A stretch of 64,000 nt of DNA from an uncultured Holophagales bacterium (GTDB lineage Bacteria; Acidobacteriota; Thermoanaerobaculia; Multivoradales; UBA5704), in NCBI GenBank assembly GCA_963842525.1, contig CAWJGT010000001.1:480001-544000 (forward strand), written 5' to 3'. Under the pieces are notes generated by a model. The model ran no database searches and had not been told where the DNA came from. It was given only the letters and a program-made list of their open reading frames with translations. Of the stretch, positions 1 to 64,000 are shown piece after piece. The position numbers and the translations under genes were made by a program. Each line of letters begins with the position of its first letter. The stretch's first letter is position 1.

Positions 1-208
1 AAGAGGACGGTCTCGACGGCCTTCTCGGGCCAGGGCGGGGACAGGAGCCAGCCGCCGAAGCGGTGCCGCACCGCCTCCTCCTGGAGGGCGCTCAGCCCGG
101 CGCAGCGGTAGGGGCCGCCGGGCAGGGCGAGGGCCACCTCGCGGTCGCCCCAGGGCTCGCCGCTCCGCCGGGCCGGGAACAGGTCGGGGTTGACCAGGAA
201 GGCGGCGC
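1..208 (-). CDS. Hypothetical protein, N-terminal part (runs off window edge); possibly HPr-kinase-like partner of the S26 peptidase
   Basis: ATG at 208 opens a frame with high-GC codon usage (MSFGAAFLVNPDLFPARRSGEPWGDREVALALPGGPY...) just downstream of the peptidase; the family guess is from context only. Confidence 0.55.
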
Positions 209-231
209 CGAAGCTCATCCGGTCCCAGGGG

Positions 232-636
232 TCAGTGGGCAGTCAGGCGGCGGAGGGCGTGCCGAAGGTACTCCAGGGCGGCCCGCAGGCGCAGGACCGG
301 GCCGGCGCCGGGTCCGGCCACCCGGCCGAGCACCCCGTCGAGCGGCACGGGGAAGTCGCGGCACGCGCAGCCGTCTCCCCGCGTGACACAGGCGAGCCGG
401 CCTGCGTGCAGCCGGTAGCCGAGGAACCGGTGCACCCGCAGCCGTCCGTCGGAGGACCGGAAGACGAGGACGTCGCCCGGCCAGTAGAGCCGGGCCGGCG
501 CCACCTCGACGCGGTCGCCGTCCGCCAGGCGGGGGGCCATGCAGCCGCCCCGGACCGTCACCTCGACCGGCCGCTCGCGCGCCATCGCGCGGAGCGTGGC
601 GAAGACCTCGGGCGAGTCCGGGATTCCGGAGCGCAT
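232..636 (-). CDS. S24/S26-family peptidase-like protein
   Basis: Motifs VRGGCMAPRLADGD, GDVLVF, VHRF, TRGD match the signal-peptidase-I (Ser/His type) pattern; TACAAT lies 6 nt before the ATG at 636. Confidence 0.75.
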   Translation of the reverse strand: MRSGIPDSPEVFATLRAMARERPVEVTVRGGCMAPRLADGDRVEVAPARLYWPGDVLVFRSSDGRLRVHRFLGYRLHAGRLACVTRGDGCACRDFPVPLDGVLGRVAGPGAGPVLRLRAALEYLRHALRRLTAH

Positions 637-674
637 GGATGCATTGTAAACGGCGGGCCGGATCTCGCGGACGC

Positions 675-1130
675 TCACGGCGCGCGGAATTCTTCGGGTA
701 TGGAAGGGGCGAGGCGCGGGTCGAGCCGCAGGGCGAGCCCGTAATTGTGGACGGCTTCCTCGGTCCGGCCCTGGCGGGCGTAGGCATGGCCGAGGCCGAG
801 GTAGATCTCCGGCCGGGGCTCGATCGCCTCGGCCTCCCGGTAGGCTTCGGCGGCAGCCTCGTAGTTGCGGAACAGGAGCTGGAGCTCGCCGCGCGCCATC
901 GGGATCTTGACCTCCACCGGATCGAGCTCCTGCGCACCGCGGAGGGCCTGGAGCCCGCCCGCCAGCAGCGCGAGGGGAGCCCGGCCCCGGCTGGACGCCG
1001 CGACGGCTAGCTGCTCTACCCCCCGGAGCTGGCGGCTCGCCGCCATGGCGGACCGCCAGCGGACGGTCTGTGCGGCGAGGGCCGCCGCCAGGACGATCAG
1101 GGCGATCCAGGCCAGGGTCCGGCCCTTCAT
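675..1130 (-). CDS. Tetratricopeptide repeat protein with N-terminal membrane/signal segment
   Basis: MKGRTLAWIALIVLAAALAAQ then TPR-like YEAAAEAYREAEAIEP and YLGLGHAYARQGRTEEAVHNYGLALRLDP; start overlaps the stop of the upstream gene. Confidence 0.75.
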   Translation of the reverse strand: MKGRTLAWIALIVLAAALAAQTVRWRSAMAASRQLRGVEQLAVAASSRGRAPLALLAGGLQALRGAQELDPVEVKIPMARGELQLLFRNYEAAAEAYREAEAIEPRPEIYLGLGHAYARQGRTEEAVHNYGLALRLDPRLAPSIPEEFRAP

Positions 1131-2524
1131 GCCTCCTCCTCCTCGCGGTCGCCCCGGCGGAAGACCCAGCTCAGGAAGAGCAGCGCGGGGAACGCGATCA
1201 GCGCGACCCGGAAGGGAAAATGCACCAGGCAGAGCACGGCGAGAGCCGCCGTGCCGGACCATGCGAGCGCGCTGTCATTGCGGCGGCGGTCCGGGGCGCG
1301 CGCTCCGCGGCGCAGCGCGACGAGGAGCGTCCAGAGCCCCCAGCCCAGGGCGGCGAGGCCGGGGATCCCCCACTCCGCGGCCACCTCCAGCGCCTCGTTG
1401 TGGGCGTTGGCGAACACGGGCTGCACCTGGCGGGTGAAGAACGGGGCCCCGCGGTCGAGCAGGGCCAGCTTGGCGGGCACGAACTCGGGGAGGTAGGCGC
1501 CGTGGCCGACGCCGGTCCAGGGATGCTCGCGGAACATCCAGACCGCCGCCCGCCAGCCGTCGAGCCGTCCGGTGAGCACCGCGTCCCAGCTCCCCTCCCG
1601 GGCCTGCTGCACCTTGACGGCGATGCGGCTGCGCAGCGGCGCCACGGCGAGCACCAGGACGAGCGCCAGGGCGGCGCCGCTGCCGAAGACCGCGACGGCC
1701 CAACGGCGTGGCAGGATCAGGGCCCAGAGGAGGGCGCTCCCCAGGGCGAGGGCGGCCAGCGCCGCCAGGGTCTGGGTGAGGGCGATGGCATAGACGCAGA
1801 GCGCCAGCGCCACGACAGTCCCCCAACGCGCCTTGCCCATCGCGCCGCGGGCCAGAGACCATTGAGCGATCAGCGCCGGGAGCACCAGGTAGGCCGCCAG
1901 GTCGCCCGGGTTGCCCGCCAGCGACGTGACGGACAGCCGCGGGTCATAGGCGACCCCTACCAGCTCCAGCGGTTGGAACAGCCGGTGGAACTGGAGGATG
2001 CCCAGGAGCCCCAGGGCCGCGGCCGGCCAGAGCAGGACGCGCAGCAGGCGCTCCAGCCGGTCCTCGTCCAGCGCCAGGCTCCAACCCACCAGTGCGACAG
2101 CGCCGATCCAGAGGTCGGCCAGCGCTTCGCGCACGTGGAGCGGGTGGTCGCTGGTCCACCACCCCAGCGAGGCGACCAGCAGCGCCGGCACGACCGCCCG
2201 CACGGCGCCGTGGCGCCAGACGTCGGCCAGGCGGACCTCCGCTGCCTTGCGCAGGCGCCAGCTCAGGAGGAGGACCGAGGCCAGCGCCAGCCATTCGCTG
2301 ACCATCAGCTTGGGGAGGCGGAACGACTCGTCGGCGGTCGGCGCCAGCAGGAACGGCGGCACCAGGATCGTCAGCCAGACCGCCAGCACGCCCAGCCGCT
2401 CGAGCCGCGACGTCCGGAGCTCGGGGACCGGCCGCGGGGCCGCGCCCGTCCGGTGTCCTCGGGAGGGTTTCACGGCAGTCTGTGCGGTGGCGGCGCGCCG
2501 GGCGGGCTTGCGAGACGGCTTCAC
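1127..2524 (-). CDS. O-antigen ligase (Wzy_C) family membrane protein
   Basis: Multiple TM helices; GNP, GR..W..A..MFREHPWTGVGHG and AHNEALEVAAEWGIPG motifs; GTG at 2524 lies 9 nt after TATACT. Confidence 0.85.
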   Translation of the reverse strand: MKPSRKPARRAATAQTAVKPSRGHRTGAAPRPVPELRTSRLERLGVLAVWLTILVPPFLLAPTADESFRLPKLMVSEWLALASVLLLSWRLRKAAEVRLADVWRHGAVRAVVPALLVASLGWWTSDHPLHVREALADLWIGAVALVGWSLALDEDRLERLLRVLLWPAAALGLLGILQFHRLFQPLELVGVAYDPRLSVTSLAGNPGDLAAYLVLPALIAQWSLARGAMGKARWGTVVALALCVYAIALTQTLAALAALALGSALLWALILPRRWAVAVFGSGAALALVLVLAVAPLRSRIAVKVQQAREGSWDAVLTGRLDGWRAAVWMFREHPWTGVGHGAYLPEFVPAKLALLDRGAPFFTRQVQPVFANAHNEALEVAAEWGIPGLAALGWGLWTLLVALRRGARAPDRRRNDSALAWSGTAALAVLCLVHFPFRVALIAFPALLFLSWVFRRGDREEEEA

Positions 2525-2601
2525 AGCGGGGGGAGTATATCCCGGCCCCCTCGGCAACCGCGGTTGGGCGTGGTCGAACGAGGGGGCCGGGCGGGAGGGC
2601 G

Positions 2602-3177
2602 TTACGGCTGCGGCGGGCGCCGATATCCGTCCCGGTCGTGATCGTCGTCCCGGTCGCGGTCGTAGCGGCCGTCATACCGTCCATTCCGGCCGCCGCGGTA
2701 GCGGCCTCCCCGGCGCGAGTAGTCGTCATAGCGGCCGTAATAGCGGGTCAGCTCGGAGAGGATGCCTCCGATCTGGTCGAGGCCGCGCTCGACGTAGCTC
2801 CTGCGCCCGGTGTAGCGCAGCGACTCCTCGGCCGCGTAAAAGGCGTCGAGCAGGCGCTGGAAGTCGCGTTCGGTGCTGCGGGGGTCACGGCCGTAACCAT
2901 CCACCTGACCGCGAAAGCGGTCCGCCTGCCGCTCGAGCTCGTGCAGGCGGATGGCCACCCGCTCCTCGTTGCGGTCCGGCCGCCGGTTGTTACGTTCGAA
3001 CTCCCGGTGGACATAGGTCGTGGTGTGCTCGAGCTGAGAGGCGAGCTCGGCCACGCGCCTCATGTCCGTGCGGCCCGGATAGCGTCCATACCGGTCATCC
3101 TGGCGGTCGGCGCTCCAGGCGGCCGGGGGCAGGGTGAAAGCGAGAAGTGCGGAGGTCAACAAAATCGTACGTCTCAT
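2602..3177 (-). CDS. Secreted hypothetical protein with helical core and R/D/G/Y-rich tail
   Basis: Sec signal MRRTILLTSALLAFTLPPAAWSA; AAGGAG RBS upstream. Confidence 0.75.
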   Translation of the reverse strand: MRRTILLTSALLAFTLPPAAWSADRQDDRYGRYPGRTDMRRVAELASQLEHTTTYVHREFERNNRRPDRNEERVAIRLHELERQADRFRGQVDGYGRDPRSTERDFQRLLDAFYAAEESLRYTGRRSYVERGLDQIGGILSELTRYYGRYDDYSRRGGRYRGGRNGRYDGRYDRDRDDDHDRDGYRRPPQP

Positions 3178-3508
3178 GGGTTTTCTCCTTGGTTGAAGCC
3201 TCGGAGCCTCTCCTAAGGCAAAGCGGATGCCATATCGCAGGATGCTTGAAAACAAAAGAGTTACCGGGATGGAGCGTGCGCGCGGGGGTGGCTGTTGTCT
3301 CCTGGAAAGGACGGTTTGACCTCCGCGCGCATCTGGACTGCTAGGCTCCCGCGCCCGGCAGCCGTAACAGACCTGGGAAGGGCATACGCGCTAACTTTGC
3401 TCTGGGTGTGGAGGGAGCCGCCGACCGCTGAAGCGGGCGGGCGCGATCCTCGACAGCCGCTTCCCGAAACCATCCTCCTGACCGTCTGAAATGCTGGGGA
3501 GACCCGTC

Positions 3509-3587
3509 CTCTGAGCTGGGGGAGCGGGCTCTGAGTTGGGGGAGGCCCGCCCCAGACAGACACGGGGCGCCGGCTCTGAGTTGGGGG
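3509..3587. repeat. Three direct repeats CTCTGAGYTGGGGG
   Basis: Copies at 3509, 3529 and 3574, upstream of the TIR gene. Confidence 0.65.
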
Positions 3588-3700
3588 TGAGCCCCCCTGC
3601 CTGGGGGAGCGTTCCCCCAGGCCAGATGCGCTCCCCCCCAACCCGGCCGTGTGCTGTCCCTGCGGTGTGGCCTTTCGACTCAGGTAGAATTCCTTCATCC

Positions 3701-4201
3701 ATGCCTGGAGCCAAGACCTTCGACGTCTTTCTCAGCCACAACAGCAAGGACAAGACCGCCGTCCTCGAGCTGGCGGAGTCACTGCGGCGCCGGAAGCTGA
3801 AGGTCTGGTTGGACGTGTGGGAGCTGCGGCCTGGGCAGCTCTGGCAGAAGGCCCTGGAAGCGGCCATCGCGAGCATCCGTTCGGCCGCCATCCTCGTTGG
3901 GAAGGACGGTCTGGGTCCCTGGGAAGACCAGGAGATGGATGCATTTCTGCGGAGGTTCGTGAAACGCACTGCCGACAGCGTCATTCCCGTTCTGCTGCCC
4001 GGCGCCCCGGAAAGGGTCGAGCTGCCACTGTTCCTTGAAGGCTTCACCTGGGTCGACCTCAGAGAGGGCCTGATTCCCGCGAAGCTGGACACATTGGTCT
4101 GGGGGATCACCGGCCGCAAACCAAAGCCGCTCCGCGTTGGTCTTCCTCCCCCCTCTCCCGGTGGACGGGGGGGCGATGGGAGAGGGGGGGCAGGGGGGTG
4201 A
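3701..4201 (+). CDS. TIR (TIR_2) domain, probably the N-terminus of the downstream NACHT-FGE gene, separated by a 1-nt frameshift
   Basis: FDVFLSHNSKDK...VWLDVWELRPG...GPWEDQEM (catalytic-type Glu)...IPVLLPG...WVDL; the frame stops inside a G-rich palindromic repeat. Confidence 0.85.
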   Translation: MPGAKTFDVFLSHNSKDKTAVLELAESLRRRKLKVWLDVWELRPGQLWQKALEAAIASIRSAAILVGKDGLGPWEDQEMDAFLRRFVKRTADSVIPVLLPGAPERVELPLFLEGFTWVDLREGLIPAKLDTLVWGITGRKPKPLRVGLPPPSPGGRGGDGRGGAGG

Positions 4202-6464
4202 GGATCCCGACCTCGCCGCCTACCGGGCCTGGGCACTGGACCGCTATCGCGGCCTGAGCCTGATCGGCCTCGGGGCGGCCGACGTCCGGATGCGTTTCGA
4301 GGTGGTCTACGTACCGCTGCGGATCGCCCGCCGGCCGGGCCGCTTCGAGATGGAAGTCGAGACCGGAAAGCGGCCCGGCCGCGGCCTGGGAGCGGCGGGC
4401 TCCGACGAGATCGAGATCGAAGAGATCTTCGCGACCGGCGTGCCGCACTCGCTGGTTCTTGGCCACCCGGGAGCCGGCAAGACGACGTCGCTCCTGAAGC
4501 TCCTCCACCTCTGTCTCGCCGAGGGTCCGAAGCCTCGGAGCTTGGCAGAGGGCACCGTGCCGGTTCTCCTCCGGCTGCGGCACCTCACCGCCGCGGACCT
4601 TGACCGCCCGCTGGCCGATTTCGCCGAGCGCGAGCTGGCCGAGACTTCCGGCGGCGCTCTGCCGGCCGGACTCGGCACCCGCCTATGGGACCGGGGGCGC
4701 CTGCTCCTGCTGCTCGATGGGTTGGACGAGATCGCGGACGAGGCGCTACGCACCCGCGTCTGCGGCTTTCTGGACTTCGCGCTCACCGGCGCCGAGCGGC
4801 GGCACATTCGTGCCATTCTCTCTTGCCGCTTCGCAGGCTATGGGGGGAGGTCCGGTTCGGCGAGCATCCAGGAGTACCTGACGGCGCTCCACATCGCCAG
4901 CCAGGGGGCCGAGTTGCTCGGCGAGCCGTGCGCCCGCTGCGGCGACGAGTGGTGGCACGAAGTCCTGTTGCTGGTGGTGGGGCTGCCAGGCCGGCGGCTC
5001 TTCGGTCCCTTGATGGAGCGGCTGCTCGCCGTGACGGACCTCCCGCAGCGGGAAGACCTGCTGCGCGCCTGCCTCGACGAGGCCGCGGAGGTGGACCTCG
5101 AACCTTTGCTGTCCCGGCTCGTTCCGGAAGAGCCACCGCAGCGTCTGGCCGTGGTATTGCGTCTCCTGCGCGGCCGCTCTGATCCGCGGCTCTTGGAACG
5201 GGTCACACCGCTCATCGAAAGCACGGACGCCGGGGTGGCTGCACTCGCGCGACAGATCGCCGCCGAGCTGAGCCGGCCGGCGGCGGTGGCCAGGCCGGTC
5301 TGCGACCTCTTCGTCGTCCACCACCCGGCCGATGGGGAGAGCGCCTTCGAGTTGGTGCGGGTCCTGCGCCGGGCGGGGCGGCACGTCCTCGTGGCCGGGG
5401 AGGACCCGCTCTCGGAAAACATCGCGGAAGGAACCACTGCTGTGGCCGTGTTGGCCGGCCCGAGCGGTCGTCCACCCTGGGAAGTGAAGGACCTCTACCG
5501 GACCCTTCGCCTCTTCACCCGGCGCCGGAGGCCCCTCGTGCCGGTGCGGCTGCCGGGTGCCGGAACGTTCCCTGCGCCGCCGGGTGACCTCCCGGCTCTG
5601 GACTGGGTCGATCTCCGCCAGGGGTTGGCGCGAGCGGCCGAGGCGTTGGAGCTCGCCCTGGAAAAGAAGCCGGCCATCTTGACGGCACCACCGGCCGGCC
5701 AGCCTTCGGCCGAGCCCGGCCGCACCTGGATCGAGCCGGTCACCGGTATTCGTTTCCTCTGGATTCCGGGTGGGCGGTTCCAGATGGGAGGAAACCGGTT
5801 CCCCGACGAACAGCCTGTTCACTGGGTTCGGGTCTCCCCCTTCTGGCTGGGGGAGACGCCGGTGACCAACCAGCAGTATGCGCTGTTTCTCGATCAGACC
5901 CGCTATCGAGAGCCCGATTTCTGGCGGGACCGGCGCTTCTCCGCCCCGGAGCAGCCGGTGGTCGGCGTGAGCTGGGAGGACGCAGAGGTTTTTTGCGCGT
6001 GGCTCGCGCGCGTTTCTGGCAAGGCCGTGGTCCTGCCCAGCGAGGCGCAGTGGGAATTCGCAGCACGGGGGCCGGACGCACGGGAGTATCCCTGGGGCAA
6101 CGCCGCGCCGGGTGAGACACTGGCCTGTTTCGATCTCGACTTTGAGAAAGGTCAGCCAGCGCCGGTCGGCTCATACCCGGAGGGCCGGGGGCCTTTTGGC
6201 ACGCTGGACCAGGCAGGCAACGTCTGGGAGTGGTGCCTGGACGTTTGGGACGAGAAGGCATATCAGAAGCGCGCAAAGGGAAGGGAGCCCTTGGATCCAG
6301 TGGTCAGTGGCGAAGGGGAAGGGCGGGTGCTTCGGGGCGGCGGCTGTTTCAGCCCCGCGGAGAATCTGCGGGCCGCTTACCGCGACGGGTCCCGCGCCAG
6401 GTTCCGGGACGACGATGTCGGCTTCCGCGTCGCCGCCGCGCCCGCGAGCACCTTGAAGCCTTGA
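4137..6464 (+). CDS. NACHT NTPase - helical region - degenerate TIR - FGE-sulfatase (C-type lectin fold) protein; putative DGR target; internally deleted
   Basis: Walker A GHPGAGKTT, Walker B LLLLDGLDE; TIR-like DLFVVHH...LVPVRLPG...WVDL; FGE motifs IPGGRFQMG, PVTNQQY, LPSEAQWEFAARG, AGNVWEWC, RVLRGG, GFRV. Confidence 0.85.
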   Translation: MVFLPPLPVDGGAMGEGGQGGEDPDLAAYRAWALDRYRGLSLIGLGAADVRMRFEVVYVPLRIARRPGRFEMEVETGKRPGRGLGAAGSDEIEIEEIFATGVPHSLVLGHPGAGKTTSLLKLLHLCLAEGPKPRSLAEGTVPVLLRLRHLTAADLDRPLADFAERELAETSGGALPAGLGTRLWDRGRLLLLLDGLDEIADEALRTRVCGFLDFALTGAERRHIRAILSCRFAGYGGRSGSASIQEYLTALHIASQGAELLGEPCARCGDEWWHEVLLLVVGLPGRRLFGPLMERLLAVTDLPQREDLLRACLDEAAEVDLEPLLSRLVPEEPPQRLAVVLRLLRGRSDPRLLERVTPLIESTDAGVAALARQIAAELSRPAAVARPVCDLFVVHHPADGESAFELVRVLRRAGRHVLVAGEDPLSENIAEGTTAVAVLAGPSGRPPWEVKDLYRTLRLFTRRRRPLVPVRLPGAGTFPAPPGDLPALDWVDLRQGLARAAEALELALEKKPAILTAPPAGQPSAEPGRTWIEPVTGIRFLWIPGGRFQMGGNRFPDEQPVHWVRVSPFWLGETPVTNQQYALFLDQTRYREPDFWRDRRFSAPEQPVVGVSWEDAEVFCAWLARVSGKAVVLPSEAQWEFAARGPDAREYPWGNAAPGETLACFDLDFEKGQPAPVGSYPEGRGPFGTLDQAGNVWEWCLDVWDEKAYQKRAKGREPLDPVVSGEGEGRVLRGGGCFSPAENLRAAYRDGSRARFRDDDVGFRVAAAPASTLKP
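4148..4203. repeat. REP-like palindromic repeat in the TIR/NACHT linker
   Basis: CCCCCTCTCCC...GGGAGAGGGGG..CAGGGGGGTGAGG, same family as 6554, 12662, 24824, 25628 and 26305. Confidence 0.8.
6330..6449 (+). other. Putative DGR variable region VR1
   Basis: 120 nt, 102/120 identical to the reverse complement of 6801-6920; 17 of 18 mismatches at codon positions 1-2. Confidence 0.75.
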
Positions 6465-6480
6465 TTCTTGTTTTGGGGGT

Positions 6481-6499
6481 CCAGGGGCGGAGCCCCTGG
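6481..6499 (+). promoter_or_regulatory. GC hairpin CCAGGGGC-GGA-GCCCCTGG downstream of VR1 (DGR-type target hairpin)
   Basis: Perfect 8-bp stem with 3-nt loop, 16 nt after the stop; identical copy at 6754-6772 on the minus strand. Confidence 0.7.
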
Positions 6500-6553
6500 T
6501 CGCTGCACGACCGGGAGAGAGGGTCTTCCGAGAGAGGGGTAGAGGCGGCTTGG

Positions 6554-6754
6554 GTCCTCACCCCCTGTCCCCCTCTCCCATCTCCCACCCTTCCACCCCC
6601 GGGAGAGGGGGGACGCGGTTGATGCACCTGAAGCGAGGCCGGAGCTCGCTTCGGGCGTGTTGACATCGGGCTCGCCGCGGAGGCGCCAGCTACGTCCCCC
6701 CTCTCCCGGCGGGGGGTGGAAGGGAGATGGGAGAGGGGGACAGGGGGTGAGGAC
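6554..6754. mobile_element. ~200-bp REPIN/MITE-like element with 33-bp perfect terminal inverted repeats
   Basis: GTCCTCACCCCCTGTCCCCCTCTCCCATCTCCC at 6554-6586 and its reverse complement at 6722-6754; homologous along its length to 26305-26508. Confidence 0.75.
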
Positions 6755-6772
6755 CAGGGGCTCCGCCCCTGG
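6754..6772 (-). promoter_or_regulatory. Second copy of the DGR-type hairpin, downstream of VR2
   Basis: Minus strand reads CCAGGGGC-GGA-GCCCCTGG. Confidence 0.7.
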
Positions 6773-6794
6773 ACCCCAAACAAAACCCAAAGAA

Positions 6795-7237
6795 TCAAGG
6801 GCTCGCGGGCGCGGCGGCGACGCGGAAGCCGACAAGGTCGCTCCGGTCCCAGGCGTGGCTCCCGAAGCGGAAAGCGGCCCGCAGATTCCCCGCGGGGAGG
6901 ACCCAGCCGCCGCCCCGAAGCGGCCGTATCGCGTCATCTGCTTTTGTCAGTCCAAGGTCATCCTTGCACCACTCCCAGACGTTGCCTGCCAGATCGCAGT
7001 GACCGGACCAGCCATTTCCTGCCGGATAGATTCCCACCGGCGTCGGGCGGCCTACAGTACCGTCGAAATTCGCATGCTCAGGATCGGGTTCTTCCGCGCC
7101 CCAGGGGTACTCGCCCACCACCGGAGCCGCCGCCTTCTCCCATTCGGCCTCGGTGGGGAGGCGCAGCGGCATTCCTTTCTGCTCGCTCAGCCAGCGGCAA
7201 TAGGCGTCCGCCTCATACCAGGAGACCTCGGTCACCG
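6795..7237 (-). pseudogene. 5'-truncated FGE-sulfatase/C-type-lectin gene carrying putative VR2 (6801-6920)
   Basis: Begins mid-domain at VTEVSWYEADAYCRWL; LPTEAEWEKAA, AGNVWEWC, LRGGGW...GFRVAAAPASP*. Confidence 0.8.
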
Positions 7238-7312
7238 CGCCCCTGGACCCCAGACGAAAGCCAAAAAAATCAAAGAATCAAGGGCTCGCGGGCGCGGCGG
7301 CGACGCGGAAGC
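7238..7312 (-). repeat. Third, truncated copy of the target-gene 3' end (invariant tail, stop and half hairpin)
   Basis: Minus strand GCTTCCGCGTCGCCGCCGCGCCCGCGAGCCCTTGATTCTTT...GGGGTCCAGGGGCG. Confidence 0.8.
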
Positions 7313-7742
7313 GGCAAGAAAACCGTCTTCGACCTTGAGGATGGGGCGGTCGCCGTCGATCCCGTCGACCATGGCGAGGGCGAGGCGGGCGAAGGCGTTC
7401 CAGGCAAAGCGGTCGGTGAAGCCTTCCTTCTCCCGCAGCGCGGTCCGCGAGGCGATCAGCCATTTGATGACTGCCCTGTAGACGCGCGACCGCCCTTCCG
7501 GCAGGTGGCCCTCGTTCCAATGCACCACGCAGAGGCAGGTGAGCATCACCGGGTTGGTGGCGAGCCGGCGGACCCGCGGCAGGTCGCAGATCGCGGAGAC
7601 CAGGTCCGCCCGGTAGCGTTCGGCCTCGCCGCGCAGGGCTTGCGGGTCTTCCGCCGCATGGAGGCCCGCAACCCAGTGATCGAGGAAGGTACGGATCTCA
7701 GCTTCCCCGAAAGGATCGATGACGGCGGTGTGAAACCCCATC
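7313..7742 (-). pseudogene. Internal fragment of a NACHT protein (post-ATPase helical/winged-helix region)
   Basis: IDPFGEAEIRTFLDHW...RRLATNPVMLTCLCVVH...LPEGRSRVY...FARLALAM is typical of NACHT HD1; no own start or C-terminus. Confidence 0.7.
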
Positions 7743-7856
7743 CGCGTCCTGCCAGTGGGAAGCAGCCATGAACTCTTCGTGGCCGACTGTGACGTAGCTC
7801 TCGATTTTCGCAACGGCATCGAGAATATGCCGCAGGTAAGGCTCGTCTCGGCTCAC
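7743..7856 (-). pseudogene. Truncated HEPN (DUF86/HepT-like) toxin, first ~38 codons only
   Basis: GTG overlapping the MNT stop reads MSRDEPYLRHILDAVAKIESYVTVGHEEFMAASHWQDA, then joins unrelated NACHT sequence; no RxxxxH motif. Confidence 0.75.
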
Positions 7857-8140
7857 AGCGGGACGGCTTCAGAGAGAACTTGCTGCCGCAGGTAGGGGGA
7901 CAGGGATTGCTCCGTGACGACGTCCACCGGACGATGAACGAGATCCTCCAGATCCTGCTTCAGTCCAATCAGGTCAAGGAGCGAGCGTTCGTGCCCAAGA
8001 GTCACGAGCAGATCGAGGTCGCTGCCCTCGCGGCCTTCGCCCCTGGCCAGGGAGCCGAACACGCGCACATTGCTGGCCCCATGGCGCTTTGCCAGATCAA
8101 GGATTTTCGCGCGGTAGTCCCGGAGAAGAAAGGCACTCAT
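7853..8140 (-). CDS. Minimal nucleotidyltransferase (MNT/MntA-type antitoxin)
   Basis: VRVFGSLARGEGREGSDLDLLV...LEDLVHRPVDVVT; 95 aa. Confidence 0.9.
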   Translation of the reverse strand: MSAFLLRDYRAKILDLAKRHGASNVRVFGSLARGEGREGSDLDLLVTLGHERSLLDLIGLKQDLEDLVHRPVDVVTEQSLSPYLRQQVLSEAVPL

Positions 8141-8235
8141 GAGGAGATCAGTCTAACACCCGGCTGCGCATCGACCCGCTACGCTTGGCGACACAGCCAC
8201 GCCCAGGTCCCCCTCGGCCGGCGGGGGGTGAGGGC

Positions 8236-9762
8236 TCACTCCCTTTCCGGCCGGATCCGCACGAGCTGCGCGTTCGAGTCGACGCCGTCCTTGGTGACGA
8301 CCCAGACGAGGGCGCAGCCGTCGTGGAGGCCGCTGGTGGGGAGGGTGGCGGTGATCTGCTGGGGCGATTCCTGCCAGCGGGGGTCGCCCTTGGCGCGCAG
8401 CTCGACGAGGACGTTCGGGTCGTCGCGGTTCCGGTCGTGGGCCTGTAGGACCAGGACCCTGTTGCCGCGGCGGCCGAACCCCTCGCCGGAGACCGTGACC
8501 GGACCACCCGGATGAAGGAAGAGGCTCCCGGCCTCGGGGGTGTCGACGACTCCCTGGGGCCCGATCGAGGGGCAGCCGGGGGGCAGGGTCGCCGGCTGGC
8601 CGCGGAGGAGAGACTGCAGGACCGATCCCGAGAGCGTCATCTCGGCGGTGCGGCCACGGAAGAGGCCGTAGAGGAGCCAGTCGATCTGGCCTTCAGGGTC
8701 TCCCTCGTCCCGGAGATCCCCCACGCACGGCGTGCGCCGCCCACCGCGCCAGCCGTTGTCCAGCGCCTGCCAATGGATGACATAGGAGACCTGGAAGGCG
8801 CCGGGGTCCTCCAGGGCGAGGACCAGCTCCCGCACGTAGCGCGCCGCCAGGCACTCGCTGTAGATGGAGCGGGCGAAGCCGAGCTCCCCGAGGATGAAGT
8901 TCTCCTCCCCGACGTCCCGCCGGCGGCGGCGGACCTGCTGCAGAGCAAAACCGAGGTCGTTCTTCAGTGTCTTCGCCAGGCTCGCCTCCGGCCGCTCGCG
9001 TTTCACGTTGAGGCTCTGCCAGGCGGAATAGGAGTAGTAGTCCACGCTGACCCGCGGCGCCACGGTGTCAATGATGCAGAGCACCTCGCCGTCGCCGCAA
9101 CGCACGCCGTCGCGCTCGACGAGGTTGAACTCCAGCCCGGAGTAGAGCTGGGCCGAGCTGCCGGGCCGGCGGGCGCGGGCTTCCCGGACCCCCTGGGCCC
9201 GCGCTTCGGTGCGGCTGATGAATTCGTCCCATTCCGGCGAGCCCGGAGGCTCCGGCCCCACCGCGTTGTCGCCTTCCCAGTTGAGGAGGATGAAGGTCTT
9301 GCCCGCATAGGCCGGCTCGCCGAGGAGGTGCTCACCCAGCCGGGCGATCTGGCGCCGCACCGCCGCGAAGCCGTTCGGCTCATTGCTCGAGATGGACACG
9401 GTGATCAGGTAAGTGCGGAAACGCGGGTCGCCGAAGAGGGCGTCGTAGGCCGGGCTGGCGGCGATCCGTTGCAGGTACCGGTCGCCGGACGCGTTGATCG
9501 GCGGGTTCACCTGGTAGGAATCCGCCGGGCCCATGTAGATGCGGATGGTCCGGCTGCCGATCGCGGCCACCTTGTCGGCGCCCCAGGCGAGGCGGTTCGG
9601 CACGCCGGGCCAGGCGGAGATGTCGGCGCTCCAGTGATAGACGCCGAAGCGGTCGGCCCGCGCCGTGGGCGGGTCCGGCACGGCTCGGGCCGCAGCGGCG
9701 CCCAGGGCCAGGAGGGGGAGGGTGAGGAGCACGGGGAGGATCGAGGGCGAGCGGACAGGCAT
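8236..9762 (-). CDS. Secreted putative glycoside hydrolase-like (TIM barrel) protein with C-terminal IPT/Ig-like domain, paralog 1
   Basis: Signal peptide; NWEGDN, DYYSYSAW and ILGELGF resemble clan GH-A acid/base and nucleophile strands; C-terminal VSGEGFG...QITATLP. Confidence 0.65.
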   Translation of the reverse strand: MPVRSPSILPVLLTLPLLALGAAAARAVPDPPTARADRFGVYHWSADISAWPGVPNRLAWGADKVAAIGSRTIRIYMGPADSYQVNPPINASGDRYLQRIAASPAYDALFGDPRFRTYLITVSISSNEPNGFAAVRRQIARLGEHLLGEPAYAGKTFILLNWEGDNAVGPEPPGSPEWDEFISRTEARAQGVREARARRPGSSAQLYSGLEFNLVERDGVRCGDGEVLCIIDTVAPRVSVDYYSYSAWQSLNVKRERPEASLAKTLKNDLGFALQQVRRRRRDVGEENFILGELGFARSIYSECLAARYVRELVLALEDPGAFQVSYVIHWQALDNGWRGGRRTPCVGDLRDEGDPEGQIDWLLYGLFRGRTAEMTLSGSVLQSLLRGQPATLPPGCPSIGPQGVVDTPEAGSLFLHPGGPVTVSGEGFGRRGNRVLVLQAHDRNRDDPNVLVELRAKGDPRWQESPQQITATLPTSGLHDGCALVWVVTKDGVDSNAQLVRIRPERE

Positions 9763-9807
9763 GATGATCTCCTCGCCGACAGAGACGACGAGAATAGGAT
9801 ATCCGGT

Positions 9808-11379
9808 TCAGTGCCCGGGCGGTGCCGGGCGAATACGGACGAGGAGGGCGTTGGACTCGATCTTGTCGTCGCGAGAGACCCAGACCAGGGCACAGCCGTC
9901 GCGGGGGTCGTTCGCGGGAAGGGTGGCTTTGATCTGCTGCGGCGACTCGAACCACAAGGGATCCGACGCTGACTTCTCGAGGTCGTGGATCACGTTGGCA
10001 ATGGGCGGCCGGATGCTCCGGCGATCGTGACCTCGGAGGATCAGCACGTGATTGCCTTGGGGTCCGAAGTTGTCACCGGAGAGGGTGAGGGGACCGCCCG
10101 CTTGGAAGAGCGGCTCACCTTCCGGGGCAACGATCCTCGGGCATTTCTGCGGCACGGTTGCCGGCTGGCCGCGGAGCAGGTCGCGCAGGACCTTGCCCAA
10201 GACGGTCATCCCGGCGTCGCGCCCGCGGAAAAGGCCGTAGAACAGCCAATCGACGGAGCCTTCCCCCGCACAGGGCGTGCGCTTCCCGGTGCGCCAGCGG
10301 TTGTCCAGCAACTGCCAGAAGATGGCGTAGGAGAGGCGGAACGCGCCGGGAGCGTCGAGGGCCTCCGCGACCTCGCGGAGGTAGTCCGCCGCCAGGCACT
10401 CGCCGAACTGCGAGCGGGCGAAACCGAATTCGCCGAGGAGGAAGCTCTTTTCCTCCACGTCGGGCCGCCGGCTCCGCACCTTGGCCAGCGCGAAGCGGAG
10501 ATCGCTGTCGAATTTCTCCTTCAAGCTGCCTGGCGGCTCGTCGAGCTTCACGTTGAGGGTCTGCCAGGAAGAGTAGGAATAATAGTCGACCGTGACCCGT
10601 GGCGCGACGGAATCGATCACGCAGCGTACCTGCCCGTCGCCGCAGCGCACGCCGTCGCGCTCGACGAGGTTGAACTCAAGCCCTGAGTAGAGCTGAGCAG
10701 AGCTGTTGGGACGGCGGGAGCGGGCGAGCCGGACGCCGTCGGCCCGCGACTGGATCCAACGAGTGAAGCCCTCCGTCGCTGTCGCTGGCGGGGCTGGGGT
10801 TGGGCCGGGGGCTGGGCGCAGGGCGTTGTCCCCTTCCCAGTTCAGGAGGATGAAGGTCTTGCCCGCGTAGGCCGCCCGTGTGAGCAGGTATTCGCCGAGC
10901 CGCAGGATCTGGGTCTTCGAATCCCGGTACTCGGTCGAGCTGAAACCGTCCTGCCAGCCGCCTCCTTGCTCGACCGGGGCGTAGGTGTAGACGGTGAGCA
11001 GGTAGGTACGGAAGCGGGGATCCCGGAAGAGGGCGTCGTATTCCGGGCTGGCGGCGATCCGCCGCAGGTACAGGTCGTCTTTCGGGTTCGTTTTCGGGTT
11101 CGCTCCGTAGGAGTCGGACGGTCCCAGGTAGACGCGGATCGTCCGGCTGCCGATCTCTGCCACCTTGTCGGCGCCCCAGCGCAGGAGCTTCGGCTGGCAC
11201 GAGGGCGGGGCGCCCAGCGGGCACGGCGCGGCAGTGTCGTCGGCGGCCCAGTGATAGATCCCGAAGCGGTCCGTCCGCAGCGCCGGCGGAGCGGGGACGG
11301 CCTGAGCCGGAACGGCGATCAAGCCGCTCAGAAGCACCGCCGGCAGGGCCGGCAGGATCGCCGAGGACCAGCGAGACAT
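9808..11379 (-). CDS. Secreted putative glycoside hydrolase-like protein, paralog 2
   Basis: Collinear with 8236-9762 (DRFGIYHW, WGADKVA, NWEGDN, LYSGLEFNLVERDGVRCGDG, LGEFGF). Confidence 0.65.
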   Translation of the reverse strand: MSRWSSAILPALPAVLLSGLIAVPAQAVPAPPALRTDRFGIYHWAADDTAAPCPLGAPPSCQPKLLRWGADKVAEIGSRTIRVYLGPSDSYGANPKTNPKDDLYLRRIAASPEYDALFRDPRFRTYLLTVYTYAPVEQGGGWQDGFSSTEYRDSKTQILRLGEYLLTRAAYAGKTFILLNWEGDNALRPAPGPTPAPPATATEGFTRWIQSRADGVRLARSRRPNSSAQLYSGLEFNLVERDGVRCGDGQVRCVIDSVAPRVTVDYYSYSSWQTLNVKLDEPPGSLKEKFDSDLRFALAKVRSRRPDVEEKSFLLGEFGFARSQFGECLAADYLREVAEALDAPGAFRLSYAIFWQLLDNRWRTGKRTPCAGEGSVDWLFYGLFRGRDAGMTVLGKVLRDLLRGQPATVPQKCPRIVAPEGEPLFQAGGPLTLSGDNFGPQGNHVLILRGHDRRSIRPPIANVIHDLEKSASDPLWFESPQQIKATLPANDPRDGCALVWVSRDDKIESNALLVRIRPAPPGH

Positions 11380-11419
11380 GGTTGTCTCTATTGTAAAGCA
11401 AAAACGGCTGCGGAGCTCC

Positions 11420-11803
11420 TCAGTTCACCGCGTTCGGCACCGCCAGCCCGAACGGCGCGATGGCGGCGTCGAAGCTGTCGCCGTCGGGGGTGACCATGCG
11501 GTAGGAGCCGTGCATGGTGCCGACGGCGGTGGGAAGCGGACAGAAGCTCATGTATTCGTAGGCATCGCCGGGGGAGAGGACCGGCTGGTCTCCCACCACG
11601 CCCGGCCCCTGCACGCGCTGCTCCTCGCCGTTGCCGTCCGTGATGATCCACTCGCGGCTGACGAGCTGGGCCGTCTCCGTGCCCTGGTTCGTGATGCGGA
11701 CCTGGTAGGCGAAGAAGAAGTAGCTCTCCTCGGGGGCGCTGCGCTCCGGATCGTAGAAGCTCTGGACCTGCACCCGGATCCCCCGGGTCGTGATGTCGCT
11801 CAT
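11420..11803 (-). CDS. apaG: ApaG protein
   Basis: YFFAYQVRITNQG...REWIITDGNG...GPGVVGDQPVL...GTMHGSY. Confidence 0.95.
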   Translation of the reverse strand: MSDITTRGIRVQVQSFYDPERSAPEESYFFFAYQVRITNQGTETAQLVSREWIITDGNGEEQRVQGPGVVGDQPVLSPGDAYEYMSFCPLPTAVGTMHGSYRMVTPDGDSFDAAIAPFGLAVPNAVN

Positions 11804-11886
11804 GGCCGCTTCATTATGCCACCGGCGCTCGGCCCGGAGTTGCGCGGCGCTGGGATAGAATCCGGCGCGACGAGAGGAGGCCCGCA

Positions 11887-12657
11887 ATGGAGTGGCTGAG
11901 CAACCCGGAGAGCTGGATCGCACTGCTGACGCTGACGGTGCTCGAGATCGTGCTGGGCATCGACAATGTGATCTTCATCTCGATTCTGGCCGGCAAGCTT
12001 CCCAAGGACGAGCAGGGGAAGGCCCGGAAGGTCGGTTTGGCCCTTGCCATGTTCATCCGCCTCGCGCTGCTCGCCTCGATCGCCTGGATCGCCCGGCTGA
12101 CCTCGCCGCTGTTCACGGCGCTCGGCCAGGAGATCTCCGGCCGCGACCTCATCCTCCTGGTCGGCGGCCTCTTCCTGCTCGCCAAGGCGACGCACGAGAT
12201 CCATGAAAAGCTGGAGGGAGAGGACGGCACGGCCACCGCCAAGGTGCGCGCCTCGTTCACCGGCGTGATCATCCAGATCCTGCTGCTGGACATCGTGTTC
12301 TCGCTCGACTCTGTGATCACCGCCGTTGGCATGGCGAACGAGCTGCCGGTCATGATGACCGCCGTGGTCATCTCGGTCCTCGTGATGCTCGTCGCCGCCG
12401 GTTCGATCAGCGACTTCGTCTCCCGCCATCCCACGGTCAAGATGCTGGCCCTGAGCTTCCTGCTGCTGATCGGCATGTCGCTGGTCGCCGAGGGGCTCGG
12501 CCAGCACATCTCCAAGGGCTACATCTACTTCGCAATGGGCTTCTCGGTCTTCGTCGAGATGCTCAACCTGCGGCTGCAGAAGAAGAGCAAGCCGGTCCAC
12601 CTGCACGAGCCGTACGGCCCGGCGGAGGAGCCGCCGGGCGCCGCTCCGACCGCCTGA
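11887..12657 (+). CDS. TerC family membrane protein
   Basis: LEIVLGIDNVIFI, LLDIVFSLDSVITAVGM. Confidence 0.93.
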   Translation: MEWLSNPESWIALLTLTVLEIVLGIDNVIFISILAGKLPKDEQGKARKVGLALAMFIRLALLASIAWIARLTSPLFTALGQEISGRDLILLVGGLFLLAKATHEIHEKLEGEDGTATAKVRASFTGVIIQILLLDIVFSLDSVITAVGMANELPVMMTAVVISVLVMLVAAGSISDFVSRHPTVKMLALSFLLLIGMSLVAEGLGQHISKGYIYFAMGFSVFVEMLNLRLQKKSKPVHLHEPYGPAEEPPGAAPTA

Positions 12658-12661
12658 TCTT

Positions 12662-12722
12662 TTCCCCCTCTCCCGGGGTGGGGGGGAGGGGTGGCGGGAG
12701 AGGGGGTCAGGGGGTGAGGGGC
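12662..12722. repeat. REP-like palindrome between convergent genes
   Basis: CCCCCTCTCCCG...CGGGAGAGGGGGTCAGGGGGTGAGGG. Confidence 0.75.
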
Positions 12723-14402
<1,680 letters not shown>

Positions 14403-14651
14403 GGTTGTGTTCCTTCCAGAGGGCGATACCTGAGCAGGCACCTGCCGCCAAGGGAAGCAACGCCCATTGCCGCAGACGCGGGCCCAAACAAAAAAGGCTT
14501 CTGTAACGTAGGAGACGTTGACGGAGCCTGACCCTGAGGGCTACACTATCACTCCAACGTTTCCTGAAAGGGGTATAGGTCCCCGTTGCGCCCTCGGAGG
14601 GTGCAGCCGTTGGCTCTCGCTGTCGATACGAGTCAGAAGGACGGGGTTGTC

Positions 14652-14822
14652 ATGATCACATTCGTAAGCATCCTTTTGGTCGGAGCGGTCTCGGGCTGGG
14701 CGCTCGAGCAGAGCTTTGGACGCAACCTGCTCCGCTGGACCCGCCAGAAGAGGATGCAGATGCGTGTCCTGCGCCGGCAAGGGGGCAATCCCTTGCGCGT
14801 CTGGCTGCAGGAAGAGGATTAG
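14652..14822 (+). CDS. Small single-TM basic protein (56 aa)
   Basis: MITFVSILLVGAVSGWALEQ...; purine-rich upstream sequence; occupies an otherwise empty gap. Confidence 0.5.
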   Translation: MITFVSILLVGAVSGWALEQSFGRNLLRWTRQKRMQMRVLRRQGGNPLRVWLQEED

Positions 14823-14881
14823 CCCCCCTGATTCCCTCTCTCCCGATCCGGGGGAGAGGGCTAGGGAGAGGGGGGATGGGA
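14823..14881. repeat. Degenerate REP-like palindrome
   Basis: CCCTCTCTCCCGATCCGGGGGAGAGGG followed by GGGAGAGGGGG, between convergent genes. Confidence 0.55.
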
Positions 14882-15970
14882 TCAACCCGTGGTCACCGAG
14901 ACGCGGTGCCAGGCGTTGTTCATATAGCCTTTGAAGTTCCAGACATGGGCTGGGCTCTCGGGCTGCGTCTGGGCCGCCGTATCCCAGGCCCGGCAGACGA
15001 GCTCGTGGCGGCCCGGCGCGAGCTCGACCCGGGCCGCCCACAGCCGCCAGGCCCAGGGCGAGCGCGCCGACGACAGATCCGCCACGGTCCAGCTCGTTCC
15101 GCCGTCCACCGAGAGATCCACCCTTTCGACGCGCCGCTCTCCCGCGAAGGCCCAGCCGCGGACGGTCACCGGCCCCGCCGGCAGGGCCTCGCCCTCGGCC
15201 GGCGAGCAGATCACCGACGACACGTTCATCGGCCCGAGCATCAACCCCTTGTCCCAGTCGACCGTCTCCGGCCCCACGCCCGGGGGGAAGAGCCGGTAGG
15301 CCCTGGCCTGGAAGTAGCTCGCGGACGGCTCCTCCTGGACCGTGACGTGGCTCAGCCACTTGACGCTGCGGGCGCCGATCCAGCCCGGCACCACGACCCG
15401 CAGGGGGCCTCCGTGCACTGGTGGGAGGGGTTGCCCGTTCATCTCGTAGGCGAGCAGCACCTCGGGCCGCAGGGCCTTGTCGAGCGGGATCGAGCCGCCG
15501 AAGCAGAAGCGGTGGCCGTGGCGCTCGGTCTCGTCCAGGCCGGTGAAGGCGACGTGGTGCGCCGCGGCGTCCGGCTCGGCTGCGGTGAGCACCTCGCGCA
15601 GCGGCACGCCGCCCCATTCGGCCGTGCTGATCGCCTCGGTCCCCCAGCCCAGCTCGTTCGGAATGGGGGCGACGGCCATCATCTCCTCGCGGCGGTTGCC
15701 GGCGCACTGGAGAGTTGCGGCCACGGTGACCCGGGACAGGCGTTGCAGCTCTTCGAGCGAGATGCGGAACGGCCGCCGCACCCGGCCTTCGACGGTCAGC
15801 CGCCATGCCCGGGGATCGACGTCCGGCACCGCGCCGTGGTTGCGCACGAAGAACAGATCGCGGGGCGTCAGGTCGCTGCCGTGGAGACGGCTGGGAGGGG
15901 GGCCGGCATTGAAGGGATCCTCTTGCCGGACGAGAAAATCCGGCACCTTGTCGAACCTGGTCCGGATCAT
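14882..15970 (-). CDS. Sulfite oxidase family molybdoenzyme (Moco and dimerisation domains, no heme domain)
   Basis: FFVRNHG, LQCAGNRR (Mo-ligating Cys), LAYEMNGQPLPPVHGGPLRVVVPGWIGARSVKWL, WNFKGYMNNAW. Confidence 0.92.
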   Translation of the reverse strand: MIRTRFDKVPDFLVRQEDPFNAGPPPSRLHGSDLTPRDLFFVRNHGAVPDVDPRAWRLTVEGRVRRPFRISLEELQRLSRVTVAATLQCAGNRREEMMAVAPIPNELGWGTEAISTAEWGGVPLREVLTAAEPDAAAHHVAFTGLDETERHGHRFCFGGSIPLDKALRPEVLLAYEMNGQPLPPVHGGPLRVVVPGWIGARSVKWLSHVTVQEEPSASYFQARAYRLFPPGVGPETVDWDKGLMLGPMNVSSVICSPAEGEALPAGPVTVRGWAFAGERRVERVDLSVDGGTSWTVADLSSARSPWAWRLWAARVELAPGRHELVCRAWDTAAQTQPESPAHVWNFKGYMNNAWHRVSVTTG

Positions 15971-16566
15971 TCCGTGTATTCCAGGGCCTTGGTGGCCTGG
16001 CGATACAGGCCGTCGCGCCCCTCGCGACCCGAGCGGTCATCGCCGACGGGCTCGAAGACCGAGCAGTGGTCCATGTCCCCGCCGTAGACGTGGAGGGTGA
16101 GGGAGGTCTTGTCCGGCCGCGAGTTCGCCAGGATGTGGTGCTCGAAGGGCGGGATCAGCGCTCCCGCCGAGCCCGCCCGGGCGTGCACGCTGTCGCGCTC
16201 GACGAAGCGGAAGAGGCCGTCCCCCAGGTCCTCGACCAGCTCGAAGCGGCAGACCTCCATCTCCCCTTCGATCACCCCTTCGACGCACCAGATGCCGGCG
16301 TGGTCGTGGAGCATGGTGCGCTGGCCCGGTCCCCAGGTCATGACCACGGCGGTGAAGCCGAGGTCCGGGTCGCTGTAGAGGAGACGGCGGGAGTAGCAGT
16401 CCGGCCGCGGCGTCCGGAACTTTTCCGGCAGCCGGAGCCCTTCTTCGGGGATGAAGGACTCCAGGTCGCTCTTGATCCGCTCGGCGATGGCGGTCACGTC
16501 GCCCAGCCGCACCGCGTCGCGCAGCCTGTCGATCAGGGGATCGACCACCGTGTGCGTCGTCAGCAT
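15967..16566 (-). CDS. Cysteine dioxygenase family cupin
   Basis: YSRRLL, WGPGQ..HDH...WC, HILAN, TLHVY. Confidence 0.88.
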   Translation of the reverse strand: MLTTHTVVDPLIDRLRDAVRLGDVTAIAERIKSDLESFIPEEGLRLPEKFRTPRPDCYSRRLLYSDPDLGFTAVVMTWGPGQRTMLHDHAGIWCVEGVIEGEMEVCRFELVEDLGDGLFRFVERDSVHARAGSAGALIPPFEHHILANSRPDKTSLTLHVYGGDMDHCSVFEPVGDDRSGREGRDGLYRQATKALEYTE

Positions 16567-16578
16567 CGAAGACCCTCC

Positions 16579-18498
<1,920 letters not shown>

Positions 18499-18601
18499 CG
18501 CGGGTGGTGGTGCCTCCAGGCTTGTCGGGGTTTTTGTTGTCTGCGGATCGAACGGCGGCACAAAGCCGCAGGGCACTTTAACACGAACCCCCCTGCTGAC
18601 T

Positions 18602-19339
18602 TCACGGCACCACCCGCGCGCCCCGGCGGGTGGTGAACAGGAACAGGTGCTGGGTGGGGAGGTCCTCGATCGTCTTTTCCAGCGTGAAGCCGGCCGGGGT
18701 CCATTCGGCGAGCACCTGCTCGACCGACATCCGGTGCTCCGCGGAGATGTGCGCCGCACTGTCCCCTTCGGCCCGGTATTCCACCAAAGCCACCCGGCCG
18801 TTGGGCTTCAGGCTCTGGCGGATCTTCGCGAGCATGGGCTGCGGGTCCTGGAATTCGTGATAGACGTCGACCAGGAGGACCCAATCCATCTCCCGCTGCG
18901 GCAGGTTCGGATCGGTCTCGGTGCCGAGCACGGGGACGATGTTGGTGATCCCCTCCCCGGCGGCGCTTTCTTTCAGCCGCTCCAGCATCTCGGGCTGGAT
19001 GTCCTCGGCGTAGACCTTGCCGGTGGGCGCCACCGCCCGGGCCAGCCGGCGGCTGTAGAAGCCGGTACCTGCTCCGATGTCGGCCACGACCTGGCCGTCC
19101 CGCAGGTTCATGGCCTGGATCACGATTTCCGGCTTTTCGAGCTCCGCCCGCCCTTCCCGTTCGAGCCAGTCCGCCCCGCCGCGCCAGGACAGGACATTGG
19201 CCGGCTTGCGCGGCTGCACGTCGGGAAGCGCCGGCTTCTGCCGGGCCGCGGGCGGAGCCGGCGAGCAGGCGAGGCTCAGGAAGAGGGCCAGGACGAGGGA
19301 CAGAACGAGCAGCGGCTTCGCGGTCTTCGGCATCCTCAT
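18602..19339 (-). CDS. Class I SAM-dependent methyltransferase (lipoprotein-like N-terminus)
   Basis: VADIGAGTGFY, LVDVYHEF; signal ending LSLAC. Confidence 0.88.
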   Translation of the reverse strand: MRMPKTAKPLLVLSLVLALFLSLACSPAPPAARQKPALPDVQPRKPANVLSWRGGADWLEREGRAELEKPEIVIQAMNLRDGQVVADIGAGTGFYSRRLARAVAPTGKVYAEDIQPEMLERLKESAAGEGITNIVPVLGTETDPNLPQREMDWVLLVDVYHEFQDPQPMLAKIRQSLKPNGRVALVEYRAEGDSAAHISAEHRMSVEQVLAEWTPAGFTLEKTIEDLPTQHLFLFTTRRGARVVP

Positions 19340-19353
19340 CGGTGCGCCTCTCC

Positions 19354-21045
19354 TCAGCGCTCCACCGCACGGCAGGGCGCTGCCGGCGTGCCCTGGCAGA
19401 TCCGGCCGTCGGCCTCCGGTGCGATGCCGCCGGGCTCCGCGGCGGCCAAACCCTCGACGACGAGCTCCTTCAGGTCCTTGCCGTCCGCGGCGCAGTCCTT
19501 CACCACCTGATCGGGTTTGAGCATCGTGTAGCCGTCCTGGTCCCCGGCCTGCGGGTTGACCAGGTAGTCGCCGACGACGAGCAGGAGGGGCTCGGCCGGA
19601 TCCACCGGACGGGCTCCGCCGCGCGCGAGCAGGGTGAGGTCCCGGGCGTCGCGGCTCTCCTGGTCGTGGGTGTAGGCGAAGCCGGAGATCTGCAGCCAGC
19701 TCCCGCTGCCCGGCCAGCCGCGCACCGCCTGGTCCGCCACCTTCTCCAGGATCGAGCCGTCGATGCGCACGAGGTGGATGGGCGTCGGATAGGCGAACAG
19801 CTCCTCGATGCTCTGCTGGGTGATCGCGCCGGGCGCCAGGTCCTGGTTCAGGCGGAGCGAGCCCGAGTTGATGAACGCCCCCTGGGCGCCGCAGGCGGCG
19901 AAGGCCGCTGTCATGCGGTCGGCGATCCAGTCGCCGAGGTTGGTCTCGCTGCCGCGGATCTTGTTCTCCTCGGCGTCGAGCTGGACGCGGCTGTGCCCCA
20001 CGACCTTCTCGAGGCAACCCATGGGCTCGCCCTGCTTGCCGCAGAACATCTTCTCGTGTTTTTCGAGCCAGCCGTCCACCCGCGCTTGCACCGCAGGGTC
20101 CGGCGTCAGCCCGGCCGCGTCGGTGAGCGGGCGAAGCTCGTGGCGGACCGCCAGCCGGCCGTCCGCCGGCAGGGTCAGGTGGACCACCACGGCGGTGCGG
20201 GCATCGGCGTCCGCCTTGAAGAGCCAGCGTCCGCCGGCCTCGATCGCCATGGCCTCGTGGTCGTGGCCGCCGAGGATCAGGTCGGGTCCGTCGGCGCCCA
20301 GGCTTTCGAGGAGGTCCTTGTCCTCCGCCACGTTCAGATGGGTCAGGCCGATGACCACCTCGGCGCCGCGGGCCCGCAGGTCGGCGGCGAGCTTCCTGGC
20401 GGTTTCGATCGGGCCGAGGATCTCGGTCGCGTATTCCGGCTGCTTGACGCCCACGGTCAGACCGAAGATCCCGATGCGGATGCCGCCGCTCTCCACGATC
20501 CAGGTCGGCGCCAGGTTGTCCGCCGCGACCACGGGTTTGCCGTCGGCGCCGTTGGCGAAGACCACGGTGCCGTTGAGCCAGCGGAACTGCGACTGCTCGA
20601 CCCGCTGGTCGAGGAGCGGCGCGTCCTTCGCCTTGTCTTTGTCGAACTCGTGGTTGCCGAAGACCGCGAACATCCGGTTGTCGAAGGCGGCCGGGTCACC
20701 GTCCAGGTTGTTCAGGACGTCGATCATCTGCTCGCCGTTGTAGGTGCGGCTGAGGAAGGACGGAAAGAGGATGTCGCCGCCGTGGGACACCAGGAGGTCG
20801 GGGGCCTCGCGCTCCAGCTCCTCGCGCAGGGTGCGCAGCCGGGCGAGATCGCCGACGGTGCCTCCCTCGACGCCCTCGATCCTGTAGACGTCGTTGATGT
20901 GGAGGAGGACGGCTGTGCGCTCGCCGCGGGCCGTGGCCGGTCCGGCCGCAGGCGGGCGGTTCGCGGCGCAGCCGGCGCCGCAGAGGGCGACGAGGAGGAG
21001 CCCCGCGAGCGGAGCGCCGAGGCGTGGGAACAGAGATCGGGTCAT
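19354..21045 (-). CDS. Bifunctional metallophosphatase/5'-nucleotidase
   Basis: LHINDVY, GGD, GNHEFD, LTH, GGHDH, ETNLGDWIAD, INSGSLR. Confidence 0.92.
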   Translation of the reverse strand: MTRSLFPRLGAPLAGLLLVALCGAGCAANRPPAAGPATARGERTAVLLHINDVYRIEGVEGGTVGDLARLRTLREELEREAPDLLVSHGGDILFPSFLSRTYNGEQMIDVLNNLDGDPAAFDNRMFAVFGNHEFDKDKAKDAPLLDQRVEQSQFRWLNGTVVFANGADGKPVVAADNLAPTWIVESGGIRIGIFGLTVGVKQPEYATEILGPIETARKLAADLRARGAEVVIGLTHLNVAEDKDLLESLGADGPDLILGGHDHEAMAIEAGGRWLFKADADARTAVVVHLTLPADGRLAVRHELRPLTDAAGLTPDPAVQARVDGWLEKHEKMFCGKQGEPMGCLEKVVGHSRVQLDAEENKIRGSETNLGDWIADRMTAAFAACGAQGAFINSGSLRLNQDLAPGAITQQSIEELFAYPTPIHLVRIDGSILEKVADQAVRGWPGSGSWLQISGFAYTHDQESRDARDLTLLARGGARPVDPAEPLLLVVGDYLVNPQAGDQDGYTMLKPDQVVKDCAADGKDLKELVVEGLAAAEPGGIAPEADGRICQGTPAAPCRAVER

Positions 21046-21443
21046 CAGTGGTCTTCCCGGGGGAGAGGGTGCTCCAGAATCATATAGTCACGGACCGGCT
21101 CGCCGCCGAGCAGGTGCTCCTGGATGATGCGCTCCAGGACGGGCGGATCGCAGTGGCCATACCAGATCCCGTCGGGGTAGACGACCGCGATCGGGCCGCC
21201 GCAGCAGATGTCGAGGCAGTTGGCGCGGGTGGTGTAGACACCGCCTTTGCCGAAGAGCTTCAGCTCCCGGAGCCGTTGGCGGAGGTACTTCCACGCCCGG
21301 ATCGACCGCTTGCGGCTGCAGCACTTGGCCTCCGTCGGGTCGCAGCAGAGGAAGATGTGGCGCTCGACCTTGGCGATCCGAAGCTTCTCGGCCGTGCGCC
21401 GCTGCTTCTTGAGCAATTCCTTGGGGGGTACGTCGTCGCCCAT
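21045..21443 (-). CDS. Thioredoxin-like [2Fe-2S] ferredoxin
   Basis: HIFLC...C...[22 protein letters not shown]. Confidence 0.9.
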
Positions 21444-21516
21444 GGCAGCCGTCTACTGTACCAGGCGGCGTTCCGATGCATAAGATTCCACACGGACGAC
21501 CCGGAGGACACCTCGC

Positions 21517-22506
21517 ATGCGCAACGGCTATCCCCTGGTGGAGCTGCACCGGCATCTCGACGGCAACGTGCGGATCGAGACCATCCTCGATCTGGCGCGG
21601 CGGCATGGGATCGACCTGCCGGCGTGGACGCTCGAGGAGCTGCGGCCGTACGTCCAGATCACGGGGAGCGTGCCGAGCCTGGCGGACTTCCTGGAGAAGT
21701 TCGCCCTGCTGCGGCGGGTCATGGTGGACTACGATGCGGTGCGGCGGATCGTGCGCGAGAACTTGGAGGACGCGGCGCGTGAGGGGATCGATTACATCGA
21801 GCTGCGCTTCAGCCCCTATTTCATGGCCGAGGAGCACGGGCTCGACACGTTCGCGGTCGCCGAGGCGGTCTGCGATGCGCTGGAGGAAGCCCGGGGGACG
21901 ATCCCCGTCCAGGCGAAGCTGATCGGCATCCTCTCCCGCCACTACGGGCCGGAAGTGGCCTGGCTGGAGCTGGACGCGGCGGTCCGCCACCGCCACCGCG
22001 GCATTGTCGCCCTCGACCTCGCCGGGGACGAAGCGCTCTTCCCCGGCGAGCTGTTCGTCGAGCACTTCCGCGCCGCCCGGGAGGCCGGTCTCCGCACCAT
22101 TGCCCATGCCGGCGAGGCGGCCGGGCCGGAGAGCGTCCGCCAGGCGGTGCTCGGCCTCGGGGCCGAGCGGATCGGCCACGGCGTGCGCTCCATCGAAGAC
22201 CCCGCGGTCCTCGATCTCCTGGCCGATCGCGGCATCGTCCTGGAGGTCTGCCCGACGACCAACCTGCACACCAGCACCTGCGCTGACTACCTGTCCCATC
22301 CCCTCCCCCGGCTGCTGGAGCGGGGCCTGCGGTGCACCCTGAACACCGACGACCCGATCATCAGCGGGATCGATCTCGCCCACGAGTACCGGGTCGCCAA
22401 AGAGGAGATGGGCCTCCCCGAGGCCGACCTGCGCCGGATGCAGGAGACCTCCCTCGCCGCCGCCTTCCTCACGGACGAGGAGCGCTCGGCCCTGCGGGGC
22501 GATTGA
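21517..22506 (+). CDS. add: Adenosine deaminase
   Basis: ELHRHLDG, DLAGDE, HAGE, ERIGHG, EVCPT, NTDDP. Confidence 0.93.
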   Translation: MRNGYPLVELHRHLDGNVRIETILDLARRHGIDLPAWTLEELRPYVQITGSVPSLADFLEKFALLRRVMVDYDAVRRIVRENLEDAAREGIDYIELRFSPYFMAEEHGLDTFAVAEAVCDALEEARGTIPVQAKLIGILSRHYGPEVAWLELDAAVRHRHRGIVALDLAGDEALFPGELFVEHFRAAREAGLRTIAHAGEAAGPESVRQAVLGLGAERIGHGVRSIEDPAVLDLLADRGIVLEVCPTTNLHTSTCADYLSHPLPRLLERGLRCTLNTDDPIISGIDLAHEYRVAKEEMGLPEADLRRMQETSLAAAFLTDEERSALRGD

Positions 22507-22561
22507 TCCGCGTCCGGCCTCCGCTATACTCCCGCCCCGTTCTGTCAGGAGGGTCTCGAGA

Positions 22562-22900
22562 ATGGCGAAGTCGAACGGCATCGATCTGTCCAAGCTGTCC
22601 ATCGAGGAGTTGGAGAACCTCGTCCGCGACGCCCAGGCGGAGATCGTCAACCGCAAGGAGGCCGAGAGGCAGCGGGTGCTCGATCAGATCCGCGAGCTGG
22701 CGGCGAGCATCGGTACGACGCCGGAGGCGCTGCTGAAACAGCAGGCCGGCGGCCGGGGCGGCGGCGGCGCCAAGGTCGAGGCGAAGTACCGCAATCCGGA
22801 CGATCCTTCGCAGACCTGGTCGGGCCGCGGCAAGCGGCCGCAGTGGATCAACGAAGCCCTCGCCGCGGGCAAGACGCTCGAGGATCTGGCTGTCGAGTGA
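22562..22900 (+). CDS. H-NS family nucleoid-associated protein
   Basis: N-terminal coiled coil; KYRNPDDPSQTWSGRGKRPQWI DNA-binding motif. Confidence 0.92.
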   Translation: MAKSNGIDLSKLSIEELENLVRDAQAEIVNRKEAERQRVLDQIRELAASIGTTPEALLKQQAGGRGGGGAKVEAKYRNPDDPSQTWSGRGKRPQWINEALAAGKTLEDLAVE

Positions 22901-22970
22901 AGCCACCGCTCCCTCTCTCCATGTTTCCTGTAACATCTTTAGAAGATGGAGAGCTTCAAGGAGGTGAGCC

Positions 22971-23312
22971 ATGGAGTCCAGGAAGATCGCGAAGCAGGCG
23001 CTCCGGTTGCTCGGTCTGATGCTGGTCGTCGCCGCTCTGCCGGGTTGCCCGGCCGACAAGGGCGGTGACGGCGAGGTCTGCGGCGGCATCCAGGGTCTGC
23101 AGTGCCCCGAAGGGCAGTTCTGCGACCTGCCGGCCGGGAACTGCCAGGGAGCGGACATCCAGGGGACCTGCGTCGAGCGTCCCGAGGCGTGCACGCGCGA
23201 GTTTCGGCCGGTGTGCGGCTGCGATGGCAAGACCTACTCCAACGATTGCGAGCGGCGTCGCGCCGGAGCCCAGAAGGACCACGACGGCGAGTGCACGGCA
23301 AGCTCCCCCTAG
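22971..23312 (+). CDS. Kazal-type protease inhibitor domain lipoprotein
   Basis: Lipobox LPGC; CTREFRPVCGCDGKTYSNDC...HDGEC; AGGAGG RBS. Confidence 0.88.
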   Translation: MESRKIAKQALRLLGLMLVVAALPGCPADKGGDGEVCGGIQGLQCPEGQFCDLPAGNCQGADIQGTCVERPEACTREFRPVCGCDGKTYSNDCERRRAGAQKDHDGECTASSP

Positions 23313-23321
23313 GAGCCCGGT

Positions 23322-24893
23322 CTATCCCGTGTAGGAATCGTCCTGCTCGATCTTCGAGAGGACCCAGTCGAACTCGCCGCTGGTGATCTTGGCGCCGCAG
23401 TGCTGGCACTGGCCGGCCATGTTGGTGTCCAGGGCGGCGCCGCAGTTGGGGCAGCTCTTGTCGGTCCGCGGCGCGCCGCGCACGCCTGCGCCGCGGATCA
23501 GGGTCCAGTACTCGGAGTAGTAGCGGTCGGCGCGCGGGTTGCCCGCCACCACGTCGCCCGTGGCCTGGCGGACGGTGGAGTCGCGGCCCGCTCCCCAGAC
23601 GCGGAAGGTGACCGCGTCGAACCAGCGGTCGCGGACGATCTTGACCAGGGTGATCTCGGTGATCCGCATGCCTTCGAGGACGTTGCGCAGCCCCTGGCGC
23701 CGGTAGGCGTCGATCCAGTACTGGAGGTAGTCGAAGAGGCCGTCCGAGACGTAGGGCCGGACCGGCGACAGGTCCAGGGCCGTCCAGGCGGCGTTGAGCT
23801 GGTCGTAGATCAGCCGCACGCGGGCGGCCAGCGCCTCCTCAGTTGCCGCCGGATCGTCCCGCAGCAGCTCGGCCCGGCGCGCCGGCAGGTCCGGCTGGAA
23901 GATCGTCGACCAGCTCGTGCCGACCTCCTGGACCGTCGAGGTCAGGGCCGGCGGGCGCTCCTTCAGGCGGAGGAGCTCGATCGACTCGGCACTCCAGTCG
24001 AACCGGCCGCCGGAGACGACCTCGCCGCAGTACTCGCAGCGGTTGCCCTTGGCCGCGCCCGCCGGATCGAACGGGGCGCCGCAGTTGGGGCAGTGGAAGC
24101 TCTTGGCCTGCTCCGGCGGCTTGGTCCGCGCTCCCGCGGCGCGGACCAGGAGCCAGCGCTCGCGGACGTACTGGGTCCGCTCGCTCCCGGCCTCCCCGAC
24201 CGTCACATTGGCCTCGAAGTCCAGGCCGACCTCGACCCGCTCTTGAGGTTGGCCGGCAGCCGGCACGGAGAGACGGACGACGCGCAGAGCGCCGACCACC
24301 ACCGCCGTGACCGGCACGCCGGCGGGCGGGCGTTGTTGGAGCTGGGCCCGCGCCTCCTCGCTCAGGTAGGGCGCCAGGGCGTCGAGGTCTCGCTGGCTCG
24401 CCCGCGCCTGGTGGGCCCGGGCATAGAGGGCGTAGACGAAGTCCTCGAACAGCACCGCCGAGAAGTCGGGGTCGAGCTGCCGGATCGCTTCGAGGTCCTG
24501 CGAGCGGGCCTGCCCGGCCGACAGCGCCGGGACCGGCGGCGGAGGCGGCGCCGAGTCCCAGCTCTGGGCCGCCCCCTTCTTCATCCTGCTCCGGAAGCGC
24601 ACGACGACGACGATGACCACGATCGTCAGCGGAATGCCGACGGCGGGGTAGCGGATCACCAGCTCGAACCAGATCCGGATCAGGAAGAAGATCAGCTCGC
24701 CGCCTCCACCCCCACCCCCTCCACCACCGTCACCGCCGCCCGAGTAGCCCTCGCCGCCCCCGGGCCGGGCCAGGACGGCGACCGGCATCAAGAGAAGGAG
24801 GAGAACGACGAAGGCGAGCGCGGCCCTCACCCCCTGGCCCCCTCTCCCGGAAACCGGGAGAGGGGGGACGCGACGGTGTCGCCGGGTCTTCAC
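23322..24893 (-). CDS. Tim44-like domain membrane protein with two zinc-ribbon motifs
   Basis: ARPGGG..YSGG, DPDFS...F, two Tim44-like halves each followed by CPNCGA...CxxC. Confidence 0.82.
   Translation of the reverse strand: MKTRRHRRVPPLPVSGRGGQGVRAALAFVVLLLLLMPVAVLARPGGGEGYSGGGDGGGGGGGGGGELIFFLIRIWFELVIRYPAVGIPLTIVVIVVVVRFRSRMKKGAAQSWDSAPPPPPVPALSAGQARSQDLEAIRQLDPDFSAVLFEDFVYALYARAHQARASQRDLDALAPYLSEEARAQLQQRPPAGVPVTAVVVGALRVVRLSVPAAGQPQERVEVGLDFEANVTVGEAGSERTQYVRERWLLVRAAGARTKPPEQAKSFHCPNCGAPFDPAGAAKGNRCEYCGEVVSGGRFDWSAESIELLRLKERPPALTSTVQEVGTSWSTIFQPDLPARRAELLRDDPAATEEALAARVRLIYDQLNAAWTALDLSPVRPYVSDGLFDYLQYWIDAYRRQGLRNVLEGMRITEITLVKIVRDRWFDAVTFRVWGAGRDSTVRQATGDVVAGNPRADRYYSEYWTLIRGAGVRGAPRTDKSCPNCGAALDTNMAGQCQHCGAKITSGEFDWVLSKIEQDDSYTG
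24824..24870. repeat. REP-like palindrome within the 5' end of the Tim44-like CDS
   Basis: CCCTCACCCCCTGGCCCCCTCTCCCGG-AAA-CCGGGAGAGGGGGG. Confidence 0.8.
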
Positions 24894-25516
24894 CTTTCGT
24901 GGACCTCGTCAGCCAATTCGTCCACGTCCTGGGCGCTGCGGACGAGGGCGGGAGACAGGATCGGCGCCAGGGCCTTCACCCTCTCGGCCACCGCGACGCC
25001 GTCCTGCCCGCTCCGCACCGCCTCCAGAATCTCCTCCACCGCGTGGCGCCAACCCTCGGTCTGCGCCAGCGTCTCGACGCCGAGGTCGACCACCAACGCC
25101 GCCTCCCGTTCGAGCAGCGAGACGTAGAGGAGCATGCCGGTCCGCCCAGCCGTGCGATGGATGCGCCTGGCGAGGAATTCAGCCGCGGCTGCCTGGTCGA
25201 CCCAGTGGATGCGGTCGCGGCGCCGGGTAAGGAGCCGCCGGAGGATGACCGAGCGCGAGGTGACCAGTCCCGCCAGAACCCCGGCGAAAAGGGGGTCGAG
25301 GACGAACCAGACCAGCCGGAACTCCCAGGGAGAGAAGAGCAGGAAGACCAGGACAGCGAGGGCGCCGACGATCCCGCCGATCAGGCCGGCATGCAGGTAG
25401 GAGCCCGACCGGGGCCGGACCGACACCACCAACTCGGCGCTGCTGTGGGCCTCGACCGTCCGCACCGCCTCGAGCAGCGCCCGCTTTGCCTGGTCGGTGA
25501 GAAAGGGTCGCGGCAT
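24890..25516 (-). CDS. TPM-domain membrane protein
   Basis: AVRTVEAHSSAELVV, two TM helices, RTAGRTGMLLYVSLLERE..VVD.G. Confidence 0.82.
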   Translation of the reverse strand: MPRPFLTDQAKRALLEAVRTVEAHSSAELVVSVRPRSGSYLHAGLIGGIVGALAVLVFLLFSPWEFRLVWFVLDPLFAGVLAGLVTSRSVILRRLLTRRRDRIHWVDQAAAAEFLARRIHRTAGRTGMLLYVSLLEREAALVVDLGVETLAQTEGWRHAVEEILEAVRSGQDGVAVAERVKALAPILSPALVRSAQDVDELADEVHER

Positions 25517-25627
25517 GGCTGGAAGGGAGTCTATCGCAGGCGGTCTCCTGTCCCTGAGAGCGCCGGCGTCTCGCCGGCCCACGAGATTGCGCGCAACGAG
25601 GAGGCCGAGGGGGTAGAGGTGGCTTGA

Positions 25628-25710
25628 GTCCTCACCCCCTGTCCCCCTCTCCCATCTCCCTTCCACCCCCCGCCGGGAGAGGGGGGACGCGGCTGAGGCG
25701 TCTGTGGCGA
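25628..25710. repeat. Single arm of the REPIN-like element, preceded by a copy of the DUF559 3' end
   Basis: 33-bp TIR sequence at 25628; upstream GAGATTGCGCGCAACGAGGAGGC..GGGGTAGAGG matches 26261-26296. Confidence 0.75.
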
Positions 25711-25729
25711 GAGCTGTTGTCGAACGCCG

Positions 25730-25918
25730 ATGCGGCGAAATGGAGAGAGGATCTGGCCTGATCCAAACTGGATGAGGAGAAATTCGGAGAAGATCTTTGG
25801 AGATCCATTTCGGATCAGGCCTGGTCGTCCGAAGATGAGGACAGGAAGAAGAAAGATCAGGACAGATCCAAGGAGGATCAGGACAGATCCAAGGAGGATC
25901 AGGACAGATCGGAATCAG
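25730..25918. repeat. Degenerate tandem array, 9 units of 21 bp
   Basis: ATC/ATG recurs every 21 nt; two exact ATCAGGACAGATCCAAGGAGG units. Confidence 0.8.
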
Positions 25919-26099
25919 ATGTCCTGAAATTTCCTCTCCCCCAGGTCATCCAGAGAGGTCCTCGACGGGCCCGCGGTCCCAGGATTCTCTCCGGTTCAAA
26001 GTTAGCGCGTATGGGACAGGGGGCGAGGTCTTTCCCCGCGGCCGATCCGCCTGCTACAGCGCCCTCGGCACAACTTTTCCTGCTCGAAGGAGATCTCGC

Positions 26100-26293
26100 C
26101 TGCCAAGTTTCACCTACTGGCGCGCTCGCGAATTGCGAAAGGCGATGACGCCTGCCGAGGAGAAGCTTGCTGCCGCGGATACACAGTGCTTCGCTTTTCA
26201 AACCGGGAACTCTTCGAGCAACCCGAGGAGGTTCTCGATCGGATTGTCGAGGTGGTCGCGGAGATTGCACGCAACAAGGAGGCGGCGGGGTAG
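26100..26293 (+). pseudogene. Internally deleted DUF559 (Vsr-like) endonuclease gene
   Basis: N-terminal RARELRKAMTPAEEKL joined out of frame to C-terminal RGYTVLRFSNRELFEQPEEVLDRI; central catalytic region absent. Confidence 0.8.
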
Positions 26294-26304
26294 AGGCGGC
26301 TTGA

Positions 26305-26508
26305 GTCCTCACCCCCTGTCCCCCTCTCCCATCTCCCACCCGCCCATCCCCGGGAGAGGGGGGACGCAGTTGGTGCATCCGAGACGAGGCCGGAGCCCTG
26401 TGCCTCGGGGCGTGTGATCTCGGGCTCGCCACGGACGCCTCAGCTACGTCCCCCCTCTCCCGGCGGGGGGTGGAAGGGAGATGGGAGAGGGGGACAGGGG
26501 GTGAGGAC
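26305..26508. mobile_element. ~200-bp REPIN/MITE-like element with 33-bp terminal inverted repeats
   Basis: TIRs at 26305-26337 and 26476-26508; homologous to 6554-6754. Confidence 0.75.
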
Positions 26509-26679
26509 ACGGCTCCGCCCCGCCCCTCCGGAGCCGGAAAGCCCTCCTGCCGTATGGATGCAGAGTCATCCGACAAGCATCCAGCGCCATCTGTATAGGT
26601 ACAGACTCACCCGATAGGCATACAGATCGCTCTGGATCGATCCCTATAGGGCCAGGAGGCGGGGTTACAATCCGCCGCC

Positions 26680-27321
26680 ATGACCGACCCCCTCCCCCGC
26701 TGGTGGGTGCCCAGGTTCGCGGGCTCCTGGGACGCGCTTCCCGCCCTGCCGCCTCTGGTCCTCGCGGCCGACGGCGGGCCGGCCGAGCTGCCGACCGTCG
26801 TGCGGGTCGGCTGGGACGACGAGGCGCTGCATGTCCGTTTCGACTGCACCGACGACCATGCCTGGGGGACCTACCACCGGCGCGACGCTCCCCTCTATGA
26901 AGAGGAAGCGGTCGAGGTCTTCCTCGCCCCTGGCGAGACGGACCCGGTCGACTACTTCGAGCTGGAGGTGAGCCCCCTTGGCGCGCTGTTCGATTCGCGC
27001 ATCCACAACCCCACCTCGCTGCGGGCGAACCTGGTGGCGGACGTCGGATGGGACTGCCCCGGCGTCCTCTGGGAGGCCGGCCGGACCGGGGCGCGGCAGG
27101 ACTGGTGGGCCACCCTGGCGATCCCCTGGAAAGGAATTGCGCCGGAGGGCCCTATTCCGGGACAAATTCCGGAGGTCTGGCGCGCCAACTTCTATCGCAT
27201 CGAGAGGCCGGCGGACGGGCCGGCCGAATTCTCCTGCTGGTCCCCCACGCTGACCCGGCCGGCGGACTTCCACAAGCCGGCGCGTTTCGGGCTGCTCGAG
27301 CTGTCGCCGCGGAGACGGTAG
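26680..27321 (+). CDS. Carbohydrate-binding family 9-like (DOMON-like) protein
   Basis: WDDEALHVRFDCTD, LYEEEAVEVFL, YFELEVSPLG, WRANFYRI, FHKPARFG. Confidence 0.85.
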   Translation: MTDPLPRWWVPRFAGSWDALPALPPLVLAADGGPAELPTVVRVGWDDEALHVRFDCTDDHAWGTYHRRDAPLYEEEAVEVFLAPGETDPVDYFELEVSPLGALFDSRIHNPTSLRANLVADVGWDCPGVLWEAGRTGARQDWWATLAIPWKGIAPEGPIPGQIPEVWRANFYRIERPADGPAEFSCWSPTLTRPADFHKPARFGLLELSPRRR

Positions 27322-29259
27322 ACCCGGACCCAGCGCTCCTGGTACACCAGGTCCACCTCCCGGTCCGGTCCGGTCGCCAGCTCCAGCTCGAACTGGCGGA
27401 AATCGCGGAGTTGCCCGCTCCTGCGCAGGTCTTCGAGGTGGAAGACGAGATGGGAGACCCACATGTCGCGCAGCAGGTCGAGCCCCGCGCGGTCGGGTGC
27501 GAAGCGCATCCGTTGGATGAGGGCCACATGGCTGCGCGGCTCGTAGCCGCTGTAGCCGTTGGCGATCGGCTTCCAGTGCAGGATGGAGTAGTACATGTAG
27601 GTGTTCTCCCGCCAGTTCAGCCGGATCGGAAACTCGACGAGCGCCTTCACATCATCCTGGCGGGCGATCCACCGGTAGACCGGAGGGAACCGCTCCTCGC
27701 GCAGCATCGGCACCCAATGGACTTCCTGGGGGGCCAGCTCGACCGCCAGCCCCAGGATCAGCGCGCCGGCCAGGGCGAGGCGGGCCGGCCGGCTGCGGAG
27801 CCGTTCGAGCCACAGGTCCACGCCCCGGGCGGCGAACCAGACGACGGTCAGCGACACGAAAGCGTAGAAGCGGGCGGGCACGCGCATGCCGTCGAGCCCG
27901 GGGACCACCTGCGCCAGGGGGACGTAGACGAGCGGGTGCGTGAGCGCGAAGCAGAGCAGACCCGAGAACGCCAGCCCCCGCTCCCAGACGTCCATGCCGG
28001 CCGTGTCCAGGAGGGGACCTCGCCACCGGCGGCGCAGGGCCCACCAGAGGCCCAGGGAGAGGCCGAGCAGCAGGGCCGGAGCGTACCAGTCCCAGGCGCC
28101 CAGCCCAAGCGGCAACCCGGGCCGGAGCCGCGGCCGGGTCAGCGTCAGCAGGTCGCCCCAGGCATAGGCGGCGAGGGCGAAGAGGAGAAGCGTCCAGAGC
28201 GCAGCCCGTTGCCCCGAGCGCAGCTCTCTTTTTTCGCGAGCCCGGTGTCGGCGCAGCCAGCTCCCGAGGCCGCAGAGGAAGAGGATGGTCGGCAGGAAGC
28301 CGGCGAAGAGGGCATTTTCGGTGCGGAAGAAGGCCTCGACACGGGAGCCGAGCTGTGAGCGGAAGAAGGCCTTCTTCGGCGCCCACCAGTAGAGATTGGT
28401 CGGCGCCGGGCTGAGATAGCTCGCGAAGGTCGCCCCGAAATGGCCGATCTCCGTCTCGTCGCGGACCAGGTCGAGCCGGCGCGAGGTCTTCAGATAAGGA
28501 AGGAAGAACGCCGCGAGCACCAACGCGGCCACCAAGCCGACCGGGACGAGGATCCGCAGCGAGCGGAGCGAGAGGAGCTTCCCGGCCCTGGACGAAAGCC
28601 CGGTTGACCAGCAGCACCAGCATCGGGAAATGGATCATGTAGGCCAGGTAGCTGCCGCCGGTCACGTGCAGCAGATAGAAGAGCAGGAAGAGAGCCGCGT
28701 GCCGGGGCCGCCGTTCGGCGAGCAGACGGTCCCAGAACCAGAGCGTCAGCGGGATCCACTGGGCGATGAGGATCTGGATGTGGTTGAAGTGCTGCAGCCG
28801 GAACGGCGAAAAGGCGAACATCCAGCCGGCCAGCAGGGCTGCGAGCCAGGACCGGCCGCCGCCCTGGCGCACCACCCACGCGGTCGCCAGGGCGCTCGCC
28901 ACGAACGAGGTGAAGAAGAGGACGTTGTAGCCGGCGACGGCGTTCGGCACGACCTCCAGGAAAGCCGCGAGCTGGAGGGCCGGCCCGAACAGGTGGTCCG
29001 AGAGAGCGAGGGTGCCGCGGGTGGGCCAGAAGATGTTGGCGTCCCAGAAGTGCGGCAGGCCCAACCTTATTTGATGGACGCCCCATTTGAGCACCCAGAG
29101 GTTGAAGACCGGGTCCTCGGGCACCGGCGCGATGTGGTCCCCCCCGACCCGCCAGATGGGGCGGAGGTAGACCAGGGTGAGCAGCGTGGTCGCGGCAAGG
29201 CCGGCCAGGGCCGGGAGCCACATCCTCCCCCCCGCCGCGGGGACCTCCTTCCTCTCCAT
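27192..29259 (-). pseudogene. GT-C/YfhO-like polytopic membrane glycosyltransferase with one frameshift near 28580 (pseudogene or sequencing error)
   Basis: N-half DPVFNLWVLKWG...FWDANIFWP...LALSDHL and C-half MRVPARF, HWKPIANGYSG lie in different frames; removing one base at ~28580 gives continuous QGRELLSLRSLRILVPVG. Confidence 0.75.
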
Positions 29260-29298
29260 GATGGCGGAGAGTATCCTTCCGCGGCGTCCTGAGCCACC

Positions 29299-30675
29299 AT
29301 GCCTCCCACCCTCTCCGACCGTACCGCCGTCCGCCTGATCTGGGGCGCCTTCGCGCTCGGCCTGCTGCTGTCGGCGGTCCTGGTGGTCCGCAGCCAGGTG
29401 GCCGGTGACCAACTCAACCTGCTGGCGCGCGGCTGGCTTCTGCTGGATGAAGGGCGCTGGATCTCCTACGGCAACCCGATGTCCACCGGGGGGAAGACGC
29501 CGGGCGGCATCACCAGCCTGCTCGTCGGGCTGCCGCTCTTCGTCTGGCGGGACCACCGGGCGGCCACGCTCGTCGTCCTCGCCTTCCACGTCCTGGCCTG
29601 GCTGATCCTGGATGGGACGCTGAAGCGGCGTCTGTCTCCGCGCGGGCGGCTCCTCTTCGCCGTCGTCTACTGGCTCAACCCCTGGCGGCTGTACTTTTCG
29701 GGCTTTCTCTGGAACCCCAACTACCTCTTCCTGTTCGGCGCCCTCCACCTGTGGAGCTGCCTGGCGCAGCGCGATCGGGCGCGGTTCTGGCCCTCCTTCC
29801 TGCTCGGAGCCGGCCTGGTGCTGGCGTTCCAGATCCACGCCTCGGTCGTCCTGCTGGTGGCGGCCTCGGCCCTGCTGTGGCTGCGCGGGTATTTCAAGCC
29901 GCACTGGCTGGGCGGGATCGCCGGCGCCGCGCTCGCCGCGCTACCCCTGATCCCCTTCGTCCTCGACCTGTACGAGAACCCCGTTCTCGTCACCGAGGCG
30001 GAGAAGGGCTTCCCGGGACGCGGGCTGCTGCTGGTCTTCCCGCTCCTGCGCGGGCTGTCGTACTGGCTGCGCTATCCCTCGCTCCACCTTCCGGGAAAGG
30101 CGGTCCGCTTCGACTTTTCCGACGTGCTCGGATCAGACCCCTGGCTCGGCGTGGGCCTGACGTGGATCTCCCAGGTCCTGTTGGCGCTCACCGTCCTCGT
30201 TCCGATCGCGGCCAACGTCTGGCTGTGGCGCCGCAACCGCCATCGCCTCCGGCGGCGGTTGCCGCCGGACGCTTCCGACCGGATCTGGCTGCAAGGGTAC
30301 GTGCTCTGGTGTTTCGTAGCGGCGGTGATCGTCTATTCCCTGGCCCCCACCACGGTCATGTACTGGCAGGGGGTGCTCCTCTTCCACGCCTGCGTGCTGC
30401 CGCTGGTCTTCTGGGCCGGAGCGCTCTGGCGCACCCGTCACGCCGCCCGCGTCACCCGGGGCGTCCAGCTCTGGGCGGCCTCGGCGGTCCTGCTGACGCT
30501 CGCCCTGGCCTTCGGCGGCCCGCAGTACCGCTGCGGCGGCCGGGACGACCTCCACTTTCCCCTGTCCTCCCACTCTCCGATGTTCGACGAGCTGCACATC
30601 CAGCAGACCTGCCCCTGGCCCCTGGACCAGCCGGTGACGTGGTGGCCGGACGTGCTGCCCAGGGGCAAGGAGTAG
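29299..30675 (+). CDS. Polytopic membrane protein, ArnT/PMT-like glycosyltransferase
   Basis: GDQ acidic motif after TM1; NPW...FLWNPNY, FQIH; many TM helices. Confidence 0.65.
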   Translation: MPPTLSDRTAVRLIWGAFALGLLLSAVLVVRSQVAGDQLNLLARGWLLLDEGRWISYGNPMSTGGKTPGGITSLLVGLPLFVWRDHRAATLVVLAFHVLAWLILDGTLKRRLSPRGRLLFAVVYWLNPWRLYFSGFLWNPNYLFLFGALHLWSCLAQRDRARFWPSFLLGAGLVLAFQIHASVVLLVAASALLWLRGYFKPHWLGGIAGAALAALPLIPFVLDLYENPVLVTEAEKGFPGRGLLLVFPLLRGLSYWLRYPSLHLPGKAVRFDFSDVLGSDPWLGVGLTWISQVLLALTVLVPIAANVWLWRRNRHRLRRRLPPDASDRIWLQGYVLWCFVAAVIVYSLAPTTVMYWQGVLLFHACVLPLVFWAGALWRTRHAARVTRGVQLWAASAVLLTLALAFGGPQYRCGGRDDLHFPLSSHSPMFDELHIQQTCPWPLDQPVTWWPDVLPRGKE

Positions 30676-30690
30676 CCGGACGCGAGCCGG

Positions 30691-31392
30691 TTACTTCTTC
30701 CGCGCTCCTTTCTCCCGTTCCTCGAAGTAGCCCTTGTAGAGCAGGCCGGCGAGGATGCCGCCGAGGGGGCAGCCGACCAGGTAGACCCAGATGTCCGAGA
30801 AGTTGCCGGTCATCAGGGCCGGGCCGATCGTGCGGGCGGGGTTCAGGCTCGCTCCGGTCAGCGGGCCGCCCATCAGGATGCAGAAGACCAGGGTGAAGCC
30901 GATCGCCAGGCCGCCGGGGATCGTCGCCTTGCCGCTGATCCCGGCATTCATCACCGCGTTGACCAGGAAGAAGGTCAGGATCGCCTCCACCACGAAGCCC
31001 TTGACCGGGTCCATGGCGAACGTGACGCCGCCGGCCGTGGTCACACTGCTGGCGACGGTCGTGGCGCCCAGCCCGGTCTCGGTGCCGCCGAACAGCCACC
31101 AGAGCGCGGTGGCGCCCAGGATGCCGCCTGCGATCTGGAAGACGATGTAGGAGACGGCGCGCTTGGTGTCGATCTTGCCGGCCGCCCAGACGCCGAGCGT
31201 CACCGCCGGGTTGATGTGCGTGCCCGAGATGTGGCCGTAGGAGTACGCGAAGCCGATGATGACGAGGCCGTGCGCGAAGGCCACTCCCACGAGCCCGCCG
31301 AGGCCCAGCGCCCCAGCCCCGGCGCCGATGAAGATCAGGGCGAAGGTGCCGATGAGCTCCGCTACCAGAGACGTCGAAAGCCTGTCGTACAT
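30691..31392 (-). CDS. Aquaporin (MIP family)
   Basis: ISGTHINPAVT and GASLNPART. Confidence 0.95.
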   Translation of the reverse strand: MYDRLSTSLVAELIGTFALIFIGAGAGALGLGGLVGVAFAHGLVIIGFAYSYGHISGTHINPAVTLGVWAAGKIDTKRAVSYIVFQIAGGILGATALWWLFGGTETGLGATTVASSVTTAGGVTFAMDPVKGFVVEAILTFFLVNAVMNAGISGKATIPGGLAIGFTLVFCILMGGPLTGASLNPARTIGPALMTGNFSDIWVYLVGCPLGGILAGLLYKGYFEEREKGARKK

Positions 31393-31459
31393 GCGAACCC
31401 TCCCTCTGAGAAATGAAGTCCGCGCCGGCGGGGGAACCGCTCTCCGGTCCCACCGGCGC

Positions 31460-32104
31460 TCACTGCTTGCGGATCACCACCTCGACGCGCCGGTTCCGCT
31501 GCCTGCCGGCTTCGTCGTCGTTGGACGCCACGGGACGCTTCTCCCCCCAGCCGCGGGTGGCGAGGCGGCCCGCTTCGATCGTCTCCTTGTCCACCAGCCA
31601 GCGTTTGACTGCTTCGGCCCGGCGCTCCGACAGCTTCCGGTTGTAGGCGTCGTCGCCCTTGGCGTCCGTGTGCCCGTCGAGTTGGACGTTCTCCGACGGG
31701 TAGGCGCGGATCACCGTTGCGAGCTGCGCCAGGGCCTGTGAGGCGTCCGGCCGGATCTGGGCCTTGTCGAAGTCGAAGAGGACGTCCGCGGGGAGCTCCA
31801 CCCGCACCTCGAGGTCCGTCTCCTGGGCGCCCAGTGCCCGCATCGCCTGGCGGACCTCCTGGACCGTGGCGACGATGCGGCTCCCCCCGCCGGCCACGCC
31901 CCCTTCGAGGCCCTGGATCTGCAGGACCGTGGGCCGGACGTCGAGAGCCCGCTTCGCTCCCAGGCGGGCGACCGCAGCCTCGGCCGCCGCTTCGGTCGCG
32001 GCAGCCCAGGGACCGAGGTCGGTGGGCGGGTCCGCGGCGGCGAGCCCCGGCAGGGTCCCGAGAGCTATCAGCGCCAGCAGCGCCAGAGTCGTGCGGAGCC
32101 GCAT
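31460..32104 (-). CDS. OmpA-family peptidoglycan-binding protein
   Basis: VLFDFDKA, GHTDAKG...YNRKLSERRAEAV, NRRVE. Confidence 0.92.
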   Translation of the reverse strand: MRLRTTLALLALIALGTLPGLAAADPPTDLGPWAAATEAAAEAAVARLGAKRALDVRPTVLQIQGLEGGVAGGGSRIVATVQEVRQAMRALGAQETDLEVRVELPADVLFDFDKAQIRPDASQALAQLATVIRAYPSENVQLDGHTDAKGDDAYNRKLSERRAEAVKRWLVDKETIEAGRLATRGWGEKRPVASNDDEAGRQRNRRVEVVIRKQ

Positions 32105-32105
32105 C

Positions 32106-32690
32106 TCAGGAGTCCTGGATCGGCAGGTCTTCGAATGGCGGCACGCTGGGGATCTGCAGGGTCACCGCCTTGACGTCGGCCGGCGGCGCCGGGAATTTGA
32201 TCCAGATGGTCTGCGCCTCCCCGGGCGCCATCTCCTCGTACCAGCGGTCGGTCCAGTTCTGGCGCAGGGCGGCGATATAGGCGCCCTTCTCGTCCTGCAG
32301 CGCCTCGTACTTCTTGCCGGCCCCGAGGTCCATCAGGTAGACCTCCTTATAGAGGATTTCGGGCTGGACCTCCGCGGTCCCCTGGTTGCGGAGCCGGACC
32401 TTGGCGGTCAGCGTGTTCCCCTTGCGGCGGAACTCGGTGACCTCGGCGACGATGCCGGCCCAGTTGGTCTCCTGGCTGGCGATCGGTGCTCCGCCCGTCG
32501 CCGCGGAGGACGCCGGTGTGGCCGCCGCCGGGGTGCCCTCGGCCTGGACGGGAGGAGACGCCGTCTCCGTCCCGGCCGCCGGAGCGGCGCTGCTCGAGCT
32601 TTCCGGAGAGCCTGCGGCCGGCTCTTCTTTCTGGCAGGCGGCGGTCAACAGCAGGACGGTGAGGAGGGGGACGCCGAGCTTCACGTTCAT
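32106..32690 (-). CDS. Hypothetical lipoprotein (Ig-like domain after Ala/Pro linker)
   Basis: Lipobox TAAC; AGGAGG RBS; directly upstream of the OmpA gene. Confidence 0.75.
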   Translation of the reverse strand: MNVKLGVPLLTVLLLTAACQKEEPAAGSPESSSSAAPAAGTETASPPVQAEGTPAAATPASSAATGGAPIASQETNWAGIVAEVTEFRRKGNTLTAKVRLRNQGTAEVQPEILYKEVYLMDLGAGKKYEALQDEKGAYIAALRQNWTDRWYEEMAPGEAQTIWIKFPAPPADVKAVTLQIPSVPPFEDLPIQDS

Positions 32691-32751
32691 GAGCGGTTCC
32701 TCCTGGCCCTTGTTGGGCGATCGGGCTCCAGGAGGAATATACAACGTCCAG

Positions 32752-33408
32752 CTATCCCAGCAGGCTCTTGAGCTCCTTCAGCGACTCGAGCTCCTGCTCC
32801 AGACGGCGGACCGTCTCCTCCAACTGCTGGACGCGTTGGGAGAGCGTAGGCCCGGAATGAGTAGCGGCCAGGAGGGGGGCCTCCGGCGACTCGGGCTCCG
32901 CTCTTTCGGCGATGTCTCCCACCAGGTGGGTCCAGCGGGTCTCTTTCTGGCCGGGCCGCCGCGAGGTCTCGGCCACCAGGGGCTCGTCCTCCGCGGCCAT
33001 GCGGCGCAGGGCTTCCTCCACCTCTTCGAGCGAGCCGAACGGATGCATGCGCTCGCTGCGCGTTCGCAGCTCCCCCGGGGTCTGCGGGCCGCGCAGCAGG
33101 AGCAGGGTCATCAGCGCCTTGCCGGCCCGGTCCAGCCCCCAGCGGCGGACCACGCTCTGCTGCCACCGCTCGGTGCGCGCCCCCTCGCTGCGCCAGACCA
33201 GCACCTCCTGGCGCAGCCGCTCCAGGGCCGCGTCGACCTCCCCCTCGGAGACCTCCATCACCGGGTCGCGGTTGGTCTTCTGGTTGGCGCCGGCGAGCAC
33301 GGCGTTGACGGTCATGGGGACGGCGTCAGGCGTGGTCTGCTCCTTCTCCAGCAGCACGCCGAGGACGCGGATCTCGGCGGGATCGAGCTTCCTGGTGCGG
33401 GTCGACAC
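32752..33408 (-). CDS. YceH/DUF480 family protein
   Basis: EIRVLGVLLEKEQTTPD, NQKTNRDPVM, LLLRGPQTPGELR, PGQKETRWTHL. Confidence 0.92.
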   Translation of the reverse strand: MSTRTRKLDPAEIRVLGVLLEKEQTTPDAVPMTVNAVLAGANQKTNRDPVMEVSEGEVDAALERLRQEVLVWRSEGARTERWQQSVVRRWGLDRAGKALMTLLLLRGPQTPGELRTRSERMHPFGSLEEVEEALRRMAAEDEPLVAETSRRPGQKETRWTHLVGDIAERAEPESPEAPLLAATHSGPTLSQRVQQLEETVRRLEQELESLKELKSLLG

Positions 33409-33840
33409 GGGCCCTCCTCTTGGCGGGATCTTACCCCTCCTTTTTTGCTCCGCCGCAAGCTCTTGATTTTTCTCTCCGACAGTGCCATGCTTCATCGGTC
33501 CAAGCAAGCGCACGTGGTTGGAAGCGGCATCAGAGATATCACCCTGCCATCACTCCCCCCCGCAGCACACCGATCCGAGGCGCACAGCAACTTCTAAACA
33601 GGATGCACCCAGGCTGTCAGGAACCTGAGGGACCATCGGTCATGCGTTTGCCGAACCCATAGCTTCGGGCCGCCGTTTCGTACGCAGAGACGCTGAGAGA
33701 TCGTGTCGTTTCTTGATTCAGAGGAGAGACTCCCGAGATTCGCGGATTGCTGTTTTGATTTCGGTCCTCCTTTCCGGAGGGCGGAGGTTGCCGCTTCGTG
33801 CGGCGTAACAACAACTCTATTGTTGTAAGGAGCAAAGAGT

Positions 33841-34044
33841 ATGGCCGAACAAGGTGTCGTGAAGTGGTTCAATGACGCGAAGGGGTACGGCTTCATCGTG
33901 CGGGAGCGCGGTGCGGACGTCTTCGTCCACCATGCCTCGATCATTGCAGAGGGCTTTCGGACCCTGAGCGAGGGGGATCGTGTCTCCTTCGAGGTTGTCG
34001 AGGGGCCGAAGGGCCTCCAGGCGAAGAACGTCGTCAAGATCTGA
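33841..34044 (+). CDS. cspA: Cold-shock protein
   Basis: [30 protein letters not shown]; AAGGAG RBS. Confidence 0.95.
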
Positions 34045-34070
34045 CCGGCTTCGGCTCTCGATCATCCGGC

Positions 34071-34102
34071 GCCCCGCCCGGGACCTTTCCCGGCGGGGCT
34101 TT
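34071..34102 (+). terminator. Probable intrinsic terminator after csp
   Basis: GCCCCGCC...GGCGGGGC stem followed by TTT. Confidence 0.6.
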
Positions 34103-34122
34103 GCCGTTTCTGGGGGGATCTT

Positions 34123-34926
34123 CTACCGGAAGTCCGAGCGGAAGCTCTGGAAGTTCCGGGTGTCGCGGGTGCCGCGGCGGCCGTAGCGGGAGGCCGCGGA
34201 CTCGGCGCGGACGATGCGGTCCTCGGTCAGCGGATGGCTGGCGAAGAACTGCTCGACCTTGCCCGGCCGGCTTTTCCGCATCTGCAGGAGCTGCCGGAAG
34301 AAGTCGGCCGCGCCGTAGGGGTTGTAGCCCGCCTGCGCCGCGAGCGCCACGCCCCGCTGGTCCGCGTCGTACTCGGCCTGGCGGCTGTAGCGGGTCAGCA
34401 CTCCGGTCCCCACGAGCTGGGCGAGGATCCGCTCGCCCTGTCCGGCGTCTCTGCCCAGCAGCAGCCCGGCGATCATGTTGTAGCCGTACGACCGGCTCAT
34501 GAGCTGGGTGCCGTGGCGCTCCGTGCCATGGCTGATCTCGTGCGCGAGCACGCCGACGAGCTGGTCGAGAGTGTCCGCCTCGGCGATCAGGCCGGAATTC
34601 ACGTACACCAGGCCGCCCGGCAGGTTGAAGGCGTTGACCGACGGGTCGTCCACGATGAAGAAGTCCCACGGGCGGTTGCCCAGCGGGGTCTTGGATGCGA
34701 GCCGCCGGCCGACATAGTTGATGTACTCCTGGGCTTCGCGGTCGTTGACCAGGCGCATCTGCTGGAGCACCTGCTGGTGCAGGTCGCCCCGCATCGACCA
34801 CTCCTGATCGAGAGAGACCAGGTTGAAGCCCTTGGCCTCGGCGGCGGGGGCTGCGGCCAGGAGAAGAACGGCCAGGAGGGCCGGTTCGATCATTCGATGG
34901 AGACGGACATTGCGCTGCAAGCTCAT
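34123..34926 (-). CDS. M48-family zinc metalloprotease
   Basis: NAFNLPGG, LAHEISH, YSRQAEYDAD, FASHP. Confidence 0.92.
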   Translation of the reverse strand: MSLQRNVRLHRMIEPALLAVLLLAAAPAAEAKGFNLVSLDQEWSMRGDLHQQVLQQMRLVNDREAQEYINYVGRRLASKTPLGNRPWDFFIVDDPSVNAFNLPGGLVYVNSGLIAEADTLDQLVGVLAHEISHGTERHGTQLMSRSYGYNMIAGLLLGRDAGQGERILAQLVGTGVLTRYSRQAEYDADQRGVALAAQAGYNPYGAADFFRQLLQMRKSRPGKVEQFFASHPLTEDRIVRAESAASRYGRRGTRDTRNFQSFRSDFR

Positions 34927-35134
34927 TTTGGTGCCTCCTCTCTGCGCAAGCCCCCGATCCACCGGGGGTCGCTCCCCAATAGGGCAAACGCCGTGCCACA
35001 CCCGGCCTGAAGCATCGATCTTCCTGCAAGAGAAGGATTTCCCAAGGAAGGGGCTCTCCGCGCCATGGGCCGGGGGACCGGCGGATCGTCCTCCCCGGAG
35101 GACACCCGTGTTAACATGCGACGACGAAGCCCGC

Positions 35135-35929
35135 ATGGAACCTCTTCTCTTCTCCTATCGCCTGGTCGTCTCCTACCGCGGCGCGGCGTACGCCGGCTGG
35201 CAACGGCAGGCGAACGCGCGCACGGTGCAGGCGGTGCTGGAGGAGGCTCTCGAGACGCTGCTCGGCCACCCGGTCCGCGTCACCGGCGCGAGCCGGACCG
35301 ATGCGGGGGTCCACGCACGGGGACAGGCGGCCGGCCTCGAGCTGCCGGAGCCCTTCCCGCCGCGCGGGCTGGTGCACGGGACCAACCACCATCTTCCGGA
35401 GGACGTTCGGGTGTTGGCCGCCGGCCGGGTGCCGCCGGGATTCCACGCGCGGAAGCACGCCCGGGCCAAGGAGTACAGCTATCGCCTGGTGCGCTGCGCC
35501 GTGCTCTCTCCCCTGGACGCTCCCTTTGCGGTGCAGGCCGGCCCGGACCTCGACCTGGAGGCGATGCGGCGGGCCGCGGCCTGCCTGCCGGGCCGGCACG
35601 ACTTCTCGGCTTTCGCCTTGGCCGGGGGATCGCACGGCCAGCCGTTCCGCACCGTCTTTGCGGCGGCCTGGGAGGACGAGGGGGAAGAGCTGCGCTTCCG
35701 GGTGGAGGGAGACGGGTTCCTCCGCGGCATGGTTCGTGCCCTCGTGGGGACGATGATCGAGGTGGGCCTCGGGAGGCGCTCGCCGGAAGCCTTTGCCGGC
35801 CTGCTCGCGGGGGGGCCGCGGGCGCAGGCCGGCCCGACGGCGCCCGCGCATGGCCTGATCCTCGAACGGGTGCTATATCCTTCCGCCTGGCAGTGTCCGG
35901 AGGGTGTGGAGGGCGATGTGGTACCGTAA
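35135..35929 (+). CDS. truA: tRNA pseudouridine(38-40) synthase
   Basis: GWQRQ, SRTDAGVHARGQ, GRHDFSAF, FLRGMVR, TAPAHGL. Confidence 0.95.
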   Translation: MEPLLFSYRLVVSYRGAAYAGWQRQANARTVQAVLEEALETLLGHPVRVTGASRTDAGVHARGQAAGLELPEPFPPRGLVHGTNHHLPEDVRVLAAGRVPPGFHARKHARAKEYSYRLVRCAVLSPLDAPFAVQAGPDLDLEAMRRAAACLPGRHDFSAFALAGGSHGQPFRTVFAAAWEDEGEELRFRVEGDGFLRGMVRALVGTMIEVGLGRRSPEAFAGLLAGGPRAQAGPTAPAHGLILERVLYPSAWQCPEGVEGDVVP

Positions 35930-35945
35930 TGGGGTTTTTTTGACC

Positions 35946-36785
<840 letters not shown>

Positions 36786-36798
36786 GCCGCCGTCCGCG

Positions 36799-37623
36799 AT
36801 GCAGCGCCTCCTCACCGCCGCTGTCCTGACCCCCCTGGCGCTGGCGGCGCTCTTCCTGCTCCCCCATCCCTGGTGGTTCGTCTTCGAGGCGATCCTCGTC
36901 GAGGCGGCGGTCTGGGAGTACATCGCGATGGTGCGCGCCCGGGCGCCGCGGGCGCCGTTGCGGGCGCTGCTGCTCTTCGTGCCCCTGGCGGCGGTGGCCA
37001 TGAGTGCCTCGATGAACGGCGGCTTCGTGGCCGAGCGCCACCTCCTCGTCGCCGGCGCCCTGATGTCGATCGGTCTGGGCACCCTGCTGCTGCTGAGCCG
37101 CACGCCGCTCGAGGACTCGATCCCGGCGCTGGGCATCCTCGGCTTCGGCATCCCCTATTTCGCGGTGCCGATCGCCAGCCTCCATCACCTGCAGCGCGCC
37201 GATCCCTGGCTGGTCTTCCTGCTCATGGCCATCGTCTGGCTGGGGGACACGGCGGCCTATTACATCGGCTCCCGCATCGGACGGCACAGGATGGCGCCGG
37301 TCATCAGCCCCAAGAAGAGCTGGGAAGGGGCGGCCGCCGGCTTCGTGGTCAGCCTGATCGCGGCGGCGGTATGGAGCGTCTGGCGGCTCGAGGAGCTCGA
37401 CCCGGCCCTGCTGGTCGTCGCCGCGGCCACCGCCGCCGCAGCCCAGGTGGGGGACTTGGTCGAGTCCATGATCAAGCGGGGCGTGGGCGTCAAGGACTCG
37501 GGGAGCGTCCTGCCGGGGCATGGCGGCGTGCTCGACCGCCTGGACGCCATGCTGTTCGCGGCTCCGGTCCTGCTGATCGGCCTCTGGCTGCTGGGGGTGG
37601 ACGGCGTCACCCTGTCCCAGTAG
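36799..37623 (+). CDS. cdsA: Phosphatidate cytidylyltransferase
   Basis: DTAAY, ISPKKSWEG, GDLVESMIKR..GVKDSG..LPGHGGVLDRLD. Confidence 0.95.
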   Translation: MQRLLTAAVLTPLALAALFLLPHPWWFVFEAILVEAAVWEYIAMVRARAPRAPLRALLLFVPLAAVAMSASMNGGFVAERHLLVAGALMSIGLGTLLLLSRTPLEDSIPALGILGFGIPYFAVPIASLHHLQRADPWLVFLLMAIVWLGDTAAYYIGSRIGRHRMAPVISPKKSWEGAAAGFVVSLIAAAVWSVWRLEELDPALLVVAAATAAAAQVGDLVESMIKRGVGVKDSGSVLPGHGGVLDRLDAMLFAAPVLLIGLWLLGVDGVTLSQ

Positions 37624-37753
37624 GTCCTCATCCTCTGGGAATGCCGGAGGAGCGCAGGGCGGTTCGGTATAATCGAGCTCTTTTGGCACACCAGCCGTAC
37701 CGCGGGCTCGTGCTCGGGGGGAGCGGTCTCTTATCTCGAAAGGCAGCATCGGA

Positions 37754-39058
37754 ATGAACGTCGATCCCGTCAACTTCCTTACCAACACCCTCGCCTTCAT
37801 CTTTGCGCTGGGTGTGATCATCGTGGTCCACGAAGCCGGACACCTCCTCGTCGCCAAGGCGTTCGGCGTGCGGGTTCTCACCTTCTCGGTCGGCTTCGGC
37901 AAGAAGCTGTGGGGCTTCCGCCGCGGCGAGACCGAGTACCGGGTCTCGGCCGTGCCGCTCGGCGGCTACGTCCGCCTGGGCGGGGAGAACACGGAGGAGT
38001 CGACGGGCGATCCGCGGGAGTTCCTGAGCAAGCCGCGCTGGCAGCGGGTGCTCGTCTACCTGGCCGGACCGGCGATGAACGTGGTGCTGGCGATCGTGCT
38101 CTTCGCCGCCCTGTTCATGGTCGGCATCCCGACGATGAACTTCCCCGACATGCCGCCCGTCCTCGGCGGCGTCGAGGCGGGCTCGTCGGCGGCCCAGGCC
38201 GGGCTGCGCCGCGGCGACCGCATTGTCTCGATCGACGGCACCCCGATGGAGAACTGGCAGGACGCGCTGATGACGCTCCTCACCTCGGGAGGACGCCCGC
38301 TGCGGCTCATCATCGACCGCGGCGGCAAGACCTTCGAGGCCACGGTCACGCCCACCCTCGATCCGCGCAGCGACCGCGGCGACACCGCCGGCATCCTCCC
38401 TGCTCTCCGCCCACAGATCATCCAGGTCATGGGAGGGACCCCGGCGCAGGCCGCCGGCTTCCGTCCCGGCGACGAAATCCGGCACGTCGACAAGCGGGCG
38501 GTCACCGACGACAAGGACTTCGTGGCCTATATCGAGAAGCGGGCCGGCCAGAGAGTTGACATCGAGGTCGTGCGCGACGGCAAGGCCCTGATCCTGCCCG
38601 TCGTGCCGCGCGACGACGGCGGCGTCGGAAAGATCGGCGTGCAGATCGGCTTCTACCAGCGCTACGGCCCGGCGCGGGCGGTGGTGGAGAGCCTCCGCTT
38701 CAACGTGCAGATCGTCAAGGACACCTTCTCCATCATCGGCAAGATCTTCACGCGCAGAGTGTCGGCCAAGGGGGCGCTCGCCGGTCCGCTGGAGATCGCC
38801 AAGCAGAGCGGCGAGGCGGCGCGCACCGGCTTCAAGCAACTGCTCTACATGATGGGCTTCATCAGCATCAGCATCGGCATCATGAACCTGATGCCGATCC
38901 CGATCCTGGACGGCGGGCAGATCTTCATCCTGGCGATCGAGGGGGTGATCCGCCGCGACCTCTCCCTGCGCCTCAAGGAGGTCGTCAGCCAGGTCGGCTT
39001 CGTCCTCATCGTGCTCCTGATGGTGATGGTGCTATGGTTCGACTTCCAGAAACTCTGA
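37754..39058 (+). CDS. rseP: RIP metalloprotease RseP with two PDZ domains
   Basis: HEAGH, PLGGYV, AGPAMN, NLMPIPILDGG. Confidence 0.94.
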   Translation: MNVDPVNFLTNTLAFIFALGVIIVVHEAGHLLVAKAFGVRVLTFSVGFGKKLWGFRRGETEYRVSAVPLGGYVRLGGENTEESTGDPREFLSKPRWQRVLVYLAGPAMNVVLAIVLFAALFMVGIPTMNFPDMPPVLGGVEAGSSAAQAGLRRGDRIVSIDGTPMENWQDALMTLLTSGGRPLRLIIDRGGKTFEATVTPTLDPRSDRGDTAGILPALRPQIIQVMGGTPAQAAGFRPGDEIRHVDKRAVTDDKDFVAYIEKRAGQRVDIEVVRDGKALILPVVPRDDGGVGKIGVQIGFYQRYGPARAVVESLRFNVQIVKDTFSIIGKIFTRRVSAKGALAGPLEIAKQSGEAARTGFKQLLYMMGFISISIGIMNLMPIPILDGGQIFILAIEGVIRRDLSLRLKEVVSQVGFVLIVLLMVMVLWFDFQKL

Positions 39059-39071
39059 CGGAGGGAGCCTG

Positions 39072-39593
39072 ATGCCTGGTCCGATCTCGATCGGCGACGA
39101 AGCGCCGAACTTCGACCTCAGCTCGACGGAAGATGCGCTTCTGATGTTGAAGGACGAGGTGGTGCGGACGGTGGTGGTGGTCTATTTCTTCGCCGATCCG
39201 GCCAGCGAGCGCGCGCACCGCGACCTCGACGCCCTGAACCGCCGCCTCGGCAAGCTGGCCGGCCTGCGCACCCGCGTGCTGGCGGTCTCGCCGGCGAAGC
39301 TGGACGACCTCAAGAAGCTGCAGGTGGAGCGCAAGCTCCTCTTCCCCCTGCTCCACGACGACCGCAACTTCTCCGCCGCCTACGGGGTGGCGCCTCCGGA
39401 AGAGGGCAAGCCGGCCGCTCCGGCGCTCGTGCTGGTCGGCCGCCGCCAGCGCATCCTCTGGCAGGCCAACCCGGTCGCCTCGGCCGAGGAGGCTCTGCCC
39501 CAGGTTGAGAAAGTCCTCGAGGAGCAGCCTTCTCCCACAAAGTCCTATCCGAAGAGCGTCATCAACCGGTGGGTCGACCGCTGGGTGAACTGA
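39072..39593 (+). CDS. Peroxiredoxin/BCP-fold protein lacking cysteine
   Basis: IGDEAPNFDL, VVVYFF, VLAVS, LLFPLLHD, AYGV; no Cys in the 173 aa. Confidence 0.8.
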   Translation: MPGPISIGDEAPNFDLSSTEDALLMLKDEVVRTVVVVYFFADPASERAHRDLDALNRRLGKLAGLRTRVLAVSPAKLDDLKKLQVERKLLFPLLHDDRNFSAAYGVAPPEEGKPAAPALVLVGRRQRILWQANPVASAEEALPQVEKVLEEQPSPTKSYPKSVINRWVDRWVN

Positions 39594-39689
39594 GGGTCCT
39601 GGTTGGGAAAATCCAACCTGGATGCCAGTAGGTCTGGGGTTTGACGGACCCGGGGATGCAGGCTGGCGCCGGGCCGGTACCCTTGAACC

Positions 39690-39986
39690 ATGGGGACCCA
39701 GGCGCCGGGAGCGGATTCGGAGAGCGAGCCGAGCCGGTTCCAGAACGCCCATCCCGACGACCGGCTGCTCGAACGCTTCCTGCGCGGCGATTCGACGCCG
39801 CAGGAGAACCAGCGCATCGTGCGTCACCTCCTTTCCGGCTGTCCGCGCTGCCGGGAGAAGATGCTCCCGCTCTGGATGTTCCTCGCCGAAGGTTCCTTCC
39901 GCGGTGAGGACCGGCGGGAGGGCCCGCGCCGGCCCAGGGCTGACCCGGGAACGTCACGGGGCGAAGCTCGCCGGCCCCTGGCCTGA
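39690..39986 (+). CDS. Small zf-HC2 (anti-sigma zinc finger)-like protein
   Basis: HPDDRLLERFLRG...VRHLLSGCPRC. Confidence 0.65.
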   Translation: MGTQAPGADSESEPSRFQNAHPDDRLLERFLRGDSTPQENQRIVRHLLSGCPRCREKMLPLWMFLAEGSFRGEDRREGPRRPRADPGTSRGEARRPLA

Positions 39987-39996
39987 CTCTGCTGAA

Positions 39997-40225
39997 AAAG
40001 CGACGAGCTGCACCGAGGTGCAGGTGACCTGCGCCATGGTGCAGCCGACCTGCACCGCGGCGCGGGTAGGCCGGCCGAAGTGCAGGTGAGCTGCGCCGAA
40101 GCCGGGCTCAACTGCACCGCGGCGCAGGCCGGTCCCACCATGGCGCAGGTCACCTACGCCGCGGCGTGGGTGCGCGCGCCGAAGCGTGCAAACCTCCCAA
40201 ATCGGCGCAGCTCGCCTGCACCTCG
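39997..40225. repeat. Degenerate tandem array of ~11 units of ~21 bp
   Basis: Units such as GTGCAGGTGACCTGCGCCATG, GTGCAGCCGACCTGCACCGCG, GTGCAGGTGAGCTGCGCCGAA, GCGCAGGTCACCTACGCCGCG. Confidence 0.8.
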
Positions 40226-40315
40226 GCGTAGTCCGACCCTCGCGGTCCTGGTGACGTTCAGGATCACCCGCTATAATGCGAGGCGATTGCAGGAAGGAAG
40301 GATGAAGGGGTTCCC

Positions 40316-59094: not shown

Positions 59095-59186
59095 ATTTAT
59101 TACTTCTCCTACACCCCCAGCGAACCCTGTCGCTCCTGACCCAATTCTCCGTCAATACCCAAATGCTCTTTTATAGATTCAACCTT

Positions 59187-59304
59187 TTCCGGTGGCTCTG
59201 GCGAGGGGGTCACACCCGTTCCCTTTCCGAACACGGCAGTTAAGCCCCTCCGCGCCGATGGTACTGCCCGCGCAAGTGGGTGGGAGAGTAGGTCGCTGCC
59301 GGAA
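59187..59304 (+). rRNA. rrf: 5S rRNA (operon 2)
   Basis: Copy of 52415-52532. Confidence 0.96.
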
Positions 59305-59364
59305 AGATCTTTTCAGGCCCTCCCACAAGGAGGGCCGTCGTTTTTCTGTGCCAGAATAGGGCCC

Positions 59365-61608
59365 GTGATCGGCCAGACAGTCTCGCATTACCGAATCGTC
59401 GAGAAGCTCGGCACCGGGGGCATGGGCGTGGTGTATCGTGCCGAGGATCTGCGCCTCCAGAGGTCCGTTGCCCTCAAGTTCCTCCATCCCGGCGCGCGCA
59501 GCGATGCCAAGGCGCGCGAGCGCTTCATGCGCGAGGCCCATTCGGCTTCGCGGCTGGACCACCCCAACCTCTGCACCATCTTCGCGGTCGAGACCTCCGA
59601 AGACGGGCAGATGTTCATCGCCATGGCCTACTACGAAGGGGAGACCCTGGGGCAAAGGCTGCGGCGGGGCCGCCTCGAGGTCCCTGAGACGATCGAGATC
59701 GTCCTCCAGGTCCTGGCCGGCCTCGCATATGCGCACGAGGAGCGGGTCTATCACCGCGACATCAAACCCTCCAACCTGATGATCACCCGCCGTGGCGAGG
59801 TGAAGATCCTCGACTTTGGCATCGCCCGCCCGGCCGAGGACACGGCGATCACCCAGCTCGGCATGGCGGTGGGGACCCTGCCGTACATGTCTCCCGAGCA
59901 GTCGATGGGCCGCGAGGTGGACCAGCGGACCGACCTCTGGGCGGTTGGGGTTCTCCTGTGCGAGATGCTCACCGGGGAACGCCCTTTCCGCGGTGGCAAT
60001 ACCACGATGCGGCGCTCGATCCTCGAAGCGAGCCCAGAGCCGGTCACGGACCTTTCCACCCGGGACCTCGCCCTGCTCCAGCCGGTCATCACCAGGGCGC
60101 TCGCCAAGGACCCGGGGCAGCGCTATCAGAACGCCCGGGAGATGCGCGATCATCTCCTCCAGGTGCGGAGCGTCGCCAACTCGACCGTGGGCAGCCAGGC
60201 GGCTGCGCCTCTCCAGCCCTCGATCGCGGTCCTTCCCTTTTCGGATCTCAGCTCGGAGCGCGATCAGGAGTACTTCTGTGCGGGCTTGAGCGAGGAGCTG
60301 ATCAGCGCCTTGGCGCGCCTGGAGGGGCTGCGCGTGGCTTCGCGCACCTCCGCGTTCCAGTACAAGGACCGGGCGGTGGACGTCCGGGTGATTGGCCAGC
60401 AGCTCAATGTGCGGACCGTGCTCGAGGGGAGCGTCCGCAAGGCCGGCAACCGTCTCCGGATCACGGTCCAGCTCACGGACGTGGACGCCGGCTATGGCCT
60501 CTGGGCGGGGCGGTACGACCGCGAGATGGAGGACATCTTCGCGGTGCAGGAGGAGATCGCGGAGAGCATCGCGGCCACGCTGCGGGAGACGTTCTCCATT
60601 CCGATGAAGGGGGCTGCCGCGCGGTCGCGGACCGGCAGCGTCGAGTCCTATCACGCCTACCTCCGCGGCAGGTATTTCTGGAACAAGCGGACGGAGGATG
60701 ACATCCTCAAGGGAATCCGCTGTTTCAACGAGGCCGTCGAGTCCGATCCTGGATTTGCGCTGCCGTATGCCGGGCTTGCCGACTCCTACGTCCTCCTCGG
60801 GCTCTACGGCGCCGCGCCGCCGAGCGAGGTGATGCCGCGCGGGCGCGAGGCTGCGGTCCGTGCGCTCGAGCTGGACCGGACGCTGGCCGAAGCGCACACC
60901 TCGCTGGGCTGCATCAGCTCGCTGTACGACTGGAACTGGGCCAAGGCGCGGGAGAGCTTCCGGCGCGCGATCGAGCTCGCTCCCGGCTATGCGACGGCGC
61001 ACCAGTGGTATGCGATGGATTACCTGACCCCTCTCCGGCAGTTCGAGCGGGCGGCCTCCGAGCTGCGGATCGCCCAGGAGCTCGATCCCCTTTCGCTGCC
61101 GGTCCTCTGCAGCATCGCCATCCAGCGCTTCTACATGCGGGACTATGCCGCCGCCATTGCGCAGTGCCGGCAGGCGCTCGAGGTGGATCCCGAGTTCGCG
61201 ACCGCCCGCCTCTTCCTGGGGTTGAGCCATGTGCAGCAGGAGCGGTACGGGGAGGCGATCTCCGCGCTGCAGGCCGCGGCGGCGCTCGAGGAGAGCGACG
61301 AAGCCCTGGCCGACCTCGGCTATGCCTATGCCCGGGCGGGAGAGGTTCGGCAGTCGCGGAAGATCCTCGATCAGCTCGTCGAGCGCGCGCCGAAGCGATA
61401 TGTCTCTTCGGCCCTGATCGCGCAGGTCCATGCGGGGCTCGGGGAGGCGGGTCCGGCCCTGGAGAGGCTGGAGCGCGCCTGCGAGGAGCGGGCCACCGAG
61501 CTGGCGTGGCTCCAGGTCCGCCCCTTCTTCGATCCGTTGCGTGAGGATCCCCGGTTCGTCGCCCTGCTGTCCCGTCTCGGCTTCGAGGACGGCCGAACGT
61601 CGGCATGA
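59365..61608 (+). CDS. Hanks-type Ser/Thr protein kinase with TolB_N-like domain and TPRs
   Basis: LGTGGMGVVY, VALK, HRDIKPSN, DFG, YMSPEQ; SIAVLPF...EGSVRKAGNRLRITVQL; TPR tail. Confidence 0.94.
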   Translation: MIGQTVSHYRIVEKLGTGGMGVVYRAEDLRLQRSVALKFLHPGARSDAKARERFMREAHSASRLDHPNLCTIFAVETSEDGQMFIAMAYYEGETLGQRLRRGRLEVPETIEIVLQVLAGLAYAHEERVYHRDIKPSNLMITRRGEVKILDFGIARPAEDTAITQLGMAVGTLPYMSPEQSMGREVDQRTDLWAVGVLLCEMLTGERPFRGGNTTMRRSILEASPEPVTDLSTRDLALLQPVITRALAKDPGQRYQNAREMRDHLLQVRSVANSTVGSQAAAPLQPSIAVLPFSDLSSERDQEYFCAGLSEELISALARLEGLRVASRTSAFQYKDRAVDVRVIGQQLNVRTVLEGSVRKAGNRLRITVQLTDVDAGYGLWAGRYDREMEDIFAVQEEIAESIAATLRETFSIPMKGAAARSRTGSVESYHAYLRGRYFWNKRTEDDILKGIRCFNEAVESDPGFALPYAGLADSYVLLGLYGAAPPSEVMPRGREAAVRALELDRTLAEAHTSLGCISSLYDWNWAKARESFRRAIELAPGYATAHQWYAMDYLTPLRQFERAASELRIAQELDPLSLPVLCSIAIQRFYMRDYAAAIAQCRQALEVDPEFATARLFLGLSHVQQERYGEAISALQAAAALEESDEALADLGYAYARAGEVRQSRKILDQLVERAPKRYVSSALIAQVHAGLGEAGPALERLERACEERATELAWLQVRPFFDPLREDPRFVALLSRLGFEDGRTSA

Positions 61609-61624
61609 AGGTGTCCGGCAGCTC

Positions 61625-63244
61625 GTGAAGGGCTTCCCCCTGCCATCCCGCTGGCACCGCCGGGGCGGTCGTCTGCTTCTGGCCGGCTTTCTCCTCACCT
61701 TCGCCCTTGCCGGTGTCGCAGCCGTGTGGCTCCGCGGCGGCGCTGTTCCCCCCGAGGGGCGCCGGCCCTTCCTGGTGGTGGGCATCGACGGCGGCGAGTG
61801 GAAGGTGGTGCGCCGCCTCTGGTCGGAGGGGAAGCTCCCCCACCTGAAGGACATCGCCGACCGGGGTGTCACAGCAACGCTGCGGACGGCCTACAACTCC
61901 TCTCCGGTCATCTGGACGACCGTGGCCACAGGGGTGACGCCGCGCGAGCATGGGATCACCGATTTCGTGGTGCCGACGCCGCAGGGGGACGTGCCGATCT
62001 CTTCGGACGTGCGCAAGGTGCCGGCGCTCTGGAACATGCTGTCCAAGGTGGGGCGCCGGGTGGCGGTGCTCGGCTGGTGGGGCTCGTGGCCCGCCGAGGA
62101 GGTCAACGGCGTGGTGGTGAGCGACCGGGCCCTGCTGGACCTGGAGAGGAGGGTCTATCCGTCCTCGACCCTGCCGCGGTTCCTGGAGGATGTGCGCGAG
62201 GCGGGGGCCGCCCCGGGCCTGTTCCGGGTCGACGAGGAGGCGCAGCTCCGGGATGCGGCCATGGCACGCACGGCGGAGCGCCTTGCCGGCGAGGGATACG
62301 ACCTCCTCCTCGTCTACTTCCGCAGCCCCGACATGGTCAGCCACGGCGACTGGAAGTACTTCGAGCCGGAGGAGTTCCCCGGCATCGACCCGGCCGAGCT
62401 CGCCGCCAGCCGCGACCGGGTGCCGCGCGTCTACGAGGCCGTCGACGAGGCGCTCGGCCGCATCCTCGATGCCGGGCCGCGCGGGGTCAATGTCGTCGTC
62501 CTGTCGGATCACGGCTTTCATGCCGCCAGCCCGGAGCAGGTGAAGGTGGTCCTGGACATGGATGCCGTCCTGGAGAGGCTCGGCTATCTTGCGCGGCGCG
62601 GGCGCGGCGTCGACTTCTCAAGGACCCGGGTCTACTCCTACGGTTCGCCGTCGTTCCGCCGGGCCAGGTTTCTCCGCTTCGCGCTCGCGGGCCGGGAGCC
62701 AGGGGGGCGGGTGCGTCCTCCCGACCGGGAGGAGATCCGCCGGCGGATCGCCGCGGACCTGGCGACGGTCACCTACGAGAGCGGTGCGCCGATCTTCCAC
62801 GTGCGGGATGCGCGCCCCCGGGAGGTCCGGCAGGGGGCGGACTTCGTGGTCGGCGTCTCGCCGGACCGCGCCACGCGAGTGCTGCTGGTCCAGGGAGAGC
62901 GCTTCTCGGGGGCCGTGTCGGAGATCGAACGGATCTCCGGTACGCATACGACCACGACGCACGGCTTCTTCTTCGCGGCGGGCCCTGACATCGATCCGGA
63001 GGCGAAGGTCGAGGGGATCCACATCCACGACATTGCGCCGACACTCCTCTACGGGCTCGGCCTTCCGGTCGCCGAGAATTTCGCGGGCCGGGCCTGGACG
63101 GAGCTCTACACCAAGGAGATCCGGGAGGCGCGCCCCCTGCGGACCATCCGTTCCTGGGGTGTGCGGAGGGGCGGTGGCGCTCGGACCTCCGGAGCCGACG
63201 AAAAGCTGCTGGAGGAGCTGCGGGCGTTGGGTTATCTGAACTGA
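61625..63244 (+). CDS. Alkaline phosphatase superfamily / type I phosphodiesterase; start approximate
   Basis: VVGIDG, SPVIWTTVATG, DMVSH, VLSDHGF, SGTH, DIAPTLL, LRALGYL. Confidence 0.88.
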   Translation: MKGFPLPSRWHRRGGRLLLAGFLLTFALAGVAAVWLRGGAVPPEGRRPFLVVGIDGGEWKVVRRLWSEGKLPHLKDIADRGVTATLRTAYNSSPVIWTTVATGVTPREHGITDFVVPTPQGDVPISSDVRKVPALWNMLSKVGRRVAVLGWWGSWPAEEVNGVVVSDRALLDLERRVYPSSTLPRFLEDVREAGAAPGLFRVDEEAQLRDAAMARTAERLAGEGYDLLLVYFRSPDMVSHGDWKYFEPEEFPGIDPAELAASRDRVPRVYEAVDEALGRILDAGPRGVNVVVLSDHGFHAASPEQVKVVLDMDAVLERLGYLARRGRGVDFSRTRVYSYGSPSFRRARFLRFALAGREPGGRVRPPDREEIRRRIAADLATVTYESGAPIFHVRDARPREVRQGADFVVGVSPDRATRVLLVQGERFSGAVSEIERISGTHTTTTHGFFFAAGPDIDPEAKVEGIHIHDIAPTLLYGLGLPVAENFAGRAWTELYTKEIREARPLRTIRSWGVRRGGGARTSGADEKLLEELRALGYLN

Positions 63245-63311
63245 GTTCCTCCCTCCTCTGCCCTGGCATCCGCCTTGCGAACACTCCCTGCGTGGAGAAA
63301 AGGAGGGAGCG

Positions 63312-64000
63312 ATGAGCGGAAAGAGCGAGGGGACCTTGTGGGACGCGGGCGTGGAGATGCCCGTCTTTCCACCTCTCGAAGGGAATGCACGGGTCGACGT
63401 GGCGATCGTGGGGGGCGGAATCACCGGCCTGACGGCGGCCCGGCTGCTGGTCCGCGAGGGTAGGCGGGTGGCGGTCCTCGACCAGGGACGGATCGGCAGC
63501 GGCACGACCGGGGGCACGAGCGCGCACGTCACCCAGGTGCCGGACCGCCGGTACAAGGAGCTGGCCTCCAAATTCGGCCGCGATGCCATGCGCACGGTCG
63601 TCGAGTCCTCGCGGGTGGCGCTCGACCGGATCGCCTCGCTGGTCGAGGAGGACGGGATCGACTGCGACTTCGTCCGCATCCCCGCCTGGCTCTACACCGA
63701 GTCGGAGGACGAGGTCTCCGGCCTGGAGGAGGAGGCCCGGATCGCCCGGGAGGCCGGCGTGCGCGCGGAGCTGGTGCGCGACGTGCCGTTGCCGTTCCCC
63801 GTGGCCGCGGCCATACGCTTCGAGGGCCAAGCCCGCTTCCATCCGCTATCCCACCTCGCTTCCCTGGCCCGGACGGTGGTGGCGCACGGAGGCCGGATCT
63901 ACGAGGACACCCGGGTTGTCGCGGTCCACGGCGGCGGCCATGGTGATGACAAGAACGAGCCCTGCCGGGTCGAGACCGAGCGCGGCGACGTCCTGGCCGA
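63312..64000 (+). CDS. FAD-dependent oxidoreductase (glycine/D-amino-acid oxidase family), runs off window edge
   Basis: ATG after AGGAGG; DVAIVGGGITGLTAA...IGSGTTGGTSAHVT...QARFHP. Confidence 0.9.
   Translation, partial: MSGKSEGTLWDAGVEMPVFPPLEGNARVDVAIVGGGITGLTAARLLVREGRRVAVLDQGRIGSGTTGGTSAHVTQVPDRRYKELASKFGRDAMRTVVESSRVALDRIASLVEEDGIDCDFVRIPAWLYTESEDEVSGLEEEARIAREAGVRAELVRDVPLPFPVAAAIRFEGQARFHPLSHLASLARTVVAHGGRIYEDTRVVAVHGGGHGDDKNEPCRVETERGDVLA

What the first reader, a model, noticed from the sequence alone, without database searches (positions are those of the whole stretch)
6330..6920. Two facing DGR-type variable regions with no RT or template in the window (remote DGR targets)
Seen: 6330-6449 (+) and 6801-6920 (-) align without gaps at 102/120 nt, while the FGE sequence upstream is clearly divergent. 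All 12 differing codons are non-synonymous and 17 of 18 mismatches fall at codon positions 1-2 with the third base kept (ttc/gtc, agc/ctc, tac/ttc, gac/ttc, tcc/agc, cgc/cac, ttc/gac, gac/agc, gat/ctt, gag/ggg, agg/tgg; the exception is tgt/tgg). The last 33 nt are invariant (IMH-like). Established: DGRs mutate template adenines in AAC/AAT codons and target CLec folds (Bordetella phage Mtd, Treponema TvpA). Inference: a DGR elsewhere diversifies these NLR-like sensors in trans. Predicted template is roughly CTTCGGGGCGGCGGCTGG-AAC-AAC-CCCGCG-RAG-AATCTGCGGGCCGCT-WAC-CGC-AAC-RGG-AAC-MAC-GCC-AGG-AAC-CGG-AAC-RAC-AAT-GTCGGCTTCCGCGTCGCCGCCGCG.
Basis: partly seen in the sequence, partly recalled or inferred. 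Interest (0 to 1): 0.9.

Follow-up and report, generated by a model that had tools for sequence, protein, structure and literature searches.

The report
Orphaned DGR variable regions, template missing
Two facing gene ends carry the mutation pattern of a diversity-generating retroelement, but the matching template and enzyme are not in this genome assembly and both host genes are broken, so this is most likely a recent relic of a known kind of system.

Summary
Windows 6330-6449 (+) and 6801-6920 (-) match at 102/120 without gaps, and 17 of 18 mismatches lie at codon positions 1-2. Third positions agree at 39/40 in the block but only 39/103 in the FGE sequence just upstream. One correction: TCC/AGC is Ser/Ser, so 11 of 12 differing codons change the residue.

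These are DGR-type variable regions. A same-genus genome (G001) has a complete HTH-avd-TR-RT cassette. Its target VR is followed by the same CCTTGATTCTTG motif and GC hairpin. All 7 AAC codons of its template align with window codons that differ.

The "remote DGR in trans" inference is not supported. Whole-genome BLASTN finds no adenine-rich copy. The only DGR in the assembly (contig C3) has an unrelated template and a frameshifted RT.

Both host genes are decayed. Gene 1 is split by a MITE-like piece and lacks 197 aa of its NACHT module. Gene 2 is a remnant. A third VR end is only a 75-nt scar.

The genome holds three more template-less VR families, one flanking leftover RT fragments. A relative shows a clean cassette deletion.

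Best reading: recently orphaned VRs after cassette loss (about 0.55). Main rival: the cassette exists off-assembly or in part of the population (about 0.3). This is a new member of a known kind.

The parts
3713..4126 (+). N-terminal TIR part of gene 1. It lies in a different reading frame (ORF 3536-4201) from the rest of the gene.
   Evidence: tblastn of the 1095-aa homolog P0002: residues 4-140 map to 3713-4126 in frame +2, and the rest maps in frame +3; ORF list.
4149..4204 (.). MITE-like repeat piece between the TIR part and the NACHT part of gene 1. It splits the gene into two ORFs.
   Evidence: 4149-4204 matches the repeat element copies in L049. The P0002 alignment jumps frame between 4126 and 4200.
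4137..6464 (+). Gene 1 main ORF (775 aa): NACHT (truncated), an internal TIR-like region and FGE-sulfatase/CLec. It lacks about 197 aa of the NACHT module.
   Evidence: Pfam: FGE-sulfatase 540-766 (E 1.7e-50), NACHT 106-202 (28.4 bits, cut-off 26.7), TIR_2 392-503 (24.3 bits, below cut-off 28). BLASTP to P0002: query 12-238 aligns to 136-366 and query 244-775 to 564-1095, so P0002 residues 367-563 have no counterpart.
6324..6449 (+). VR1, the DGR-type variable region at the 3' end of gene 1.
6459..6499 (+). VR1 3' flank: CCTTGATTCTTG motif (6459-6470), a spacer, and the GC hairpin CCAGGGGC-GGA-GCCCCTGG (6481-6499).
   Evidence: DNA fold about -11 kcal/mol. A genuine DGR VR in G001 has the same architecture.
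6553..6755 (.). Palindromic MITE-like element inserted between the two facing VRs.
   Evidence: Inverted arms 6553-6641 / 6667-6755, 81%. Its 22-nt terminus occurs 226 times in the genome, in 70 inverted pairs with a median span of 198 nt.
6754..6800 (-). VR2 3' flank: CCTTGATTCTTTG motif next to the stop codon and the same hairpin (6772-6754).
6801..6926 (-). VR2, the DGR-type variable region.
   Evidence: Against its ortholog in L049 the VR mismatches run 10/11/3 by codon position, while the upstream FGE runs 9/6/24.
6795..7235 (-). Gene 2 remnant: the C-terminal half of an FGE-sulfatase domain (146-aa ORF), corresponding to residues 1020-1164 of the 1164-aa ortholog in L049.
   Evidence: Pfam FGE-sulfatase profile positions 93-254 of 255 only; tblastn.
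7238..7312 (-). Third VR scar: the last 29 nt of a VR plus its own 3' flank, cut off in the loop of its hairpin and joined directly to the truncated start of gene 2.
   Evidence: (I5, 29/29). Its spacer differs from that of VR2, so it is a separate copy.
7313..7359 (.). 47-nt piece inverted relative to the ortholog, lying at the rearrangement junction.
   Evidence: BLASTN: window 7311-7359 matches L049 6520-6472 in reverse, while the neighbouring 7366-7746 matches L049 6530-6911 forward.
7366..7746 (-). Remnant of the NACHT-region coding sequence of the gene 2 ortholog (L049 residues 612-758). Nothing corresponding to residues 1-611 or 759-1019 is present.
   Evidence: BLASTN 92% over 382 nt; tblastn 84% over 147 aa.

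Best explanation
VR1 and VR2, and the 75-nt scar of a third copy, are variable regions written by a diversity-generating retroelement.

The mechanism would be as follows. An RT copied one common template of at least 126 nt into cDNA and misread template adenines. The cDNA then replaced the 3' end of the CLec/FGE-sulfatase domain in several NACHT/TIR 'NLR-like' genes. A conserved motif and GC hairpin just downstream of each VR guided the replacement.

This made the blocks identical at every non-adenine position while scrambling about a dozen NNC-type codons.

The cognate avd-TR-RT cassette is no longer in this genome. It was most likely deleted recently, as seen in relatives and at another locus of this genome. 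The VRs are therefore frozen orphans, and their host genes are themselves decaying.

Shown: the substitution pattern, the shared docking architecture, the absence of a template in the assembly, the gene decay, and the cassette deletions elsewhere.

Inferred: that a DGR wrote these blocks, and that its cassette is lost rather than merely unassembled.
For: (1) Pattern. The blocks match at 102/120 with 17/18 mismatches at codon positions 1-2. Third positions agree at 39/40 in the block and 39/103 upstream. The bodies of the two genes are only 53% identical in DNA and belong to different architectures, so the block was homogenised long after the genes diverged.

(2) Adenine signature without a template. 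Across the four template-less VR families of this genome, invariant VR sites are A at 11/290. The 300 nt upstream are A at 659/3300 (p = 9e-15). Variable sites are A at 73/262.

(3) A genuine DGR in same-genus G001 (HTH-avd-TR-RT; 16/16 TR-VR mismatches have A in the TR). TR-VR homology there ends exactly before GCCTTGATTCTTG, followed by the hairpin GGTCCAGGGGGCGGAGCCCCCTGG. This is the window's flank with one extra G:C pair. All 7 AAC codons of that TR align with window codons that differ. By hand, the chance of this is C(12,7)/C(40,7), about 4e-5.

(4) The hairpin occurs in G000 only at these VRs. In the family scan, 7 of 20 pattern hits follow a CLec '...GFR...' end.

(5) VR2 sits in a gene remnant, where selection on the protein cannot explain the pattern.

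(6) No template: (tblastn did recover the C3 TR, so the method can see templates). No second DGR RT or avd.

(7) Precedent for loss. G020 carries the G001 locus with avd, TR and most of the RT cleanly deleted. In G000 itself, the facing pair C3:1675229/1675813 flanks leftover HTH and RT fragments (E 2e-6, 8e-7, 7e-5).

(8) From passages I read: GC-rich hairpins 4-34 bp downstream of VRs are needed for efficient homing (PMC3240598). FGE-sulfatase targets fused to TIR, NTPase and metallophosphatase domains are catalogued (PMC5758913). Degenerate DGR loci eroded by MITE-like elements are described (PMC10907252).
Against: No template was seen, so adenine-to-N cannot be shown directly for this family.

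One mismatch (TGT/TGG) is at a third position and cannot come from a template adenine.

The AAT codon is unchanged in both copies.

The simple test 'mismatches involve an A' does not differ from the upstream region (11/18 against 70/144, p = 0.45).

The hairpin loop is GGA or CGGAG rather than the 4-nt GRNA loop reported for phage DGRs (PMC3240598).

The window has no RT, avd or HTH remnant (all tblastn E > 0.03), so a deletion at this locus is inferred by analogy only.

The scaffolds are essentially perfect, with 1 non-adenine difference in about 100 nt. The tightest pair in each of the three other orphan families is equally tight (0-1 third-position differences). This sits uneasily with four old, independent losses and favours very recent loss or a cassette that still exists off-assembly.

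The assembly is 96.4% complete in 34 contigs, and no reads of the source sample could be examined.
Confidence: 0.55

Rival explanations
1. The cognate TR/RT cassette still exists in the organism but is not in this consensus assembly. It could be an unassembled or unbinned contig, a mobile element, or a structural variant carried by part of the population. In that case the VRs are still being rewritten, in trans or in cis in those cells.
For: VR1 and VR2 scaffolds are essentially perfect, and the other three orphan families have equally tight pairs. The assembly is 96.4% complete, has 3.4% contamination and is in 34 contigs. The C3 DGR does have a remote VR 430 kb away with 10/10 A-to-N mismatches, so remote targeting occurs in this genome. 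PMC10907252 (passages read) reports VRs with no template match in the consensus genome, where long reads revealed variants with intact RT and TR.
Against: Four separate templates would all have to be missing from an assembly whose VR loci sit in contigs of 0.8-2 Mb. No contig holds a partial template or a second DGR-type RT or avd. The exact 26-mer of the invariant end found no template-like copy in GTDB species genomes, JGI metagenome contigs or IMG/VR. Both host genes are broken, one other locus shows RT debris in place, and a relative shows outright cassette deletion.
Confidence: 0.3
2. No retroelement is involved. The blocks are paralogous CLec ends kept alike by gene conversion between nearby inverted repeats, and diversifying selection keeps about a dozen ligand-contact codons different.
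For: The two copies are inverted repeats only 351 nt apart, a geometry that favours intramolecular conversion. No template was found.
Against: Differences alternate with identical stretches every 3-15 nt, which conversion tracts would erase. VR2 and the third scar lie in dead gene fragments where selection on the protein cannot act. Family B shows the same pattern between different contigs (5/8/0 by codon position). Invariant sites are depleted of adenine about five-fold. The variable codons coincide with the AAC codons of a genuine template in a congener, and the flank is the same docking motif and hairpin.
Confidence: 0.05
3. The DGR on contig C3 (HTH-avd-TR-RT at C3:959649-961861) diversifies the window VRs in trans, as the reader proposed for 'a DGR elsewhere'.
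For: It is the only DGR in the assembly. It has a remote target. Its target is also an FGE-sulfatase/CLec end whose peptide is homologous to the window VRs.
Against: Its TR differs from the window VRs at many non-adenine positions, and BLASTN finds no similarity between them. Homing would overwrite the VR with the TR scaffold, which has not happened. Its VRs lack the CCTTGATTCTTG motif and hairpin. The RT reading frame is broken near C3:961601.
Confidence: 0.01

Closest known systems
DGR-diversified NACHT/STAND-CLec 'putative antigen sensors' of multicellular bacteria (Thiohalocapsa PB-PSB1 and DGR clade 5; PMC10907252, abstract and passages read)
   Same: C-terminal CLec VR on a central NACHT NTPase with TIR or metallophosphatase effector domains. 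Often two targets per locus. Variation almost only at codon positions 1-2. Remote and 'degenerate' loci with missing or pseudogenised machinery. MITE-like elements eroding components. Some VRs have no template match in the consensus genome.
   Different: No cognate template or RT exists anywhere in this assembly for this family or three others. Both target genes are broken. Activity in the population could not be tested. The host appears to be a soil Thermoanaerobaculia-like acidobacterium, inferred from names attached to homologs.
Treponema denticola TvpA-type FGE-sulfatase/CLec DGR targets and the 'category b' targets of the GenBank DGR survey (PMC5758913, passages read)
   Same: The VR forms the C-terminal part of an FGE-sulfatase domain (Pfam E 1.7e-50). 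That survey lists targets combining Toll-like receptor, NTPase and metallophosphatase domains, and remote targets more than 100 kb away.
   Different: Those targets were defined by a matching TR with A-to-N differences only. Here that defining partner is missing.
Bordetella phage BPP-1 mtd target site: IMH plus downstream hairpin/cruciform (PMC3240598, passages read)
   Same: GC-rich 3' end of the VR that is never mutated. A 7-10 bp GC stem downstream of the point where TR-VR homology ends. Stem structure is conserved while sequence can vary: G001 has one extra G:C pair, and L049 has a 7-bp stem with loop CGAAA.
   Different: The loop is GGA or GAA (or CGRAG), not a 4-nt GRNA, except GAAA in L049. 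The stem starts 28-37 nt after the VR, at or just beyond the 4-34 bp reported. Function here is untested.
The complete DGR of the same-genus genome G001 (locus L052) and its deleted form in G020 (locus L097)
   Same: The same 3' docking motif and hairpin, the same CLec VR layout, and AAC codons at the window's variable codons. The G020 copy shows how such a VR becomes an orphan.
   Different: The G001 template scaffold differs from the window VRs, so it is a sister element and not the missing template. Its RT is only about 39% identical to the C3 RT of G000, and G000 has no closer copy.

Membership tests
DGR variable region (target of mutagenic retrohoming) | A cognate template repeat in the same genome that differs from the VR only (or almost only) at template adenines | tested here: not met
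   BLASTN of both VRs against all 34 contigs finds only VR1, VR2 and the 75-nt scar. tblastn with CLec ends recovers the C3 template but none for this family. The exact 26-mer of the invariant end found no template-like copy in three public collections.
DGR variable region (target of mutagenic retrohoming) | A DGR-clade reverse transcriptase (with accessory avd) in the genome | tested here: inconclusive
   One DGR-type RT with an LPIGAYTSQ motif, plus avd and HTH, lies on contig C3. It serves another template and its frame is broken. The motif's status as a DGR hallmark is recalled, not tested. The other 17 RVT_1 hits look like group II intron RTs, fragments, or an unrelated 504-aa RT.
DGR variable region (target of mutagenic retrohoming) | Differences between copies confined to first and second codon positions within an otherwise identical block at the C-terminus of a CLec/FGE-sulfatase fold | tested here: met
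   17/18 mismatches at positions 1-2. Third positions agree at 39/40 in the block and 39/103 upstream. Pfam FGE-sulfatase E 1.7e-50 and 1.8e-32.
DGR variable region (target of mutagenic retrohoming) | Adenine specificity of the mutagenesis | tested here: inconclusive
   Indirect only. In this family, invariant sites are A at 3/76 and letters at variable sites are A at 11/40. Pooled over four families, invariant sites are A at 11/290 against 659/3300 upstream. The variable codons align with AAC codons of the G001 template. The direct TR-VR comparison is impossible, and the mismatch-involves-A test was not significant.
DGR variable region (target of mutagenic retrohoming) | Invariant GC-rich 3' end (IMH-like) and a GC-rich inverted repeat downstream of the VR | tested here: met
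   33 invariant nt are followed by CCTTGATTCTTG and an 8-bp GC stem. A VR with a proven template in G001 has the identical arrangement. Related hairpins follow genuine VRs in L053, L054 and L056.
DGR variable region (target of mutagenic retrohoming) | Ongoing variation at the VR within a population | not testable with these tools
   No run holds the stretch at more than 0.15 of sampled words, and only fragmentary soil metagenome contigs could be laid.
Bacterial NACHT/STAND NLR-like sensor (effector - NTPase - sensor) | Intact tripartite protein with a complete NACHT module and a contiguous effector domain | tested here: not met
   In gene 1 the TIR part is in another frame behind a MITE-like piece, and 197 aa of the NACHT module are missing relative to the 1095-aa homolog P0002. 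Gene 2 keeps only residues 612-758 and 1020-1164 of its 1164-aa ortholog. Walker A (GHPGAGKT) and Walker B (LLLLDGLDE) are still readable in gene 1; assigning these motifs is my reading.

The most novel reading that the evidence does not exclude
The four template-less VR families of this genome each keep a pair with 0-1 silent differences, as tight as the genuine VR-TR pair. They may therefore not be fossils. They could be kept alike and diversified without a dedicated template. For example, a trans-acting RT could use the transcript of one family member, which carries the same docking motif and hairpin, as the template for another. Alternatively, transient mobile cassettes could revisit conserved docking sites ('hit and run').
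Probability: 0.05. Interest if true: 0.85.

Novelty: new member of a known kind. Interest (0 to 1): 0.35.

Why it matters
DGR-diversified NACHT-CLec proteins have been proposed as hypervariable antigen sensors of bacteria. How such systems are gained, shared in trans and lost is poorly documented.

This genome is a compact natural series. It has one nearly intact DGR, one facing VR pair with RT debris, and three VR families with no machinery at all. Relatives hold the intact and the cleanly deleted forms.

It shows that VRs can be recognised as DGR products without their template, using three features. Silent sites are frozen while first and second positions are scrambled. Invariant sites are depleted of adenine. 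The docking motif and hairpin are conserved.

For genome scans, the practical lesson is that "VR-like pair, no RT in view" more often means an orphan than a remote target.

Tried and rejected
Looking for the template.
- BLASTN of VR1 and VR2 against the whole assembly found no adenine-rich copy.
- tblastn with CLec ends found no adenine-rich copy.
- tblastn with G001 and G002 HTH, avd and RT proteins found only the C3 DGR in the genome and nothing significant in window 1-14000.
- The exact 26-mer of the invariant end gave one unrelated actinobacterial hit in genome contigs (L048). It gave one relative's VR in metagenome contigs (L049). It gave none in viral contigs.
- Own-genome records may be left out of those scans.

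Relatives.
- The VR DNA was searched in 61 genomes and in five handles. It found VR homologs at 68-76% identity but no template.
- Flanks of 30 RT loci (L050-L079) were compared with the window VRs. Only a hairpin match in L052 and weak hits came back.
- I first took L058 (G024) to hold a VR/TR pair. Closer reading shows two facing VRs with an RT fragment between them.

Reads.
- The look-up of sequencing runs gave four soil metagenomes with shares of 0.15 or less.
- Read laying on contigs showed two 100%-identical short pieces in X1 (5823-5995 and 7072-7249).
- It also showed scattered relatives' fragments, including other letters at 6402/6403 in X2.
- Nothing usable about variation or a template came from this. 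This is no evidence either way.

Other rejected ideas.
- VR1 as template of VR2, or the reverse, is rejected. Seven of 18 mismatches have no A in either copy.
- The third copy at 7238-7312 as a template remnant is rejected. It carries the VR-type downstream flank and half the hairpin.
- The 'mismatch involves an A' test against upstream sequence was not significant.

Not attempted or not available.
- Pfam found nothing for ORFs 8236-9762 (-), 9808-11379 (-), 7880-8515 (+) and 8512-9972 (+).
- Structure prediction, complex prediction, Rfam scans and the protein atlas were not used.
- Supplements of the three papers were closed and not seen. They may list comparable orphan VRs or hairpin data.
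- A literature search for orphan or remnant VRs returned nothing relevant. I therefore make no claim that orphan VR families are unreported. PMC10907252 already describes degenerate loci.

Full report
**The observation**

The window is G000:C1:480001-544000, in a 9.95-Mb, 67% GC assembly of 34 contigs. The assembly is 96.4% complete with 3.4% contamination.

The stretch 6330-6449 (+) and the reverse complement of 6801-6920 align without gaps at 102/120. Both are in frame with their ORFs. Twelve codons differ, and 17 of 18 mismatches are at codon positions 1-2. The last 33 nt are identical. The repeat finder extends the arms to 126 nt (6324-6449 / 6801-6926).

The block stands out sharply from its surroundings.
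- The FGE-coding sequence just upstream is only 165/309 identical, with mismatches of 35/45/64 by codon position.
- Third positions agree at 39/40 inside the block and 39/103 upstream (p = 4e-12).

So a roughly 126-nt segment was made identical in two otherwise old paralogs, and then, or at the same time, scrambled at first and second codon positions.

**The genes**

Gene 1 (ORF 4137-6464, 775 aa) has three Pfam matches:
- FGE-sulfatase, E 1.7e-50.
- NACHT, 28.4 bits.
- A sub-threshold TIR_2, 24.3 bits.

Its relatives are about 1090-1100-aa TIR-NACHT-TIR-FGE proteins, many named by their sources as from Thermoanaerobaculia MAGs. Against the best of them (P0002, 61% identity), gene 1 shows two defects.
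- It lacks residues 367-563 of the NACHT module.
- Its N-terminal TIR part lies at 3713-4126 in another frame, separated by a MITE-like piece at 4149-4204.

Gene 2 (ORF 6795-7235, 146 aa) is only the C-terminal half of an FGE domain. A metagenome contig (L049) carries the full 1164-aa ortholog, with metallophosphoesterase, NACHT and FGE parts; the first two are my reading of its motifs. Of that ortholog the window keeps only residues 612-758 (7741-7301) and 1020-1164 (7235-6798).

Between these two pieces lie two odd features.
- A 75-nt third VR end (7238-7312). It is 29/29 identical to the VR end, has its own spacer, and is cut in the loop of its hairpin.
- A 47-nt piece inverted relative to L049.

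Both 'sensors' are therefore decayed genes.

**Why the blocks are DGR variable regions**

(i) The pattern above matches the genuine VR-TR pair of this genome, which shows 8/7/1 mismatches by codon position.

(ii) VR2 against its L049 ortholog shows 10/11/3 mismatches in the VR. The FGE sequence upstream shows 9/6/24.

(iii) Same-genus genome G001 has a complete cassette (HTH, a 113-aa avd-like ORF, TR, RT) facing a CLec target.
- All 16 TR-VR mismatches have A in the TR.
- TR-VR homology ends exactly before GCCTTGATTCTTG, followed by the hairpin GGTCCAGGGGGCGGAGCCCCCTGG.
- The window VRs are followed by CCTTGATTCTT(T)G and GGTCCAGGGGCGGAGCCCCTGG. This is the same stem, one G:C pair shorter.

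(iv) In the alignment, all 7 AAC codons of the G001 template fall on window codons that differ. Six of these differ at both positions 1 and 2. The other five differing codons align as follows:
- One aligns with TAC, with the A at the same position.
- Two align with AGG.
- Two align with codons without A (TCG and TGG).

(v) Adenines show template-free evidence.
- In VR1, 7 of 11 adenines sit on mismatch sites.
- Pooled over the four orphan families of the genome, invariant VR sites are A at 11/290, against 659/3300 in the 300 nt upstream.
- Variable sites are A at 73/262.

(vi) The hairpin occurs in G000 only at these VRs. Related hairpins follow genuine VRs in L053, L054 and L056. This agrees with the role of GC-rich hairpins downstream of VRs (PMC3240598, passages read).

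(vii) VR2 and the scar lie in dead DNA, so selection on a protein cannot explain their state.

**Why the 'remote DGR in trans' inference fails for this assembly**

BLASTN (word size 7) of both VRs finds three places only, all VR-type.

Of 18 RVT_1 matches, only one is DGR-type, at C3:960937-961861. I read most of the other 17 as group II intron RTs or fragments of them, plus one unrelated 504-aa RT. That DGR-type RT sits in an HTH-avd-TR-RT cassette.
- The cis VR shows 15/17 mismatches with A in the TR.
- A remote VR 430 kb away shows 10/10 such mismatches plus a 1-nt insertion.
- The template sequence is unrelated to the window VRs.
- The RT frame is broken near C3:961601.

No other avd, HTH or RT homolog of the G001 or G002 cassettes exists in the genome or as a remnant in window 1-14000. 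An exact 26-mer of the invariant end found no template-like copy in three public collections.

**Context that favours loss**

G020 carries the G001 locus with the segment from the HTH gene's 3' end through avd, TR and most of the RT removed at a clean junction.

G000 itself has three further VR families without templates:
- B: C4:105088, C9:1921047 and C9:1916749.
- C: the facing pair C14:203917/204957, plus C28:6212.
- D: the facing pair C3:1675229/1675813, plus C24:129371.

Their tightest pairs give 5/8/0, 11/8/1 and 9/6/0 mismatches by codon position.

The D pair is syntenic with G002's locus, where an HTH gene and a 276-aa RT lie between two facing VRs. In G000 only short HTH and RT fragments remain there. 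Family B resembles VR and TR of genuine DGRs in G080 and G095 at 81-85%.

In the family scan, 10 of 92 genomes (G000 included) have a DGR-type RT at E of 1e-20 or better. The hairpin-bearing VRs of G069, G098 and G020 have none; these genomes are 96%, 71% and 88% complete.

PMC10907252 (passages read) describes the same kind of degenerate loci, MITE-like erosion, and VRs without a template match in Thiohalocapsa.

**What remains open**

The scaffolds are almost perfect. There is one non-adenine difference in about 100 nt here, and 0-1 silent differences in the tightest pair of each other family.

Either the cassettes were lost very recently, or they persist off-assembly or in part of the population. 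PMC10907252 found the latter with long reads. No reads of the source could be examined.

My estimates:
- That a DGR wrote these blocks: about 0.9.
- That its cassette is truly gone: about 0.6 of that.
- That it still exists somewhere: about 0.3 overall.

**Comparison and verdict**

This works like, and almost certainly was, a target set of a cellular DGR of the NACHT-CLec 'antigen sensor' type (PMC10907252; PMC5758913 category b). It fails the defining membership test of a matching template in the genome. It is best filed as orphaned VRs of a known kind: a new member, not a new mechanism.

Interest is moderate.

Noticed in passing
window 6553-6755; also 4149-4204, 25632, 26309-26483; genome-wide: MITE-like palindromic element with 22-nt termini (TCACCCCCTGTCCCCCTCTCCC). 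The genome holds 226 exact copies of the terminus, and 70 form inverted pairs with a median span of 198 nt. One copy sits between the facing VRs and one piece splits gene 1. Related copies occur in metagenome contig L049.
   Followed up: partly
G000 contig C3:958083-961861 and C3:1390965-1391110 (outside the window): The only DGR in the assembly is HTH-avd-TR-RT with a cis target of 412 aa and a remote VR 430 kb away. The RT frame is broken by a 1-nt shift in an A/G-rich run, and the remote VR carries a 1-nt insertion that ends its 1047-aa ORF. Real decay and long-read indel error cannot be told apart here.
   Followed up: partly
G000 C4:105088; C9:1916749 and 1921047; C14:203917/204957; C28:6212; C3:1675229/1675813; C24:129371: Three more families of CLec gene ends have DGR-type variation (positions 1-2, adenine-poor invariant sites) and no template in the assembly. 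Two of them include facing pairs like the one in the window.
   Followed up: partly
G000 C3:1675229-1675813: The 584 nt between this facing VR pair hold short remnants of an HTH gene and of the N- and C-terminal ends of a DGR RT. These are homologous to the G002 cassette (tblastn E 2e-6, 8e-7, 7e-5). The cassette was deleted in place.
   Followed up: yes
L097 (G020:C10) versus L052 (G001:C531): The loci are orthologous at 83-88% identity. In G020 the stretch L052 776-2259 (end of the HTH gene, avd, TR, most of the RT) is missing at a clean junction, leaving an orphan VR with its hairpin.
   Followed up: yes
L057 (G002:C71) 1065-2425: An HTH gene and a 276-aa DGR-type RT fill the 1360 nt between two facing VRs. 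No room is left for an avd or a template, and neither VR is adenine-rich. Where this element keeps its template is unclear.
   Followed up: no
window 7238-7365: Complex rearrangement. A third VR end is truncated in the loop of its hairpin and fused to mid-FGE sequence. Next to it is a 47-nt inverted piece. This suggests breakage at the hairpin or template switching during replication.
   Followed up: partly
L019/L044-L047 (G039, another family of the same order): Four VR-like copies, including a facing pair 520 nt apart (C6:222603 + / 223542 -) and a 95%-identical copy on contig C29. None is adenine-rich.
   Followed up: partly
G000 C3:1641386, C9:828972, C23:404516; C6:149873, C9:858453, C12:17655, C19:363636; C3:361343, C11:180823, C25:513222: Several sets of RT genes have identical scores (450-530-aa frames) and look like multi-copy group II introns. 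Fragments lie at C1:132007/134123, C34:125397 and C14:162051.
   Followed up: no
G000 C34:526061-527572: A 504-aa RT-like ORF (RVT_1, 37.9 bits) looks like neither a group II intron RT nor a DGR RT. It may be a defence-type RT.
   Followed up: no
window 8236-9762 (-) and 9808-11379 (-): Two long ORFs with high third-position GC (0.91 and 0.85) have no Pfam match. They sit between the decayed sensor locus and housekeeping genes (ApaG, TerC, RecQ-like helicase).
   Followed up: no
G000 C1:224813-225060: Another FGE-sulfatase gene end is followed by tandem repeats of roughly 90 nt.
   Followed up: no
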